Sequence record: OZ035795.1
DNA length: 64,000 nucleotides
Reading direction: 5' to 3' (one strand)
Origin: Krischvirus LF73P4
Every line of letters starts with the position of its first letter. Within the stretch, counting starts at the first letter, position 1. Below are positions 1 to 64,000 of the stretch, piece after piece. Made by a program: the position numbers and the translations under genes. The notes below the pieces were generated by a model, which had not been told where the DNA came from, made no database searches, and worked only from the letters and a program-made list of their open reading frames with translations.

Positions 1-29
1 TGTAAGAGAATTTTAAGAGGTAATTTATT

Positions 30-2350
<2,321 letters not shown>

Positions 2351-2381
2351 CGATAATGCATAAAAAGATGAGGAAATTCTA

Positions 2382-4382
2382 ATGACTCTATTATCACCGG
2401 GTTTCGAAACGAAAGAAACTACTCTCTCCACTACCATTGTGCAATCTGCGACTGGTCGCGCGGCGCTGGTAGGTAAATTTCAATGGGGTCCAGCTTTCCA
2501 GATTGTTCAAGTAACTAATGAAGTTGAATTAGTTAATAAATTTGGTCAGCCGGATAATAACACCGCAGACTATTTCATGAGCGGGGCTAACTTCCTCCAG
2601 TATGGCAATGACCTGCGTGTTGTTCGTGTACTCAATAAAGAAAAAGCAAAAAACGCAACCGCACTGGCTGGTAACGTCGAGTTTGAAATCACAAACGAAG
2701 GTTCAAACTATGAAGTAGGCGATACCATCAAGATTAAACATAACCGTCAAGATATTGAAACGGCTGGTAAAGTAACTAAAGTTGATGGTGATGGTAAAGT
2801 TAAGGGCGTATTTATCCCAACTGGTAAAATTATCGCTCACGCTAAAGCAATCGGTGTATATCCAGAACTTGATGGCGGTTGGACGGCAGAGTTCACTTCT
2901 TCGTCAGGTAACGGTAGTGCGGCGCTGTCAGTAACTAAAATTGTTACTGATTCCGGTCTTCTGTTAACGGATCTGGAAACTTCCCGCGCCAATATCACAA
3001 ATCAAACTTTCTTGACTAAACTCCAGAAGTATGATATGCCAGCGGTAAGCGCGATCTATGCTGGTGAGATTGGCAACTCGCTGGAAGTGGAAATTCTGGC
3101 ACGTAGTGCGTTTAAGAACACTGCACCGGATCTGACCATGTATCCTTATGGTGGCGAGCGCACCGCAGCACGCAACCTGATTCCATATGCACCGCAGAAT
3201 GATAATCAATATGCATTTATTGTTCGTCGCGATGGTGTTGTGGTAGAATCCTATGTACTGTCTACTCTGAAAGGGGATAAAGACGTATACGGCAATTCTA
3301 TCTACATGGACGACTTCTTTGCTCGTGGTTCTAGCCAGTACATCTATGCAACCGCTCAAGGGTGGGTAGATGGTTTCAGTGGTATTATCTCTCTTGCTGG
3401 TGGTGTTTCTGCTAACGAAGCAACGACTGCTGGTGTTGGTGCTGATCCGTTCATCGGTGCGATGATGCAAGGTTGGGATCTGTTTGCTGAACGAGAATCT
3501 ATTCACGTAAACCTGTTGATCGCTGGTGCATGTGCTGGCGAAGGCGATGCGTTCTCTACCGTACAGAAACATGCTGTTTCCATCGGTGATGAGCGTCAGG
3601 ATTGCTTAGTAATGGTTTCTCCGCCGCGTAGCACTGTTGTTAATATTCCGGTGACTACCGCAATTGATAACCTGATTGCATGGCGCGAAGGTTCAGGAAA
3701 CTATAATGAAAACAACATGAACATTAATACCACTTACGCGGTTATTGATGGTAACTACAAATATCAGTATGACAAATACAACGACGTAAACCGTTGGGTT
3801 CCTTTGGCTGCTGATATTGCTGGTTTATGTGCTCGAACTGATGTGGTATCTCAACCGTGGATGAGTCCGGCAGGTTATAACCGTGGTCAGATCATGAACG
3901 TGGTTAAACTGGCAATTGAGCCTCGCAAGTCGCACCGTGATCGTCTGTATCAGGCCGCAATTAACCCGGTGATCGGTGCTGGTGGTGAAGGGTTTATCCT
4001 GATGGGTGATAAAACCGCTACGACTGTTCCTAGCCCGTTTGACCGCATTAACGTTCGTCGTCTGTTTAACATGCTGAAAAAGAATATCGGCGATTCAAGC
4101 AAATACAAACTGTTTGAAAACAACGATAACTTTACTCGCGCTTCCTTCCGTATGGAGGTTTCGCAATATCTCAGCACGATTCGCTCTCTTGGTGGCATTT
4201 ATGACTTCCGAGTACAATGCGACACCACGAACAACACGCCTGATGTAATTGATCGTAATGAATTTGTTGCTAGCATGTTCATCAAACCGGCAAAATCGAT
4301 CAACTATATCATGCTCAATTTCACTGCTGTTGCAACTGGTGCTGATTTTGACGAAATTATCGGTCCAGCTAACCAGGCATAA
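2382..4382 (+). CDS. 18: tail sheath protein
   Basis: 666 aa; follows terminase as in T4; TATAAATA late promoter upstream. Confidence 0.9.
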   Translation: MTLLSPGFETKETTLSTTIVQSATGRAALVGKFQWGPAFQIVQVTNEVELVNKFGQPDNNTADYFMSGANFLQYGNDLRVVRVLNKEKAKNATALAGNVEFEITNEGSNYEVGDTIKIKHNRQDIETAGKVTKVDGDGKVKGVFIPTGKIIAHAKAIGVYPELDGGWTAEFTSSSGNGSAALSVTKIVTDSGLLLTDLETSRANITNQTFLTKLQKYDMPAVSAIYAGEIGNSLEVEILARSAFKNTAPDLTMYPYGGERTAARNLIPYAPQNDNQYAFIVRRDGVVVESYVLSTLKGDKDVYGNSIYMDDFFARGSSQYIYATAQGWVDGFSGIISLAGGVSANEATTAGVGADPFIGAMMQGWDLFAERESIHVNLLIAGACAGEGDAFSTVQKHAVSIGDERQDCLVMVSPPRSTVVNIPVTTAIDNLIAWREGSGNYNENNMNINTTYAVIDGNYKYQYDKYNDVNRWVPLAADIAGLCARTDVVSQPWMSPAGYNRGQIMNVVKLAIEPRKSHRDRLYQAAINPVIGAGGEGFILMGDKTATTVPSPFDRINVRRLFNMLKKNIGDSSKYKLFENNDNFTRASFRMEVSQYLSTIRSLGGIYDFRVQCDTTNNTPDVIDRNEFVASMFIKPAKSINYIMLNFTAVATGADFDEIIGPANQA

Positions 4383-4415
4383 TCAGTAAATTAGCATAGA
4401 TTAAAAGTTAAATCA

Positions 4416-4436
4416 AGCGGGGAGAAAATCCCCGCT
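4416..4436 (+). other. conserved intergenic RNA hairpin (18/19 junction)
   Basis: AGCGGGG-agaaaat-CCCCGCT; no T-run. Confidence 0.5.
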
Positions 4437-4455
4437 CTATTAAGGAATATCAATT

Positions 4456-4950
4456 ATGGCACTCGATTTGAATGATATTACACGCGGTTTCGAGTCTGGC
4501 GATTTTGCTCGTCCTAACCTGTTTGAAGTTGAGATCCCGTATCTGGGGCAAAACTTTAAGCTGATGTGTAAGGCTGCGACCGTCCCGGCTGCTACCGTAG
4601 AAAAAATTGCTATAGGCTATCAAAACCGTAAAATTAACATCGCTGGCGACCGTGTATACGACGACTGGACCATCACTGTATTCAACGATGACGCACACAA
4701 GATCCGTGATGCTATCGTTGCATGGAGCGATCAAACACACGGCACTGGTTCGGCGATCACTGGCGCAACTCCTGCACAGTATAAGAAACAAGCTATTGTT
4801 CGTCAACTTAACCGTAACACCGAATCAACTAGCGAAAAAACATTGTACGGTATTTTCCCGACCAACGTAGGTGAAGTAACCCTCGATTGGGAACAAAACA
4901 ACGAAGTTGAAACGTTTGAAGTTACTTTTGCTATCGATTGGGTAGAATAA
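4456..4950 (+). CDS. 19: tail tube protein
   Basis: 164 aa; T4 gp19 size and position. Confidence 0.88.
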   Translation: MALDLNDITRGFESGDFARPNLFEVEIPYLGQNFKLMCKAATVPAATVEKIAIGYQNRKINIAGDRVYDDWTITVFNDDAHKIRDAIVAWSDQTHGTGSAITGATPAQYKKQAIVRQLNRNTESTSEKTLYGIFPTNVGEVTLDWEQNNEVETFEVTFAIDWVE

Positions 4951-4962
4951 ATATATTATCAT

Positions 4963-4981
4963 GCGGGGAGAAGTTCCCCGC
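4963..4981 (+). other. conserved intergenic RNA hairpin (19/20 junction)
   Basis: GCGGGG-agaagtt-CCCCGC; same stem sequence as at 4416. Confidence 0.5.
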
Positions 4982-5008
4982 CTAATTTCTCCCAATTCGA
5001 GGTGAATA

Positions 5009-6574
5009 ATGTTTAGTAGATTAAAAATGCTTGCGCGTTGGGCTGATTTTGACAACGACAAATACGAAGAACAAATTAAAGATAAAGCAGAGTCTATCGC
5101 CGCACCTAAAAACAATGATGGTGCTACGGAAGTAGAAATTAATGATAATTTACCTGCTAGCGCGTGGAACTCTCTTACCCAGCAATTTTACAGCACCGAC
5201 CAGAAAATCAGCACAACTAAGCAATTAGTTAACACATATCGCGGTTTGATGAATAACCATGAAGTCGAAAACGCTGTACAAAATATCGTTAACGATGCGA
5301 TTGTATTTGAAGAAGGTCATGAAGTTGTTTCATTAAATCTTGAGGCGACTGGTTTTAGTGAATCTGTAAAAGAGCGCATTCATGAAGAATTTAAAGATCT
5401 TTTAAACACTATCCAGTTTGATAAGCGTGGTCAGGATATGTTCCGTCGCTGGTATGTCGATTCGCGTATTTTCTTCCATAAGATCATCGGTAAAAATCCA
5501 AAAGATGGTATCGTAGAATTACGCCAGCTTGATCCACGAAATCTTGAATATGTTCGCGAGATCATTACAGAAGACACCCCGGAAGGTAAAATTTATAAAG
5601 CAACGAAAGAATATTTCATTTACACCGTAGGCAATAGTTCTTATTGCGCGGGCGGTCAAGTATTCTCTCCTAATAGTCGCGTTAAAATCCCGCGTAGTGC
5701 TATTACATACGCTCACAGCGGCTTGATGGATTGCGATGATAAATATATCATTGGTTATTTGCATCGGGCTGTTAAGCCAGCAAACCAGCTTAAATTGTTG
5801 GAAGACGCAATGGTCGTTTATCGTATCACGCGTGCACCGGAACGCCGAGTGTTCTTTATTGATACCGGAAACATGAACAACCGCAAGGCTGCACAGCACA
5901 TGAACTCAGTGGCACAGTCTTTTAAAAACCGCGTTGTTTATGATGCATCGACTGGTAAACTTAAAAACCAGCAAGCAAACCTATCAATGACAGAGGACTA
6001 CTGGTTACAGCGTAGAGATGGTAAAGCAATCACCGATGTTACTACTTTACCGGGTGCATCCGGTATGAGTGATATCGATGATATTCGCTACTTTAACCGT
6101 AAATTATATGAAGCGTTGCGTGTGCCATTGTCACGTAGCAATCTCTCCGATGCTAATATGGTGATCGGTGGTGACGGTTCAGAAATTACTCGCGATGAGT
6201 TGGAATTTTCGAAATTCATTAGAACTCTGCAATCACAGTTTTCGGAAGTATTGCGCGATCCTCTGAAATATAATCTGATTCTCAAAAATGTAATTACGGA
6301 AGACGATTGGGATCGTGAAATAAATAATATCAAGGTGGTTTTCCATCGGGACTCTTACTATACAGAAGTTAAAGACGCGGAAATTTTAGAACGTCGAATC
6401 GGTCTAATCGAACGTATTACACCTTACATTGGTAAATATTTCTCTAACCAGACAGTGATGCGTGACATTCTGAAATATACCGATGACCAGATGGACACCG
6501 AGAAGAAACAGATCGAAGAAGAAGCGAACGATCCGCGCTTTAAACAAACTCCCGATGAAATAGAGGATTTTTAA
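5009..6574 (+). CDS. 20: portal vertex protein
   Basis: 521 aa; long collinear matches to recalled T4 gp20 (e.g. RRWYVDSRIFFHKII, GYLHRAVKPANQLKLLED). Confidence 0.95.
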   Translation: MFSRLKMLARWADFDNDKYEEQIKDKAESIAAPKNNDGATEVEINDNLPASAWNSLTQQFYSTDQKISTTKQLVNTYRGLMNNHEVENAVQNIVNDAIVFEEGHEVVSLNLEATGFSESVKERIHEEFKDLLNTIQFDKRGQDMFRRWYVDSRIFFHKIIGKNPKDGIVELRQLDPRNLEYVREIITEDTPEGKIYKATKEYFIYTVGNSSYCAGGQVFSPNSRVKIPRSAITYAHSGLMDCDDKYIIGYLHRAVKPANQLKLLEDAMVVYRITRAPERRVFFIDTGNMNNRKAAQHMNSVAQSFKNRVVYDASTGKLKNQQANLSMTEDYWLQRRDGKAITDVTTLPGASGMSDIDDIRYFNRKLYEALRVPLSRSNLSDANMVIGGDGSEITRDELEFSKFIRTLQSQFSEVLRDPLKYNLILKNVITEDDWDREINNIKVVFHRDSYYTEVKDAEILERRIGLIERITPYIGKYFSNQTVMRDILKYTDDQMDTEKKQIEEEANDPRFKQTPDEIEDF

Positions 6575-6811
6575 ATGAAACAATTTATCGAAGCAATTAA
6601 AACTCGCGATCTAACGCTGATCGAAAAAGAATTTGATAAGATCATGGAGGCTAAAAAAGCCCAGATCATCGAATCCCAGCGTGTCGAAATCGCATCCAGT
6701 ATCATGATCGAAGGTGAAGAAGAAAAAGACCGCGATGATGACGAGGATATGGATGATGAGGACGACGAAGACCGCAAAGACGATAAAAAAGACAAAGAAG
6801 ACGACGAATAA
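6575..6811 (+). CDS. 67: prohead core protein, acidic C-terminus
   Basis: 78 aa between portal and prohead protease as in T4; D/E-rich tail. Confidence 0.7.
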   Translation: MKQFIEAIKTRDLTLIEKEFDKIMEAKKAQIIESQRVEIASSIMIEGEEEKDRDDDEDMDDEDDEDRKDDKKDKEDDE

Positions 6812-6823
6812 TAGGAAGCCAAC

Positions 6824-7231
6824 ATGATTAAAGATTTTACTCCTAAAGCTGACTTAGAAACTTTTCTGCCGGAAGCACAGGAAAAATTGGACATGTTGGC
6901 TATGTTTGAGTCAGAAGAGCTATTGAAAATCGTTGAAGGTATCTCCGAGGATGAGCCGGAACTGGCGGTAGCAATGCTGTCTATCATCGACGGAATTACT
7001 GTAAACGAAGCAATTGTTAAACATGTAAACGCACGCGGGGAAGTTGCACGTAAGAAAGATCGCAAAACCCGTGAGCGTAATGCTTACATGACTACTGGCC
7101 TAAGCAAAGCTAAACGCCGTCAAATTGCCCGTCGTGCTGCAAAAACCAAACGTGCAAATCCATCTATCGAACGTCATGCGGAACGTAAGCGCAAAAAAGC
7201 AATGCGTAAACGTAAGGCGTTAGGATTATAA
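6824..7231 (+). CDS. 68: prohead core protein, basic C-terminus
   Basis: 135 aa; position between 67 and 21. Confidence 0.7.
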   Translation: MIKDFTPKADLETFLPEAQEKLDMLAMFESEELLKIVEGISEDEPELAVAMLSIIDGITVNEAIVKHVNARGEVARKKDRKTRERNAYMTTGLSKAKRRQIARRAAKTKRANPSIERHAERKRKKAMRKRKALGL

Positions 7232-7242
7232 CAGGAAACAAC

Positions 7243-7938
7243 ATGGAAAAGAACGAATTACTGATCGAACAATGGGGCGTTCCTTGTGCTCGCGGTAGTT
7301 CGTCATTGCTTGAATCATTTGATGATAAGGCTACAGGAAATCTCTATATTCAAGGGATTTTCCTGCAAGCCGAAACGGTAAACCGCAATAAACGCTGGTA
7401 TCCTCGCAGTGTTCTAGAAAATGCGGTTACTAAATACATACATGAACAAGTTGAGACACATCAAGCTCTAGGCGAACTTAATCACCCAGCAAGAGCAATG
7501 CCAGATCCATCTAATGCTTGCATCATAATTGAAAAATTATGGTGGGAAGGTAATAACGTGATGGGTAAAGCCCGTGTTATTGAAGGGGATAAAGGCGCAG
7601 GTGATAAACTTGCTGCACTGATTCGCGCTGGCTGGATTCCTGGCGTTTCCTCCCGTGGGTTGGGTCGGTTGAAAGACTCTGGTCGCGGATACAATATTGT
7701 ACAGGAAGGTTTTGTGTTGACGGTTGGTGTTGATGTTGTATGGGGTCCGAGCGCACCTGATGCGTGGGTAACTCCGGTGGTTGAGTCAACGGATAGCGAT
7801 TCTAGCACGTCAGACGCACCAGAAAGCGATAAAACCGAAAAAGTGACTAACCCTATAGCCTCACAACAAAACATCGTAGAATCGAATAATAGCGCGTTTA
7901 TGGCGCTCGCAGAAGCGTTATCTAAACGCTATAAATAA
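7243..7938 (+). CDS. 21: prohead core scaffold/protease
   Basis: 231 aa; T4 order 68-21-22. Confidence 0.85.
   Translation: MEKNELLIEQWGVPCARGSSSLLESFDDKATGNLYIQGIFLQAETVNRNKRWYPRSVLENAVTKYIHEQVETHQALGELNHPARAMPDPSNACIIIEKLWWEGNNVMGKARVIEGDKGAGDKLAALIRAGWIPGVSSRGLGRLKDSGRGYNIVQEGFVLTVGVDVVWGPSAPDAWVTPVVESTDSDSSTSDAPESDKTEKVTNPIASQQNIVESNNSAFMALAEALSKRYK
7930..7937 (+). promoter_or_regulatory. T4-type late promoter TATAAATA
   Basis: Exact match upstream of gene 22. Confidence 0.55.
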
Positions 7939-7969
7939 TAACGTCGTTATCAACAAGAAGGTTATAACC

Positions 7970-8764
7970 ATGCTTAAAGAAATGCTGCTCGAAGAAGCAA
8001 AACAGATCACCGTAGACCTTGCTCTCGATGACCTGTTTGAATCCGTCGAACTGTCGCCGGAAGTAAAAGAAAATTTTGGTACTATCTACGCTCAGGCGGT
8101 AAAAGCTAATGCTGTTGCTCTGGCAGAAAGCCACATTGAAAAAATCGCCGCTAAAGCCGATGAACTGGTAGAATCAAAGGTCGAAGAAGCACGCACCGAG
8201 ATTGAAACCAAACTGTACGAAGATGCAGACAAATTCCTGAATCACTTAGGCGCTAAATGGCTGGCAGAAAATAAAGAAGCCGTCACCCGTAATATTAAAG
8301 CGGATCTGTGCGAATCCCTGATTGGTTCTCTGAAAGATGTTTTCGTTACTCACAATGTTGTAGTACCGGAAGAATCTGTAGACGTTGTTGCTGAACTTGA
8401 CGAAGCACTCAAAGAAGAAAAAGAAAAAACCTCTGAACTCTTTGATGCCAAACTGCAACTTGAAAGCGAAATTCGTGGCATGAAGCGAGAACAAGCGATC
8501 AATGAAAGCACTCGTGATCTTTCCGATACTCAGAAAGAAAAAGTAACCGCGCTGATTGAAGGTCTGGAATATAGCGAAACTTTCGATAAGAAATTAACTG
8601 CAATTGTCGAAATGGTTGCTAAGAAAGAAGACAAACCAGCGAAGATTGAAGAATCACTAAATACTGATGCCGACAAGCTGAATGTTATTGCAGAAGCTGT
8701 CGAAGAATCAGAGAAAAAGGCAACTGTAGATTCCGGCGTATCCCGCTACCTGAATTTCATCTAA
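7970..8764 (+). CDS. 22: prohead core scaffold protein
   Basis: 264 aa, acidic coiled-coil-like; TATAAATA upstream; precedes major capsid gene. Confidence 0.85.
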   Translation: MLKEMLLEEAKQITVDLALDDLFESVELSPEVKENFGTIYAQAVKANAVALAESHIEKIAAKADELVESKVEEARTEIETKLYEDADKFLNHLGAKWLAENKEAVTRNIKADLCESLIGSLKDVFVTHNVVVPEESVDVVAELDEALKEEKEKTSELFDAKLQLESEIRGMKREQAINESTRDLSDTQKEKVTALIEGLEYSETFDKKLTAIVEMVAKKEDKPAKIEESLNTDADKLNVIAEAVEESEKKATVDSGVSRYLNFI

Positions 8765-8782
8765 TGTAATTCAAATCTACTT

Positions 8783-8790
8783 TATAAATA
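8783..8790 (+). promoter_or_regulatory. T4-type late promoter TATAAATA
   Basis: Exact match 34 nt upstream of gene 23. Confidence 0.65.
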
Positions 8791-8823
8791 CTTTAGGTTA
8801 ACAACAAACAAGGTTTAAAGAAC

Positions 8824-10410
8824 ATGAAAACTACCAAAGAACTGATGGAAAAATGGTCCCCGCTGCTGGAGAACGAAAAACTGCCGGAAATCGCAACTGC
8901 GTCTAAGCAGAAACTGGTTGCTAAAATTCTGGAATCTCAGGAAGCGGATTTTGCTGTAGACCCGATCTATAAGGATGAAAAAGTTGTTGAAGCATTCGGT
9001 GGCTTTATCGCAGAAGCCGAAGTTGCTGGCGACCACGGTTATGATGCATCTCACATCGCGGCTGGTCAGACTACTGGCGCAATCACTAACGTAGGTCCGG
9101 CTGTTATCGGTATGGTTCGCCGTGCTATCCCTAACCTGATCGCATTTGATATTTGTGGCGTTCAGCCGATGAGCACTCCGACTAGCCAGATCTTTGCAAT
9201 CCGTTCTGTATATGGTGCTGATCCGCTGAAATCTGGTGCTCGCGAAGCATTCCATCCGATGTATGCACCTGATGCGTTCCATAGCTCTCTTGCTGCTAAA
9301 GATGCAACGACTGTTTCTCCTACTGGTACTGCATTCGCTAAACTAACTCTGCAAACTGCAATTCAGGCTGGCGATATTGTACACCACACCTTCGCAGAAA
9401 CTGGTATTGCATATCTGCAAAACGTTACCTCAGATGCAGTAACCCCAGCCAAAGCTGGCAGCGAGTCAGAAGATGAAGTTGTCATGAAGCTGATGGAAGA
9501 AGGTAAACTGGCTGAAATCGCTTTCGGTATGGCTACTTCCATTGCCGAAATTCAGGAAGGCTTTAACGGTTCCAGCAATAACCCGTGGGCTGAAATGTCA
9601 ATGCGTATTGACAAACAGGTTGTTGAAGCGAAATCTCGCCAACTGAAAGCCCGTTACTCTATCGAAGTTGCGCAGGATCTGCGTGCTGTACACGGTATGG
9701 ATGCTGACGCTGAACTGAATGCTATCTTGGCTAACGAAGTTCTGCTGGAAATCAACCGTGAAATCGTTGACGTCATCAACTTTACCGCTCAGGTTGGTAA
9801 GACTGGTATGACTCAGACCGTTGGTTCTAAAGCTGGTGTATTTGACCTGCAAGACCCGATCGATACTCGCGGTGCTCGTTGGGCTGGTGAATCCTTCAAA
9901 TCTCTGATCTACCAGATCGACAAAGAAGCTGCTGAAATCGCTCGTCAGACTGGTCGCGGTGCGGGTAACTTTGTTATCGCTTCCCGTAACGTTGTAAACA
10001 TCCTGGCTTCTGCTGATCAGGGTATCAGTCTTGCTATGCAGGGTGCTGCAAAAGGTCTGAATACCGACACCACTAAGGCTGTTTTCGCTGGTGTTCTGGC
10101 TGGTAAGTACAAAGTGTTCATCGACCAGTATGCTCGTCAAGACTACTTCACCGTAGGTTACAAAGGCGACAACGAAATGGATGCTGGTATCTACTATGCT
10201 CCGTATGTTGCTCTGACTCCGCTGCGTGCAACTGACCCGCAGTCTTTCCACCCGGTTCTGGGCTTCAAGACTCGCTATGGCATCGGCATTAACCCGTTTG
10301 CAGACAGCAAATCCCAGGCACCGTCCGCTCGCATCACCTCCGGTATGTTGAGCAAAGACAGCGTAGGTAAAAACGCATACTTCCGTCGTGTATGGGTTAA
10401 AGGTTGCTAA
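8824..10410 (+). CDS. 23: major capsid protein
   Basis: 528 aa; late promoter 8783-8790; strong terminator downstream; T4 gp23 size and position. Confidence 0.95.
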   Translation: MKTTKELMEKWSPLLENEKLPEIATASKQKLVAKILESQEADFAVDPIYKDEKVVEAFGGFIAEAEVAGDHGYDASHIAAGQTTGAITNVGPAVIGMVRRAIPNLIAFDICGVQPMSTPTSQIFAIRSVYGADPLKSGAREAFHPMYAPDAFHSSLAAKDATTVSPTGTAFAKLTLQTAIQAGDIVHHTFAETGIAYLQNVTSDAVTPAKAGSESEDEVVMKLMEEGKLAEIAFGMATSIAEIQEGFNGSSNNPWAEMSMRIDKQVVEAKSRQLKARYSIEVAQDLRAVHGMDADAELNAILANEVLLEINREIVDVINFTAQVGKTGMTQTVGSKAGVFDLQDPIDTRGARWAGESFKSLIYQIDKEAAEIARQTGRGAGNFVIASRNVVNILASADQGISLAMQGAAKGLNTDTTKAVFAGVLAGKYKVFIDQYARQDYFTVGYKGDNEMDAGIYYAPYVALTPLRATDPQSFHPVLGFKTRYGIGINPFADSKSQAPSARITSGMLSKDSVGKNAYFRRVWVKGC

Positions 10411-10495
10411 TATAAGCCATTCCTGAAAAACTCATGTCGGGTGCAATGCCCGACTTATCATAAACCTTATGACAGTGTAAAGTGTTAATTCCAAA

Positions 10496-10526
10496 GGGAA
10501 GACTCGAAAGGGTCTTCCCTTTTTGC
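10496..10526 (+). terminator. rho-independent terminator after gene 23
   Basis: Hairpin GGGAAGAC-tcgaaag-GTCTTCCC followed by TTTTT. Confidence 0.75.
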
Positions 10527-10540
10527 GTATCATACCCCGT

Positions 10541-10548
10541 TATAAATA
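10541..10548 (+). promoter_or_regulatory. T4-type late promoter TATAAATA
   Basis: Exact match just after the gene 23 terminator; heads a ~265-nt leader. Confidence 0.45.
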
Positions 10549-10813
10549 AGGTTGCAAGCCTATATTCTATTGGGAGCTAAAATAGATACACACAACAAAC
10601 AATTCCACCAATTTTCGTAGTAACTGCATGGCAAAGGACCAATGAATGAAATGAGCGTTCATGCTGATATTGGGTCGGATAGATTTGATAGATATACAAG
10701 ATCTGGTGTATGACGGACCTTGTTATGGCATTCCAGCGTGACGCTAGCGGTATTTTTTGGTTTTGGTACGCTGTTCCCTGAATTAACCCAAAATTCTCCA
10801 TAAGGAGGAATGC

Positions 10814-10966
10814 ATGAGTAAGAAAGAAAACAGCTATGTTATGACTCGTAAGGAATACAACGAATTGATGTTAGCATTAGCTTATGCAATTATTCGTTCT
10901 GATCATGCAATTAATCTGGTAAACAAAGTTAACCGTAGCGTTGATAATGTTTCTAGGAAGAAGTAA
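10814..10966 (+). CDS. small hypothetical protein (50 aa)
   Basis: ATG 8 nt after AAGGAGG; followed by hairpin+T-run terminator; lies where T4 carries segD. Confidence 0.4.
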   Translation: MSKKENSYVMTRKEYNELMLALAYAIIRSDHAINLVNKVNRSVDNVSRKK

Positions 10967-10976
10967 GTTTATTTTT

Positions 10977-11005
10977 GGAATCCTTCGGATTCCTTTTTCT
11001 TTTTG
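10977..11005 (+). terminator. rho-independent terminator
   Basis: GGAATCC-ttc-GGATTCC followed by a T-run. Confidence 0.65.
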
Positions 11006-11013
11006 TATAAATA
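11006..11013 (+). promoter_or_regulatory. T4-type late promoter TATAAATA
   Basis: Exact match 38 nt upstream of the gene 24 start. Confidence 0.6.
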
Positions 11014-11050
11014 TGATATATCCATTAAGGCAAATACAGGATTCATAAAC

Positions 11051-12292
11051 ATGACTCATATTTTTACTGAACTGTTGCGGGAATCTACTTCCTCAGTAGC
11101 TAACCAGACAGCGCGACCGCAACTATTATCATTAACTCGCGCGGTAAACAACCTGATTTTCTCTGATCTGGTAGCAATCCAGCCAACGGATCAACCAGTA
11201 TCTGCATTGTACGGCCTACGTTATCTTAATCGTGATGGTCAGATGACTTTCCGAACTGCTGCGACCTACGGTGGCGCGGCTGGTGATCGCACAGAGATTG
11301 AAGAGTTTTCAAAAGAAAAATCTTATGACGAAGGCGCACTGTTCAAATCAGGCGATGTTGTATACGAAGTTGTGACCGCTGGTACAGTCGGTGAAGATGC
11401 CGAAACTCCAGAAGCTGCGATCTTTAAAGGCGTAATGACAAACAAAATTCGTTTCTATAGCGATTGTGCATCGGTAGAATACTTTGAAGATAAAAACACC
11501 GAAATTTCGTCTACCTCTATGCAGTTTGATAAGTGGCAAGTTAATGTAGGTTCTCGTAAACTGAAAACCTCGTTCACCACTGAATTAATGCAGGATCTTG
11601 AGGCAAGCCAAATCAACTCTGAAAACTCTGTAATTGATCTTCTGGCTACTGTTGCTTCCGAAGAGATCAACAAAGATATTATTCAGAAGTTGATCACTGT
11701 ATCATCTCGCTATAAAATTAAAGGGATCACCCCTGATGGCGTACTTTCTCTCGTTAGCGTTCAGGATGCACCAAAACAAGCGCGTGAACTTTACCGCTAT
11801 GCTTGCGAAATGAGCAATCAAATGTTGCGGACTTCCTCCTTTGCTGGTACATACGTTTTGGCGTCTTCTCGCGTGGTTGGCCTCCTGCAATCTACCGGAT
11901 GGATGGAAGAAACCGACAATGCTCTAAGCGAAGGTCGTCTACGTTGCGGTCTGGAAGTGTACGCAGACACGACAACACCTTTCGATTATATGCTCGTTGG
12001 TTGTAAGCACATGATCGGTGATATGGAGAGTGTAGGTTCTCTGTTCTACTCCCCATATACAGAAGCCGACGGCGCTGGCGCGTATAAGAGCGTAATTGAC
12101 CCTAATAGCTTCCAGCATCATGTAGCTATTATGAATCGTTATTCACTCTCTGTCAACCCATATACATCAAAAGTTGATCAGGAAGAACACCAGGTCATCA
12201 AGGGTGACGATTGGGGTAAAATGGCTGGACGTTCAGAAATGTCCTACATTTTAGGAATCGAACTGCCACCGCTTGAGATTGACAACGCTTAA
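11051..12292 (+). CDS. 24: capsid vertex protein
   Basis: Start moved to internal ATG (MTHIFTELLRES) that aligns with recalled T4 gp24 N-terminus; TATAAATA at 11006-11013. Confidence 0.9.
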   Translation: MTHIFTELLRESTSSVANQTARPQLLSLTRAVNNLIFSDLVAIQPTDQPVSALYGLRYLNRDGQMTFRTAATYGGAAGDRTEIEEFSKEKSYDEGALFKSGDVVYEVVTAGTVGEDAETPEAAIFKGVMTNKIRFYSDCASVEYFEDKNTEISSTSMQFDKWQVNVGSRKLKTSFTTELMQDLEASQINSENSVIDLLATVASEEINKDIIQKLITVSSRYKIKGITPDGVLSLVSVQDAPKQARELYRYACEMSNQMLRTSSFAGTYVLASSRVVGLLQSTGWMEETDNALSEGRLRCGLEVYADTTTPFDYMLVGCKHMIGDMESVGSLFYSPYTEADGAGAYKSVIDPNSFQHHVAIMNRYSLSVNPYTSKVDQEEHQVIKGDDWGKMAGRSEMSYILGIELPPLEIDNA

Positions 12293-12880
12293 CTAAATAT
12301 CTAACCAAGACAAGTCAGATCCGCCCAAGATTTTTTCGACGGCGGATCTATTTTCTTGATGATATAAGTTAAAACATGGTATCCCATGTCTACGGGCAAC
12401 ATAAACAGCAATTCTAGTTCCTCCAGAAACAATCCCATTAACTTCTTTCGCCCAAAATAACACACAATCTACAGGATCATCAAGTGTCTCACCTAAGACT
12501 TGAGCAACATTTCTAGAAAACAGATTTTGCATGTATAACGGTATAGAACGAGGATTATCATAAACGTGTTCTAATTCATCCATCGCCAGATTTTTTTGTT
12601 CTAAGGTTTGCCATGCAATCACATCATGACCGTTATGCTTGTGGTCATAAAACTTCCAATTTGGAATGAAAATTTTTCTATAATCTGGATCGTAATACTT
12701 CATGAAAGCATTGTCCATACCGTAAGCCCCTCCAGAATGCGCTACAACGCGATTTTCTGACAATACCCTCCCAATGGTACTAGCCATTATCAAAATGTCG
12801 CTAGGCGCTTTTCTAGAGCCGATTAAAGCACATCTACGAAGTGGTTTTACTCCAAATAGATCTTGTAACTGGTCAAACAT
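12293..12880 (-). CDS. SLOG-superfamily (DprA/Smf-LOG-like) Rossmann-fold protein
   Basis: Motifs GSRKAP..SGGAYGMD and VSGGTRIA resemble DprA/LOG glycine-rich loops; GGAGG RBS; occupies the T4 rnlB position. Confidence 0.55.
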   Translation of the reverse strand: MFDQLQDLFGVKPLRRCALIGSRKAPSDILIMASTIGRVLSENRVVAHSGGAYGMDNAFMKYYDPDYRKIFIPNWKFYDHKHNGHDVIAWQTLEQKNLAMDELEHVYDNPRSIPLYMQNLFSRNVAQVLGETLDDPVDCVLFWAKEVNGIVSGGTRIAVYVARRHGIPCFNLYHQENRSAVEKILGGSDLSWLDI

Positions 12881-12905
12881 AATATTTCCTCCATAGAAAG
12901 CAATA

Positions 12906-12934
12906 TCATACTACAAGTTAATAACAAATACAAG
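12906..12934 (-). promoter_or_regulatory. sigma70-like early promoter
   Basis: Minus strand TTGTAT-17-TATGAT upstream of the SLOG gene. Confidence 0.4.
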
Positions 12935-13000
12935 TATCCGCGTAGCGGAAGCGAGCACAGCGAGCAATAAAACACTTCCAGTAATTGATTAATAAATGTT

Positions 13001-13060
13001 CGAAACAAATTTTTATTATTCTATAAGATAAGTCTTCGTTTTGATCATAATTTCATCATA
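13001..13060. repeat. intergenic repeat, copy A
   Basis: cgaaacaaatttttattattctataagat..tcttcgttttgatcat; imperfect copy of B and C. Confidence 0.6.
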
Positions 13061-13156
13061 CATGTAAAAACTACACAAAAGGATATCGCTTCGCGAACTC
13101 CTACGGAGTATAACATTTGTGTTACAATATGTAGTGATTAATAATTAACCAAAGAT

Positions 13157-13225
13157 ACATTTTCTATGTTCTAAAGATCTTTCTTCGTTTTGGTCATAAT
13201 TTAATCAAACAGTATTAATATTGTG
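13157..13225. repeat. intergenic repeat, copy B
   Basis: ttctaaagatctttcttcgttttggtcataattt; core palindrome AAAGATCTTT. Confidence 0.6.
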
Positions 13226-13259
13226 CACATGTAAACTAAAATTATGTTAATAACAGATA

Positions 13260-13286
13260 CAAAAAAGCCGCCCACAAGGACGGCTA
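13260..13286 (-). terminator. rho-independent terminator (minus strand)
   Basis: AGCCGCC/GGACGGCT stem with flanking A-run on plus (T-run on minus). Confidence 0.5.
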
Positions 13287-13293
13287 ATGTTAA

Positions 13294-13731
13294 TTATTTG
13301 TTGATAACGATCTGATTTCGGCGAATGGTAACATTACTCTTAGAGATGATCAGATCATCCGGCACTACGTTAGTTTTGTATGGTTGGAATCGAACAAGCA
13401 TCTGATTGCGTTTAGACCCTTCCTTAATCTTGATTTCCATCTGGATATTGTTGCCTACGTGAGCAACCGCAATTTCACCTTTATTCTCATAGACCCACTT
13501 GCTGGTAACGTCTCCAGCAAAAGCCTTAATAACTTGCAATGCTTCGTCGTATGCGGTAGAGCTGTGAACTTTCAGAAGTCCAGCCGTAGCAAGACGGGAG
13601 CAGGTGATCGCCGGAGATTGCCAAACATCAACATTAATTTGCTCAATCAGAGTAACACCGCCCTGGTCAACTGCTTTGAATGCTTCGAACATTGCCTTTT
13701 TCATTGCTACGTGGTTTTTACGGAATTTCAT
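13294..13731 (-). CDS. hypothetical protein
   Basis: 145-aa ORF with GAGGTGA RBS and downstream terminator. Confidence 0.5.
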   Translation of the reverse strand: MKFRKNHVAMKKAMFEAFKAVDQGGVTLIEQINVDVWQSPAITCSRLATAGLLKVHSSTAYDEALQVIKAFAGDVTSKWVYENKGEIAVAHVGNNIQMEIKIKEGSKRNQMLVRFQPYKTNVVPDDLIISKSNVTIRRNQIVINK

Positions 13732-13777
13732 AATTAGTCACCTCTATTGATTAGTTATTCAGAATATTAATTACAAA

Positions 13778-14053
13778 TCAGGACATTGCCCGTTTGAATG
13801 CGTCCATTATAACAGTGTTATTTGGCATGTCAACACGTTTTTGAACTTTATTTTTAATTTTTTTGTTGATGTGGTGTTTACGATAAACAACCTTTTCACG
13901 GCTGGCGTAAGCCTCTCGTGCATCTTTTACCATCAACCATGCCTTAGCCGCATCTTGTCCGCTGATCCCGCCAATCTTTTTAGCAATATCAACAAAATTA
14001 AGACCGTGGTCTTCGCGTAGCATGTAAACCATTAACGCTGTTTTCTTGTCCAT
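13778..14053 (-). CDS. hypothetical protein, possible helix-turn-helix
   Basis: ORF trimmed to internal ATG that overlaps the upstream stop (ATGA); segment LNFVDIAKKIGGISGQDAAKAW looks HTH-like. Confidence 0.4.
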   Translation of the reverse strand: MDKKTALMVYMLREDHGLNFVDIAKKIGGISGQDAAKAWLMVKDAREAYASREKVVYRKHHINKKIKNKVQKRVDMPNNTVIMDAFKRAMS

Positions 14054-14250
14054 CACTTCGCCCCATTGACGATTAACAGGATAGTGATCAGTACCGGAAA
14101 CTGGATCATGACAGTACCAAAAAACCGGATAAACGCATTTTCCGACTTCCACACATGACATGCGACTAGCTGATAGACCATTGTTGCAACCAAAGCCAGA
14201 AAATACATCTCGATTGGTGTTTCGTTGATCAATCGTACAATCTCATTCAT
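14053..14250 (-). CDS. small membrane protein
   Basis: 65 aa, hydrophobic; GAGGTGA RBS; sigma70-like promoter upstream. Confidence 0.4.
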   Translation of the reverse strand: MNEIVRLINETPIEMYFLALVATMVYQLVACHVWKSENAFIRFFGTVMIQFPVLITILLIVNGAK

Positions 14251-14364
14251 ACTTCACCTCATACATTCATAAACACAACAACGAATAATACAGTAACAGT
14301 TATTAAAGCCATTTTCAACCCCATATTCATAATATTTTCTTCGCCTCACTATGACAGTAGCATG

Positions 14365-14404
14365 TCGATGCGTGCCATTATAGGCATCTAAATCGCTCTG
14401 TCAA
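14365..14404 (-). promoter_or_regulatory. sigma70-like early promoter
   Basis: Minus strand TTGACA-16-TATAAT just after the hoc terminator. Confidence 0.5.
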
Positions 14405-14409
14405 GCACT

Positions 14410-14441
14410 AAAAACAAAAAAGCCACCCCGAAGGATGGCTG
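14410..14441 (-). terminator. rho-independent terminator after hoc
   Basis: AGCCACC-loop-GGATGGCT stem with A-run on plus. Confidence 0.55.
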
Positions 14442-14451
14442 ATAGATTTCA

Positions 14452-15666
14452 TTAAGCAGGATGCGTTTCACGAATGCGTAGAACTCGCTCTAACGTATCT
14501 CGGTCCAGTTTATGTAACTCTTTGGAATGATACATGAAACCATTGCGAGATTCCATGCAAGTGCAATCACTATATTTTTCTTCCGCTGCCGCGATTGTCT
14601 CCAGATCTTTGGCGTACTTGCTGGTAGAATAAACTTCTCGGTCACGCCACTCTAACCCAGCCTCATTGAATTTAACAATCTCGTCAAATACCCACCATCC
14701 AATGTAGATAAATGAAGTTTTGCGCCACGGGATCGGGTGTACGTAACGAAACATTTTAACAACTTCCATTGAACATTTTCTACTTGTACTTGTTGCAACT
14801 TCTACTGTTTCATCTTCGATCTGTTGATATAGTTTAGCAACACACCAGAATTTGGCTGTGTCATCGTAAGTAGCACTCTCTTTGAACAGATGACCGTCTG
14901 GAGTGATAGAAAATCCTTCCAGTGCTTCGCCGTCCTCACTACCGATTAGAGTCGGTGACAGTTGCCCTTCGCGCTGCAAATACCAGTTATGTTTGATCGT
15001 CAATTCAGGCATACCGCTAGAATCGCCTACAATGTCCTCTGACACGACATAATTAAGTAAGATCTCATTACCTAGTGCCACGGTCTTTGATTCCACTACA
15101 TCCTGATCTACGTTCATTGTTGCCAGCATGATTTTAGTCGATGCGCTATCGGCTGAATCTTCCGACTCACCCCACACTTTTACAGTATACACGCCGTTTT
15201 TATCTGCTGTAAATTTTTGGATCGTAATATCCTGTGTTGTGTCTATAACGTCTTCGCCCTTACTCCAACTATAATGTAGTTCATAGTTGTCTGCTGGAGT
15301 CTTCCCACCAGAAAATTTTACTGTTGCATGTAATTCTACGTCTGTTTGTGATGATACGTAGAAATGCTGCGGTTCGGTGATATTTACGATTAATTCAGCT
15401 TCTTCCATGAGGAAAACTTCAGATTCTACTGATTCCATCGTATCGGTATCCTGTACCGTTACTTTATAGCTACCCGCATTTTCACTTGTTGCACCTACTA
15501 CAGATAGCGTAGCTGTGCTATTTTCATGTGGTTGGTCGTCTTTTGTCCATGTATATGTCAAATTGCTGGGTAATGGTTCGTCACCCGATACAGTCGCCGT
15601 TAAGGTGAAACCATCGCCAGCAAGAAAACATCTTTTGTCAGATTTAATTGATACTGTGAAAGCCAT
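14452..15666 (-). CDS. hoc: Hoc outer capsid decoration protein
   Basis: 404 aa; Ig-like N-terminal repeats; C-terminus YVHPIPW..IGWWVFDEI matches recalled T4 Hoc capsid-binding region. Confidence 0.88.
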   Translation of the reverse strand: MAFTVSIKSDKRCFLAGDGFTLTATVSGDEPLPSNLTYTWTKDDQPHENSTATLSVVGATSENAGSYKVTVQDTDTMESVESEVFLMEEAELIVNITEPQHFYVSSQTDVELHATVKFSGGKTPADNYELHYSWSKGEDVIDTTQDITIQKFTADKNGVYTVKVWGESEDSADSASTKIMLATMNVDQDVVESKTVALGNEILLNYVVSEDIVGDSSGMPELTIKHNWYLQREGQLSPTLIGSEDGEALEGFSITPDGHLFKESATYDDTAKFWCVAKLYQQIEDETVEVATSTSRKCSMEVVKMFRYVHPIPWRKTSFIYIGWWVFDEIVKFNEAGLEWRDREVYSTSKYAKDLETIAAAEEKYSDCTCMESRNGFMYHSKELHKLDRDTLERVLRIRETHPA

Positions 15667-15835
15667 ATAAAGCCACTCCCATAGAAAATCCGAATTTAAT
15701 TAATTGAAATAGTTGATTGCCATCAACCAGATAACCATTGCGAGATTCCAATACATGAGTATTAGAATAGTGATGCAACGAGGCCGAAATAGTATCGATC
15801 TCGTCTGGGTATTTGTTCTGTTTGATGTAATACAT
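15644..15835 (-). pseudogene. ORF carrying a Hoc C-terminal-like fragment, possible duplication remnant
   Basis: Contains ESRNGY, as in Hoc ESRNGF; no RBS in this frame; GAGGA RBS serves a different, 29-codon frame. Confidence 0.25.
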
Positions 15836-15931
15836 TGATTTTGTTAGACATGTAGTATCCTCTTTTTAATTGCATAACGGAACTACAATTAAAATTATAA
15901 CAAATATTTCACAACTTTTATCACCCAAAAA

Positions 15932-16657
15932 TTACTTGAGTATGTGGAATTGGCTATGTTTAGTCTCTCGCACCTTGACAGACCCATCGCGTTTGATATA
16001 ATAGATCAGTGACTTGAGGGTGTCGTGTACATACGCGTGCGGGAAACGCTCTGGATACTTCTTCCAATCTGGAGTATTAACGATCCAGTCGAAAATCCAC
16101 CACGGGCAGGAGTAGTAACCACGACCGCCACCGATCAAGCAAATGGTCGGACGGAAGCCAGTAAGATCGCAAAATGAATCAGTGTCATGTGCTGGGGAAC
16201 GATGCTCTGCTTCGTTAGAGAAAATGTTGGCTACCGGAGATTCCACTTTAACTTCCAGTGCTTCTTCAACATCTGACTTAACTTCTTCGACCACTGGTTC
16301 AACTGCTGGAGATTCTTCTTTTGTTTCTTCAATGACGATCTCAGGTTCTTTCATTGCTTCAACCAGAGACGGATCAACTTCGTCGAATACCACTTTATCA
16401 TCTGCGGTGTCTGCTGCCAGAATAAGATCGTTAATACTGGTTCCTTCTGCCGGAGTTTCTTCTTCCATTTCGGAAGCCAGTTTAGTTAATTCGGTTTCTA
16501 CGAACTCGATCATGTTCTCTAACGAGAGCGTCTTTTTGACCTTAATATCAAATTGTTTTGCGTAGTCCGCTAATTCTGTTTTAGCGGCTTTCTGTGCTTC
16601 TTTGTCGTCGGACTCCGCAATAGCGCGGAGTTCTCCGAAATATTCTTTATCAAACAT
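15932..16657 (-). CDS. Hoc-paralogous protein: acidic N-terminus plus Hoc-like C-terminal domain
   Basis: C-terminal PWWIFDWIV and DTL..VRETKH align with Hoc GWWVFDEIV and DTLERV..IRETH; sits where T4 has inh. Confidence 0.55.
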   Translation of the reverse strand: MFDKEYFGELRAIAESDDKEAQKAAKTELADYAKQFDIKVKKTLSLENMIEFVETELTKLASEMEEETPAEGTSINDLILAADTADDKVVFDEVDPSLVEAMKEPEIVIEETKEESPAVEPVVEEVKSDVEEALEVKVESPVANIFSNEAEHRSPAHDTDSFCDLTGFRPTICLIGGGRGYYSCPWWIFDWIVNTPDWKKYPERFPHAYVHDTLKSLIYYIKRDGSVKVRETKHSQFHILK

Positions 16658-16683
16658 GTTATTCTCCTGATTGGGGGTGTTTG

Positions 16684-16691
16684 TATAAATA
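16684..16691 (+). promoter_or_regulatory. T4-type late promoter TATAAATA
   Basis: Exact match upstream of uvsW. Confidence 0.5.
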
Positions 16692-16727
16692 TTTGTATAC
16701 TGTATTTATTGAGTGAGGCTATTCGCT

Positions 16728-18230
16728 ATGCAAGATATTAAAATTCACTTTCTGAACTATTCCCATGTTCAAATTGAATGTAGCGATTCAATTTTATTAG
16801 AAATGCGAGATTATTTTAGTTTTGAAGTCGAGGGAGCGCGGTTTCAAAAAAGATTTAAGTATGGTGGATGGGATGGGCGTATTCGTCTTTTAGACTACAA
16901 CGGAAAGTTGCCTATCGGCCTAACTAAAACCGTGGGAATCTTCGCTAAAAATATGGGCTATAGCGTATGGGTAGATCCTCGCTTATTCGAAAAAGAACAA
17001 GTTACAGAAGAAGAAATTACAAAATGGTGTAATGACTTAGAATTATATTCCGGTGCTAACAGGATCACCCCGCACTGGTATCAATCAAAGGCTGTCTTTG
17101 AAGGTATCCATCATAAACGCCGTATGTTAGTTTTGCCTACGTCCGCTGGTAAATCTGCGATTGCTTGTATGTTGTCTCGCTGGTACTTAGAGAACTACGA
17201 AGGGAAAGTGCTGATCATCGTTCCTACCACGTCGCTAGTGCTGCAAATGCGTGATGACTTTGTTGATTATCGCCAGTTTCCTTATGAAGCAATTCATACT
17301 ATCATGAGCGGTACTAGTAAACACGTAGGTGATCGCCTGATCGTTGTTAGTACGTGGCAATCAGCATGTAAACAGCCTCGTGAGTGGTTCCAACAATTCG
17401 GGATGGTTATTGTTGACGAATGTCACAAAGCTACTGCTAAAAACCTGCTAAACATCGTTACTGATATGGATCATTGCCAATTTAAGATCGGTATGACTGG
17501 TTCCCCTCGTGACGGGAAAGCTAACATGATGCAGTATGTCGGGCTTTTCGGTGATATTTCTAAGATCGTGAGTATTGACCGCCTGATGGAAGAAGGGCAG
17601 GTGACAAAACTGAAAATTAACTGTCTTTTCCTTCGTTATACCGATGAGGAATGTAGCGCGGTTAAGGGTAGAGAATATGCGGAAGAGATCAAGTATATTA
17701 CGTCTAACCCACGACGAAATAAGTTTGCTTGTAATTTGGCGCTAAAACTCGCTAAGAAGGGCGAAAACGTATTCCTTATGTTCCGCAATACTAAGCACGG
17801 AAAACTTATGTATGACGCGTTACAGAAGGTACACGACAAGGTTTATTATATTGACGGTGGAGTTAAGACAGAAGAACGTGATGAATTTAAGAAAATGGCG
17901 GAGGGTGACACAGGGGTCATTTGTGTTGCGTCTTATGGTGTGTTCTCTACTGGTGTTTCAATTAAGAATTTGCATCATGTTATTTTCGGTCATCCAGTGA
18001 AGGAATCAACTATCGTTCGTCAGAGTATCGGTCGTGCATTGCGTAAACATGGTTCGAAAGACATTGCAACTGTCTGGGATCTTATCGATCATTTGGCGGT
18101 TAAGACAAAGAGCAAGAATGCTAAGAAACAGTTTAGCCACCTTAATTATGCTCTTAAACACGCGCTTTTGAGGATACAGCTTTACAATACCGATAAATTT
18201 GAGTATGTCACGAAAACAATCGAGATTTAA
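16728..18230 (+). CDS. uvsW: UvsW DNA/RNA helicase
   Basis: Collinear with recalled T4 UvsW (DIKIHF.., GWDGRIRLLD, VLPTSAGKS, VDECH); start set at ATG after GAGG rather than the upstream GTG. Confidence 0.93.
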   Translation: MQDIKIHFLNYSHVQIECSDSILLEMRDYFSFEVEGARFQKRFKYGGWDGRIRLLDYNGKLPIGLTKTVGIFAKNMGYSVWVDPRLFEKEQVTEEEITKWCNDLELYSGANRITPHWYQSKAVFEGIHHKRRMLVLPTSAGKSAIACMLSRWYLENYEGKVLIIVPTTSLVLQMRDDFVDYRQFPYEAIHTIMSGTSKHVGDRLIVVSTWQSACKQPREWFQQFGMVIVDECHKATAKNLLNIVTDMDHCQFKIGMTGSPRDGKANMMQYVGLFGDISKIVSIDRLMEEGQVTKLKINCLFLRYTDEECSAVKGREYAEEIKYITSNPRRNKFACNLALKLAKKGENVFLMFRNTKHGKLMYDALQKVHDKVYYIDGGVKTEERDEFKKMAEGDTGVICVASYGVFSTGVSIKNLHHVIFGHPVKESTIVRQSIGRALRKHGSKDIATVWDLIDHLAVKTKSKNAKKQFSHLNYALKHALLRIQLYNTDKFEYVTKTIEI

Positions 18231-18235
18231 TAAAT

Positions 18236-18259
18236 AGGGGCTTTAATGCCCCTTTATTC
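18236..18259 (+). terminator. possible terminator after uvsW
   Basis: AGGGGC-tttaat-GCCCCT then TTTATT. Confidence 0.45.
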
Positions 18260-18273
18260 TACGGAGATTAAAA

Positions 18274-18510
18274 ATGATTAGCTTTAAACGTTTTTTGGTT
18301 GAGGCCGCTATTGACGGTTTCATGCGTAAGATTTATTCTTGTAATACTATCGAGGGATTAAATGAACTTGAGGCATATTATGAGAAGCGCAAGAAAGAAA
18401 CAGAATTGAAACCTGCTGATGATATTTCGATCCGTGATGCCATCGCTGGACGCCGTAAGCAATTGGAAGCGGACAACGAGCCAGAAGAGGAGCCGGAAGA
18501 GGATTTTTAA
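18274..18510 (+). CDS. uvsW.1: UvsW.1-like small protein
   Basis: 78 aa directly after uvsW, as in T4. Confidence 0.65.
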   Translation: MISFKRFLVEAAIDGFMRKIYSCNTIEGLNELEAYYEKRKKETELKPADDISIRDAIAGRRKQLEADNEPEEEPEEDF

Positions 18511-18545
18511 GATATAAAAAAGCCCCATCAATGATGGGGCAAAAT
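18511..18545 (-). terminator. terminator between uvsW.1 and the uvsY operon
   Basis: GCCCCATCA/TGATGGGGC stem flanked by A-runs. Confidence 0.55.
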
Positions 18546-18573
18546 AAACCAATTAAAATCGGTTATCAACAAA

Positions 18574-18750
18574 TTACATTAACAGCATTGTTTGCTCTAC
18601 GAGTTGTTCTTGTTCTTCGCCGTTCGCATCTTCACTAATCGAACGTTCTGTTACTAGCTGTAAGCAGTAGCCAGTGTGAACAACGCCGTTTTCTGTCTGG
18701 ACTGCTAACGCATCCTCGACAGGTTGTTTACAACAAATACAGATTTTCAT
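18574..18750 (-). CDS. small Cys-containing protein, uvsY-upstream
   Basis: 58-codon ORF (MKICICCKQP..) found by manual translation; not in the supplied track. Confidence 0.35.
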   Translation of the reverse strand: MKICICCKQPVEDALAVQTENGVVHTGYCLQLVTERSISEDANGEEQEQLVEQTMLLM

Positions 18751-18771
18751 AAAAATTCCTCCTGCATGTAT

Positions 18772-19179
18772 TTAGCGACCAGATTCCAGCATACGCAATT
18801 CTATAGCATTCTTGATCGCAAATCCACGAGATTTAACGATATCAAGTGCGCGACCAGCAAAATCCATTACCAGATGGTAATATGCAATTTTCGTATCAAG
18901 CGGTAAGATCTCGTCGTCTGCTGCCATGACAACTTTCAATTCTGATTTCTCATATTCAGCGCGACACCAGTCATCACTACGGTTAGTGTAAAAATCAAGA
19001 CGATTTTTCATAGCCTTTTTCTTTTTAGCCTCAAGTGCAATCGTCTCTCTTTTCGCCTCGCTGTAAATCCTTAACCACTTTGAGTATACTACCGGATTAT
19101 TCAGCGCCTCCCATTGCAATTTAGTCGCATCGATCTTCATGTCAGCTTCTAATTGTTCTTTCAAATCGTTTAGGTCCAT
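18772..19179 (-). CDS. uvsY: UvsY recombination mediator
   Basis: 135 aa; KSRGFAIK and overall alignment to recalled T4 UvsY. Confidence 0.9.
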   Translation of the reverse strand: MDLNDLKEQLEADMKIDATKLQWEALNNPVVYSKWLRIYSEAKRETIALEAKKKKAMKNRLDFYTNRSDDWCRAEYEKSELKVVMAADDEILPLDTKIAYYHLVMDFAGRALDIVKSRGFAIKNAIELRMLESGR

Positions 19180-19226
19180 AATATCCCCTTATTCACACTA
19201 AGACCTATATCATATCACATACAAAA

Positions 19227-19625
19227 TCACTTTGCAAGTCTTATGCGTAGTTGTTCAAGATCATCTGGGTTATCTATTACTGAAAAGTAGATTGATACTA
19301 TGATTGAGTTATCGTCGTACTGTGGAGTTACTTCTACTGTCAGGTTTCGGACCCGTGGTTCATAGTTTCGGATCGCCTCATTGATGTTTTTTGATAAGGT
19401 ATCCACTGTCAGTGGGTTCATGTTCTCAAACAGTGATTTATTGAGATCGCATCCAAACAGTGGATCAAATGGACGAGATCCCTTGCGAGTAGTCACGATC
19501 AGTAGAATAGAATCCTTAACCGCTTTAATCCCTATGTTCTTTTTAACGTCGTTATTCCACGATCTGGATATATTGAGATCCAAATCAGTATACATCTGAT
19601 TAATAGTTGCCATGTTATACCTCAA
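19227..19625 (-). CDS. 25: baseplate wedge protein gp25
   Basis: 132 aa; TTRKGSRPFDP.FGCDL and YEPR..FSVIDNPDD match T4 gp25. Confidence 0.92.
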   Translation of the reverse strand: MRYNMATINQMYTDLDLNISRSWNNDVKKNIGIKAVKDSILLIVTTRKGSRPFDPLFGCDLNKSLFENMNPLTVDTLSKNINEAIRNYEPRVRNLTVEVTPQYDDNSIIVSIYFSVIDNPDDLEQLRIRLAK

Positions 19626-20251
19626 AGAATTTTAAGGAAACTGGATAGACCTGATAATGAATATACACCAGATTCCCCGCATTCGCACTTGATCGGTACT
19701 GCCAGCGTGATTTGATTTCTTGTTAGCTCGTCGATCACTTCTTCCACTTTATCCGTGGTAAGCATATCCAGCACGCGGTCAAAGTCCTGTGCGTTCAGGT
19801 CGTCTATATTGAATTGCTGATCGCCGATCACGATATATTCGATACATGCAATTACCATCTGCATAATATCAACATCTTCTGTAAATTTAGGTTGACGAAA
19901 CTTGATTTTTACTTGTCCTAAGTCCAGAATATACGGTTCAACTTCTGGTATCTGTGTGCGTGAAACATCAAGAGAGTATACTTTCTCTTTATTGCATACA
20001 CCACATACCCAAGTAGCATCAATTTTCATCTTATTGAGGCTGTGACACCATAAGAGAAGAAAAATATATTCTGCTTCGCATTTCTCTAGCTCTAATGCAT
20101 TGATCCCCGTACATTCATGTATGATCTCTATAACAACCTCTGACAGCTTGCCAGTCTCTTTTGCTGCTACCAGTTTTTGAAATTCGCCGAAGGTGAAAGC
20201 ACGGGCGTGTATCAACTTTTCGCCTAATTGGATCTTGAAAAAGTATTGCAT
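19622..20251 (-). CDS. 26: baseplate hub protein gp26
   Basis: 209 aa; upstream of and overlapping 25, as in T4. Confidence 0.8.
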   Translation of the reverse strand: MQYFFKIQLGEKLIHARAFTFGEFQKLVAAKETGKLSEVVIEIIHECTGINALELEKCEAEYIFLLLWCHSLNKMKIDATWVCGVCNKEKVYSLDVSRTQIPEVEPYILDLGQVKIKFRQPKFTEDVDIMQMVIACIEYIVIGDQQFNIDDLNAQDFDRVLDMLTTDKVEEVIDELTRNQITLAVPIKCECGESGVYSLSGLSSFLKIL

Positions 20252-20293
20252 AATAAAACACCCTTTATAAACACATAGAATTATTTAGTATTT

Positions 20294-20301
20294 TATAAAT
20301 A
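20294..20301 (+). promoter_or_regulatory. T4-type late promoter TATAAATA
   Basis: Exact match upstream of gene 51. Confidence 0.55.
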
Positions 20302-20321
20302 CCCGAAAGGGGGATTATACC

Positions 20322-21092
20322 ATGAATATTATCCGAATAAAACTACCGGAAGGTGTGCAGAGATTTAAACCATTCACGGTAAAAGATTATAGAGATTTCC
20401 TTCTGGTGTCAACTGAAATTAAGATGAATCCAGAAGAAGAACAAACGATTCTTGATGAGCTATTAGAAGAAATATATCCAGACGTAGATCCGGCATTTCG
20501 TGAATATATTTTCCTGAATGTCTTTACTAGTTCAATTGGTAAAACTAAGATACCGCTTTGTTTTACTTGCCCGACTTGCAACAAAGAAAGAAAAATGTTG
20601 CTTAACTTACAGATTGAAGCACTAAAACCAATCGTTCTAGAGGCCGCAGGGCTTAAAATAAATTTCCGGTATGTTAAACCATCAACCGACTATGCAAAAA
20701 CGTTTCTGGATGCGATAGAGCGTGTATCTGATGGTATTAATGATTATCTATGGACTGAATTACCGGAAGAAGTTAGAGAACAGGTTATCGATTCAATCTC
20801 ATTTGCTGAATTTGAAGAAGTTGTTAAGCAGATGCACACAATCAAGATCGAACAAAAGATATCTTGTTGTGAAAGTCATGACCTGAAATACATAGGTCTT
20901 CTTCCATTATTCAAATTGTTGTTGAATCCAGATGAGTTATTCATCTTTTATCGAATAAACCATCTGTTGGCAAAATCAAATTATTCTATCAGTGATCTTA
21001 TGGATATGTTACCGGTCGAGAGAAACATTGCACTGACACTGGTCGAGAAAGACGTAAAAGAGGCAAATAATGCAAAGAACGGGGTTTCCTAA
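20322..21092 (+). CDS. 51: baseplate hub assembly protein gp51
   Basis: 256 aa; divergent from 26; TATAAATA upstream. Confidence 0.8.
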   Translation: MNIIRIKLPEGVQRFKPFTVKDYRDFLLVSTEIKMNPEEEQTILDELLEEIYPDVDPAFREYIFLNVFTSSIGKTKIPLCFTCPTCNKERKMLLNLQIEALKPIVLEAAGLKINFRYVKPSTDYAKTFLDAIERVSDGINDYLWTELPEEVREQVIDSISFAEFEEVVKQMHTIKIEQKISCCESHDLKYIGLLPLFKLLLNPDELFIFYRINHLLAKSNYSISDLMDMLPVERNIALTLVEKDVKEANNAKNGVS

Positions 21093-22179
21093 TGTCTCAA
21101 TAAAACTTTATCAGGATTATGAGGCATTTCTAAATCATCGCTTTATAGAATTGGGCGCTACCTTTGTTACAATGACTCTGCGTGATTCGATTCGTGGGGT
21201 GAACGAAGGATTGTTGCAATTCTATGATAATAAGGCGATGCATACAAAATTAAACGGGAGAGAGATCATTCAGATTTCGCTATCCACTGCTAATACAGAT
21301 GAAGTGTTTAACCGAATCTATGGGATCTCTCATAGTAATGTAACAATTGACCAAAAATCCGACAACATTTTAACATTCCAGTTAAAGAGCTATCATGAAA
21401 CACTAAACCTTAAATTTTCTCGCTCATTGACAAATAACGCTGTTAATAACGTAACTAGCATGATTGATGCCATCTATAAGGAAGTTCCTTTATGGAAACC
21501 TACTATAAAGGGTGATAACGTTGTTATTCCTCGTTGTCCGTGGGTTAGTACCATAAATGACTATATGGATTTTGTGAGGGCATACGGGCAAAGCGTAGAA
21601 ACCGAGTCTTTCGTGTATTGCTGGGAAGATTTTGATGGTATAACGATCGCTGGACACGATACAATATTAAAAAATGAGCCAATACCAGCTATAATCTGTG
21701 AGCCTAGACTCATGGGGCAGTTTATTGATATGTCGCCTAATCTGATGGTTTTTAATTTCGAGTGGCAGACTAAGAGTAATGCTAAAGTTAAAAATTCATT
21801 TAGAAATGTGACATACACAACTATTGATTTTGTTACTAAGCAGTATAATAAAATTGTTGTTGGTAATGGGGATAATATTGCACACTTTGCTCATGGTGGC
21901 GCTTATGGTAATTTAACTTATAAGAATGCGTTTTTGGAAGGTTCTAAACTTGCCACAATAGAACAATATGATTCATATGCTACCGCCGTGTGTCATGGTA
22001 ATTTTTCGTTGCGCCCTAGTATGGTTATTCGATTCTTTGATGAGAAGCAACAAGCACGCAATGATTTTATTGTTGACGAAGTGGTGCATGAAATTAGCCG
22101 AGAGCAATCATTAACTCACCTGTATATGATCGGTAACAGCGAAGAATTACAGGAAGTCAAATTTGAAGGTAAGATATAA
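21070..22179 (+). CDS. 27: baseplate hub protein gp27
   Basis: 369 aa; T4 order 51-27-28-29. Confidence 0.82.
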   Translation: MQRTGFPNVSIKLYQDYEAFLNHRFIELGATFVTMTLRDSIRGVNEGLLQFYDNKAMHTKLNGREIIQISLSTANTDEVFNRIYGISHSNVTIDQKSDNILTFQLKSYHETLNLKFSRSLTNNAVNNVTSMIDAIYKEVPLWKPTIKGDNVVIPRCPWVSTINDYMDFVRAYGQSVETESFVYCWEDFDGITIAGHDTILKNEPIPAIICEPRLMGQFIDMSPNLMVFNFEWQTKSNAKVKNSFRNVTYTTIDFVTKQYNKIVVGNGDNIAHFAHGGAYGNLTYKNAFLEGSKLATIEQYDSYATAVCHGNFSLRPSMVIRFFDEKQQARNDFIVDEVVHEISREQSLTHLYMIGNSEELQEVKFEGKI

Positions 22180-22697
22180 TGACAGAAACTAAACCTATGT
22201 TAAAATTTGTTGTTCCTGTAAAAAAAATAGAGATAAACGGGAAACATATCAAGATCCCAAAAATGGGGATTAAGCAACATCGATTATTAAAAGATGTTCG
22301 TAGCTGTGATGAAACATTAAAGATTCTTCTTGATTCAATCTGTCCTGGGTTAAACGCTGCCGAGTCTGAATTGGTTATGCTTAACCTTTGTGCGTTTAAT
22401 GGTAAGTGTCTGGAAGAAAAAGATGGTCTTAAGCTGTCTGATGTGTATATTTGTACAGAGACTGAATTTACTTTAAATGGTAAAGTCTTTAAATTTAAAA
22501 ATCCAATGTATACTTCTGACCCCATTATCGATGACGCTGATTTCTTGAGTCATCATTATCACGATCCTAGCGTAGACTTCCATGATTTCCCAGCTTTTAT
22601 TATGGATTGGGCTACAGGATTAAGAAAAACTATTGCACTGGATACACCGGAAGGTACTATCTATGGTGGAATTAACATATTGGATCGCCTATCATGA
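22179..22697 (+). CDS. 28: baseplate hub distal subunit gp28
   Basis: 172 aa; position. Confidence 0.8.
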   Translation: MTETKPMLKFVVPVKKIEINGKHIKIPKMGIKQHRLLKDVRSCDETLKILLDSICPGLNAAESELVMLNLCAFNGKCLEEKDGLKLSDVYICTETEFTLNGKVFKFKNPMYTSDPIIDDADFLSHHYHDPSVDFHDFPAFIMDWATGLRKTIALDTPEGTIYGGINILDRLS

Positions 22698-24427
22698 ATG
22701 ACGCATTAACATCATTTCGCGGGATGCGCAAGGAAGCGGAAGAAAACCCGATTGATAAACTTAACAAATTAGATAAACTTGATTCTATTGATAATTTGCA
22801 AGCCGCTACCGAATTGGTGGCGGAGACAGTAGAACAAAAATCTAATGAAGTTGTTGGTGCGGTAGAGGATAACACCGCAGCCAATGAATTGACGGCAGAG
22901 AATACCCAATCTACCGCTGGCAATACCCAAAAAACTTATGAAGAATTGCAAAAACTCAATAATTTCTCTTCTCAGATGAATGAGAAATTACGTGGTTTTG
23001 GTGTTATGATGGAACGTAGATTTGGTGTTGTCAGTAAAATGGCTAGCGGTATTGGTGCGATTGAAGAAGCACTGAAAAAACCGGAACAACCGCAAACAAT
23101 GCCATCACCTCAGCCAGTTTTGCCTACTGTACCGGAACAGCCTAATAATGACAACTATCAAGGTCTTCCAAAGAAAAAACCAGATGTTGAGGAACGGAAG
23201 AAAAAGAACGCCGCAGATAAGCGCAATGCGGATTCTATGGAAAATCTTCTTAAAGTTGTTCGTGGAGGATTTAAAGAAACAATAGGTATCTCTAATAAGG
23301 TCTTAGGGATGTTATTTAAGATCACCTTGACCGCTATGGCAGAAGCCGCAAAATGGGGCGCTATTTTGATGGGTATTGTTTTTGCCATTGATACCCTTAT
23401 GATTCATTTCAGATATTGGAGTGATTTATTCGAAACAAAATTTGATGAATTTATGGATAAAGCCGGAGAATGGGCTGGACCAATTAGTGATATTCTAACA
23501 ACTATTCGTCAAGTTCGAGATTATTGGTCTAAAGGTGAATATGGAGAATTAATTAAATCTCTTGTTATGGGTATTGGTGATGCATTCTATAAAACCTTTA
23601 TCCAACTTGATCGAATTATCACTACTGGTATTGCTAAAATTCTTCGCATGATCCCTGGTATGGGTGATTATGCCGATAAGTTAGAATATGGTGCTTTAAA
23701 ATCTGCTGTCGCTCAAGGTTATACGCCAAATGAAAGAGAACTCGAATTAATGGATAAGGTCGAGTCTGAACACGAAGAGGACAAATACGGGGAGCGTACT
23801 GGTTGGACCGGAAAAGCCCGTGATATTGGTGAGGCTATCGGTGACTCCATTAAAGATAAAGTTAACGAGGGTCTTGTTAGTCTGGGTTGGAGAGATCAAA
23901 AGGATGTTGACGCAGAGAAGCGACAAGAAGAATTAAAGCGCGGAGAATATGAGTCTGTTTCTGCTGAACAACGATCTGCTAGTCGTAAACTTAGAATTAA
24001 AAGTGAGGGCGCGATCAACAATATTAATGAAGTTATGGAGAATTTGAGCGGTGACTATGACAAAGAAAGAATGGGAGAGTTGAAAAAGGATATTGATGTT
24101 TACCGTGAGCAAGTTCAAGATCCTACATTAGTTGAAAGTGATCGTTCTCAGTTAGAGCGTCTTATTGAAAAATTTGATGAGATGTATGCTGATAAAACTA
24201 AGGGTGTTGTGCAAACACAGCCGGTTCCTGCAACTGAAACGGAAACAGCAAAACAAGCGGAACGTACTGAACAAATGCAGAAACAAGCTGCAATCCAGAA
24301 ACAAACGACAAATCAGACCTCAAACGTAAATAATACACAAATTGTAACAAACAATAGAACTATTAAACAGGGTGCACCAACAACTAGAATTGATGCCCCC
24401 GGTACAATTAATATGGGGAACTTTTAA
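22694..24427 (+). CDS. 29: tail length tape-measure / hub protein gp29
   Basis: 577 aa, coiled-coil-rich; position. Confidence 0.82.
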   Translation: MNDALTSFRGMRKEAEENPIDKLNKLDKLDSIDNLQAATELVAETVEQKSNEVVGAVEDNTAANELTAENTQSTAGNTQKTYEELQKLNNFSSQMNEKLRGFGVMMERRFGVVSKMASGIGAIEEALKKPEQPQTMPSPQPVLPTVPEQPNNDNYQGLPKKKPDVEERKKKNAADKRNADSMENLLKVVRGGFKETIGISNKVLGMLFKITLTAMAEAAKWGAILMGIVFAIDTLMIHFRYWSDLFETKFDEFMDKAGEWAGPISDILTTIRQVRDYWSKGEYGELIKSLVMGIGDAFYKTFIQLDRIITTGIAKILRMIPGMGDYADKLEYGALKSAVAQGYTPNERELELMDKVESEHEEDKYGERTGWTGKARDIGEAIGDSIKDKVNEGLVSLGWRDQKDVDAEKRQEELKRGEYESVSAEQRSASRKLRIKSEGAINNINEVMENLSGDYDKERMGELKKDIDVYREQVQDPTLVESDRSQLERLIEKFDEMYADKTKGVVQTQPVPATETETAKQAERTEQMQKQAAIQKQTTNQTSNVNNTQIVTNNRTIKQGAPTTRIDAPGTINMGNF

Positions 24428-25485
24428 TGAAAATTAGTGTTATCAATGATGCCGTTGATAGCTTTAAAGCGGGGGTTAAAACCTCCGCTGGTTTTACCTC
24501 AAAAAATAAAGGGAAAACATTAACCGCTCAATTCCCCGCTGAACGTGCTAGCGGTAATGATGCTAGCGGTTATTATATCAACGACTTATATAATAATGGT
24601 CTGTTATTCACTGCATACGATTACACCTCTCGAACTACTGGATCGCTGCGTGATTTCAGGAAAAAGAAAAATGTTGCTAGCGGTTTTGGTGGTAGCGTTA
24701 ATATCGCTGGTTTTGATTTAAATTTGGGTGGGAGAAATGCTGCATTTGACCGAGAGGCAATTGCTAATATTCTTCTTCCTCGTAGTCAATCTGACGTTGA
24801 CGCTGCCAGCCATAAGTTTAATGATGTTGGTGAATCTGTTATTTCTCGCGGCGGTGGTACTTTAGGCGGTGCTCTTTCTAATATGGCATCTACTGCCGTT
24901 TTTGGTGGTATCGAAAGTATTACTGGTGGATACCTTGCCGATCACGGTGAACAGATTTATAATACTGCGCGAAGCATGTATGCGGGTGCTGACGCACGAA
25001 CGAAAAACTACGTATGGCATCTAACCCCACGTAGTATTGAAGACCTTCGCAATATTCTGATCATATACGAAACGTTTTTAGAATTGTCTTATGGTTCTAG
25101 TGGTATTTCCAGCACCGCAAAAGAATTAAAAGCGGAAGTTGATGCGTGGTATAAAAATACACTATTGAGAAAATCCACCCCAGAGGAAGCGAAGAGAAAT
25201 GATACTCTGTTTGAAGGGATCACCGATTTTCTATCCAACGTAATTACTGTATCTAACCCGACAATATGGATGATCTCTAACTTCGGCAAGCGTACATCGT
25301 TTGAAGGGCGTAGCGATGCATTTGGTCCCGCTCAGATCTCAAGTGTACGTCTGGACAAGTCGCCTGATGGTAAGTTTAATGGCCTTGCTATTTCTCCTAA
25401 CTTGCCGAGTACCTTTGTTCTGGAAGTATCATTTAGAGAGATCTTGACACTTTCCCGTGGTACTATATTTGGGAGTGCGGCATAA
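24427..25485 (+). CDS. 48: baseplate tail-tube junction protein gp48
   Basis: 352 aa; position. Confidence 0.82.
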   Translation: MKISVINDAVDSFKAGVKTSAGFTSKNKGKTLTAQFPAERASGNDASGYYINDLYNNGLLFTAYDYTSRTTGSLRDFRKKKNVASGFGGSVNIAGFDLNLGGRNAAFDREAIANILLPRSQSDVDAASHKFNDVGESVISRGGGTLGGALSNMASTAVFGGIESITGGYLADHGEQIYNTARSMYAGADARTKNYVWHLTPRSIEDLRNILIIYETFLELSYGSSGISSTAKELKAEVDAWYKNTLLRKSTPEEAKRNDTLFEGITDFLSNVITVSNPTIWMISNFGKRTSFEGRSDAFGPAQISSVRLDKSPDGKFNGLAISPNLPSTFVLEVSFREILTLSRGTIFGSAA

Positions 25486-26417
25486 TGTTTGATTTAAATG
25501 ACTTTAACGAACAAGCCGCTAACCTTGACTTTCAGCGATCTAACTTATTCAGCGTGGCATTTGCCACCACTCCAAGTAATAAGACACAAGCGATCCTAGA
25601 AAGTATGGGCGGTGCGGTATATGATATTATACCAAATGCATTAAATGACTATTTCGGGATTACTCGTGGTGATTATACTGACGCATTAACAAATCTTGCT
25701 GTACAGGGTGTTAGGCGTGCTGTTGATTCATCTGGTGTCAAAAAGTATCTTTTAGGTGCAATGTCATCCCGCGTAGTTCAATCTCTTCTGGGGCAATTTG
25801 ATGTTGGTACATATGCGCTTGACTGGTTCAATATGGCATATAAGACAAGCGGTCTTCTGGTGTATGCTGTTAAGGTTCCAGAAAACAGATTGAATTATGA
25901 AATGGACCGTAACCACAATGCGCCAAACATTCGAATTACCGGACGTGATTTTGATCCGCTTGTATTGAGCTTTAGAATGGACTCTAGCGCATCAAACTAT
26001 AGAGCAATGCAGGATTGGGTTAACTCAGTAGAAGACCCCGTTACAGGGCTTCGTGCGCTTCCTGTTGACGTTGAAGCAGATATTCAGGTCAACTTACATA
26101 ACCGAATGGGAGTTCCTCACACGATCATGATGTTTAGTGGTTGTGTTCCTGTTGGTGTGAGTGCACCGGAATTAAACTATGAAAACAACAACGAAATCAC
26201 AACATTCGATGTTACTTTCGCATATCGTTCTATGCAAACTGGTGCTGTAGGAGAGCAAGCCGCGCGAGAATGGATTGAGGATAAGGCAATAAACGCAATA
26301 ACAAACACTTTCGGCAATAATTTACTTGATAGTGGGTTATCTGCTGCTGGTAATGCTTTATCGCGTCTAAATGGCGTTGGTGGGCGTGTGGTGAATACTG
26401 TCACTAACTGGTTCTGA
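25485..26417 (+). CDS. 54: baseplate tail-tube initiator gp54
   Basis: 310 aa; position; terminator downstream. Confidence 0.82.
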   Translation: MFDLNDFNEQAANLDFQRSNLFSVAFATTPSNKTQAILESMGGAVYDIIPNALNDYFGITRGDYTDALTNLAVQGVRRAVDSSGVKKYLLGAMSSRVVQSLLGQFDVGTYALDWFNMAYKTSGLLVYAVKVPENRLNYEMDRNHNAPNIRITGRDFDPLVLSFRMDSSASNYRAMQDWVNSVEDPVTGLRALPVDVEADIQVNLHNRMGVPHTIMMFSGCVPVGVSAPELNYENNNEITTFDVTFAYRSMQTGAVGEQAAREWIEDKAINAITNTFGNNLLDSGLSAAGNALSRLNGVGGRVVNTVTNWF

Positions 26418-26426
26418 TAAGCGAAA

Positions 26427-26456
26427 GGCGGGGATTGTCCCCCGCCTTTTTATTTT
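26427..26456 (+). terminator. rho-independent terminator after gene 54
   Basis: GGCGGGG-attgt-CCCCCGCC followed by TTTTT. Confidence 0.7.
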
Positions 26457-26935
26457 GCTAAATCATTGCAATATTTTAGTGCCTTAGTTTGAAATTCTGC
26501 GCTGTTAAGTTCTTCATAACGGTCATAATCACCGTTTAATGCTGCCTTTCTTGCTTCTTGCTCTATCTGCATGTCAGACATGATAATACAGCGATCCCGC
26601 GCTTTCATCTTCTCAAGTTGTATAGACTCTTCTTTCTGCTTGCGCAATTCTTCTTGACGCTTCTTTTCTTCTTGTGCTTTCTCTTCCCGCGCTTCTTTGA
26701 TTGCATCCTTGAACATCTGCGTTTGTGGTGCTAAACCAACTTTAACTCGATCTACGTCTCGACGTTCCATTTTAGAAATAAAGCATGATTCGATCTGATC
26801 ATCACTTGCATATGCTGTTTTACATTCACGAAGCAAGAAAACCGGATCTGATTTAGCATTCATCATAGCTTCCATGTTGGCACAACCAGTAAGCATGAAT
26901 GCAGCCGCAAGACCAATCAGTTTAATCATTTTCAT
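26450..26935 (-). CDS. predicted lipoprotein with charged coiled-coil
   Basis: N-terminus MKMIKLIGLAAAFMLTGC carries a lipobox (LTGC). Confidence 0.55.
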   Translation of the reverse strand: MKMIKLIGLAAAFMLTGCANMEAMMNAKSDPVFLLRECKTAYASDDQIESCFISKMERRDVDRVKVGLAPQTQMFKDAIKEAREEKAQEEKKRQEELRKQKEESIQLEKMKARDRCIIMSDMQIEQEARKAALNGDYDRYEELNSAEFQTKALKYCNDLAK

Positions 26936-27756
26936 TTAGTCACCTCACCGAAAATTGTAAATTGTCTACGATTCTCATCGCCGAAAGATTCTACTACGTC
27001 GTTTACCTTGACGCAAGTCCCGCGCGGTAAAATTACTTCACATTCGCAAGGATTCCATGCAATTGACCCAACAACAAAACCTTTATGATCTTTTACGTCA
27101 ATTACCCATGATACATTACAAGAATGTTGCATCTTTCCGGTCATTGATTCATATCGATTCTCACAATAAAGGCTAGTGCTGTTTGATAGCCATCCTCCAA
27201 AGATGATCGGTGTCATGCTGGTAGATACAAAGTTTTTAAAGGTAAACTCCTTATCTTCAATGATACGCTCTATTGTCTGAATGTCAAGATGTTGACCGCG
27301 ATAAAGAGTACCGTTTAACTTTTCGGTTTTATCCATGACGCAATCCATCAAATCGACAATCTCTGATATCTCATCGGTCATGTCTTCTTCCCCTAAGAGA
27401 GCACCATTTACCCATTCGTATTGTTCAGATACATAATCACAGATTGCATTATATTCTGCTGGTGTTATGTTGTTATGTTTGTAATGTTTGAATACATTAT
27501 CTCCAAAGTCTTCGGAGTGTACTTCATACATCACATTAATGATTTTCTTGACAAATCCATAATCTTGTGTCTCACGCTCAAGGAAGCGGATAACCTTCAC
27601 ATAATCATCAAAGTTAATCTGATCGCTGATCATCTCAGTGATCATGTAACCATTAATCCCCTCAATGTCATATGTTTCAATATAATTATCCATACGTTCC
27701 ATCATTGATTCGCGTGATTCTTCCGAAAGACGAAAATCCTGTAATTTCTTGAACAT
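26932..27756 (-). CDS. ADP-ribosyltransferase, Alt/Mod family paralog
   Basis: R-S-E triad motifs LYRGQ, FVSTS, CECEVILPRG; GGGAGG RBS. Confidence 0.75.
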   Translation of the reverse strand: MFKKLQDFRLSEESRESMMERMDNYIETYDIEGINGYMITEMISDQINFDDYVKVIRFLERETQDYGFVKKIINVMYEVHSEDFGDNVFKHYKHNNITPAEYNAICDYVSEQYEWVNGALLGEEDMTDEISEIVDLMDCVMDKTEKLNGTLYRGQHLDIQTIERIIEDKEFTFKNFVSTSMTPIIFGGWLSNSTSLYCENRYESMTGKMQHSCNVSWVIDVKDHKGFVVGSIAWNPCECEVILPRGTCVKVNDVVESFGDENRRQFTIFGEVTK

Positions 27757-27773
27757 TTTAAACCTCCCATATA

Positions 27774-27808
27774 ACAGAAAACGGGGCTAGTATAAAACTA
27801 GTCCCCGT
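27774..27808 (-). terminator. terminator after alt
   Basis: Stem ACGGGGCTAGT/ACTAGTCCCCGT; T-run on minus. Confidence 0.5.
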
Positions 27809-27834
27809 TTGAGTCAACCATTATTTCTTAAAAA

Positions 27835-29886
27835 TTACATTTTAAATTTATCTGGCATTGCGTCTACAGATACCAGATCAGCGATAAGCTGACGTAGAGT
27901 TGCCTTATCTGCTTTCTTACGTTCGGTTTTAGCTTCGCTAATGAAGCTGGAGAAAGACAGGTCAGAAGCAGGTTTAACAACACCTTCACGGATGAATGCA
28001 TCACCGTCCGCGATCATCTCGCCAGATTCTTGTAATGCTGCCAGTTCATTTTTGTTCATAATATGTGCCTCAATGTAATAAGTTTCTTGTGAATCCGTCG
28101 ATGCCGTAGCACGAGTTACCGTATCAAAGGATAACACAACACCGCGAGGAAGTAAAATCTCGCATTCTTTGTAAGCAAATGCTTTGTTACCTACTGGCAA
28201 TACAGGGATGTTTTCCGCGCCAGCAATGGAGAAAGCAACATTAGCGCCACCTTCACCACGAGAGCCAGCCATAGAATCAACACCAGCAACGGCACTAGCC
28301 ACGTTTGCATTCCAGCCGCCAAAAATGTTAGGTGCAAGGGAAGTGCTCACATAGTTTTTAAAGTAAAACGCTTTTTGCTTACGTGCAGTTTCCCACATTT
28401 GCGACCGGAAGTCCATACCACGATACAGAATAGTACCCGGATCAAGTTTAACGCCATAGTTGGAGAAGGCATTATCCAGTGCATCGCACATCTTGACCAA
28501 TTCTTCTGGATCTGAGATGCCTTCAAACTCTTCCAGCTTACGGTCGGTTAGGAAGTTGTTCATATTGATGTATGCTGCATCGGCATATTCGCTCAACACA
28601 AAACCTTCCGCGCCTGGCAGATCAAGATCAATATCTGCCATCATTTCACCCATGTTACTAGCAATTGCTTCAAACATACCGGAAGCAACATTACGTAGGG
28701 CATCGGTTTTAATCTGGGTGATATGACTACGCAGCATTTCAGCTTTTACATCTGCTGGCATAGACTGGTCTACTCGATCCATTGCTAGGGCGGTGATCTT
28801 GTTTTCGAATACTTCCTCGCTCATGATTTCTTTTAAGCGTTTGATTGATGCTGCGATAACTTCCGCAGACAACGGATCATATTGATCCTGAACTTTTACC
28901 AGTTCGCTTACTGCGTATTTTGCATCGGCTTCGCTTTCAAAAATAGTACGCATGAAACCATAGCGAGTGATAATATCACTTGTCCAGTCATTCAGAGAAC
29001 GGGCGGTTGAACGTTCTAAGGCTTGACGATCAATCAGAGTATTAAACTGTTTCTTAGGTTCTGCTTCGGTGATATCTTCTTCCGGTTTAAGATTAATTTT
29101 TTCTGGATGATTCACATAGTCGCTGTTATAGGTCGCTTGAGTTTTCAGCATTTCTTCTTTAGTCAAACGAGATTTAGCCGCTACGCGTTGTTCTGCTTCC
29201 GCGTTTCGTTCTTCTTCTGACACAAGACTAGCCGCATACGCCTCATCTTTAGTCAGAGATTCACCAGTAGCCTTAGATACCCAGCGATCACCTAAATCAC
29301 TTTCTACTTTAGTGAACAAGGATTCATCAAGTTTAATCCCTTTAATCTTATCAATCGCCATCCCGCGACGTTTGACAACAACTAAAGCGATCTTTTTGCT
29401 GGTCATTACTTCCTGCTGGAATACTTCAAACTTCGGTGTACGACGCACCAAACGCTCTATAACGCGCTTAACCAGTTCGGTCTTACCTTTCATGCGGGAT
29501 ACGTTAAAACGGAACATAACAGCGTCTAATTGCGCTTTACGGGCTGTTTCCATAACCACATCAAAAGCACTTGCCATAACTGCAATCGGGTTATCTCCTA
29601 GACCATTTTTAAGCTGTACAATACGACCGCTTTTGTTCATTTCGCACAGTACAACATGTGCGGTCTTGTCACCCATACGAATGATTTTAGGTGTTTTGTT
29701 GGTGAAGTTACAAAGACGGACAATCACATCTTTATCGCGTGTCTGTACTGCAAAAAGCTGTTTAGGATTCTGCTTAGGCTTTAAGCACTGTACCGGAGCA
29801 ATACTGCCAAAGTTTTCTTCCTCTTCCGTCAACAGCCATTTCTCGAAAGATTCAATCATTAGATCGTCGATTTCTAAGTTAAACAT
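27835..29886 (-). CDS. alt: Alt ADP-ribosyltransferase
   Basis: 683 aa (T4 Alt 682 aa); LYRGMDF, YVSTS, ECEILLPRG; follows gene 54 as in T4. Confidence 0.85.
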   Translation of the reverse strand: MFNLEIDDLMIESFEKWLLTEEEENFGSIAPVQCLKPKQNPKQLFAVQTRDKDVIVRLCNFTNKTPKIIRMGDKTAHVVLCEMNKSGRIVQLKNGLGDNPIAVMASAFDVVMETARKAQLDAVMFRFNVSRMKGKTELVKRVIERLVRRTPKFEVFQQEVMTSKKIALVVVKRRGMAIDKIKGIKLDESLFTKVESDLGDRWVSKATGESLTKDEAYAASLVSEEERNAEAEQRVAAKSRLTKEEMLKTQATYNSDYVNHPEKINLKPEEDITEAEPKKQFNTLIDRQALERSTARSLNDWTSDIITRYGFMRTIFESEADAKYAVSELVKVQDQYDPLSAEVIAASIKRLKEIMSEEVFENKITALAMDRVDQSMPADVKAEMLRSHITQIKTDALRNVASGMFEAIASNMGEMMADIDLDLPGAEGFVLSEYADAAYINMNNFLTDRKLEEFEGISDPEELVKMCDALDNAFSNYGVKLDPGTILYRGMDFRSQMWETARKQKAFYFKNYVSTSLAPNIFGGWNANVASAVAGVDSMAGSRGEGGANVAFSIAGAENIPVLPVGNKAFAYKECEILLPRGVVLSFDTVTRATASTDSQETYYIEAHIMNKNELAALQESGEMIADGDAFIREGVVKPASDLSFSSFISEAKTERKKADKATLRQLIADLVSVDAMPDKFKM

Positions 29887-29926
29887 TTTATATCCTCTAG
29901 TTGATAACCTATAAACCTATATTTAT

Positions 29927-29948
29927 GAAAAAGGGGCTTAACGCCCCC
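29927..29948 (-). terminator. rho-independent terminator
   Basis: GGGGC-ttaac-GCCCC with A-run on plus. Confidence 0.55.
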
Positions 29949-29953
29949 ATTTA

Positions 29954-30166
29954 TTATAATGCACCATCGAGCAATTGCTCTAAGGTGTATCCTGAATAGT
30001 CTTTTTCAATCAGGATATATTTTCCTACTCGTTTAATACAACCGCGCATTTCAACGTATTCTGCGTAGTTGATGGTGCGAGTTGTTCCATCTTCCAGTAA
30101 TGCAGTACCGATTTCGTTAATGCGGTCATAAGTTACGTCGGTAATGATGATTTCGATGTTAGCCAT
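29954..30166 (-). CDS. hypothetical protein
   Basis: 70 aa; PeSL cassette upstream, terminator downstream. Confidence 0.5.
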   Translation of the reverse strand: MANIEIIITDVTYDRINEIGTALLEDGTTRTINYAEYVEMRGCIKRVGKYILIEKDYSGYTLEQLLDGAL

Positions 30167-30240
30167 TTGATACTCCTTAGTAGTTCGTTTCGGTATGGGT
30201 GTATTATGATATACACCCTCTGTTATGTCAACAACTTTTA
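30167..30240 (-). promoter_or_regulatory. PeSL-type early promoter/stem-loop cassette
   Basis: Minus strand TTGACA-17-CATAAT; hairpin GGGTGTAT/ATACACCC over the -10; leader GGAG..ATG. Confidence 0.6.
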
Positions 30241-30417
30241 GAACATTTTTGAAATCAATTCTGCTTTGATTTCGCAGAGAACATCTAAAGATTTCTCGTC
30301 ACCTGCTTTTGCTGCTTCTGCTTGCATTTTTGAAATGGCTTCAATGTCGGTGCAATTATAAGCCGCTTGAACTTTAGCGATTGCGATGATTGCCGATTCG
30401 ATGGTTAAGTGTTTCAT
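30238..30417 (-). CDS. small hypothetical protein
   Basis: 59 aa, manually translated; PeSL cassette and conserved leader upstream. Confidence 0.4.
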   Translation of the reverse strand: MKHLTIESAIIAIAKVQAAYNCTDIEAISKMQAEAAKAGDEKSLDVLCEIKAELISKMF

Positions 30418-30486
30418 GTTTGATTCCCCTTTCGTTTCGGTATGTGTGTATTATAGGGGATCACCGATCCCCCTGTCAACAACTTT
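30418..30486 (-). promoter_or_regulatory. PeSL-type early promoter/stem-loop cassette
   Basis: TTGACA, spacer palindrome GGGGGATCGGTGATCCCC, TATAAT. Confidence 0.6.
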
Positions 30487-31005
30487 TTAGTTATTTTTTA
30501 ATTGCTCATCTTGCAATAGGGCAATCACATGCTGGCGATGTTCTTCCGATTGAGGCACACCGAAAAAGTTTGTTTTGTAGAAATACTCTAATCGGTCTTC
30601 TCGTGTGCTCTCTTCCATCATGATCGCGGGTAGTCCGAGATTTCGGAAACGTCGCTTTTCTGCTGGCGTAAAATCACTGTAATACAACATAGAATCATCA
30701 TTACCAGCAATGCTAAACTCATCCTTCATAAAGGAGAATATTGCGTTTAAACGCTGTTTACCGTCCACGATTTCGATCTCATAGCGAGAGCCATCATCAA
30801 TCTTAGCCATTGCGATAGCACCAACCGGAAAATCATTAATCAGGTTTTCGATAAACATACGTTTGTTTTCGGTGTCCCATACCAAAGGACGCTGATAATC
30901 TGGGTTCATGTTGATATAGCCATCTTCTAACCATGCTTCGTAAACAGAGATGACAAAGTTTTTAGTATTGGTATAGTAACGGCGTTTAGGCGTTAAACGG
31001 TTCAT
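30487..31005 (-). CDS. DUF262 / ParB-like nuclease-domain protein
   Basis: DYQRPLVWD and VDGKQRL motifs; start set at ATG after AGGAG, 1 nt from the upstream stop. Confidence 0.6.
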   Translation of the reverse strand: MNRLTPKRRYYTNTKNFVISVYEAWLEDGYINMNPDYQRPLVWDTENKRMFIENLINDFPVGAIAMAKIDDGSRYEIEIVDGKQRLNAIFSFMKDEFSIAGNDDSMLYYSDFTPAEKRRFRNLGLPAIMMEESTREDRLEYFYKTNFFGVPQSEEHRQHVIALLQDEQLKNN

Positions 31006-31006
31006 G

Positions 31007-31336
31007 TTATAGTCTCCTGAATGGATCATCACGTAAATCAATATCTTTTAAGAACTCATCCCATGAATGGCGGATATTGTTCTTAATTCTCCAGATAAGC
31101 GCAGGGATTGAACGCTCTCCCATCTGGAAGTATGGATCATATGATCCGTATGCCCAATATGCTACTACAATTCCACAATCAGCGCAATAGTATTCTATTT
31201 CACTTGCTGGCGACCAAAGTCCATCAATATGATCGGTGATCTTGCTTTCGATGTTATGGCTATGACAATCAGGGCAACGGATGCAATGACCTTGTTTATC
31301 GTAATTTGACGTTAGCGAATACTTAAACAATCTCAT
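31007..31336 (-). CDS. zinc-ribbon protein
   Basis: CIRCPDC..CADC cysteine pairs; overlaps neighbours in an operon. Confidence 0.5.
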   Translation of the reverse strand: MRLFKYSLTSNYDKQGHCIRCPDCHSHNIESKITDHIDGLWSPASEIEYYCADCGIVVAYWAYGSYDPYFQMGERSIPALIWRIKNNIRHSWDEFLKDIDLRDDPFRRL

Positions 31337-32052
31337 TATAGATCCTTATTGGCTTCAAATACTGCCTTTGCGAATCCTCGCGGGGTAAGTGACCTTATAG
31401 TCTTTGTTTTCGTTCCTTTCCCGCCTAGCTTAGAATGCTGTTTACTGTACCCTTTATTAATCTGCAACGGTTTCTTTTCTGGCATTATAAAGCCTTGTCC
31501 GGTCCATAAGCAAGTCTTTTTTGGGTACATATCACGGTCGGCAATATACTCAGGAAAAGTAGGATGTTTATCATCTTCCGGCAAATAACCGCCATATTCC
31601 CACGGATGGAACATATAATCAGGCTTACGCCACATGCTAGAGATAACGCTTACAGGATTCTCTATCATGTAGGGAACTCCTAGCCATTCACCCAAATAAG
31701 CGGTTATTTTAGCTGCCCGTACATCATGAACTTGAATCAATGGTCCTTGTTCTAGTTTCTTTCGTTCAAAGTGCGCAGCGCCACTAACAGCTAAATTGGT
31801 GCACGGTGGGAATGCAAAGATAATATCCGGTTTCCCCCATTCAAGGTCCATTGCTCTTTCCAGCCAATTCAAATCAATCCATGTGTTTACATAGGTAATG
31901 TTTGGATGTTCAAATCGGGTATTATACTTTTTGTATGTGCCGTGGTCGCCATCGTCAGCATTAAAGCAGATCACCTTATGACCCGCTTTAGCCCATTCTA
32001 ACCCCATTATCCCCGATCCGTCAAAGTTGCAGAATATTAATTTTTGTTTCAT
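31336..32052 (-). CDS. DNA C5-cytosine methyltransferase-like protein (short)
   Basis: Motif I-like FDGSG, catalytic-like DIIFAFPPC (compare DIL.AGFPCQ), ENP at the motif VI spacing; only 238 aa with no obvious target-recognition domain. Confidence 0.5.
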   Translation of the reverse strand: MKQKLIFCNFDGSGIMGLEWAKAGHKVICFNADDGDHGTYKKYNTRFEHPNITYVNTWIDLNWLERAMDLEWGKPDIIFAFPPCTNLAVSGAAHFERKKLEQGPLIQVHDVRAAKITAYLGEWLGVPYMIENPVSVISSMWRKPDYMFHPWEYGGYLPEDDKHPTFPEYIADRDMYPKKTCLWTGQGFIMPEKKPLQINKGYSKQHSKLGGKGTKTKTIRSLTPRGFAKAVFEANKDL

Positions 32053-32294
32053 ATACGCCCCTTTAATCCAACACAGATTTTAGAAGGTTCTTTGCCGTGC
32101 CACATTAAGTAAAGTCCGTTAATGCGGCCTTGTTTTGTGTATGATTCTTTTCTGATCTTCTTATAGTGTCGTGTTTCCTCTACCGATTGTTTAGAATACC
32201 AATCATAAAGGAAGAGGAACAAAGGCCAACCATTAGCAACCTTAATGCAGTTATTCAAAAATTCCTTATTTCGTTTAATTAATTTTCTTTTCAC
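32049..32294 (-). CDS. hypothetical basic protein
   Basis: 81 aa; overlaps neighbouring genes. Confidence 0.45.
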   Translation of the reverse strand: MKRKLIKRNKEFLNNCIKVANGWPLFLFLYDWYSKQSVEETRHYKKIRKESYTKQGRINGLYLMWHGKEPSKICVGLKGRI

Positions 32295-32542
32295 GCTGCC
32301 CCCATTGGTTTGATAGTAACAGAATCTAAAAGACCTTTGTTAGCCAGTTCGCGGCAAGTTTTCAGATCCGCAACTTCCCAGCCAGCCGCAATCAGGTTAT
32401 CAATGAGGCTGTTAGCAACTTCTTCGCTCATGAAAGAGCACTGTTTGCCGATGGTGTAGCGTACACGCTGTAATTTCAGTTTACGGAAGCCTTTAACGTT
32501 CAGGTCTTTAGCGATTTTCTTTGCGGTTTCGATGTTAGCCAT
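32291..32542 (-). CDS. hypothetical protein, first gene of operon
   Basis: 83 aa; PeSL cassette immediately upstream. Confidence 0.5.
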   Translation of the reverse strand: MANIETAKKIAKDLNVKGFRKLKLQRVRYTIGKQCSFMSEEVANSLIDNLIAAGWEVADLKTCRELANKGLLDSVTIKPMGAA

Positions 32543-32625
32543 TGTTTGATTCTCCTAAGTGGTATCTCGTCTTGATGGTTGTATTGTAGGGGAGTTATCC
32601 TCCCCTGTCAACACTTTTTATAAAA
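32543..32625 (-). promoter_or_regulatory. PeSL-type early promoter/stem-loop cassette
   Basis: TTGACA, spacer palindrome GGGGAGGATAACTCCCC, TACAAT; heads the DUF262/methyltransferase-like operon. Confidence 0.6.
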
Positions 32626-32793
32626 TTATTTGTTAATTTCTGGTGCGTTGCTCGGATAGTAACCTTCTTTAACACCCAGATATTTTGCAACCATCCCTAC
32701 AATCTTCTGTGCTACTACAATGTCAAATTTCAGATAATCTTCGCCGTGGGTTTCAATGATATATGCTTCACATGCTGCTTTAGTCTCGAACAT
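32626..32793 (-). CDS. small hypothetical protein (paralog of 35896..36063)
   Basis: 55 aa; 49/55 identical to the second copy. Confidence 0.5.
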   Translation of the reverse strand: MFETKAACEAYIIETHGEDYLKFDIVVAQKIVGMVAKYLGVKEGYYPSNAPEINK

Positions 32794-32869
32794 TTTGATT
32801 CTCCTATTTCGTTTCGGTATGTGTGTATTATAGGGGATCTCCCGATCCCCGTCAACAACTTTTTTAAAA
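32794..32869 (-). promoter_or_regulatory. PeSL-type early promoter/stem-loop cassette
   Basis: TTGACG, spacer palindrome GGGGATC..GATCCCC, TATAAT. Confidence 0.55.
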
Positions 32870-33151
32870 TTATTCGTGATTAGTTTCGATGTTGTGCATT
32901 TTGCACCAGTTCAGCCAATCACCCAGATCCTGATAGTTAATGCTTTTATCTGCTGCCATCGTTTTTGTCTTGATACCCATATGTGCGTTATGAGTAAGCA
33001 TTTTTACAGTGAACTCAATTTTATCGCCTTTAGCTTTAACATCAACCAGTTTGGTCCACTGGCTACCAGCGCCGCGAATGTTCATACCAACGATGTTTCC
33101 GATGTATGCTTCTTTGTTTTTCAGGATTTCGGTTGCTTTGATGAATTTCAT
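32870..33151 (-). CDS. hypothetical protein
   Basis: 93 aa; PeSL upstream. Confidence 0.5.
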   Translation of the reverse strand: MKFIKATEILKNKEAYIGNIVGMNIRGAGSQWTKLVDVKAKGDKIEFTVKMLTHNAHMGIKTKTMAADKSINYQDLGDWLNWCKMHNIETNHE

Positions 33152-33222
33152 TTTTGATTCTCCAGTTCGTTTCGGTATGGGTGTATTATGCTATGTTCTT
33201 ACTTTGGTGTCAACAACTTTTT
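33152..33222 (-). promoter_or_regulatory. PeSL-type early promoter cassette
   Basis: TTGACA-17-CATAAT; conserved leader. Confidence 0.55.
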
Positions 33223-33492
33223 TTAGATATTTTCAGAAATAAATTTTAAAACTTGACGTAAATGTTTCTCATCTTTGATAGTCGCCGGAAGTTCTTCTTT
33301 TACTTCCTGTGCAAGATAGATATTTCCGTTCCAAGTGAAAGATCCGTCTTCGTTTACGCGATAGCTGAACATCCACTCGCAATCATTTTCGATTTCATAT
33401 ACACACAGAAGGGTGTAATCGTTAAAGCTATTGATTTCAAGGTCGAAGCCGTGACGTTTTGCAAAGTTGGTAGTGGTTTTAGTCAGTGCCAT
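33223..33492 (-). CDS. hypothetical protein
   Basis: 89 aa; PeSL upstream. Confidence 0.5.
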   Translation of the reverse strand: MALTKTTTNFAKRHGFDLEINSFNDYTLLCVYEIENDCEWMFSYRVNEDGSFTWNGNIYLAQEVKEELPATIKDEKHLRQVLKFISENI

Positions 33493-33575
33493 TGTTTGAT
33501 TCTCCTAAGTGGTATCTCGTTTCGATGGGTTTATTATGCTATAGGCGTGATCTGGTGTCAACAACTTTTTTAAAA
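33493..33575 (-). promoter_or_regulatory. PeSL-type early promoter cassette
   Basis: TTGACA-17-CATAAT; near-identical to the cassette at 52582-52670. Confidence 0.55.
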
Positions 33576-33585
33576 TTTTATGCAA

Positions 33586-33611
33586 TAAAAAAGCCGACAC
33601 TAAGGTCGGCT
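33586..33611 (-). terminator. rho-independent terminator
   Basis: GCCGAC-actaag-GTCGGC with A-run on plus. Confidence 0.6.
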
Positions 33612-33618
33612 AATAAAA

Positions 33619-33927
33619 TCAACGAGATAGATAATCGTTTTGCGCGATCTGGTCGGCGTATGCTGGTGTTATGTCAATCGCCAACACTTTAACGCGTGCT
33701 TTCTTGCGACCTGGGTTTTCTCGTAACCAGTGCTCATGACCGTACACATTTTTATATTTTGATGCGGTTTCGAAGGTACGGATCGGACCAGGGTAATCAG
33801 CGTAAAGGATCTCTAGGTCTTCTGTGATGTAAAAATATACGTTGTAATTGCTGTTCTCTAGCTTAAGCAGAGACTTTCGGAACATTGGGAGATTTTCGCG
33901 GGTAAATTCAAAGATATTATCTTTCAT
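33619..33927 (-). CDS. HxHW-family small protein (paralog 1 of 6)
   Basis: GHEHW..VKVLAIDI; GAGGA RBS. Confidence 0.5.
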   Translation of the reverse strand: MKDNIFEFTRENLPMFRKSLLKLENSNYNVYFYITEDLEILYADYPGPIRTFETASKYKNVYGHEHWLRENPGRKKARVKVLAIDITPAYADQIAQNDYLSR

Positions 33928-33950
33928 AGTATTATCCTCAATAGTTGGAT

Positions 33951-33973
33951 GAAAAGGGGGGCTTAATGCCCCG
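33951..33973 (-). terminator. rho-independent terminator or attenuator
   Basis: GGGGC-ttaat-GCCCC with A-run on plus. Confidence 0.5.
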
Positions 33974-33977
33974 TATA

Positions 33978-34265
33978 TTAAAACAGTCCTTCCTGTACAC
34001 CGTAGTAGAGTTCATCGCTGATAATTTCATTAATGCGACGGTGTGCATATTCCTGATTTGCGAAGTTGTCAGCAAGTTCTACTTTAGTTTCGCCGTCATG
34101 AGTCCATTTAGTGATAACTTTACCATCTGCAAATTTGAAGTTGAACTCTTTAGCTACTGCATCGCGTACCAGACGTGCGAACTTGTTGTTACGGATTGCA
34201 TTATCGGTTTCGTGTGCAGCGTGAGCAAATTTGTTAACTTTCAGAGTGATAGTAATGTATGCCAT
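33978..34265 (-). CDS. hypothetical protein
   Basis: 95 aa; shares VR.A.AKEFN with 37297..37608. Confidence 0.5.
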   Translation of the reverse strand: MAYITITLKVNKFAHAAHETDNAIRNNKFARLVRDAVAKEFNFKFADGKVITKWTHDGETKVELADNFANQEYAHRRINEIISDELYYGVQEGLF

Positions 34266-34346
34266 AATTTGATTCTCCTAGTTAGAAAGTGTATCTCGTT
34301 TCGATGGGTGTATTATGCTATACACCCGACCTCATGTCAACACTTT
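34266..34346 (-). promoter_or_regulatory. PeSL-type early promoter/stem-loop cassette
   Basis: TTGACA-17-CATAAT; hairpin GGGTGTAT/ATACACCC. Confidence 0.6.
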
Positions 34347-34625
34347 TTATAAAATAATTTTTTGATATTTTTCTATGATGTTCGTGTAATTCACATCAAC
34401 CGCTAGCACCGTTGCTTCGAATCCACCGTTTAGCCAATGGCTATGATCGTGATCGTGAAAGAAACCTAGACCAGTACGAAGACCTTCTTTATATTCGGCG
34501 CGTACATTCAGTTTGTCGTCGATAAACAGATAAAACCATGAATTTTTACTAGGATTGATGATACAACCTTTCAGATTAGGGAGAATATCACGACTAAGAA
34601 TAAACTTATCACCTACCTTGAACAT
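34347..34625 (-). CDS. HxHW-family small protein (paralog 2)
   Basis: HSHW..TVLAVDV; start at MFKVGDKF after GAGGAC. Confidence 0.5.
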   Translation of the reverse strand: MFKVGDKFILSRDILPNLKGCIINPSKNSWFYLFIDDKLNVRAEYKEGLRTGLGFFHDHDHSHWLNGGFEATVLAVDVNYTNIIEKYQKIIL

Positions 34626-34629
34626 AATA

Positions 34630-34950
34630 TTAGTCCTCACTTATAAGGTCAAACCAATTGTTTTTCGCATAATGCTTAATGCGTGCTTGATCTGCTTCCG
34701 CTGGTGATAGATTCCATGCAACCACTACAACTTCTGACGCATCGTCATCCGTTTCTGATACCCAATGATTATGATTCATACAATTGTTTGCTATCGCGTG
34801 AGCAAATGATCTCATTACCGGAGACGTATAATCATAGTAACGGATTTTCAGATTTTCATCAACGTACAAGTAGATCGTATACGGCTTATATTCAGTAACC
34901 AGTAACAGACAGTTACGCAATTCTGGGAAAATCTTTTTAGTTAATTTCAT
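34630..34950 (-). CDS. HxHW-family small protein (paralog 3)
   Basis: NHNHW..VVVVAW; start at MKLTKK after GAGGA. Confidence 0.5.
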   Translation of the reverse strand: MKLTKKIFPELRNCLLLVTEYKPYTIYLYVDENLKIRYYDYTSPVMRSFAHAIANNCMNHNHWVSETDDDASEVVVVAWNLSPAEADQARIKHYAKNNWFDLISED

Positions 34951-34951
34951 T

Positions 34952-35161
34952 TTATAATCCTCGGTCGCGGCTATAGTACACGGTACGCCATACAATTTCA
35001 TGTTTCGTGTCGCTCCAGCACACGATCTCATTTACTCTTAAATCTTTGTTATCAACAAAAGATGAACATTGTGACGCTTCTTTCATCATTTTATCTGCTG
35101 TTTTCTCATCAAATACAGCACAGATTTCTTTATACACTCGATAATCTTTAAACTTGCTCAT
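34952..35161 (-). CDS. small protein, MSKFKDY tandem family (copy B)
   Basis: Start at MSKFKDYRVY; paralog of the adjacent gene. Confidence 0.45.
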   Translation of the reverse strand: MSKFKDYRVYKEICAVFDEKTADKMMKEASQCSSFVDNKDLRVNEIVCWSDTKHEIVWRTVYYSRDRGL

Positions 35162-35163
35162 AA

Positions 35164-35373
35164 TTAACACCAATCAAGAGTTTTTGAGAAAACCTCTATC
35201 CATTGTTGAGTATATGCGGTTTCTTTCCATGAGACAATACCGGTAGAATAATGGTTTTTGTTTCCAGAAAAGGACGGGCATTTTGATGCATCTTCCATCA
35301 TCTTTTCCGCGAACTCTGGTTCGTATACTCGCAAGATCTGTTGATATGCTTTGTAGTCTTTAAATTTGCTCAT
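35164..35373 (-). CDS. small protein, MSKFKDY tandem family (copy A)
   Basis: MSKFKDYKAY..EKMMEDASKC parallels the next gene. Confidence 0.5.
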   Translation of the reverse strand: MSKFKDYKAYQQILRVYEPEFAEKMMEDASKCPSFSGNKNHYSTGIVSWKETAYTQQWIEVFSKTLDWC

Positions 35374-35638
35374 AATCGTTAACTACCTTATCAGCTTCTT
35401 TTATTGTTTTTACATCAACTGCGATAACCCGTAAAGGTTCGTCGTGGTTCCACCAATGATCGTGAATATCAGCTTGTGATTTATCACCAAAGGAATCACG
35501 AATATCATTTTTACATTTATAGCTAATGTGACCGTCATAGTCAACATAAAGGTAATTATCGAAAATCGGCGTTTTTAAGATCATGCCGAAAAATCTTTCT
35601 TTGTGTGTCTTATCCAGTGTTGCAGTAATTCGCATCAT
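35360..35638 (-). CDS. HxHW-family small protein (paralog 4)
   Basis: HDHWW..RVIAVDV. Confidence 0.5.
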   Translation of the reverse strand: MMRITATLDKTHKERFFGMILKTPIFDNYLYVDYDGHISYKCKNDIRDSFGDKSQADIHDHWWNHDEPLRVIAVDVKTIKEADKVVNDYEQI

Positions 35639-35650
35639 AATATATTCCTC

Positions 35651-35830
35651 TTAGAAAGGGATGGTCATTTCTTGAGCTTGTACATTCTCGTTAGGATTAA
35701 ACTTCATCCAACCGATATTGTCTACCAGCATATGCACATTTTTATCATATCCTACGTGAGTAGTCAATACTAAATGTGCTTTACCTTCAACGATGATTTC
35801 CATGTACTTCTGAACTTCGATAGCTTTCAT
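35651..35830 (-). CDS. small hypothetical protein
   Basis: 59 aa, manually translated; conserved leader GGAGAATCAAA-ATG. Confidence 0.4.
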   Translation of the reverse strand: MKAIEVQKYMEIIVEGKAHLVLTTHVGYDKNVHMLVDNIGWMKFNPNENVQAQEMTIPF

Positions 35831-35895
35831 TTTTGATTCTCCGTTTGTTGTCTTGATGGGAGTATATTACTACTCCCTTTAATCATTGTCAACTA
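35831..35895 (-). promoter_or_regulatory. PeSL-type early promoter/stem-loop cassette
   Basis: TTGACA-17-TAATAT; hairpin GGGAGTA/TACTCCC. Confidence 0.55.
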
Positions 35896-36063
35896 TTATT
35901 TGTTAATTTCCGGTGCGTTGCTCGGATAGTAACCTTCTTTAACACCCAGATATTTTGCGACCATTCCGGTGATCTTCTGTGCTACTACAATGTCAAATTT
36001 CAGGTAGTCTTCACCGTGGTTTGCTACAATGTATGCTTCGCATTCTGCTTTAGTCTGGAACAT
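35896..36063 (-). CDS. small hypothetical protein (paralog of 32626..32793)
   Basis: Track ORF (84 aa) trimmed to the ATG after the conserved leader; the extension ran through the promoter cassette. Confidence 0.5.
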   Translation of the reverse strand: MFQTKAECEAYIVANHGEDYLKFDIVVAQKITGMVAKYLGVKEGYYPSNAPEINK

Positions 36064-36133
36064 TTTTGATTCTCCTATATCTCGTTGGTATGTGTGTAGT
36101 ATAGGGGATCGGTGATCCCCTGTCAACAACTTT
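36064..36133 (-). promoter_or_regulatory. PeSL-type early promoter/stem-loop cassette
   Basis: TTGACA, spacer palindrome GGGGATCACCGATCCCC, TATACT. Confidence 0.6.
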
Positions 36134-36442
36134 TTATTCTTCATCTTCATCTTTATCTTGATATGCGTACTTCATAAATTTGTCTGCTACTTTGTCCGCG
36201 TTTTCAGGTTCTACGTCTGACGCTAGGACAACAGCTAGTTCGGTTTTGTCGTTTCCATCATACCAATGATTATGAGTGTCGTTTTCTTCGATATAAAACG
36301 AATCGTTTGGAGTTGTGCGACAATATACGTCTAAATTCCCATCGATATAAAAGATCCAATCCGAATACAAAATGATTGTTTTAGCAAGATTTTTATTGTC
36401 TCTTACAAAAGGTTCCGCGACAAATAGCTTAGTTTGTTCCAT
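36134..36442 (-). CDS. HxHW-family small protein (paralog 5)
   Basis: THNHW..LAVVLASDV; start at MEQTKLF after GAGGAAA. Confidence 0.5.
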   Translation of the reverse strand: MEQTKLFVAEPFVRDNKNLAKTIILYSDWIFYIDGNLDVYCRTTPNDSFYIEENDTHNHWYDGNDKTELAVVLASDVEPENADKVADKFMKYAYQDKDEDEE

Positions 36443-36458
36443 AATATTTTCCTCAAAA

Positions 36459-36650
36459 TTATACAGCTTCGTAAACTTCCCAATGTTCAGCACCAACACG
36501 CTTAACGAAAAGGTTTTCTTTGATGTTATTCATAAACGTCTGGATGGATTTAATGCGGTTGGAAGGTTTCCAGTCTTCGTTGGCATTGCGGCGATACATA
36601 ATAATATTACCAGTTCGCTTATATTCAGCAACCATTTTAAGACCACACAT
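36459..36650 (-). CDS. hypothetical protein
   Basis: 63 aa; variant promoter cassette upstream. Confidence 0.45.
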   Translation of the reverse strand: MCGLKMVAEYKRTGNIIMYRRNANEDWKPSNRIKSIQTFMNNIKENLFVKRVGAEHWEVYEAV

Positions 36651-36730
36651 AATATTATCCTCAATTTGTGGGAGAGTATTACCCTCCCGATTATTGTTAT
36701 ACTACATTACGCAAAATGGCGTGTCAATGC
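36651..36730 (-). promoter_or_regulatory. variant promoter cassette with downstream stem-loop
   Basis: TTGACA-17-TAGTAT followed by hairpin GGGAGGGTAATACTCTCCC in the leader; -35 lies in the upstream gene's 3' end. Confidence 0.45.
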
Positions 36731-37027
36731 TTCTTTTGCTGTTCCGCTAAGATTCTCGATCTCTCCTGGCATAACATCAACCGCCAGAACTTCTACAACA
36801 TCCTCTGATCCTAACCAGTGAGTATGACCTTTGTAGAACTTGATAATCAGACTACCTTCCTCATCCCATTTAACGCTATCGCTAGCCCACCACACATCAC
36901 CGTCGATAAAGTTGATGTAAAGCACACTACGCCACATTGAATTAATTACTTTCAATACTGCGCCTTTCATATCTTCCACGGTGTGGTCTTCCATTTTGAA
37001 GACCTCGCCTACCTGAACTTTTGCCAT
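36707..37027 (-). CDS. HxHW-family small protein (paralog 6)
   Basis: GHTHW..VEVLAVDV. Confidence 0.5.
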   Translation of the reverse strand: MAKVQVGEVFKMEDHTVEDMKGAVLKVINSMWRSVLYINFIDGDVWWASDSVKWDEEGSLIIKFYKGHTHWLGSEDVVEVLAVDVMPGEIENLSGTAKEALTRHFA

Positions 37028-37044
37028 TTAGTCACCTCTCTTTA

Positions 37045-37224
37045 TTACATAACAATTACGCCAGCCGTTGAAAGTTGATGTTTCAACTGAGCATTTTCTG
37101 CTACTGTCAAATCAATGATTTCTTGTGACGCTGCAATCATATAGCCATTGGTGATATTGTTTTGCATCAGTTCAATGGTTTCTTCGTTGTAGCGGATTTT
37201 AGCGATGATTTCGTTGAAGTTCAT
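37045..37224 (-). CDS. small hypothetical protein
   Basis: 59 aa, manually translated; PeSL and conserved leader upstream. Confidence 0.4.
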   Translation of the reverse strand: MNFNEIIAKIRYNEETIELMQNNITNGYMIAASQEIIDLTVAENAQLKHQLSTAGVIVM

Positions 37225-37296
37225 AATTGATTCTCCTAGTTCGTTTCGGTATGTGTGTATTATAGGGGAGTTTAACCTCCCCTGTCAACAACTTTT
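37225..37296 (-). promoter_or_regulatory. PeSL-type early promoter/stem-loop cassette
   Basis: TTGACA, spacer palindrome GGGGAGGTTAAACTCCCC, TATAAT. Confidence 0.6.
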
Positions 37297-37608
37297 TTAA
37301 AGTTTTTCCATGATAACGGTCATAATTACATCTTCTGCGCGAGCGGTCAGATTATCAGCGTCAGCATGTGGGCGGTTGGTTGTTACAGAGATAACACCGT
37401 TGCGCACTGGTTTGATATTGATATCAAGATGATCCGCGAAACGTTCGCCAGTTACAGAATGAATTTTGGTGTTAAATTCTTTTGCCAGTGCCTTGCGAAC
37501 TTCACGAATCAGGGTAGCGTTTTTCAGTTGGTTCTCCGCGCTCATGGTCTTCTGAGTGTTCATGGTTCCGTCGAAGTCAATCATTGGCAGCGTTACGATG
37601 TATTTCAT
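37297..37608 (-). CDS. hypothetical protein
   Basis: 103 aa; PeSL upstream. Confidence 0.5.
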   Translation of the reverse strand: MKYIVTLPMIDFDGTMNTQKTMSAENQLKNATLIREVRKALAKEFNTKIHSVTGERFADHLDINIKPVRNGVISVTTNRPHADADNLTARAEDVIMTVIMEKL

Positions 37609-37688
37609 TTTTGATTCTCCTTAAGAAAGTGTGTTTCGTTTTGATGTGTGTAGTATAGGGGATCACCGATCCCCTGTCAACAACTTTT
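37609..37688 (-). promoter_or_regulatory. PeSL-type early promoter/stem-loop cassette
   Basis: TTGACA, spacer palindrome GGGGATCGGTGATCCCC, TATACT. Confidence 0.6.
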
Positions 37689-38018
37689 TTATGATTTTAG
37701 TGAATTAACCACTACATCAAAATGATGTACAGAGCACACCTTATTAAACACATATTCATCGTGTTTAGGAATAGCCCCTAATCGCTCGATTTCGCTCGCT
37801 GACACGATAAACCGTTTATCAGGTGCATTTACCTTATATGCTTCAACAACGCACGGAAAACGCGTTTTAGAGAGTTCGGGATAGTTTTCTGACTCCATCA
37901 GGACAATGAATACCCTATTACATTGATTGTAGAATCCGGTTTTTGATTTCATCAAGTTTTCTTCTCTGTGAAATTCGTGCAATCTTCCTTTCATGATTTC
38001 GTTGGTTCTTGTCTTCAC
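37689..38018 (-). CDS. hypothetical protein (start uncertain)
   Basis: Track ORF overlaps the upstream gene by about 100 nt; true start is probably an internal ATG. Confidence 0.35.
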   Translation of the reverse strand: MKTRTNEIMKGRLHEFHREENLMKSKTGFYNQCNRVFIVLMESENYPELSKTRFPCVVEAYKVNAPDKRFIVSASEIERLGAIPKHDEYVFNKVCSVHHFDVVVNSLKS

Positions 38019-38259
38019 AGTTTACCCACTCAACAAGGTCTTTGCCTAACTCGAAAGCCCATTCTCGGTCCTGCTTTACGTTTTGTAGGTATGGACTTTC
38101 CGACACTCGACGAAGTGATCTTGTCGTAACAAGAATGATCCCAGGAATGTTCGGATGTTCCTTTCCATATACAATAGGACGCGAGTCACTATCAATACCC
38201 TGTAAGAAGGTGTATCCTGAATCACTTAGGATCATATACATTTTCATTTCATCCATCAC
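37918..38259 (-). CDS. hypothetical protein
   Basis: 113 aa. Confidence 0.45.
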   Translation of the reverse strand: MMDEMKMYMILSDSGYTFLQGIDSDSRPIVYGKEHPNIPGIILVTTRSLRRVSESPYLQNVKQDREWAFELGKDLVEWVNCEDKNQRNHERKIARISQRRKLDEIKNRILQSM

Positions 38260-38516
38260 AGTTTCCTCAACCAGTTATTAAAGCGAGTAAACCATGATGC
38301 TTTTCGTGCTTCTTCTTCGGCTTTGCACGCACGCAAACCACTGAAACACCATTCATAATCATCACTGAAACATGATTCAACAGGAACACCCGCATTTCGT
38401 AGTTCTCTGGTCTTTATCATGAATCCTTGACATAAGGGGCGACCTTCAACAATGATAGGAAGTTTAACTTTTTCCATGAAAGTATACCCAGCACGGTCAA
38501 TAATTTCAATTTTCAT
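38256..38516 (-). CDS. hypothetical protein (paralog of 39762..39983)
   Basis: N-terminal pattern II..AG..FM..K.P.I.E shared with the second copy. Confidence 0.45.
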   Translation of the reverse strand: MKIEIIDRAGYTFMEKVKLPIIVEGRPLCQGFMIKTRELRNAGVPVESCFSDDYEWCFSGLRACKAEEEARKASWFTRFNNWLRKL

Positions 38517-38760
38517 TTACATTATCTCCATAGATCTTTCCATCAATATCAATTTCACCAGCGCGAACATCTAGGATAAGATGTGGTAGGTGTATGCAGT
38601 TTTCCCACCCTACGCGCTTCATTTCTTCTACGGTAACGTAAGCCCACCCGTTCGCTGTAATAAAGTCTACTTCAACCTTGAGAGGAAAGCAAGACTTTTC
38701 TATGTCTTCGAATCCGACAATATGTTTTGTTGTTGAATATGGAATATATCCGGTGATCAT
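38506..38760 (-). CDS. hypothetical protein
   Basis: 84 aa; overlapping operon. Confidence 0.45.
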   Translation of the reverse strand: MITGYIPYSTTKHIVGFEDIEKSCFPLKVEVDFITANGWAYVTVEEMKRVGWENCIHLPHLILDVRAGEIDIDGKIYGDNVNEN

Positions 38761-39218
38761 TTTGTGATCTCCTTATACTCAACACACCATAAGCGGGTAG
38801 CCCATGATAAACGCTCATAACGCTGGCAGAAATCGGACCATAGATATTGTGTACCGTCTTGCATGGTTGAAATATGCGTTTTCTCTCCAACTTTCACGAA
38901 AGAAGTATTCGATTTTGTGATCTCGACCGGAGTATATCCGAAAGCGGGTTCCAACTCAACATCTGAACTAAATGCCAATTTAACAGAATTTGTTTTTCTG
39001 ACCGCTGTCCGGTTTCCTTCTGGGTACAGCACAGCAGGTTTAGCGCCTAAGCGGATAAACTCAGTATTTTTAATGAACAGAATATCATGATAACCGTCAT
39101 ATTCCGACACTTCCATAGTAACAGGAAAATCGACATGTGCTAAACCTGGTAGATCTCGCATATCATGAAATGTAGCCATAATCTTTTTCATTCTATATTC
39201 CTCACTCTTCTGTTTCAT
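38757..39218 (-). CDS. hypothetical protein
   Basis: 153 aa. Confidence 0.45.
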   Translation of the reverse strand: MKQKSEEYRMKKIMATFHDMRDLPGLAHVDFPVTMEVSEYDGYHDILFIKNTEFIRLGAKPAVLYPEGNRTAVRKTNSVKLAFSSDVELEPAFGYTPVEITKSNTSFVKVGEKTHISTMQDGTQYLWSDFCQRYERLSWATRLWCVEYKEITK

Positions 39219-39438
39219 TTCTTTTATATGGTACTATAACAGGATTAATACAGCAAGCACCAATTACGTTATGAGCACCACAATTTAAGCATTTATAATC
39301 ATGGAACTTATTAAGGAATCGCCCGAACTCATAACCGACTAACGCCGCGTGTACTTGAGTCTCGATCTCATCCATATCAGCCAATGTTTTAACCTTCATA
39401 ATATAATCCTCAAATACTGGTTTTGCGAAGATGGTCAT
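39202..39438 (-). CDS. Cys-rich small protein
   Basis: CLNCGAH..GACC. Confidence 0.4.
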   Translation of the reverse strand: MTIFAKPVFEDYIMKVKTLADMDEIETQVHAALVGYEFGRFLNKFHDYKCLNCGAHNVIGACCINPVIVPYKRNETEE

Positions 39439-39700
39439 TACATGCTTTTAATGCATCAGTCGAGGTGTCATAGCGAGTATTATCATAGCACCAATAACCA
39501 TCTGTCAACTGATAAATTAATCCATCCTTTTTAGCGTCGATGAAAGACAATTCTTTGAAAGTTTCTACTTTCTTTGCTGATACTCCACGGTCACGGCGTT
39601 TATAGAGTTTAGCTAAAATGCGTTCAGCTTGTTCCTCTTTATCGCCAGACAGATCCCAGATGATGTTTCTGATATGCTTGATTAATTGTTCAGTGGTCAT
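39410..39700 (-). CDS. hypothetical protein
   Basis: 96 aa; PeSL upstream. Confidence 0.45.
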   Translation of the reverse strand: MTTEQLIKHIRNIIWDLSGDKEEQAERILAKLYKRRDRGVSAKKVETFKELSFIDAKKDGLIYQLTDGYWCYDNTRYDTSTDALKACNDHLRKTSI

Positions 39701-39761
39701 ATTTGATTCTCCTTAGTTGGTATGGTTATCATTATACGGGGATTTCTCCCCGTGTCAACAA
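39701..39761 (-). promoter_or_regulatory. PeSL-type early promoter/stem-loop cassette
   Basis: TTGACA, spacer palindrome GGGGAGAAATCCCC, TATAAT. Confidence 0.55.
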
Positions 39762-39983
39762 TTAAATGATCTCTGCTTCACCGTTAAGGAAGAAAGACCA
39801 TGTTTTGTTAGGATAACGAAGCGCCCACGATTCAGCAGTTTTAACACCAGCTTCGAACAATTGACGGCTGGTTACTTTAGCCATACCATCTTCGATGGCA
39901 ACGTTTTCAATAATCATCGGGTACTTAGCGCCACGCATGAAACCGAAGCCAGCGGAAGATTTGATAATTTTAACAGTTGCCAT
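39762..39983 (-). CDS. hypothetical protein (paralog of 38256..38516)
   Basis: Trimmed to MATVKII after the conserved leader. Confidence 0.45.
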   Translation of the reverse strand: MATVKIIKSSAGFGFMRGAKYPMIIENVAIEDGMAKVTSRQLFEAGVKTAESWALRYPNKTWSFFLNGEAEII

Positions 39984-40070
39984 TTTTGATTCTCCTAGAA
40001 AGTGTCGTGTTTCGATGGGTGTATTATGCAATAACACCGGATCGCTGTCAACACTTTCTAAGAAAAATTT
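39984..40070 (-). promoter_or_regulatory. PeSL-type early promoter cassette
   Basis: TTGACA-17-CATAAT; conserved leader. Confidence 0.55.
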
Positions 40071-40355
40071 TTAAACTAATCGAATATAGCCCAGAATTTC
40101 AGCACCTTTAGCCAGTCCTAAAACTTCCCATTCAAGGTCGCCGTAGTCATAATTTGCAACCATCAACTGACCATTTTTCATGCAGCAATCATGAGAGAAA
40201 ATTTGCCCCGCATAAACTACGATAGTAATAAACTTTCCTGATTCTGGCGGTGTGGAAGACAAAGCGACCATATGACCATTCAGCTTAGTAACCAGTGATG
40301 GAACAATAAAATTCGGGCTTACCTTAATACCGTTAAATTCGTTTGTGTCTTTCAT
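40071..40355 (-). CDS. hypothetical protein
   Basis: 94 aa. Confidence 0.45.
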   Translation of the reverse strand: MKDTNEFNGIKVSPNFIVPSLVTKLNGHMVALSSTPPESGKFITIVVYAGQIFSHDCCMKNGQLMVANYDYGDLEWEVLGLAKGAEILGYIRLV

Positions 40356-40702
40356 GCCAGACCTCGCAAAACACTAATAGCATAATCATGCTGGTTATTC
40401 ATAATATCAATTGCATTGTGATAACGAGCTAAACCATCAAGGATAAATTCTTGTTTATCCTGTTTCAGTTTGGTATCACGCGCAGCCATAAGAGCATCAA
40501 GAACAGGTCCAAAGTGATTATCTAATTCATCTTCGGTTGCAATGTTTCCTATTGCCTCGTCGATCCGTGATTCTAATGCTTGCTTTTCGTTGATCACTTG
40601 CTGGGTATATTCCAACACATCAAGAATATCGCGGGTAACGTCGCCATGATAAGGTATTCCCGCATGAAGATGATCAATTAATCGCTGAATATCAATGTTC
40701 AT
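40352..40702 (-). CDS. hypothetical protein
   Basis: 116 aa. Confidence 0.45.
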   Translation of the reverse strand: MNIDIQRLIDHLHAGIPYHGDVTRDILDVLEYTQQVINEKQALESRIDEAIGNIATEDELDNHFGPVLDALMAARDTKLKQDKQEFILDGLARYHNAIDIMNNQHDYAISVLRGLA

Positions 40703-41037
40703 TTGTAACCCTCCTCTGAAAGCACATCCCAGATCGTTGAGTCAAGGTGCATTAAATTCCACATAATAGAGTCATAACTACCGAAGCCAGAAGTAAAAAT
40801 TACATCACACTGGCGATAGGTCTTATGAAAATCGGTGGCTGTCTCTGCATCAATCGGCATATCGTCACCTGAAAGCACCAGACATTTAAGAATCATAACT
40901 CTGTTAGCCGTTGGCGCTTGCTTAGTCTTTTCAGCATATTTTTCGATGATCCGTTTTGCCTTTTCTTCTTTGATACGTCCAGACCAAATCCGGTTTCGGT
41001 ATTGATTCATAATAATTTCAATCACATCATTTTGCAT
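40699..41037 (-). CDS. hypothetical protein
   Basis: 112 aa. Confidence 0.45.
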   Translation of the reverse strand: MQNDVIEIIMNQYRNRIWSGRIKEEKAKRIIEKYAEKTKQAPTANRVMILKCLVLSGDDMPIDAETATDFHKTYRQCDVIFTSGFGSYDSIMWNLMHLDSTIWDVLSEEGYK

Positions 41038-41236
41038 TCTTCACGGTCTCCATAATTGTTTTGTAAGCCAGCTTAAGATGATCACCGAAAAACTTTGCAG
41101 TGTTACCCTTCGGATCGCGAAGCATGGTTTCTACGATCTCATCGGCAGTAACAATTTCTCCTTTCTTTGCTGCATGTTCTACCATATACTTCAAAGTTTC
41201 TTCGGAGGCAAGTGCTGCGGCTACTGGATTAATCAT
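41027..41236 (-). CDS. hypothetical protein
   Basis: 69 aa; PeSL upstream. Confidence 0.45.
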   Translation of the reverse strand: MINPVAAALASEETLKYMVEHAAKKGEIVTADEIVETMLRDPKGNTAKFFGDHLKLAYKTIMETVKNAK

Positions 41237-41300
41237 TTTGGTTCTCCTTTGTTGTCGATGTGTGCATTATGCTATACCCTATTCCGGTTGTCAACACCTA
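41237..41300 (-). promoter_or_regulatory. PeSL-type early promoter cassette
   Basis: TTGACA-17-CATAAT; leader GGAGAACCAAA-ATG. Confidence 0.55.
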
Positions 41301-41304
41301 AAAA

Positions 41305-41336
41305 CGAAAAAGCCACCCTTTCGGATGGCTTTTTGA
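41305..41336 (-). terminator. bidirectional-looking terminator
   Basis: AGCCACCC-tttc-GGATGGCT flanked by A-run and T-run. Confidence 0.6.
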
Positions 41337-41564
41337 TTATATTTTATTCACGTCCATTTGTATAGTAGTGTTTGAATCGACCTTTGCTAAACTAGTTAAA
41401 CATAGTAACCAATTCACCATCCCTTTCCAATGATAACCCTTCCTCGTCTTAGACGGGTCTTCCGATTCGGCAGTAATTGAACACGCGAAAGTATGAGGAA
41501 GCCAAATGGTTGTGTTAATGCTAGTTTTCTTTTACTTCTGATATGTATCCCACGGTGACTAACA

Positions 41565-41963
41565 TTAAGCCAGTCGAGTGAGTTTATAAATTGTTTTAAA
41601 GCATAGAGCTTTGATATCGTCTAAAACGCTCTGTAACGAGCTATCAACATCATTATAAATCTCACTAGCCATTTGCGTTAACTCTTGCAAATAGGCAATT
41701 TCGCTAATCTCCTTGCGGACGACCAACTTTGGCTGATAACGACCAGTGATCCCAATATTGGTTTCAGTGAAATTATCAACCAATTCTTGCATTTCAAGAT
41801 AGAACTCTTCTAGAGCCTTATGTTTTGCATAAGATCCAGGACCAGTTACCCCAAAATGCGCAGAATGCATATAAGTAACACTCATCAGACATTCACCGAT
41901 AAAGCGGTCAACTTTATTAGCCTTTCCCTCTTCGGACGTCTTTAGAAAATCACTGAATTTCAT
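41565..41963 (-). CDS. Dps-like ferritin-fold protein
   Basis: Start at MKFSDF after GGAGAA; HSAHF..KHKALEEF..VDNFTE gives H-x11-H-x14-D-x3-E, the spacing of the Dps ferroxidase ligands. Confidence 0.55.
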   Translation of the reverse strand: MKFSDFLKTSEEGKANKVDRFIGECLMSVTYMHSAHFGVTGPGSYAKHKALEEFYLEMQELVDNFTETNIGITGRYQPKLVVRKEISEIAYLQELTQMASEIYNDVDSSLQSVLDDIKALCFKTIYKLTRLA

Positions 41964-42252
41964 GTTCTCGATTCTCCATATTATGCAACAGAACAAATTG
42001 TTGTGCGGCATATCCCCCCATAATAAAACACTGCCTAGAATCCATACATTTACTACGAGCATACATCTTCATAATATGGGCATGAAATTTCTGGCTGGTT
42101 TCAATGGAAGGAGATATTTTGTTTACATATACTATCATTGCGCCGTCGAAATAATCAGTAAAGTCACCAGTTGGATCATATTGATCAGCACTGACACTTC
42201 CGACCGCAGTCAAGCATATTGCCGCTGTTAGAGTTTTACGAATAAATGACAT
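41950..42252 (-). CDS. small secreted protein
   Basis: Signal-peptide-like N-terminus MSFIRKTLTAAICLTAVGSVSA. Confidence 0.45.
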   Translation of the reverse strand: MSFIRKTLTAAICLTAVGSVSADQYDPTGDFTDYFDGAMIVYVNKISPSIETSQKFHAHIMKMYARSKCMDSRQCFIMGGYAAQQFVLLHNMENREHEIQ

Positions 42253-42320
42253 AAGTCATTCCCCCAGATTGAAAATATTCAGTTATATTTATAATCTGGG
42301 GCTTTATTTATGATTAACTC

Positions 42321-42917
42321 TTATTTGGTAGTACCGTCAATAAAATGTTTACGGCACACAGAAACATATTTATCCTCTGCACCAACTTCGATTTGAGCAC
42401 CATCGCGAATAACATTACCCTCTTTATCTACACGAAGGACCATTGTTGCTTTCTTGCCACAATGACAAATACCCTTCATTTCGACCAGTTTATCAGCAAA
42501 TGCCATTAATGCCGCAGATCCTTCAAATAGATTGCCCTGAAAGTCAGTGCGAAGGCCATAGCACAGTACAGGGATATTAGCATCATCAACAAGCGCACAC
42601 AAGCCTAAAACATGCTCTTTAGTCATAAATTGGGCTTCATCTACAAATACTGCATCTGGACGCCATCGATCCGGTCTACGCTTACCTAACGATTCACGAT
42701 AAACCAAATCGAAAAGATCATCCGATTTAGTGAAGGTGATCGCTGGGGCACTTAGGCCAATTCGGGAAACGACTTCACTTTCTGAATCTCGATTATCAAT
42801 CGCTGGCTTAAGAATTAATACTCGCATATCACGTTCGGTATAGTTATAAGCACTTTGTAACAGAGAAGTTGATTTGCCAGCGTTCATAGATGCATAGTAG
42901 AAATATAATTGCGCCAT
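42321..42917 (-). CDS. tk: thymidine kinase
   Basis: P-loop MNAGKST; FVDEAQF; CHCGKKA; collinear with recalled T4 Tk. Confidence 0.93.
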   Translation of the reverse strand: MAQLYFYYASMNAGKSTSLLQSAYNYTERDMRVLILKPAIDNRDSESEVVSRIGLSAPAITFTKSDDLFDLVYRESLGKRRPDRWRPDAVFVDEAQFMTKEHVLGLCALVDDANIPVLCYGLRTDFQGNLFEGSAALMAFADKLVEMKGICHCGKKATMVLRVDKEGNVIRDGAQIEVGAEDKYVSVCRKHFIDGTTK

Positions 42918-43210
42918 TAATTAATCTCCAAAAATCCAACAAGGCCTAAACCGATATAAGTCCAGATACCAATGAAAAAGATGTTAATGCTCATGGCAAG
43001 GATAAACCCTTTCAGAGTTTTGGGATACCCGACCCAATATTCCCGACCATCTTCTAACCGGATCAACTTATTGCCTTGCGAGTCCATATCAACTACAACA
43101 TGTTTATTTCGAGATTGCAATAGATATTGTTTTACAATCTCTACACCCGCCATAATAACAATAACGAAAATAAAAGTCCACACAACAAGATTAATGATAG
43201 TCTCAAGCAT
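42917..43210 (-). CDS. small membrane protein
   Basis: Two hydrophobic segments. Confidence 0.45.
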   Translation of the reverse strand: MLETIINLVVWTFIFVIVIMAGVEIVKQYLLQSRNKHVVVDMDSQGNKLIRLEDGREYWVGYPKTLKGFILAMSINIFFIGIWTYIGLGLVGFLEIN

Positions 43211-43457
43211 TTTCTATCACCTCCACCCAATCAGGTGTTTCCTGAAAGACTCCTTCACCTTCATGATGGTCGCAACCTTTATTGCTACAGTACATCCACC
43301 AATCCCACATTCCCCACGGTAAACGCTGCATATCGTCGTTACAGCAAGTGAAGATGATAGGCCAACCACATCTACCACATCGGCAGTTTTCCTTCATGTG
43401 TGCGCTATTAGGCTTCATATTCAACCACCACAATATTGATATCCGGCGTAAAATCAT
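43203..43457 (-). CDS. Cys/Trp-rich zinc-finger-like protein
   Basis: CRCGRCGW..CC..C..C..H pattern. Confidence 0.4.
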   Translation of the reverse strand: MILRRISILWWLNMKPNSAHMKENCRCGRCGWPIIFTCCNDDMQRLPWGMWDWWMYCSNKGCDHHEGEGVFQETPDWVEVIENA

Positions 43458-43863
43458 TAATAATTTCTTCTACGCATTCCCACTCAAGACCGCCAATCCC
43501 ACAACCAATTTTAGGAATATAGAACGGCTTAACAGTACCTTCAAATGCGGAGTTAAGTTGTTCGAATCCACGGATGATAGCGGAATATTCAGCATTTGGT
43601 CCTGGACGGAATTGCGTATAAAGATTAATACCCATCCAGTTATAACCATTAACGGTATGATGCCAAACATTAAACTCGCCTAGCTTACTCGCCGTTCCTC
43701 TCGGTGTCTTTTTGTCAGTAGCCAATGCTTGCGGGAACTCTTTCGCGATCTTCGCAGCAATACCAGCACCCATAGTATGAAAACAATTACAACCATGAAT
43801 TAAATGACCGTTTCCTTGTTTAAACAGGGCGATGAGATCGCCCTTTACAGTATCAATAATCAT
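43408..43863 (-). CDS. macro-domain protein (ADP-ribose binding/hydrolase)
   Basis: GCNCFHTMGAGIAAKI and IGCGIGGL resemble macro-domain glycine-rich loops. Confidence 0.6.
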   Translation of the reverse strand: MIIDTVKGDLIALFKQGNGHLIHGCNCFHTMGAGIAAKIAKEFPQALATDKKTPRGTASKLGEFNVWHHTVNGYNWMGINLYTQFRPGPNAEYSAIIRGFEQLNSAFEGTVKPFYIPKIGCGIGGLEWECVEEIINDFTPDINIVVVEYEA

Positions 43864-43878
43864 AATATAAACCTCTCA

Positions 43879-44238
43879 TTAGTCACGGGAAGACAACCCA
43901 GCCATAAAACGGCTTAACAGTGTGTCGCGATAAGCAAAGCATAATTGCTTATCAGGGGCAGTATCACAAAGGTTGCGTTTTGTTTTAGCAAAGCTGGCAA
44001 TACTCAGATCCCACGCTCGATTTTTTCGTTTTTCATCTCGACCTTGTTTGTATGCTTCATCAAGTTCGAGCGCGATAAAATCACTACACATGTTATCATC
44101 ATCACAGAAAGTTTTAATGATCTTTTTGTTGATCTCAAATCCTTTGTATTCGAACTTTGGATAAGGGCGCTCATTACTAGCAAGCGCACCAGCCGAGAAC
44201 ATCATAGCAATCATAGCAATTATTGTCAACTTTTTCAT
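43879..44238 (-). CDS. secreted Cys-containing protein
   Basis: Signal-peptide-like N-terminus. Confidence 0.45.
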   Translation of the reverse strand: MKKLTIIAMIAMMFSAGALASNERPYPKFEYKGFEINKKIIKTFCDDDNMCSDFIALELDEAYKQGRDEKRKNRAWDLSIASFAKTKRNLCDTAPDKQLCFAYRDTLLSRFMAGLSSRD

Positions 44239-44245
44239 ATATTCC

Positions 44246-44836
44246 TCAATAGCGTTTAGTCTTAAGAATGCCTTTACTCTTTAGATGGTTAGCCTTTTTT
44301 AGTACATCATCAGCATAACCTAACCCGGCTTTATAGTTCCATCCAGCATTGTAAGAAGCTAGCGCGAGTCGGATATTACCGTTTCGAACATCCAGCCAGT
44401 ATGCTAACTCATCCATCGCGTAGAATGCAGAAACCTCGCGATTCATGATAAAGTTGATAGTCTGGCGATCACTCATTTTAACACCGCGCTTTGCATTTTT
44501 CGCTTTCACCGTTTTAAGGTAATTTTGAAATAATCCATAAGCATGATGATTTTTCTTTGGTGCTAAGTTTGCACCCGCGCTTGATTCTTGCCATGCGATA
44601 CCCGCCAGGATGTGACCTAAACCCTTTCCGTTATAGCGAATATTCGGATGGTCCTTTTTCAACTTACCGCTTTTCTCGAATTGCTCGCCGTATTGATAGG
44701 CGAAATGTAAATTATCTAGTTGGTGTGCTGTAAAGTTGTCTATCGGCGCTTTTTTGATCGGTGCGCTAGTCGATGCGTGTGTAGCACCAACGGCTAGTGA
44801 CAGACTCAATACTATCGCTTTTAGAACTTTTAACAT
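44246..44836 (-). CDS. secreted lytic transglycosylase (SLT domain)
   Basis: Signal peptide; GIAWQESS catalytic-Glu motif; YNAG. Confidence 0.65.
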   Translation of the reverse strand: MLKVLKAIVLSLSLAVGATHASTSAPIKKAPIDNFTAHQLDNLHFAYQYGEQFEKSGKLKKDHPNIRYNGKGLGHILAGIAWQESSAGANLAPKKNHHAYGLFQNYLKTVKAKNAKRGVKMSDRQTINFIMNREVSAFYAMDELAYWLDVRNGNIRLALASYNAGWNYKAGLGYADDVLKKANHLKSKGILKTKRY

Positions 44837-44869
44837 TAATTTCTCCTGTTTGGCTTAACTTTCTGATTC

Positions 44870-44905
44870 CATAATATAGCCCTATCACCAGAAAGTCAAG
44901 CATTA
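44870..44905 (-). promoter_or_regulatory. possible sigma70-like promoter
   Basis: Minus strand TTGACT..TATATT upstream of the transglycosylase gene. Confidence 0.3.
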
Positions 44906-44922
44906 TTTTTAACCAATTTCCA

Positions 44923-45345
44923 TTATTGGTCTACCTTCAAAACAACCGCCGACATTTTACCCGCCAGTCGTTTTGGATTCTCTATAATCATTCGGCAGCA
45001 TAGACCGTGATATGGCTTACCCTCTTCGATTAGATCTACTGTCATCCCGATCCACATGTTACCGTCAGTAATTTCTAATCGATTCGGACGGTCTTCCATT
45101 TTCAGGAAGTCGAAGATCTCCGGCAAACGAGTTTCTATCTTATTGAATAGTTCCATTGTCTTATGTTCATCGATATGACGATCGGTTAGACGGTCGATCA
45201 TATGCGGACTAAAGCGAATGAAAATATACTCACCATAACCATCATTCAAGCACTTTTCTTTGATCTGTGCATTGGTTTTGCGCATTTCGGTTTCGAAGAA
45301 TCTACGCAGCTTACTACGGCGAACATGTACGTTAATTGTTTCCAT
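44923..45345 (-). CDS. regB: RegB site-specific endoribonuclease
   Basis: RSKLRRFFE, RLEITDGNMWIG and CRMIIEN match recalled T4 RegB; start at METINVH after AAGGA. Confidence 0.85.
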   Translation of the reverse strand: METINVHVRRSKLRRFFETEMRKTNAQIKEKCLNDGYGEYIFIRFSPHMIDRLTDRHIDEHKTMELFNKIETRLPEIFDFLKMEDRPNRLEITDGNMWIGMTVDLIEEGKPYHGLCCRMIIENPKRLAGKMSAVVLKVDQ

Positions 45346-45349
45346 TTTA

Positions 45350-45685
45350 TTATCCTTTCTTAAACAAATTGCGAAGCCAGTATACAAACGGGATTTCTTT
45401 AAACTTGAACTTGTCAATAGTTAATTCTTTAGTAGCAAGATGAATACCATAAGCATCATGTGTAACTATATGCCATTTTCTATAGTCCAAATGTGAACAA
45501 CCGTCTGGATCTAGGTTAATAAGAGTTTCTCGCTCACTAGAATTATTTTTCCACAATTTTGTAATAGGATCGCACATAATTCGACCTAGCGTACCATGAA
45601 TAATCTCACAACGGTAAAGTTTTCCAGCAGTGAGATAGGCGCACCCGTCATAGTCGGTATAAACAAACACTTCTTTAACACTCAT
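45350..45685 (-). CDS. small protein, tandem family (copy 3, internally repeated)
   Basis: Start at MSVKEV after GGAGTA; shares motifs with the next two genes. Confidence 0.45.
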   Translation of the reverse strand: MSVKEVFVYTDYDGCAYLTAGKLYRCEIIHGTLGRIMCDPITKLWKNNSSERETLINLDPDGCSHLDYRKWHIVTHDAYGIHLATKELTIDKFKFKEIPFVYWLRNLFKKG

Positions 45686-45745
45686 TTTAATACTCCTTTG
45701 TTGTTTCGATGGGGGTATATTACTACCCCCGATCATGGGTGTCAA
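45686..45745 (-). promoter_or_regulatory. PeSL-type early promoter/stem-loop cassette
   Basis: TTGACA-17-TAATAT; hairpin GGGGGTAGTAATATACCCCC. Confidence 0.55.
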
Positions 45746-45991
45746 CTACTTTTTCAAGATTTTTTTGAGTGCATTCCAAAGACCTTTATTCCCAGGTTGT
45801 TTTGGTTCTTCGATCAGTGTCCATGTTCGACCGTCTAAGTGTGCACAATTTTTAAGACAAATAAAAATCTGGTGTCCCTTATCATCACGGATATAACCAC
45901 TATTCGCAAATCTTTCATGTGGTGTATATTCATACAGTGTATTAGGTGTAATATACTTGCGGTTACTATAAGGTGTCATCACATACATCAT
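45746..45991 (-). CDS. small protein, tandem family (copy 2)
   Basis: ATGA overlap with upstream stop; GYIRDDKGH..HLDGRTWTL parallels copy 1. Confidence 0.45.
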   Translation of the reverse strand: MMYVMTPYSNRKYITPNTLYEYTPHERFANSGYIRDDKGHQIFICLKNCAHLDGRTWTLIEEPKQPGNKGLWNALKKILKK

Positions 45992-46182
45992 GGTACTAAC
46001 TCCCAACGATCACCGCGAAGATGAGAACATCTACCATCAAGAAGTATTGTAATACGATAACCTATATCATCTTTGATGTAACCGATTGTCGGTGGATTTT
46101 CGTCGTCTCGTGCCGGGGTAAAATCATACATCTTTCCGGGCGTAATATCTTGTCCTTTATTGCTATTGGTATAAACTTGCAT
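45988..46182 (-). CDS. small protein, tandem family (copy 1)
   Basis: AGGAGA RBS; GYIKDDIGY..HLRGDRWEL. Confidence 0.5.
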   Translation of the reverse strand: MQVYTNSNKGQDITPGKMYDFTPARDDENPPTIGYIKDDIGYRITILLDGRCSHLRGDRWELVP

Positions 46183-46203
46183 TTTCTTAATCTCCTATAT
46201 TAA

Positions 46204-46902
46204 CTAACCACGGGTATAGTGTTCCAGAACAACTGTCAGATGAATATATTCTAATAGATCTTTCCAAAAGTCAACATCTGGTTCTTCCGGCATACCGTTT
46301 TTCTTTGCCTCTTCACGCGAGAGTTTAACACGCTCGTAGAGATCTTTCAATTCTTCCCGCACATTATCAAAGGTTCTTTCTCCTAACTTACACGCTAAAA
46401 TAGAAGAACGTCGCGCGAGCGGGAATTGTAGATCACCTGTCTGATAGATTTCAAGTAGCTGATAACCAACACGCAGAGCATGAGAAAGATCTTTCCAGTT
46501 ACTGAAATACTTTTCAGATTTGGCTACCTGCTTTTTGAGATAGCCAGACAAACCCCACATACCAACATGATAGAATTTATCTCGATGTGTTCGGATGTAT
46601 TCCCATTCTCTGGAGGATTCAATCAACATGTTACTAGGAGCGTGCACCATGTCAATAGCGCCGATATCGCCTTTACATGCCAGATTGATAAACCGTTTTA
46701 GACTGAACATATTAACATCAATATCGTCTTTGGTGTTCTTGATACCTTGACCGCTAGTGCTTTGGTCATAGTGTTCTTTCATAGATCCTAAGATAATTTC
46801 TTTCGCAGTCGGAACAAAGATACCACGATAATCTTTATCTGAATTTTCAGTATCAAGGCCGTACAAGTGAGATCCGAAGACCATTTTAACCATTGTATGC
46901 AT
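46204..46902 (-). CDS. nucleotidyltransferase-fold protein (Pol-beta superfamily)
   Basis: N-terminal GSHLYGLDTENSDKD fits the G[GS]-x(9-13)-DxD signature. Confidence 0.5.
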   Translation of the reverse strand: MHTMVKMVFGSHLYGLDTENSDKDYRGIFVPTAKEIILGSMKEHYDQSTSGQGIKNTKDDIDVNMFSLKRFINLACKGDIGAIDMVHAPSNMLIESSREWEYIRTHRDKFYHVGMWGLSGYLKKQVAKSEKYFSNWKDLSHALRVGYQLLEIYQTGDLQFPLARRSSILACKLGERTFDNVREELKDLYERVKLSREEAKKNGMPEEPDVDFWKDLLEYIHLTVVLEHYTRG

Positions 46903-46920
46903 AATTAAACCCTCAGTTGA

Positions 46921-47514
46921 TTAAACGTATTCAGCAACAACATTATGTTTAAAATTACCGCTCCTTTTTGGATTTGGATTTTTCAATCGACTATGTATTA
47001 AATTTTTGTTGTATCCGGTTGCTTTAGACGCTTCGCCAATACTTTGATAAACAACACCATTAACACGAATCGGACGAGACTTATTAAACAGTTTATTCAA
47101 TCCGGCATCATATGCATGGTTTTGGTTTTCTTGCCTCGTTGCGATCTCAAGATTCCAAACACAATTACAAGATTTTACCCCACTTTTATGATTAATTTCA
47201 AGACCTTCACAATCACCTATAAAGTGTTCAGCAACTAGTCTATGAATATAGCTATATTTCTTACTTTCCCCATCATGCAAGCATACATTATAATAACCAT
47301 CACCAGCGCGTTTAGGTCGGAGTAGTTTACCTTTAACACGTTTTATAGTAGGGAACTCACCAAATTGATTTCTCTGGATAAACGGAATCTCGCGGTCTAA
47401 TGAACGGATTCGACCATAGTTAGACACTTGATAAAAACTTTCATATCCTTTAATTGGCTTCCATATCTCAGGGATTTCTACACCATCAATAACAACAAGT
47501 TTAAATTCTTCCAT
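46921..47514 (-). mobile_element. free-standing HNH homing endonuclease
   Basis: NUMOD4-like GYESFYQVSNYGRIRS plus HNH region HRLVAEHF..EINHKSG..NLEIATRQENQNH. Confidence 0.75.
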
Positions 47515-47526
47515 ATTTCACCTCAT

Positions 47527-47557
47527 AAAAATAAAGCCAACCCTTTCGGATTGGCTT
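47527..47557 (-). terminator. rho-independent terminator
   Basis: AGCCAACC-ctttc-GGATTGGCT with A-run on plus. Confidence 0.55.
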
Positions 47558-47562
47558 GTCGA

Positions 47563-47976
47563 TTACATAGATTCCGTAAAGGTACGGGTGATAATATCAA
47601 GTTGTTGTTCGCGTGTCAAGGCGTTGAAGCGGGTAGCATAACCACTGATTCGAATTGTAAGCTGCGGGTACTTCTCAGGATGTTCAACCGCATCAAGAAG
47701 AGTCTCCCGACGCAGTACATTCGCGTTGAGATGATGACCCGCGTTACTATTTACCCCGTTATCAATTGCTAAAGGACGGAAGCTAGTTGTGTGCAGTGCC
47801 AGCGAATCGACGTCTTCTGCGGTGATCACATGGTCTTCTGCGAAAGTTTTACTAACAATTACTTTAGCGCCGATCAGTGCTTTCGGTTCGGATACCAGAA
47901 TCATAGGCGCGAAGTGTCCACCAATAATAGTACCTTTATGCTCACCTTTCATGATTTGAATTGCTTTAAATTCCAT
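47563..47976 (-). CDS. GrcA/YfiD-like autonomous glycyl-radical cofactor
   Basis: C-terminus ..[33 protein letters not shown] nearly identical to recalled E. coli GrcA; a T4 homolog (Y06I) is known. Confidence 0.8.
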
Positions 47977-48111
47977 AATTCACCTCTTATAGATCAGGAC
48001 GTTCGTCATTAATTTTACCAACCAAAACACCATAGAGTTTATCAGGTTGGACTTTACGATTCTTATTGATTGTAGAACGGAATCGACGAGCTACGCTATC
48101 TTTATTTTTCA

Positions 48112-56792: not shown

Positions 56793-56850
56793 CGAAACAA
56801 ATTTTCTATTATTCTAAAGATCTTTCTTCGTTTTGGTTATGTTTTAACCA
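56793..56850. repeat. intergenic repeat, copy C
   Basis: ccgaaacaaattttctattattctaaagatctttcttcgttttggttat; lies between the gene 35 terminator and gene 3. Confidence 0.6.
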
Positions 56851-56856
56851 ACTGTA

Positions 56857-56887
56857 TAAAAATAAAGCCGACCACGAGGATCGGCTT
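56857..56887 (-). terminator. rho-independent terminator after gene 35
   Basis: AGCCGA-loop-TCGGCT with A-run on plus. Confidence 0.5.
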
Positions 56888-56897
56888 GTTAAAAATG

Positions 56898-58037
56898 TTA
56901 ATCAACATCGAACTCTTTAAAGTTGTTGGATGTGATATGTTTATTGTCTCTAGGTAATTTAAGAAGACTCATAACAGGGTTATCGAAATTGCCGTTATCC
57001 TGAATGTGAGTTGTTCTAATACCGTTAACACCAAATGAAGTAGGACCAGTAGTTTTGACGACTCCACTGATCGGCGTTATTAGTATGTTTCTAATTTTAA
57101 CAATACCTTCATTTGAGTTGGTTGGATATCTGATACAACCAGTGGTAACACTATCAACTCCTTCCGGTACGGTATAGACGGCTTCAAACTTTTCCCATTG
57201 ATCTTTCTGGCTGGCATTATAACGAACGCCAGTTTGATATTGTCCATCAGTGAAGTAGTTGTGATAGAAACGCGCTGTTACGTTGGCTGCGGCTGCGGCA
57301 CTATCACGGAACAATTCAAAGGATATTGATAGTTTGTCACCTGCCTTTATGTTAAAATCTTCAAGTGGTGCGCTGATCTCATCATGAGGCCATTGTATTA
57401 GCTCGAAATGTTCGGCATCTTCGCTAACATATTCAACCGGATAATCTAAAAATCGTTGTGGTGTTCCTGTTATTGCAAGATCGTCTATAGTATCATAAAC
57501 TTTCTCGATCTGTATAGACGAATCTTGACCTTCCCCGTTCGTTGCTTGCATCCCTTCGCACACAATTTTGCCCATTTTAGTAGAATAAATTGCTGCATAG
57601 GATATACGAGGCATTTGCTGTAGCAAAATGTGATTCGGGAATGATACAGATCCCATCTTAGAGAATACAACATCACTTATCGGATCTGCAAACAATTCTC
57701 CATGCGTTGCCATCGCAATGATATAGTCACCTTTCAGCAAAGAGAGATAATCACGCATTGCCAAAACAGCACCGCGACCATAGAATACCTTTTCTTCGTG
57801 TAGTTGTCCAGTTGGAGTAAGAACTTTAAAATTTAGGCCATTTTCATAGCCAGTGCCAACTATCTCCACTCCATTAAATCTAATCCTTGCTGGTTTGGAA
57901 GAATCCGCATTAGATCCGCGCACTTCCAGCTTATACATCACAGAGTTGTTTTCTGAAATGCTTGTAAATGTCGCGGAGTCTTCGTCGAAATGCGCAAACT
58001 TAATTCCAGTATTGCGTAATTCTATCTCTTGTGTCAT
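56898..58037 (-). CDS. 35: long tail fibre hinge protein gp35
   Basis: 379 aa; C-terminal FGVNGIR as in T4 gp35; follows gene 34. Confidence 0.7.
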   Translation of the reverse strand: MTQEIELRNTGIKFAHFDEDSATFTSISENNSVMYKLEVRGSNADSSKPARIRFNGVEIVGTGYENGLNFKVLTPTGQLHEEKVFYGRGAVLAMRDYLSLLKGDYIIAMATHGELFADPISDVVFSKMGSVSFPNHILLQQMPRISYAAIYSTKMGKIVCEGMQATNGEGQDSSIQIEKVYDTIDDLAITGTPQRFLDYPVEYVSEDAEHFELIQWPHDEISAPLEDFNIKAGDKLSISFELFRDSAAAAANVTARFYHNYFTDGQYQTGVRYNASQKDQWEKFEAVYTVPEGVDSVTTGCIRYPTNSNEGIVKIRNILITPISGVVKTTGPTSFGVNGIRTTHIQDNGNFDNPVMSLLKLPRDNKHITSNNFKEFDVD

Positions 58038-58071
58038 AATAACCCCATAGGGGGGCTTTCGCCCCCTTTAA

Positions 58072-61000
58072 TTAGTCTTCCCAGATAAAATCTACGGTAC
58101 GAGTCAAATTATTGGCAATAATTTTAACATTACCAACCTTGATCCAATCACGAACCGTCATAGAGTTCATCAAACCACCTTCGGCAACCACTGCCCCGAT
58201 TTCCTGAGCGGTAGGCTTGTTCTGTTTGGTGTAAATTTCGCCCCATGCAGTCCATTGACCATCTGTACCGGAACGGATATAATGCTTATGAGTACCATCA
58301 GGCGACCAGATTTGGGTAAGGCCGTTTTCATCAGTACCCCATTGCATCAATGTACCATTTTTCTTTTCTGGGTAGGTTTCTTTGATGTTTTGGGTAGTAA
58401 CTCGCATATTCCAGAAACCGATGTTACCGATTGCCGGAGCGGTTGCCGCGCTAGCTTCATGCTTAACAGAAACAATAGGCGCATTATCCATAGTCAGCTT
58501 ACCGACCATTGTATCGCCAGCATTCTTAACAAACTGACGGTTAAGAACTTCGTCAGCGTTTCCTGCGTGTACGATCTGATATTTCTGTCCGGCGATCTCT
58601 GTAGTTAACGTTTGATGACCTGCCTTGATGTTAACACTTCCACCGTGACCGATATTCAGCATACCATCAGAGGAACGAGTCATCGCCGGATTAGACTGAT
58701 CAACAATGTACAAACCGCCTTGTTTCGCATACAGGTTACGACCTGCAATAAAGTCTCTATAGGCTAACGCATCGCCGTCATGTTCCATAGCAAAGGAGTA
58801 ATGCTCGACGACTCCACCATCACTGATTTTACCGAAAGCGATAGCATCACTATCAACGACTTGCGCTGTTCCAGTACCACCAACGATAATAGACCATGAG
58901 TTTTCCATACCTTCCGATGCGGTTGTGCCATGCAGAGTAATTCCGGTGTGACCGTCAACTCCACGCTCACCCAACACCAGATGACCATTACTCGGATCAT
59001 CAGTAGAGTTCTTAGTCACAGACAGAGTTTCAAAGGAACCAGATTTTAAGCACTCTAAATCGCCCTTCACGTTAACGTTTTTATTAAACGTGTAATTGCT
59101 CTCTATGATCTGGTCAATGTCTCTACGCGCCCATTTAGCGGCCTCTACGTTACCCAATTTCAAACTATTCTGAGCGGTTGCCATCTTAGGTAAGAAATTA
59201 GCAAGTGCGTAGTTTAATCCTTTCGGAGTAACAGCAATTCCGTCATGCTGGTAGTTTCCTAGTTCTTGAGTAGAACCTTGCAGATTATCACCAACAAAAC
59301 AGTTTTCCTGAGTAGCAACTTTCAAGAATCCACGACGCGCTTCGGTTGCTTTCCATGTATCCTCTGTCTGAACAACATATTTGAAGTTCTTCGGAGAAAT
59401 TGCTACATTAGCCAGTGTACCAGCCACGGTTTCGGCTTGAGTACCAACTCGGATAATACCTTCTTTACCTTCGGTGGCTTTTTTGCCTTGCAGCTTTTTA
59501 GGCGTGATGATTGTAGTATCATCTTGACCAGCGTCAGTAAGCTGACTAGTTGCAACTTTCGCGACACCTTTTGTATCTTCGGTTGCATCAAGACCACTGA
59601 TCATGATACCCTGCCACAAGTCACCAGTAAGGTTAAGTCCTTGAGTCGGATCTACTTTCAAACGCTGTGCGTTCTCAAAGAAGGTTTTAATCTTCAATGG
59701 AGTAGAAATGCGAGCGTCGTCACGACCTGCGTCAAATTCCGGTTGAGTTGCAATTTCTGCTAAACCATGTAAAGTTTCCGTAGCACGGCGAGTATGCAGT
59801 TTTTTAGGTGTGATAATATGGTTATCACTTTGGCCTAAGTTAGTTTCTTCCTGCGTAGCAATTTCAGCGATACCAGTACGGGATTCGGTAGCAGTACGCT
59901 TGGTTAACGTGCGAGTAGTGATCAGCAATGCATCTTGCGGGGTTGATTCAGTAGCCCCTTGCACTTCCGCGTCAGTTGCCAGATACCCAACACCACGAGA
60001 AGTTTCAGTAGCTTTAACTTCGTTGATGTTTTGCGGAGTAACGATTTTAGCGTGGTCGTTGATGTTATAGATCCCTGTACCAGCTTCACCCCTTAGAGCG
60101 GCAGCATTACCGCCTACCTGAACAATTTCAGCGATACCAGCAAGATCCTCTGACGCTCGACGCTCTTCTAACTTCTTAGGAGTGATTGCGCGAGTATCGT
60201 CTAAACCTTCGTTGGTTTCATGTTGAGTTGCAATTTCCATCACACCACGACGGTCTTCGGTAGCAACACAGTCATTTAACTTTTTAGGTGTAACGATAAC
60301 ATCATCCAGGAAGCTGGAACCAGTATCTTGATGCGTTTCCGCTTGAGTTGCAATGCGAGCAATACCGCGTCGAGTTTCGTTGGCTGTTTTATTAGCCAGA
60401 ACCTTTGGAGTCACCGCAACTTCGTCGCTAGGATTATCTTCATGGTTTTTGTTTGTTTCATCCTGGGTAGCCAGTGCAATTACACCAACACGATCTTTAC
60501 GTGTAGGATCTACTCGTTCTACAATCGGGTGAGCATGTGCAACCAACCAGTATTTCTTACCATCATCACCTTCTGAATAAGAGAACTCCAGATAAGGTAC
60601 ATAATCATTTGCAGCGTTGAAAGACAATTCAGACACTCCCGTCCATGTATCGGTCCCATTGAATGGGTACTCGCTACGCTTAGGAAACTGAACCATGTTT
60701 TTCTGCATAAGGATTTTTGTATCCTCTTCTGAGGTAACGATTCGGCAAGTCTGGTTTCCGTGCATATACTGCATAGAAACTTGGATACGATCACCCGGCT
60801 CGACATTGGTCGGTAAAGTCAAGGTAACATCACGATCACCAAATACTGCAACATAGCTATTAGGGGATAAGCGAGTATCACTAATGATAGGATTCAAGCG
60901 AACAGACTGATCGCCATCCCACAAACGCCATAAGTTTTCCGGTTTGTCAAAGATGAATACACCATGACCGCTACGCTTACCAACAATTTCTTTTACCCCG

Positions 61001-61812
61001 AAAGTACCGATCGATTGTTCTTGCGCACCTTCATGTACTTTTACTGTAACATGGTTGGTTGCAGTCAATCCGTCAAGATCGGTAGTCTGGATCATATCAC
61101 CGTTATTAGCAAACTTAGGAAGCATCAAAACAATGTTACCTAAAGAACTACGACGGAATACCTGATCACCGTTTTGCATCTGAATCGGATCAATAGATGG
61201 CTGTGCATATACCCCGCGCGGCTCCGTTCCCGTCTGGTAAACGTGCCAGCGATTGCGAACAAAAATGAAGTAGTTCATTGCATAAGGGGTAGTACAATAC
61301 CATTTGCGGTTGTTTACCACACCGTTATGATAGAACTCATGACCAGCCGCAAGGAACGATAACTCATTAACACCGCACTTGCCACCGATATCTTTTACTG
61401 TTATAGTGTCGCCCTCTGCCGGATTAGTAGGCATTGAGAATGTCAAGTTTGCAAACTGACAGTCCGCTGCGATATAATCACCGGACTTTAAAGGAGTATC
61501 GCCGGAAGTTGCTGCAACATAATCCCAACGTGGGTCCGTGCGCAGTGCTTGCCATTTAGTCGGGTCAAAGTCACCTGCTGGTTTTGCGATATCTTCTTTT
61601 GCATAATACGGACGGTTTTGATAGATTGTAGTTCCGTATTGATCATAACCGCGAGTTGTGTCATACTGAGTAATACCATTATGGTAATTGAAAAATTCAA
61701 CGTTGACCGCATCCGTTGATGTGTTTTTATCTGCGTATGCTACATTGACGACCTTTTCATTACCAGCGTCAAAGCCAAATGTGGCCTTGAAATGTTGAGA
61801 AAAATCTGCCAT
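58072..61812 (-). CDS. 34: long tail fibre proximal subunit gp34
   Basis: 1246 aa; N-terminus, ATQ.ET..G.DD..ITPKKL repeats and C-terminal GNVKII..FIWED match recalled T4 gp34; TATAAATA upstream. Confidence 0.92.
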   Translation of the reverse strand: MADFSQHFKATFGFDAGNEKVVNVAYADKNTSTDAVNVEFFNYHNGITQYDTTRGYDQYGTTIYQNRPYYAKEDIAKPAGDFDPTKWQALRTDPRWDYVAATSGDTPLKSGDYIAADCQFANLTFSMPTNPAEGDTITVKDIGGKCGVNELSFLAAGHEFYHNGVVNNRKWYCTTPYAMNYFIFVRNRWHVYQTGTEPRGVYAQPSIDPIQMQNGDQVFRRSSLGNIVLMLPKFANNGDMIQTTDLDGLTATNHVTVKVHEGAQEQSIGTFGVKEIVGKRSGHGVFIFDKPENLWRLWDGDQSVRLNPIISDTRLSPNSYVAVFGDRDVTLTLPTNVEPGDRIQVSMQYMHGNQTCRIVTSEEDTKILMQKNMVQFPKRSEYPFNGTDTWTGVSELSFNAANDYVPYLEFSYSEGDDGKKYWLVAHAHPIVERVDPTRKDRVGVIALATQDETNKNHEDNPSDEVAVTPKVLANKTANETRRGIARIATQAETHQDTGSSFLDDVIVTPKKLNDCVATEDRRGVMEIATQHETNEGLDDTRAITPKKLEERRASEDLAGIAEIVQVGGNAAALRGEAGTGIYNINDHAKIVTPQNINEVKATETSRGVGYLATDAEVQGATESTPQDALLITTRTLTKRTATESRTGIAEIATQEETNLGQSDNHIITPKKLHTRRATETLHGLAEIATQPEFDAGRDDARISTPLKIKTFFENAQRLKVDPTQGLNLTGDLWQGIMISGLDATEDTKGVAKVATSQLTDAGQDDTTIITPKKLQGKKATEGKEGIIRVGTQAETVAGTLANVAISPKNFKYVVQTEDTWKATEARRGFLKVATQENCFVGDNLQGSTQELGNYQHDGIAVTPKGLNYALANFLPKMATAQNSLKLGNVEAAKWARRDIDQIIESNYTFNKNVNVKGDLECLKSGSFETLSVTKNSTDDPSNGHLVLGERGVDGHTGITLHGTTASEGMENSWSIIVGGTGTAQVVDSDAIAFGKISDGGVVEHYSFAMEHDGDALAYRDFIAGRNLYAKQGGLYIVDQSNPAMTRSSDGMLNIGHGGSVNIKAGHQTLTTEIAGQKYQIVHAGNADEVLNRQFVKNAGDTMVGKLTMDNAPIVSVKHEASAATAPAIGNIGFWNMRVTTQNIKETYPEKKNGTLMQWGTDENGLTQIWSPDGTHKHYIRSGTDGQWTAWGEIYTKQNKPTAQEIGAVVAEGGLMNSMTVRDWIKVGNVKIIANNLTRTVDFIWED

Positions 61813-61840
61813 TATTGGGTCTCCTTTTATAGTATGTTCA

Positions 61841-61848
61841 TATTTATA
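61841..61848 (-). promoter_or_regulatory. T4-type late promoter TATAAATA
   Basis: Plus-strand TATTTATA (TATAAATA on minus) upstream of gene 34. Confidence 0.6.
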
Positions 61849-61886
61849 AAATAAGGCTTGATAGAAACAAAAGAGGATGATATATT

Positions 61887-62072
61887 ATGGTTAAAGTTGA
61901 TTTGTCAGACGGTGCAAAATGGGTAGTTGACCGAATCCCTGATAAGGATTACAATTATTTTCGCGCAGAACTAAACAATGCAATTCTGCGAGTTATGGAG
62001 AAATACGGGTATGATCGTGAAGTATCTAGCTCGTTTGATGAGTCTGTTGTTGTGAGAGTGGAGAGAACTTAA
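61887..62072 (+). CDS. small hypothetical protein
   Basis: 61 aa; AAGAGGA RBS; immediately upstream of rnh. Confidence 0.45.
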   Translation: MVKVDLSDGAKWVVDRIPDKDYNYFRAELNNAILRVMEKYGYDREVSSSFDESVVVRVERT

Positions 62073-62074
62073 TT

Positions 62075-63022
62075 ATGACGTATAACCCGTTTACAAAAAC
62101 TACCGCTACACTTAATGATTTCTTTGATGATCCAGAAGATAAACTGCCGGAAGGTGTGCATTTGATTGATATGTCGCAGCTTATGATTGCTACTATCTCG
62201 CATACCTTTAAACCGGAAGATCCTATTAATGAAGGCATGATCCGTCATCTTATTCTTGACACCATGCGTTATAATATGACAAAATTCAAAGATCAATACC
62301 CAATCACGGTACTTGCTTTTGATTCAAGCAAAGGTTACTGGCGACGTGATATCGCACCTTACTATAAACGCAACCGTAAGGAAAAACGAGACGCAGATCC
62401 GCGTGATTGGGAGATGATCTTTGCTGCGATCAATAAGATCACCGAAGAGTTTAAAGAGAACATGCCTTATCACGTTATTAAGGTTGACAAAGTTGAAGCA
62501 GATGATATAATCGCTGTGTTAACTAAAAAGTTTTCTGTAGAAGGTCGTAAGGTGCTAATCAACTCCGGCGATGGTGACTACACACAGTTGCACAAATACA
62601 AAAATGTGAAACAGTGGGCGCCAGTACAGAAAGCATGGAAGAAATGCAAATATGGTAGCCCTTACAAAGACCTTATGGTAAAATGTGTTAAGGGTGACGC
62701 AAAAGACGGTGTGGCTTCTGTCAAGTGTCGTAGTGATTTCATTATCTCTCGACTGGAAGGGGAACGAGCTAAACCAGTTCCAACCAAATGGTTGGAGCAA
62801 ATTTTCGATGCCGATGATCCAAAGTCTTTGATGACAGAGGAAGAAGCACGACGATTTGACGAAAACCGCGAACTTATTGATTTCGATTACATCCCAGATG
62901 ATATTCAGAATCAGATTCTGGAGTCATGGGAAAAATCTAAACCAGCACCACGCGGTAAAATTTATAACTATTTTGTAACAAATGCGTTAGTTAAAATGTT
63001 GCAGAAAATTAGTGAGTTCTAA
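62075..63022 (+). CDS. rnh: RNase H (5'-3' exonuclease / flap endonuclease)
   Basis: Collinear with recalled T4 RNase H (GYWRRD, MPY..K.EADD, SSDGDFTQLHKY, VLIDFDYIPD, PRGKIY.YFV). Confidence 0.93.
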   Translation: MTYNPFTKTTATLNDFFDDPEDKLPEGVHLIDMSQLMIATISHTFKPEDPINEGMIRHLILDTMRYNMTKFKDQYPITVLAFDSSKGYWRRDIAPYYKRNRKEKRDADPRDWEMIFAAINKITEEFKENMPYHVIKVDKVEADDIIAVLTKKFSVEGRKVLINSGDGDYTQLHKYKNVKQWAPVQKAWKKCKYGSPYKDLMVKCVKGDAKDGVASVKCRSDFIISRLEGERAKPVPTKWLEQIFDADDPKSLMTEEEARRFDENRELIDFDYIPDDIQNQILESWEKSKPAPRGKIYNYFVTNALVKMLQKISEF

Positions 63023-63032
63023 GGGTTGACAT

Positions 63033-63632
63033 ATGAAAGAACTTGAATTAAAATACTATGCACACTCACAAATTGGCGTCGAAACCATCTGTGATTTGTG
63101 GGTGGCAATGTATGACGGATACAATCTCTTAGACCGAGATAACATTCTAAAACACGAATTTTATTATGATACCGAAGATCATGCGCTACGTCAAAAAGGA
63201 ATTTATGCACGACTTGACTGTCGAAAATCAGAGATCATGGTCAAAATGGGTGATAATGAATCTGGACTATTCAACCGCGAGGAAATGACATTTTCAAATT
63301 GGGATGAGTTTGTCCATTTTATTGATAGTATAGGGGTAAACTCAGACTATATCACTACAACAATGCAAGTAATGACATATCGCAAGTCATTGACTATAGA
63401 TATGGGTTGTGGTATAGTGGAAATGTGCAAAGACACTTTCTATTATGGCAAAGTAGGCGAAGGATTGGGCGACACTGCTCATTATGAACTTGAGTTCGAG
63501 TTAAAATCAGGTGATGAAAAAGCACTTGACATTATCCGAGAAATGATGCTAGAATATGTGGGTGACGATTTACGTCCTAGCGAAATCTCAAAAGCTGAAC
63601 GTGGTTTTCAATTAATGACGAAAGAGGGTTAA
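63033..63632 (+). CDS. CYTH-domain protein (triphosphate tunnel metalloenzyme-like)
   Basis: N-terminal E-x-E-x-K (KELELKY) and C-terminal ELEFELK; about 200 aa. Confidence 0.5.
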   Translation: MKELELKYYAHSQIGVETICDLWVAMYDGYNLLDRDNILKHEFYYDTEDHALRQKGIYARLDCRKSEIMVKMGDNESGLFNREEMTFSNWDEFVHFIDSIGVNSDYITTTMQVMTYRKSLTIDMGCGIVEMCKDTFYYGKVGEGLGDTAHYELEFELKSGDEKALDIIREMMLEYVGDDLRPSEISKAERGFQLMTKEG

Positions 63633-63636
63633 TATT

Positions 63637-63912
63637 ATGACTGAACAGAAAAAAGAAAAAGTAGTATTTGACGAAAATGTACACGGAAATACCCTGGCAC
63701 AACTGATTAAAGAAGCCAGCGATCAGAAAACCATTCAAGAAGCATACGGCGATAAGATCAAAGAGATCAAACAGCGTGCTAAAGAAGAATTAGGCGTAGA
63801 CGGTAAAATGTGGGGCATTCTGTTTAAACTGTATCACCAGCAACAGCGCGAAACCTTCGAAGCAGAACGCGATGAAGCGGTAGAACTCTATGATCGGGTG
63901 TTCAATGCTTAA
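63637..63912 (+). CDS. small protein at the T4 dsbA position
   Basis: 91 aa between rnh and gene 33; identity not verified. Confidence 0.4.
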   Translation: MTEQKKEKVVFDENVHGNTLAQLIKEASDQKTIQEAYGDKIKEIKQRAKEELGVDGKMWGILFKLYHQQQRETFEAERDEAVELYDRVFNA

Positions 63913-64000
63913 TGAACATGCGGTAAAAGCCGCGAATAAAACAGCAAACGGTCTTGCAATCGAAAAACTGGTTGTTGAAGAGGGATTGACTTATCTTGAA
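63905..64000 (+). CDS. 33: late-transcription accessory protein gp33, 5' partial
   Basis: GLAIEKLVVEEGLTYLE matches recalled T4 gp33 GFIIEKMVEEFGMSYLE; runs off the window. Confidence 0.6.
   Translation, partial: MLNEHAVKAANKTANGLAIEKLVVEEGLTYLE

Follow-up and report, generated by a model that had tools for sequence, protein, structure and literature searches.

We have identified, in the RB49-like phage LF73P4 (a relative of T4; its best match, phage FL20, is 98.5% identical), a free-standing homing endonuclease gene of the I-HmuI type, inserted as an optional element of 0.6 kb between vs.6 and nrdC.11. It is likely that this endonuclease homes into the vs.6–nrdC.11 interval by attacking the region of vs.6 that encodes the glycyl-radical motif in phages lacking the endonuclease, the recoded vs.6 end of the carrier acting as self-protection. 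All positions below refer to the window, the whole stretch of 64,000 nucleotides that was analysed (OZ035795.1). The gene and its two neighbours are:

46921..47514, minus strand: free-standing, intact HNH homing endonuclease gene of 197 codons (from the list of open reading frames).
47563..47976, minus strand: vs.6, a GrcA-like glycyl-radical gene and the proposed target (Pfam Gly_radical).
46204..46902, minus strand: nrdC.11, a nucleotidyltransferase gene, the downstream neighbour (Pfam RlaP).

The HNH gene runs from an ATG at 47514..47512 to a stop codon at 46923..46921 and shares its strand with all its neighbours: regB, three small paralogous ORFs, nrdC.11, vs.6, vs.8 and the endolysin gene. 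Short plus-strand ORFs lying across 46921..47514 are shadows of the real minus-strand gene. The original prediction had read NUMOD4-like and HNH motifs into 46921-47514 with no strand given; the strand is minus, and both motifs are recovered by Pfam above the cut-offs, NUMOD4 at residues 16-80 (E 1.7e-18; 67 bits against a cut-off of 23.4) and HNH_3 at residues 89-131 (E 3.2e-10; 39.9 bits against 24.8). The protein follows the modular order NUMOD4, HNH, C-terminal helical module:

47275..47469, minus strand: NUMOD4 N-terminal DNA-binding region, residues 16-80, mostly beta strands (Pfam).
47122..47250, minus strand: HNH catalytic core, residues 89-131, with N108-H109, N121 and N130 (Pfam HNH_3 and alignment with I-HmuI).
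46981..47082, minus strand: C-terminal helical DNA-binding module, residues 145-178 (sub-threshold Pfam match to I-TevI_DNA-bd, E 0.0076).

I-HmuI, the intron-encoded enzyme of Bacillus phage SPO1, has the same module order, with an N-terminal beta-strand binder carrying the motif WK.IKGYE..YQVSN.G, an HNH core and a helical C-terminus. Its structure (1U3E) is the sole PDB sequence match of the LF73P4 protein (E 2.3e-12; 28% identity between the two proteins) and also the sole significant PDB fold match found by Foldseek (E 2.8e-11, 195 aligned columns) for an AlphaFold model made with 72 homologues as input (pLDDT 93.9, pTM 0.82). The NUMOD4 region aligns with the N-terminus of I-HmuI, and the AF2 model places strands at residues 6-60 and helices at residues 159-166 and 170-178, where Foldseek gave a faint match to 1i3j, the DNA-binding domain of I-TevI. 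PHROG 59, “HNH endonuclease”, matches the protein as well (E 3.7e-40); a search of NCBIfam returned no matching model. Alignment of 120 homologues shows H109, N121 and N130 (H75, N87 and N96 in I-HmuI) to be invariant, so that the HNH motif has its general-base histidine together with the structural and metal-binding asparagines. N108 stands where I-HmuI has the metal-site residue Asp74; asparagine is found here in 112 of the 120 homologues and is the norm of the subfamily. The catalytic core is therefore taken to be intact. The protein is thus an I-HmuI-type NUMOD4-HNH endonuclease; its activity is predicted from sequence and model, whereas the nicking by I-HmuI was shown experimentally. I-HmuI is encoded within an intron and its host gene is that of DNA polymerase, in contrast to the LF73P4 gene, which is free-standing beside a GrcA-like gene, yet intron-encoded members exist in the own clade of the LF73P4 protein, as described below. 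The earlier placing of the gene among the endonucleases that T4-type phages carry as mobile insertions holds as far as a mobile, optional insertion is concerned, and is refined in that its closest characterised counterpart is the intron-encoded I-HmuI of a Bacillus phage.

Of 58 related GenBank phages, 8 encode the protein (MIZ4, MIZ5, pEJ01, FL20, AV108, JK32, FL04 and G37-3) with 95.9-99.5% identity, and the next-best phage matches are less than 60% identical. In all eight carriers the slot is vs.6 | nrdC.11. The site is empty in about 50 of the 58, including RB49, Phi1 and GEC-3S, and the 58 Krischvirus genomes compared are otherwise 94-98% identical. When the locus comparison is anchored on the ribosome-binding region of nrdC.11 and the terminator hairpin of vs.6, the anchors are separated by 615 bp in filled alleles versus 35 bp in empty ones, with junctions identical in all, which defines an optional gene at one precise intergenic site:

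46925..47523, minus strand: inserted segment relative to phages with an empty site, 599 bp replacing the 18 bp GAGATTGCATCATATCAT (junction alignment).

Common to filled and empty alleles are CAGTTGATTAA towards nrdC.11 and CATAAAA towards vs.6, and the HNH gene ends with a stop codon that belongs to the shared sequence. With an I-HmuI-type architecture, an intact core and a single precise site in 8 of 58 Krischvirus genomes, the gene agrees with the free-standing homing endonuclease that had been proposed. In phage JSE the same slot holds a different gene, with weak NUMOD4/HNH_3 similarity and 28% identity to the LF73P4 protein.

Some of this was already known. GenBank entries of MIZ4, JK32 and vB_EcoM_G37-3 label the gene “HNH endonuclease” or “putative HNH endonuclease”, naming the domain only; they concern the same gene in the same slot, with no analysis of target, linkage or mobility attached there, and the gene is labelled hypothetical in FL20, AV108, pEJ01 and FL04. 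Optional endonuclease genes are a well-known trait of T4-related genomes (PMC2993671), with 2 in RB49 and 7 in JSE (Table 5 of PMC2993671). New here are the inferred target, the linked and recoded end of vs.6 with a candidate promoter in it, and, at the radical motif, relatives that lie in an intron or split the gene.

HNH domains occur also in packaging-accessory proteins, such as the terminase-associated HNH proteins of cos phages. It is highly improbable that the LF73P4 protein is of that kind, an immobile helper in DNA packaging or in another DNA transaction: the gene is missing from about 50 of the 58 close relatives and is thus not needed for growth, it lies in an early-gene region beside regB, vs.6 and nrdC.11, far from the terminase, and its architecture and fold are those of I-HmuI.

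The gene that adjoins the insertion is central to our reading. The original prediction had placed the endonuclease beside a GrcA-like gene for a glycyl-radical cofactor; the vs.6 product has a Gly_radical domain above the Pfam cut-off (E 9.8e-16) and carries the radical motif as RISGY (C-terminal RVSGY in GrcA). Its score against the NCBIfam GrcA model TIGR04365 is 114.5 bits, below the cut-off of 170; with NCBIfam GrcA scores under the cut-offs, “GrcA-like” is the correct wording and equivalence to GrcA is not justified. In LF73P4, vs.6 is uninterrupted and ends 48 nt before the HNH gene, and the spacer contains a terminator hairpin only; the HNH gene is not part of a self-splicing intron within a host gene. 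All alleles are 98-99% identical over the 5′ half of vs.6; the 3′ part is mosaic.

The comparison of this locus with and without the endonuclease, which had been suggested as a check, yielded a one-sided divergence. Filled and empty alleles were compared in 50-bp windows along both flanks. On the vs.6 side they diverge by 23-51% over the first ~260 bp and by 1-5% farther out, with up to 11% in one variable stretch about 1 kb away. On the other side, divergence within the nrdC.11 coding region is 1-3% up to the junction, and none of it is linked to the HNH gene. Within the divergent stretch, one block occurs in a single version in all filled alleles and is different in all empties:

47515..47652, minus strand: block perfectly linked to the HNH gene, made up of the spacer, the terminator and the last ~30 codons of vs.6 (alignment).
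47638..47652, minus strand: radical-motif codons R-I-S-G-Y of vs.6, proposed region of the homing site.
Between 47640 and 47639, minus strand: position matching the intron insertion site of relatives, at the distal edge of the linked block.

The Arg-Ile-Ser-Gly-Tyr codons of the radical motif form the distal edge of this block. In the last ~30 codons of vs.6 the filled alleles are private, being 23-40% diverged from the empties against 1-5% elsewhere; the protein of empty alleles ends in ...(A/S)RTFTE(SL/AM), and filled alleles have a different, recoded end. In the whole phage collection, the LF73P4-type block is found with at least 97% identity in the 8 filled records only, all others having at most 81%. 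Moreover, the exact LF73P4 vs.6 protein in other public assemblies was followed 48 nt downstream by a 197-aa gene in 10 of the 10 matches listed, and an exact-match scan of IMG/VR gave no match to the LF73P4-type vs.6 block. Flanking markers are thus co-inherited with the HNH gene, and the carrier allele differs at the proposed target. Beyond the block lies an island of about 38 bp, identical in most filled alleles and in RB49-type empties, with JK32 differing at several positions; distal to this island a mosaic tract at ~47691..47790 varies in version even among filled genomes, as do the outer ends of the vs.6-side tract.

Such a linked block is expected if the break occurs inside vs.6, since the stretch from the break to the HNH gene would then always be co-converted. 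The recoded vs.6 end may be the source of self-immunity; the block could instead be a passenger from the donor phage rather than the immunity determinant. Empty alleles fall into two classes, RB49-type and JSE-type, which differ mutually at many positions of the proposed target; the enzyme would therefore need to tolerate variation there. Host genes were considered as a target and the idea was dropped, because E. coli tdcE, grcA and pflB, only ~73% identical to the RB49-type block, are no closer to it than the putatively immune LF73P4 allele.

A genuine homing endonuclease might also recognise the intergenic insertion site itself, that is, the spacer and terminator, in which case the diverged vs.6 end would be hitch-hiking donor DNA or a promoter carrier. 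The insertion does replace 18 bp of spacer present at the empty site, the T-run behind the terminator differs too, and an insertion that destroys its own site is the way in which intron-encoded enzymes classically gain self-immunity; in addition, a filled-specific promoter within the block could by itself explain the linkage of the block. However, a break in the spacer should co-convert both sides, and the nrdC.11 side shows no such conversion. Furthermore, the clade of the enzyme keeps to glycyl-radical genes even where neither this spacer nor nrdC.11 is shared, and its intron-type relatives are inserted at the radical motif and not after the gene. We regard recognition of the spacer as unlikely.

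These relatives deserve a closer description, as the association of the whole clade with glycyl-radical genes is considered the strongest evidence for where the LF73P4 enzyme would act. In an NJ tree of 72 homologues, public protein relatives P0002-P0012 (42-60% identity to the LF73P4 protein) group with it in one clade free of outsiders. Each of the 11 clade members examined is located within or directly behind a glycyl-radical gene, on phage contigs that are otherwise unrelated and represent at least 5 independent contexts:

P0002 (60% identity): same vs.6|nrdC.11 slot on RB49-like metagenomic contigs, with its own private vs.6 end.
P0004: begins 1 nt downstream of a complete GrcA-like gene.
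P0006: overlaps a GrcA-like gene at its end.
P0005, P0007, P0009, P0010 and P0011: the Gly_radical ORF breaks off directly behind the radical glycine; neighbouring genes unrelated.
P0012: gene split at the same radical motif, with no room for an intron.

At the P0002 loci the 5′ half of vs.6 is 98-99% identical to that of LF73P4. In the five interrupted loci (L023, L024, L025, L029 and L110) the missing C-terminal piece of the glycyl-radical protein (AV.F..LTKEQQDD...) was found downstream of the HNH ORF. The intervening sequence, 759-783 nt long and containing the HNH ORF, interrupts the Tyr codon next to the radical Gly, between the first and second bases of that codon. The frame (RVSG-Y-AV...) is restored when exon 1, with U as its last base, is joined to the base behind a G, with U at the 5′ splice site and G at the 3′ end of the intervening sequence. 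For the sequence with the ORF taken out, RNAalifold predicts 48 pairs, of which 11 show compensatory changes. These include a covarying P1-type helix that the exon end forms with an internal guide and that has a U·G pair at the splice site (GUGGCU/GGUCAC against GUGGGU/GCUCAC), and a predicted long-range helix joining the parts of the intervening sequence on either side of the ORF. Judged by splice-site rules and covariation, the five loci thus have the feature that LF73P4 lacks, an ORF inside a putative self-splicing intron interrupting a host gene. The Rfam model Intron_gpI gave no match at E<=0.01 on the whole loci of the relatives, nor at E<=10 on the 5′ part of L024, and for this reason the introns are called “group-I-like”; the intron reading is kept because the splice sites obey the rules, the reading frame is restored and the pairs covary.

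The association is confined to the clade. IMG/VR relatives, all of them out of the clade, served as the background set, and 0 of 80 such loci had a glycyl-radical C-terminal motif within 2.5 kb, as against 10 of 10 in-clade loci; two more distant control homologues lie among replication genes with no glycyl-radical neighbour. Counting at least 5 independent clade contexts against 0 of 82 distant relatives, Fisher's test gives p = 2.7e-8. The proposal that the endonuclease targets the GrcA-like locus of insertion-free relatives thus gains support from two sides, the linked vs.6 block and the clade association, both read from sequence. A literature keyword search returned nothing that links glycyl-radical cofactor genes with homing endonucleases or describes introns in phage GrcA-like genes.

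We lean, with some reserve, towards the broader view that a single clade has specialised on the radical-motif DNA of phage GrcA-like genes and exists in intron-borne, gene-splitting and free-standing states, the free-standing form having recoded the last 30 codons of its neighbour, possibly for immunity and for a promoter. If this is true, the clade would illustrate, through a series of natural states, how endonuclease genes pass between free-standing and intron-encoded forms, and would reveal introns in phage GrcA-like genes.

The alleles within Krischvirus bear further signs of mobility and selection. The HNH ORF is intact in all 8 GenBank alleles and evolves under purifying selection (pN/pS 0.11-0.22 in informative allele pairs). 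The gene is compositionally foreign, with a GC of 35% and a GC3 of 23%; its neighbours have a GC of ~40%, with a GC3 of 35-42% in 4 of 5 genes and of 28% in the endolysin gene. In NJ trees of both flanks, filled genomes are scattered among empties; the trees carry no support values and the region is mosaic, which makes this only moderate evidence. A patchy distribution alone is no proof of spread driven by an endonuclease, as T4-like phages recombine very freely.

Alternatively, the gene might be a relic that is no longer mobile or a domesticated nuclease, a single ancient insertion that ordinary homologous recombination has spread together with its diverged flank and that is kept because it helps the phage, for instance by shutting out co-infecting relatives, or because nrdC.11 has come to depend on transcription through it. 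Mosaicism is indeed general in the vs.6-nrdC.11 region, purifying selection fits any useful function, and the loss of a candidate nrdC.11 promoter would work in favour of keeping the insertion, an argument made for T4 segG and gene 32 (PMC2988022). Nonetheless, the ORF and the catalytic residues are intact in all alleles, the 60% variant P0002 occupies the same slot with a private vs.6 end of its own, and independent relatives lie in or after glycyl-radical genes of unrelated phages; P0002 and these relatives together require repeated, site-specific invasion. Moreover, marker exclusion is itself an outcome of homing and hence no real alternative to it. We hold this explanation to be improbable, even more so than recognition of the spacer, and both are less well supported than attack on vs.6.

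If the enzyme does attack vs.6, homing would take place in a mixed infection, where a carrier and a non-carrier phage share the same cell. The enzyme would bind the endonuclease-free vs.6 at or next to the R-V-S-G-Y codons, some 130 bp from the HNH gene, and would nick or cut vs.6 at the bound radical-motif region. Recombination-dependent repair would then copy donor sequence from the break through the vs.6 end and the HNH gene into the recipient. The recoded vs.6 end would shield the carrier from its own enzyme and would perhaps also supply a promoter for the HNH gene. The enzyme may nick a single strand instead of cutting both, to judge by analogy with I-HmuI, MobA and MobE, all three of which nick one strand and are still preferentially inherited (PMC2988022).

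Comparable arrangements are known from other phages. T4 MobE and MobA (HNH) and SegG and SegF (GIY-YIG), the examples of “intronless homing”, are likewise optional, intergenic and in the orientation of their neighbours. They target a conserved neighbouring gene at a distance, with co-conversion of the intervening markers (PMC2988022); the target of SegG is listed as gene 32 in that review, citing Liu et al. 2003. Homing of the T4 enzymes has been demonstrated, in another phage genus, and the likeness drawn here to the LF73P4 gene is one of arrangement. The closest conceptual precedent is F-CphI beside psbA of cyanophage S-PM2, where “collaborative homing” was described and the endonuclease is specific for the insertion site of a group I intron in psbA (PMC6083498). 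As inferred for the LF73P4 gene, a free-standing gene adjoins its own target there and has the specificity of an intron insertion site. F-CphI has an Endo VII-type motif, however, and is unrelated in sequence to the LF73P4 protein. Furthermore, the intron that psbA of S-PM2 contains provides immunity, whereas vs.6 of LF73P4 has no intron and immunity would come from recoding; and F-CphI lies beside the intron-bearing gene, whereas the intron relatives in the LF73P4 clade carry the endonuclease gene inside the intron.

The HNH gene is an ordinary, well-preserved selfish gene, and the finding will strike specialists as neat rather than surprising. It leads to a concrete target prediction, namely the R-V-S-G-Y codons of vs.6 in RB49-type phages, and natural donor and recipient pairs exist in culture collections (MIZ4 or FL20 versus RB49 or MIZ2). 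Intron-encoded and free-standing relatives of the same enzyme are found at the same gene. The private recoding near a conserved catalytic motif indicates that a selfish element can drive protein-level change in its neighbour. In addition, phage cocktails make use of RB49-like phages, and elements of this kind lead to local marker exclusion and mosaicism in mixtures of relatives.

Finally, the expression signals of the locus were read, and the following elements were recognised:

47519..47524, minus strand: ribosome-binding site GAGGTG, 4 nt before the ATG of the HNH gene (read from the sequence).
47534..47557, minus strand: intrinsic terminator hairpin of vs.6, between vs.6 and the HNH gene (10-bp stem and T-run).
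47591..47619, minus strand: candidate sigma-70-type promoter TTGACA-17-TATTAT with TG, 11/12, inside vs.6 codons (consensus scan).

The terminator hairpin is conserved in filled and empty alleles, and the T-run that follows it differs. A hairpin hiding the ribosome-binding site, as in I-TevI or Aeh1 mobE, was looked for by folding and rejected; the centroid structure has the terminator stem only and leaves the ribosome-binding site free. A T4-type late promoter (TATAAATA) for the HNH gene was also sought, and none lies within ~4 kb.

The candidate promoter embedded in vs.6 is present in 8 of 8 filled alleles, in 0 of 9 empties and not in JSE, even at a threshold of 8/12; such matches are expected by chance at ~0.1 per 2.6 kb, or 0.008 with TG. 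The same sigma-70 consensus occurs in the 64-kb window at ~18 intergenic early-type promoter sites, 29-46 nt upstream of ORFs. Published early promoters of RB49 fit a sigma-70-type consensus, and neither MotA nor middle promoters were recognised in RB49 (PMC1524935). In T4, segA, segG, mobC and mobD have middle or late promoters in the 3′ end of the upstream gene (PMC2988022); the LF73P4 candidate differs from these endonuclease-specific promoters in being of the sigma-70 early type. The terminator hairpin lies ~27 nt downstream of the embedded promoter, which may contribute little since it fires into this hairpin, and the P0002-type cassette has no such promoter. Judged from these signals, the HNH gene is most likely expressed by read-through of the vs.6 terminator, helped by the candidate promoter in the recoded vs.6 end.

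Insertions of T4-type endonuclease genes can displace resident promoters (PMC2988022). At the empty site of this locus, a candidate nrdC.11 promoter (TTGGCT-17-TATGAT with TG) stands 19 nt upstream of the ribosome-binding region of nrdC.11 and is absent from filled alleles. As far as its sequence tells, the insertion displaces this candidate promoter, which is weaker than the one embedded in vs.6.

The middle of vs.6, the GrcA-like glycyl-radical gene proposed as the target of the endonuclease gene (window about 47691..47790), occurs in four or more strongly divergent versions, with a 3-nt indel among the differences. Phages that differ in this part are still 98-99% identical over the 5' halves of vs.6, and kvi, G2248 and G37-3/FL04 are among the phages with recombinant combinations of vs.6 versions. 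This mid-gene diversity may represent scarring by repeated break repair.

The slot between vs.6 and nrdC.11 is occupied in JSE by a different gene, with weak NUMOD4/HNH_3 matches and 28% identity to the window protein. In metagenomic contigs the other hotspot, between endolysin and vs.8, holds a relative with 56% identity to this JSE gene.

L002 (JSE) 2718..3248, weak NUMOD4/HNH_3 gene, vs.6|nrdC.11 slot
L018 3081..3608, its 56%-identical relative, endolysin|vs.8

In KFS-EC the vs.6|nrdC.11 slot is empty, yet the end of vs.6 is of the JSE type; the JSE gene thus has no private flank.

That second endonuclease hotspot, 1.1 kb from the gene studied, lies between vs.8 and endolysin and harbours a 191-aa HNH_3+AP2 gene in JSE, JK32, FL04, KMB43, G2248 and four of the ten metagenomic loci.

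L002 4396..4971, L003 4463..5038 and L008 4466..5040, HNH_3+AP2 gene, 191 aa, vs.8|endolysin slot

The window carries a 62-bp spacer (48604..48665) instead, and in pEJ01 the HNH_3+AP2 gene is broken into two ORFs. This gene and the vs.6|nrdC.11 endonuclease gene assort independently. RB49-like contigs carrying P0002, the 60%-identical variant of the endonuclease, have between a zinc-binding protein gene and tk a gene of 260 aa that weakly matches NUMOD3 (L019 6780..7562; also L020 and L021), probably one more optional gene for an endonuclease.

In uncultured phages, small GrcA-like genes are interrupted directly 3' of the radical glycine codon by intervening sequences of 759-783 nt, each of which contains an HNH ORF.

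L023 3372..4154, L024 3117..3875 and L029 2157..2939, intervening sequences; also in L025 and L110

These sequences follow splice-site rules and show 11 compensatory pairs, in support of a group-I-like nature, but the Rfam Intron_gpI model detects none of them. The metagenomic contigs bearing them also hold several tRNA genes, and L024 a full-length ROOL RNA (5295..5893; 258 bits against a gathering score of 99). In L022 (3198..4123), a glycyl-radical gene is split at the same motif by a related HNH ORF, in the order ...QLTVRI (stop), HNH, ...RFNALTKEQKQDIVTRTFHTQF (stop). Space for an intron RNA is absent and simple joining of the halves fails to restore the Ser-Gly codons; the gene may be dead, or its arrangement unusual.

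Elsewhere in the window, a perfect-class sigma-70 match at 13833 (-), TTGACA-16-TATAAT with TG, precedes the stop of one ORF by 28 nt and the following ORF (13294..13731; 145 aa, not an HNH gene) by 74 nt. The endonuclease-linked promoter has the same geometry. Three small tandem ORFs separate regB from nrdC.11, and are mutually paralogous (PHROG 6261 and 15978).

45350..46182 (-), three tandem ORFs of 131, 86 and 64 aa

Follow-up and report, generated by a model that had tools for sequence, protein, structure and literature searches.

The rnh and dsbA genes of T4-like phages lie in a conserved block of replication and late transcription genes. In the window, the 64,000-nucleotide stretch of Krischvirus LF73P4 DNA that was analyzed here, the two genes are separated by an additional open reading frame (63033..63632, plus strand) that starts with ATG and specifies a protein of 199 amino acids. 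The locus raises the questions of what type of protein is produced, which chemistry it might perform, and why the gene resides at this position. The original prediction proposed that the product belongs to the CYTH family and that the gene is an accessory insertion which is absent from T4.

A CYTH gene between rnh and dsbA

The location between rnh and dsbA was corroborated by profile matches of both neighbors. The upstream gene (62075..63022, +), which terminates 10 nt before the CYTH gene, is rnh for the T4-type RNase H/5'-3' exonuclease (PF09293, E-value 3e-39; PF02739, 9e-18), and the downstream gene (63637..63912, +), which follows after a gap of 4 nt, is dsbA for the dsDNA-binding protein of late transcription (PF11126, E-value 5e-22). 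The sequence AAGGGT at 63021..63026 (+), 7-12 nt 5' of the ATG, was read as a putative ribosome-binding site, and a ribosome-binding site is annotated at the equivalent position in the record of phage Ec_Makalu_001. As the gaps are only 4-10 nt, the CYTH gene probably is co-expressed with the neighboring replication and late transcription genes in the string rnh-dsbA-33-59-32.

When compared with the phage collection, the 2.2 kb surrounding the gene matched all 58 Krischvirus (RB49/Phi1-like) records with 90-99.8% identity, and vB-Eco-KMB43 (99.8%) and FL04 (99.6%) were the best matches. Each of the 58 records encodes the CYTH gene, the ortholog of RB49ORF244c, at the same place, and these orthologs share the position and 82-99% amino acid identity with the window protein. 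In T4 itself (NC_000866), only 8 bp separate rnh from dsbA. The junction is equally tight and devoid of an insert in Proteus phage PM2 (Bragavirus), NC-G (Dhakavirus), Klebsiella phage Metamorpho (Jiaodavirus) and Citrobacter phage Moon (Moonvirus). Thus, the absence of the gene from T4 and its accessory nature within an otherwise conserved block, both part of the original prediction, hold for T4 and extend to four other genera of the Straboviridae.

When 1.84 billion representative proteins were searched exhaustively with a profile, this recovered only three representatives with E-values <1e-30 and six with E-values <1e-10, and a pattern scan of IMG/VR yielded at least three close orthologs among the matches listed. 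The phage-type representatives P0041, P0043, P0044 and P0045 all are encoded directly upstream of dsbA-33, and are preceded by rnh wherever the contig extends far enough. The profile matches that rank next are archaeal and bacterial CYTH genes of the ordinary type with cellular surroundings. As the phage-type matches share the rnh/dsbA-33 site and the other matches are cellular, the CYTH gene is an insertion confined to Krischvirus and a small number of more distantly related phages.

Further features were noted in the vicinity. An ORF of 61 amino acids (61887..62072, +) between gp34 and rnh matched phrog_3594, whose function label is 'unknown', and produced no match in Pfam. This ORF is found in Krischvirus (RB49ORF246c) and is missing from T4, PM2, NC-G, Metamorpho and Moon in which the gap between the starts of gene 34 and rnh is only ~40-110 bp. 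A T4-type late promoter motif, TATAAATA, closely precedes gene 34 on the minus strand (61841-61848). It is located in the intergenic region from which gene 34 and the plus-strand string of the 61-residue ORF and rnh diverge. Sixteen sigma70-like promoter matches were observed in the region compared to 7.1 ± 2.5 expected. Three strong predicted sites fall within coding sequence: a perfect TTGACA-16-TATAAT match with an extended -10 element inside rnh (62484-62511, +), an 11/12 match that overlaps the CYTH start codon (63026-63054, +), and a further 11/12 match that precedes dsbA by ~80 nt and is located in the conserved 3' part of the CYTH gene (63526-63555, +).

A separate irregularity was apparent at a distance from the CYTH gene. 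A stretch of ~109 bp (56743-56851) lies between a gene 3-like ORF (56125..56715, -) and gp35 (56898..58037, -). To its left the window matches the Krischvirus region of dNMP-kinase, gp3, 57A and dmd, and to its right the window matches the gp35-gp34-rnh-CYTH-dsbA region. The two halves are ~80-85 kb apart in the reference genomes inspected, which include JSE, ECD7 and FL04, and their relative orientation is opposite in JSE and FL04. The 109 bp are found at both reference loci. The joined halves were seen in none of the 58 matching records, which were the only matches among 50,697 in the collection, and the window lacks gp36, gp37 and gp38. The window has the appearance of an inversion of ~85 kb, or of a mis-joined assembly, through an inverted repeat.

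Family assignment and predicted fold

The CYTH membership that had been proposed from the sequence was supported by a match to the Pfam CYTH profile (PF01928) with 26.9 bits and an E-value of 4.9e-6, which is only 3.7 bits above the curated cut-off of 23.2 bits. The match spans residues 27-191 and positions 22-178 of the 179 in the profile. The protein had no match in NCBIfam, and was assigned among PHROGs to phrog_14893 (E-value 5.5e-132) which is labelled 'unknown function'. The AlphaFold2 model of the protein has a mean pLDDT of 89.5 and comprises eight long strands and helices in the order of CYTH proteins. The predicted fold is an eight-stranded antiparallel β-barrel tunnel with a C-terminal plug helix, the arrangement by which CYTH proteins are recognized. 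The layout was unchanged in the model (pLDDT 88.7) of P0037, a protein of the Skers type which is the most divergent Krischvirus allele.

When the window model was compared with the PDB by Foldseek, YgiF of E. coli was the top match (E-value 2e-11, TM 0.74); Mediator Med18/Med20 also are among the structural matches. A profile constructed from 20 family members and compared with PDB sequences likewise had YgiF (5a60/5a61) as its sole match (E-value 0.004), with profile positions 3-195 aligned to residues 6-201 of the YgiF chain such that the tunnel domain is spanned from end to end. Viral models matched only the orthologs of the protein, a few CYTH proteins of uncultured phages, and giant-virus mRNA triphosphatases. 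Overall the gene product is likely to be a stand-alone triphosphate-tunnel metalloenzyme that consists of the CYTH domain only, and that, among known proteins, is most closely related to the tunnel domain at the N-terminus of YgiF.

A CYTH protein had been identified in RB49-like phages before. In the GenBank record of RB49, RB49ORF244c carries the annotation 'similar to P45267, P30871, HI1598, ygiF', and the ORF was listed with a CYTH Pfam match (E-value 0.0026) by Nolan et al., 2006 (PMC1524935). Recent phage records name the gene 'hypothetical protein', 'adenylate cyclase' or 'inorganic triphosphatase'. Literature searches uncovered no functional study of a phage CYTH protein of this kind, and no biochemical or genetic data for any member.

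Residues of the predicted active site

Residue equivalences were established with a MAFFT alignment of ~150 sequences that included the phage proteins, YgiF and 147 representatives of cellular CYTH proteins. The ExExK signature predicted near the start is present as E-L-E-L-K at residues 3-7 in strand β1 (63039..63053, +). The motif is invariant in the family: E3, E5 and K7 correspond to E4, E6 and K8 of YgiF, in columns that are conserved in 142-144 of the 147 cellular representatives. The ExExE strand with which the protein was proposed to end also is present, as E152-L-E154-F-E156 in strand β8 (63486..63500, +) which aligns with E158, E160 and E162 of YgiF; however, it is the last strand of the tunnel and not the end of the protein, as 43 residues follow that include the plug helix. 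The plug-helix segment (63588..63623, +), located in a helix of residues 187-197 in the AlphaFold2 model, contains K187 and R190-G191. The corresponding columns have Lys in 145/147 and Arg in 127/147 of the cellular representatives.

The sequence Y58-A-R60-L-D62 in strand β3 (63204..63218, +) places R60 opposite the catalytic Arg-56 of YgiF, in a column that is Arg in 144 of 147 cellular representatives. The gapped register produced by HMMER, in which Y58 is opposite Arg-56 and which would imply a dead enzyme, was rejected. The R60 register is preferred because of the ungapped YYDT/YYET count, the MAFFT alignment, and the pairing of the β3/β4 hairpin in the AlphaFold2 model. Additional aligned pairs are K71, R82, E84, R117 and D134 of the phage protein with K69, R81, E83, R126 and D143 of YgiF, respectively. 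The positions equivalent to E4/E6/K8, R56, K69, R81, E83, R126, D143 and E158/E160/E162 of YgiF are invariant over all of the phage allele classes. In YgiF, metal 1 is bound by E160 and metal 2 by E4, E6 and E162, and R56 is an essential residue (PMC4641920).

The basic patch is retained at R60, K71, R82, R117, K187 and R190, but the second Arg of the RxR motif, which contacts phosphate and is Arg in 142 of 147 cellular representatives, is replaced by D62. The tunnel would possess one positive charge fewer which could lower or change activity. The replacement is compatible with catalysis as mutation of the equivalent second Arg (Arg-54) in AtTTM3 did not abolish activity (PMC4641920). Y58 occupies a column that is Ala, Ser, Gly or Thr in the cellular proteins, and corresponds to the position of Trp-53 in ThTPase which stacks the thiazole ring (PMC8233210). 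D62 and Y58, along with M69 (for Thr), F136 (for Gly) and H150 (for Ile), constitute the clade-specific changes at tunnel-facing positions compared to cellular relatives.

A variable core within a conserved gene

The CYTH gene is not uniformly conserved among Krischvirus phages. Sliding identity, divergence boundaries, dS values and identity matrices delimited a variable allele cassette at 63063..63480 (+), about codons 10-149, that occurs in at least five deeply diverged classes within near-identical phage backbones. Divergence from the window begins at 63063 for Skers or 63086 for RB49, and ends at 63480-63482 for both. The diverged stretch falls between the DNA encoding ExExK and that encoding ExExE. 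Across six loci with a Krischvirus backbone, nucleotide identity is 94-98% in rnh, 93-99% in dsbA, and 94-99% in the last 153 nt of the CYTH gene. In the core, taken as about 63060-63479, identity is 97% between the window and Makalu_001 which belong to one class, and 96% between RB49 and G2494 which belong to another, compared to 81-83% between these two classes. The Skers type and the P0041 type each are only 55-59% identical to everything else.

Synonymous divergence followed the same pattern. In the core, dS reached 0.42 in the comparison with RB49 and was saturated (>2) in those with Skers and P0041, compared to 0.07-0.20 in the flanks. As core dS far exceeds flank dS, the core consists of old alleles that were imported by recombination and not of sequences that changed recently in place. 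Amino acid identity of the core between classes is 39-60%, as low as that against P0043 (35-44%) which derives from a phage whose backbone is only ~76% identical. The rnh gene of the window is nearest to that of RB49 (98%), yet its core is nearest to that of Makalu_001 (97%) whose rnh is only 94% identical. Thus, allele class does not follow the flanks. The central 140 codons behave as a cassette that phages exchange through homologous recombination, in which the crossovers fall within the coding sequences of the two conserved catalytic motifs. The final 150 nt of the gene have dS values of 0.07-0.19 which equal those of the flanks. This stretch therefore represents backbone, and a special constraint on it was dismissed.

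The positions that are invariant in the core are concentrated in the tunnel. When the orientation of residues was deduced from the DSSP string, by the parity of strands and the pairing of hairpins, and not from coordinates, 20/34 tunnel-facing strand positions were invariant compared to 0/37 outward-facing positions, 2/34 in helices and 4/35 in loops. Pairwise dN/dS outside the tunnel was 0.3-0.45, and positive selection was rejected as no pairwise signal >1 was evident. A diversity-generating retroelement or other hypermutation also was considered as the origin of the core. The window includes no second copy of the core that might act as a template, the substitutions are not specific to adenine (25 of 67 are from A), and saturation was seen at synonymous sites, which led to rejection of this explanation. 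Apart from the cassette, in which a conserved tunnel is combined with an exterior that is replaced freely, the gene has no unexpected feature.

Two other observations concern individual phages. The 3' part of rnh (~62850-62940) is 75-83% identical to Skers compared to 92-100% in the remainder of rnh, and looks like a second, minor mosaic patch. In Escherichia phage vB_EcoM_G2494 (MK327935; locus L014, 1201-1796), the CYTH ortholog has a deletion of 1 nt at about codon 59, adjoining the codon for the catalytic Arg, and the gene is annotated as two ORFs. As the gene is split by this deletion, either G2494 is a natural knock-out in a viable isolate and the gene may be dispensable in the laboratory, or the deletion is a sequencing error.

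Proposed chemistry and biological role

The conserved residues suggest that the phage CYTH protein is likely an active phosphohydrolase by which a triphosphate compound loses its terminal phosphate. In the mechanism deduced from these residues, the triphosphate would be bound in the basic half of the eight-stranded tunnel by K7, R60, K71, R82, R117, K187 and R190. Two Mg2+ or Mn2+ ions would be coordinated, one at site 1 by E154 and the other at site 2 by E3, E5 and E156, and a metal-activated water would cleave the terminal phosphate, so that the outcome is hydrolysis rather than cyclization. As D62, Y58, M69, F136 and H150 are clade-specific residues in the tunnel, the specificity may differ from that of YgiF for free PPPi and possibly be directed toward an organic, nucleotide-like triphosphate, a suggestion that is made with low confidence.

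One alternative to an active enzyme is a non-catalytic protein that keeps the CYTH fold, for example as a binding module or a decoy. Loss of the second Arg of RxR fits with this idea, and non-enzymatic proteins with this fold are known, including Med18/Med20 of Mediator. However, the metal ligands and the catalytic Arg all are invariant over alleles with only ~40% core identity. As the catalytic set has been kept despite this divergence, a non-catalytic role is hard to sustain and scarcely credible. Several GenBank records instead name the product an adenylate cyclase, which would imply a class IV (CyaB-type) enzyme that makes cAMP to reprogram the host. The signatures of this class are HFxxxxExExK, replacement of the second Glu of the β8 ExE by Ala, and replacement of the first Arg of RxR by a small residue (PMC8233210). 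In the phage protein ExExK begins at residue 3, leaving no room for HFxxxxExExK, and no HF precedes the motif; the second Glu (E156) is not Ala; and the first Arg (R60) is kept. These three published criteria argue against the label, and cAMP synthesis accordingly merits next to no credence. Many CYTH proteins were historically mis-named as cyclases (PMC3440374). A third activity, that of an RNA 5'-triphosphatase, would strip the γ-phosphate from 5'-ppp RNA, such as pppRNA primers made by primase or transcripts, alongside the neighboring RNase H; this activity is highly unlikely. Neither by structure nor by sequence were Cet1, Pct1 or the mimivirus TPase the closest relatives.

If the protein is a phosphohydrolase, its role may lie in conflict with the host. 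As an enzyme of counter-defense or host takeover, the tunnel would hydrolyze a triphosphate-bearing host signal, alarmone or defense product, and the exterior would diversify under recognition by a host factor, either a sensor or an inhibitor. This possibility is tenable but unlikely. It accords with the accessory and lineage-specific nature of a gene whose surrounding block is fixed, with the circulation of ancient allele classes (39-60% core amino acid identity) in backbones that are 93-99% identical, with an exterior that is variable around an invariant tunnel, and with tunnel changes relative to YgiF that hint at another substrate. Conversely, a PADLOC search gave no match, literature searches found no report of a CYTH counter-defense protein, and dN/dS values outside the tunnel are 0.3-0.45 and not >1. 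Moreover, T4-like phages commonly contain mosaic accessory genes, and mosaicism alone does not imply conflict. A more specific proposal, which is a long shot, is that the protein destroys a triphosphate-bearing molecule other than free PPPi, such as a nucleotide-type immune signal, an alarmone or a modified NTP, and that frequency-dependent selection renders the exterior polymorphic. If correct, this would account for the persistence of allele classes whose age matches the divergence of phage genera, and for their shuffling among near-identical Krischvirus backbones with no change in the tunnel lining.

Overall, a conserved tunnel with a replaceable exterior fits with pressure from a host factor, but an ordinary mosaic accessory gene could also look like this, and involvement in host conflict is doubtful. 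If host pressure does operate, a triphosphate-tunnel enzyme would participate in phage-host conflict, a role that was not found in the literature searches. The analysis also corrects a spreading mis-annotation as 'adenylate cyclase'. As a soluble protein of 199 amino acids, the likely phosphohydrolase is a concrete and cheap target for biochemistry in which the catalytic mutants are clear and D62R and Y58A would serve as specificity mutants.

Comparison with characterized systems

The same gene at the same position in RB49 is RB49ORF244c (PHROG 14893), from which the window gene does not differ in any essential respect; the core of the window gene is a Phi1-type and not an RB49-type allele. 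CyaB of Aeromonas and Yersinia possesses the CYTH fold and is of similar size, and its name is used in some phage records. The mammalian 25-kDa thiamine triphosphatase has the motif W/Y-x-R-x-R, whereas the phage protein, which is ~14% identical, has Y-x-R-x-D; the ThTPase-like aromatic residue at Y58 is lost in more distant phage relatives in which it is Val (P0044) or Ile (P0045). YgiF of E. coli is an inorganic triphosphatase of 433 amino acids with CYTH-CHAD organization, in comparison with 199 amino acids and 21-22% identity for the phage protein. The CHAD domain of YgiF comprises residues 221-433 (PMC4641920), whereas the phage protein stops after the plug helix and has no CHAD match. 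Within the tunnel, YgiF has Gly, Thr, Gly and Ile where the phage protein has Y58, M69, F136 and H150, and retains the second Arg of RxR which is Asp (D62) in the phage protein.
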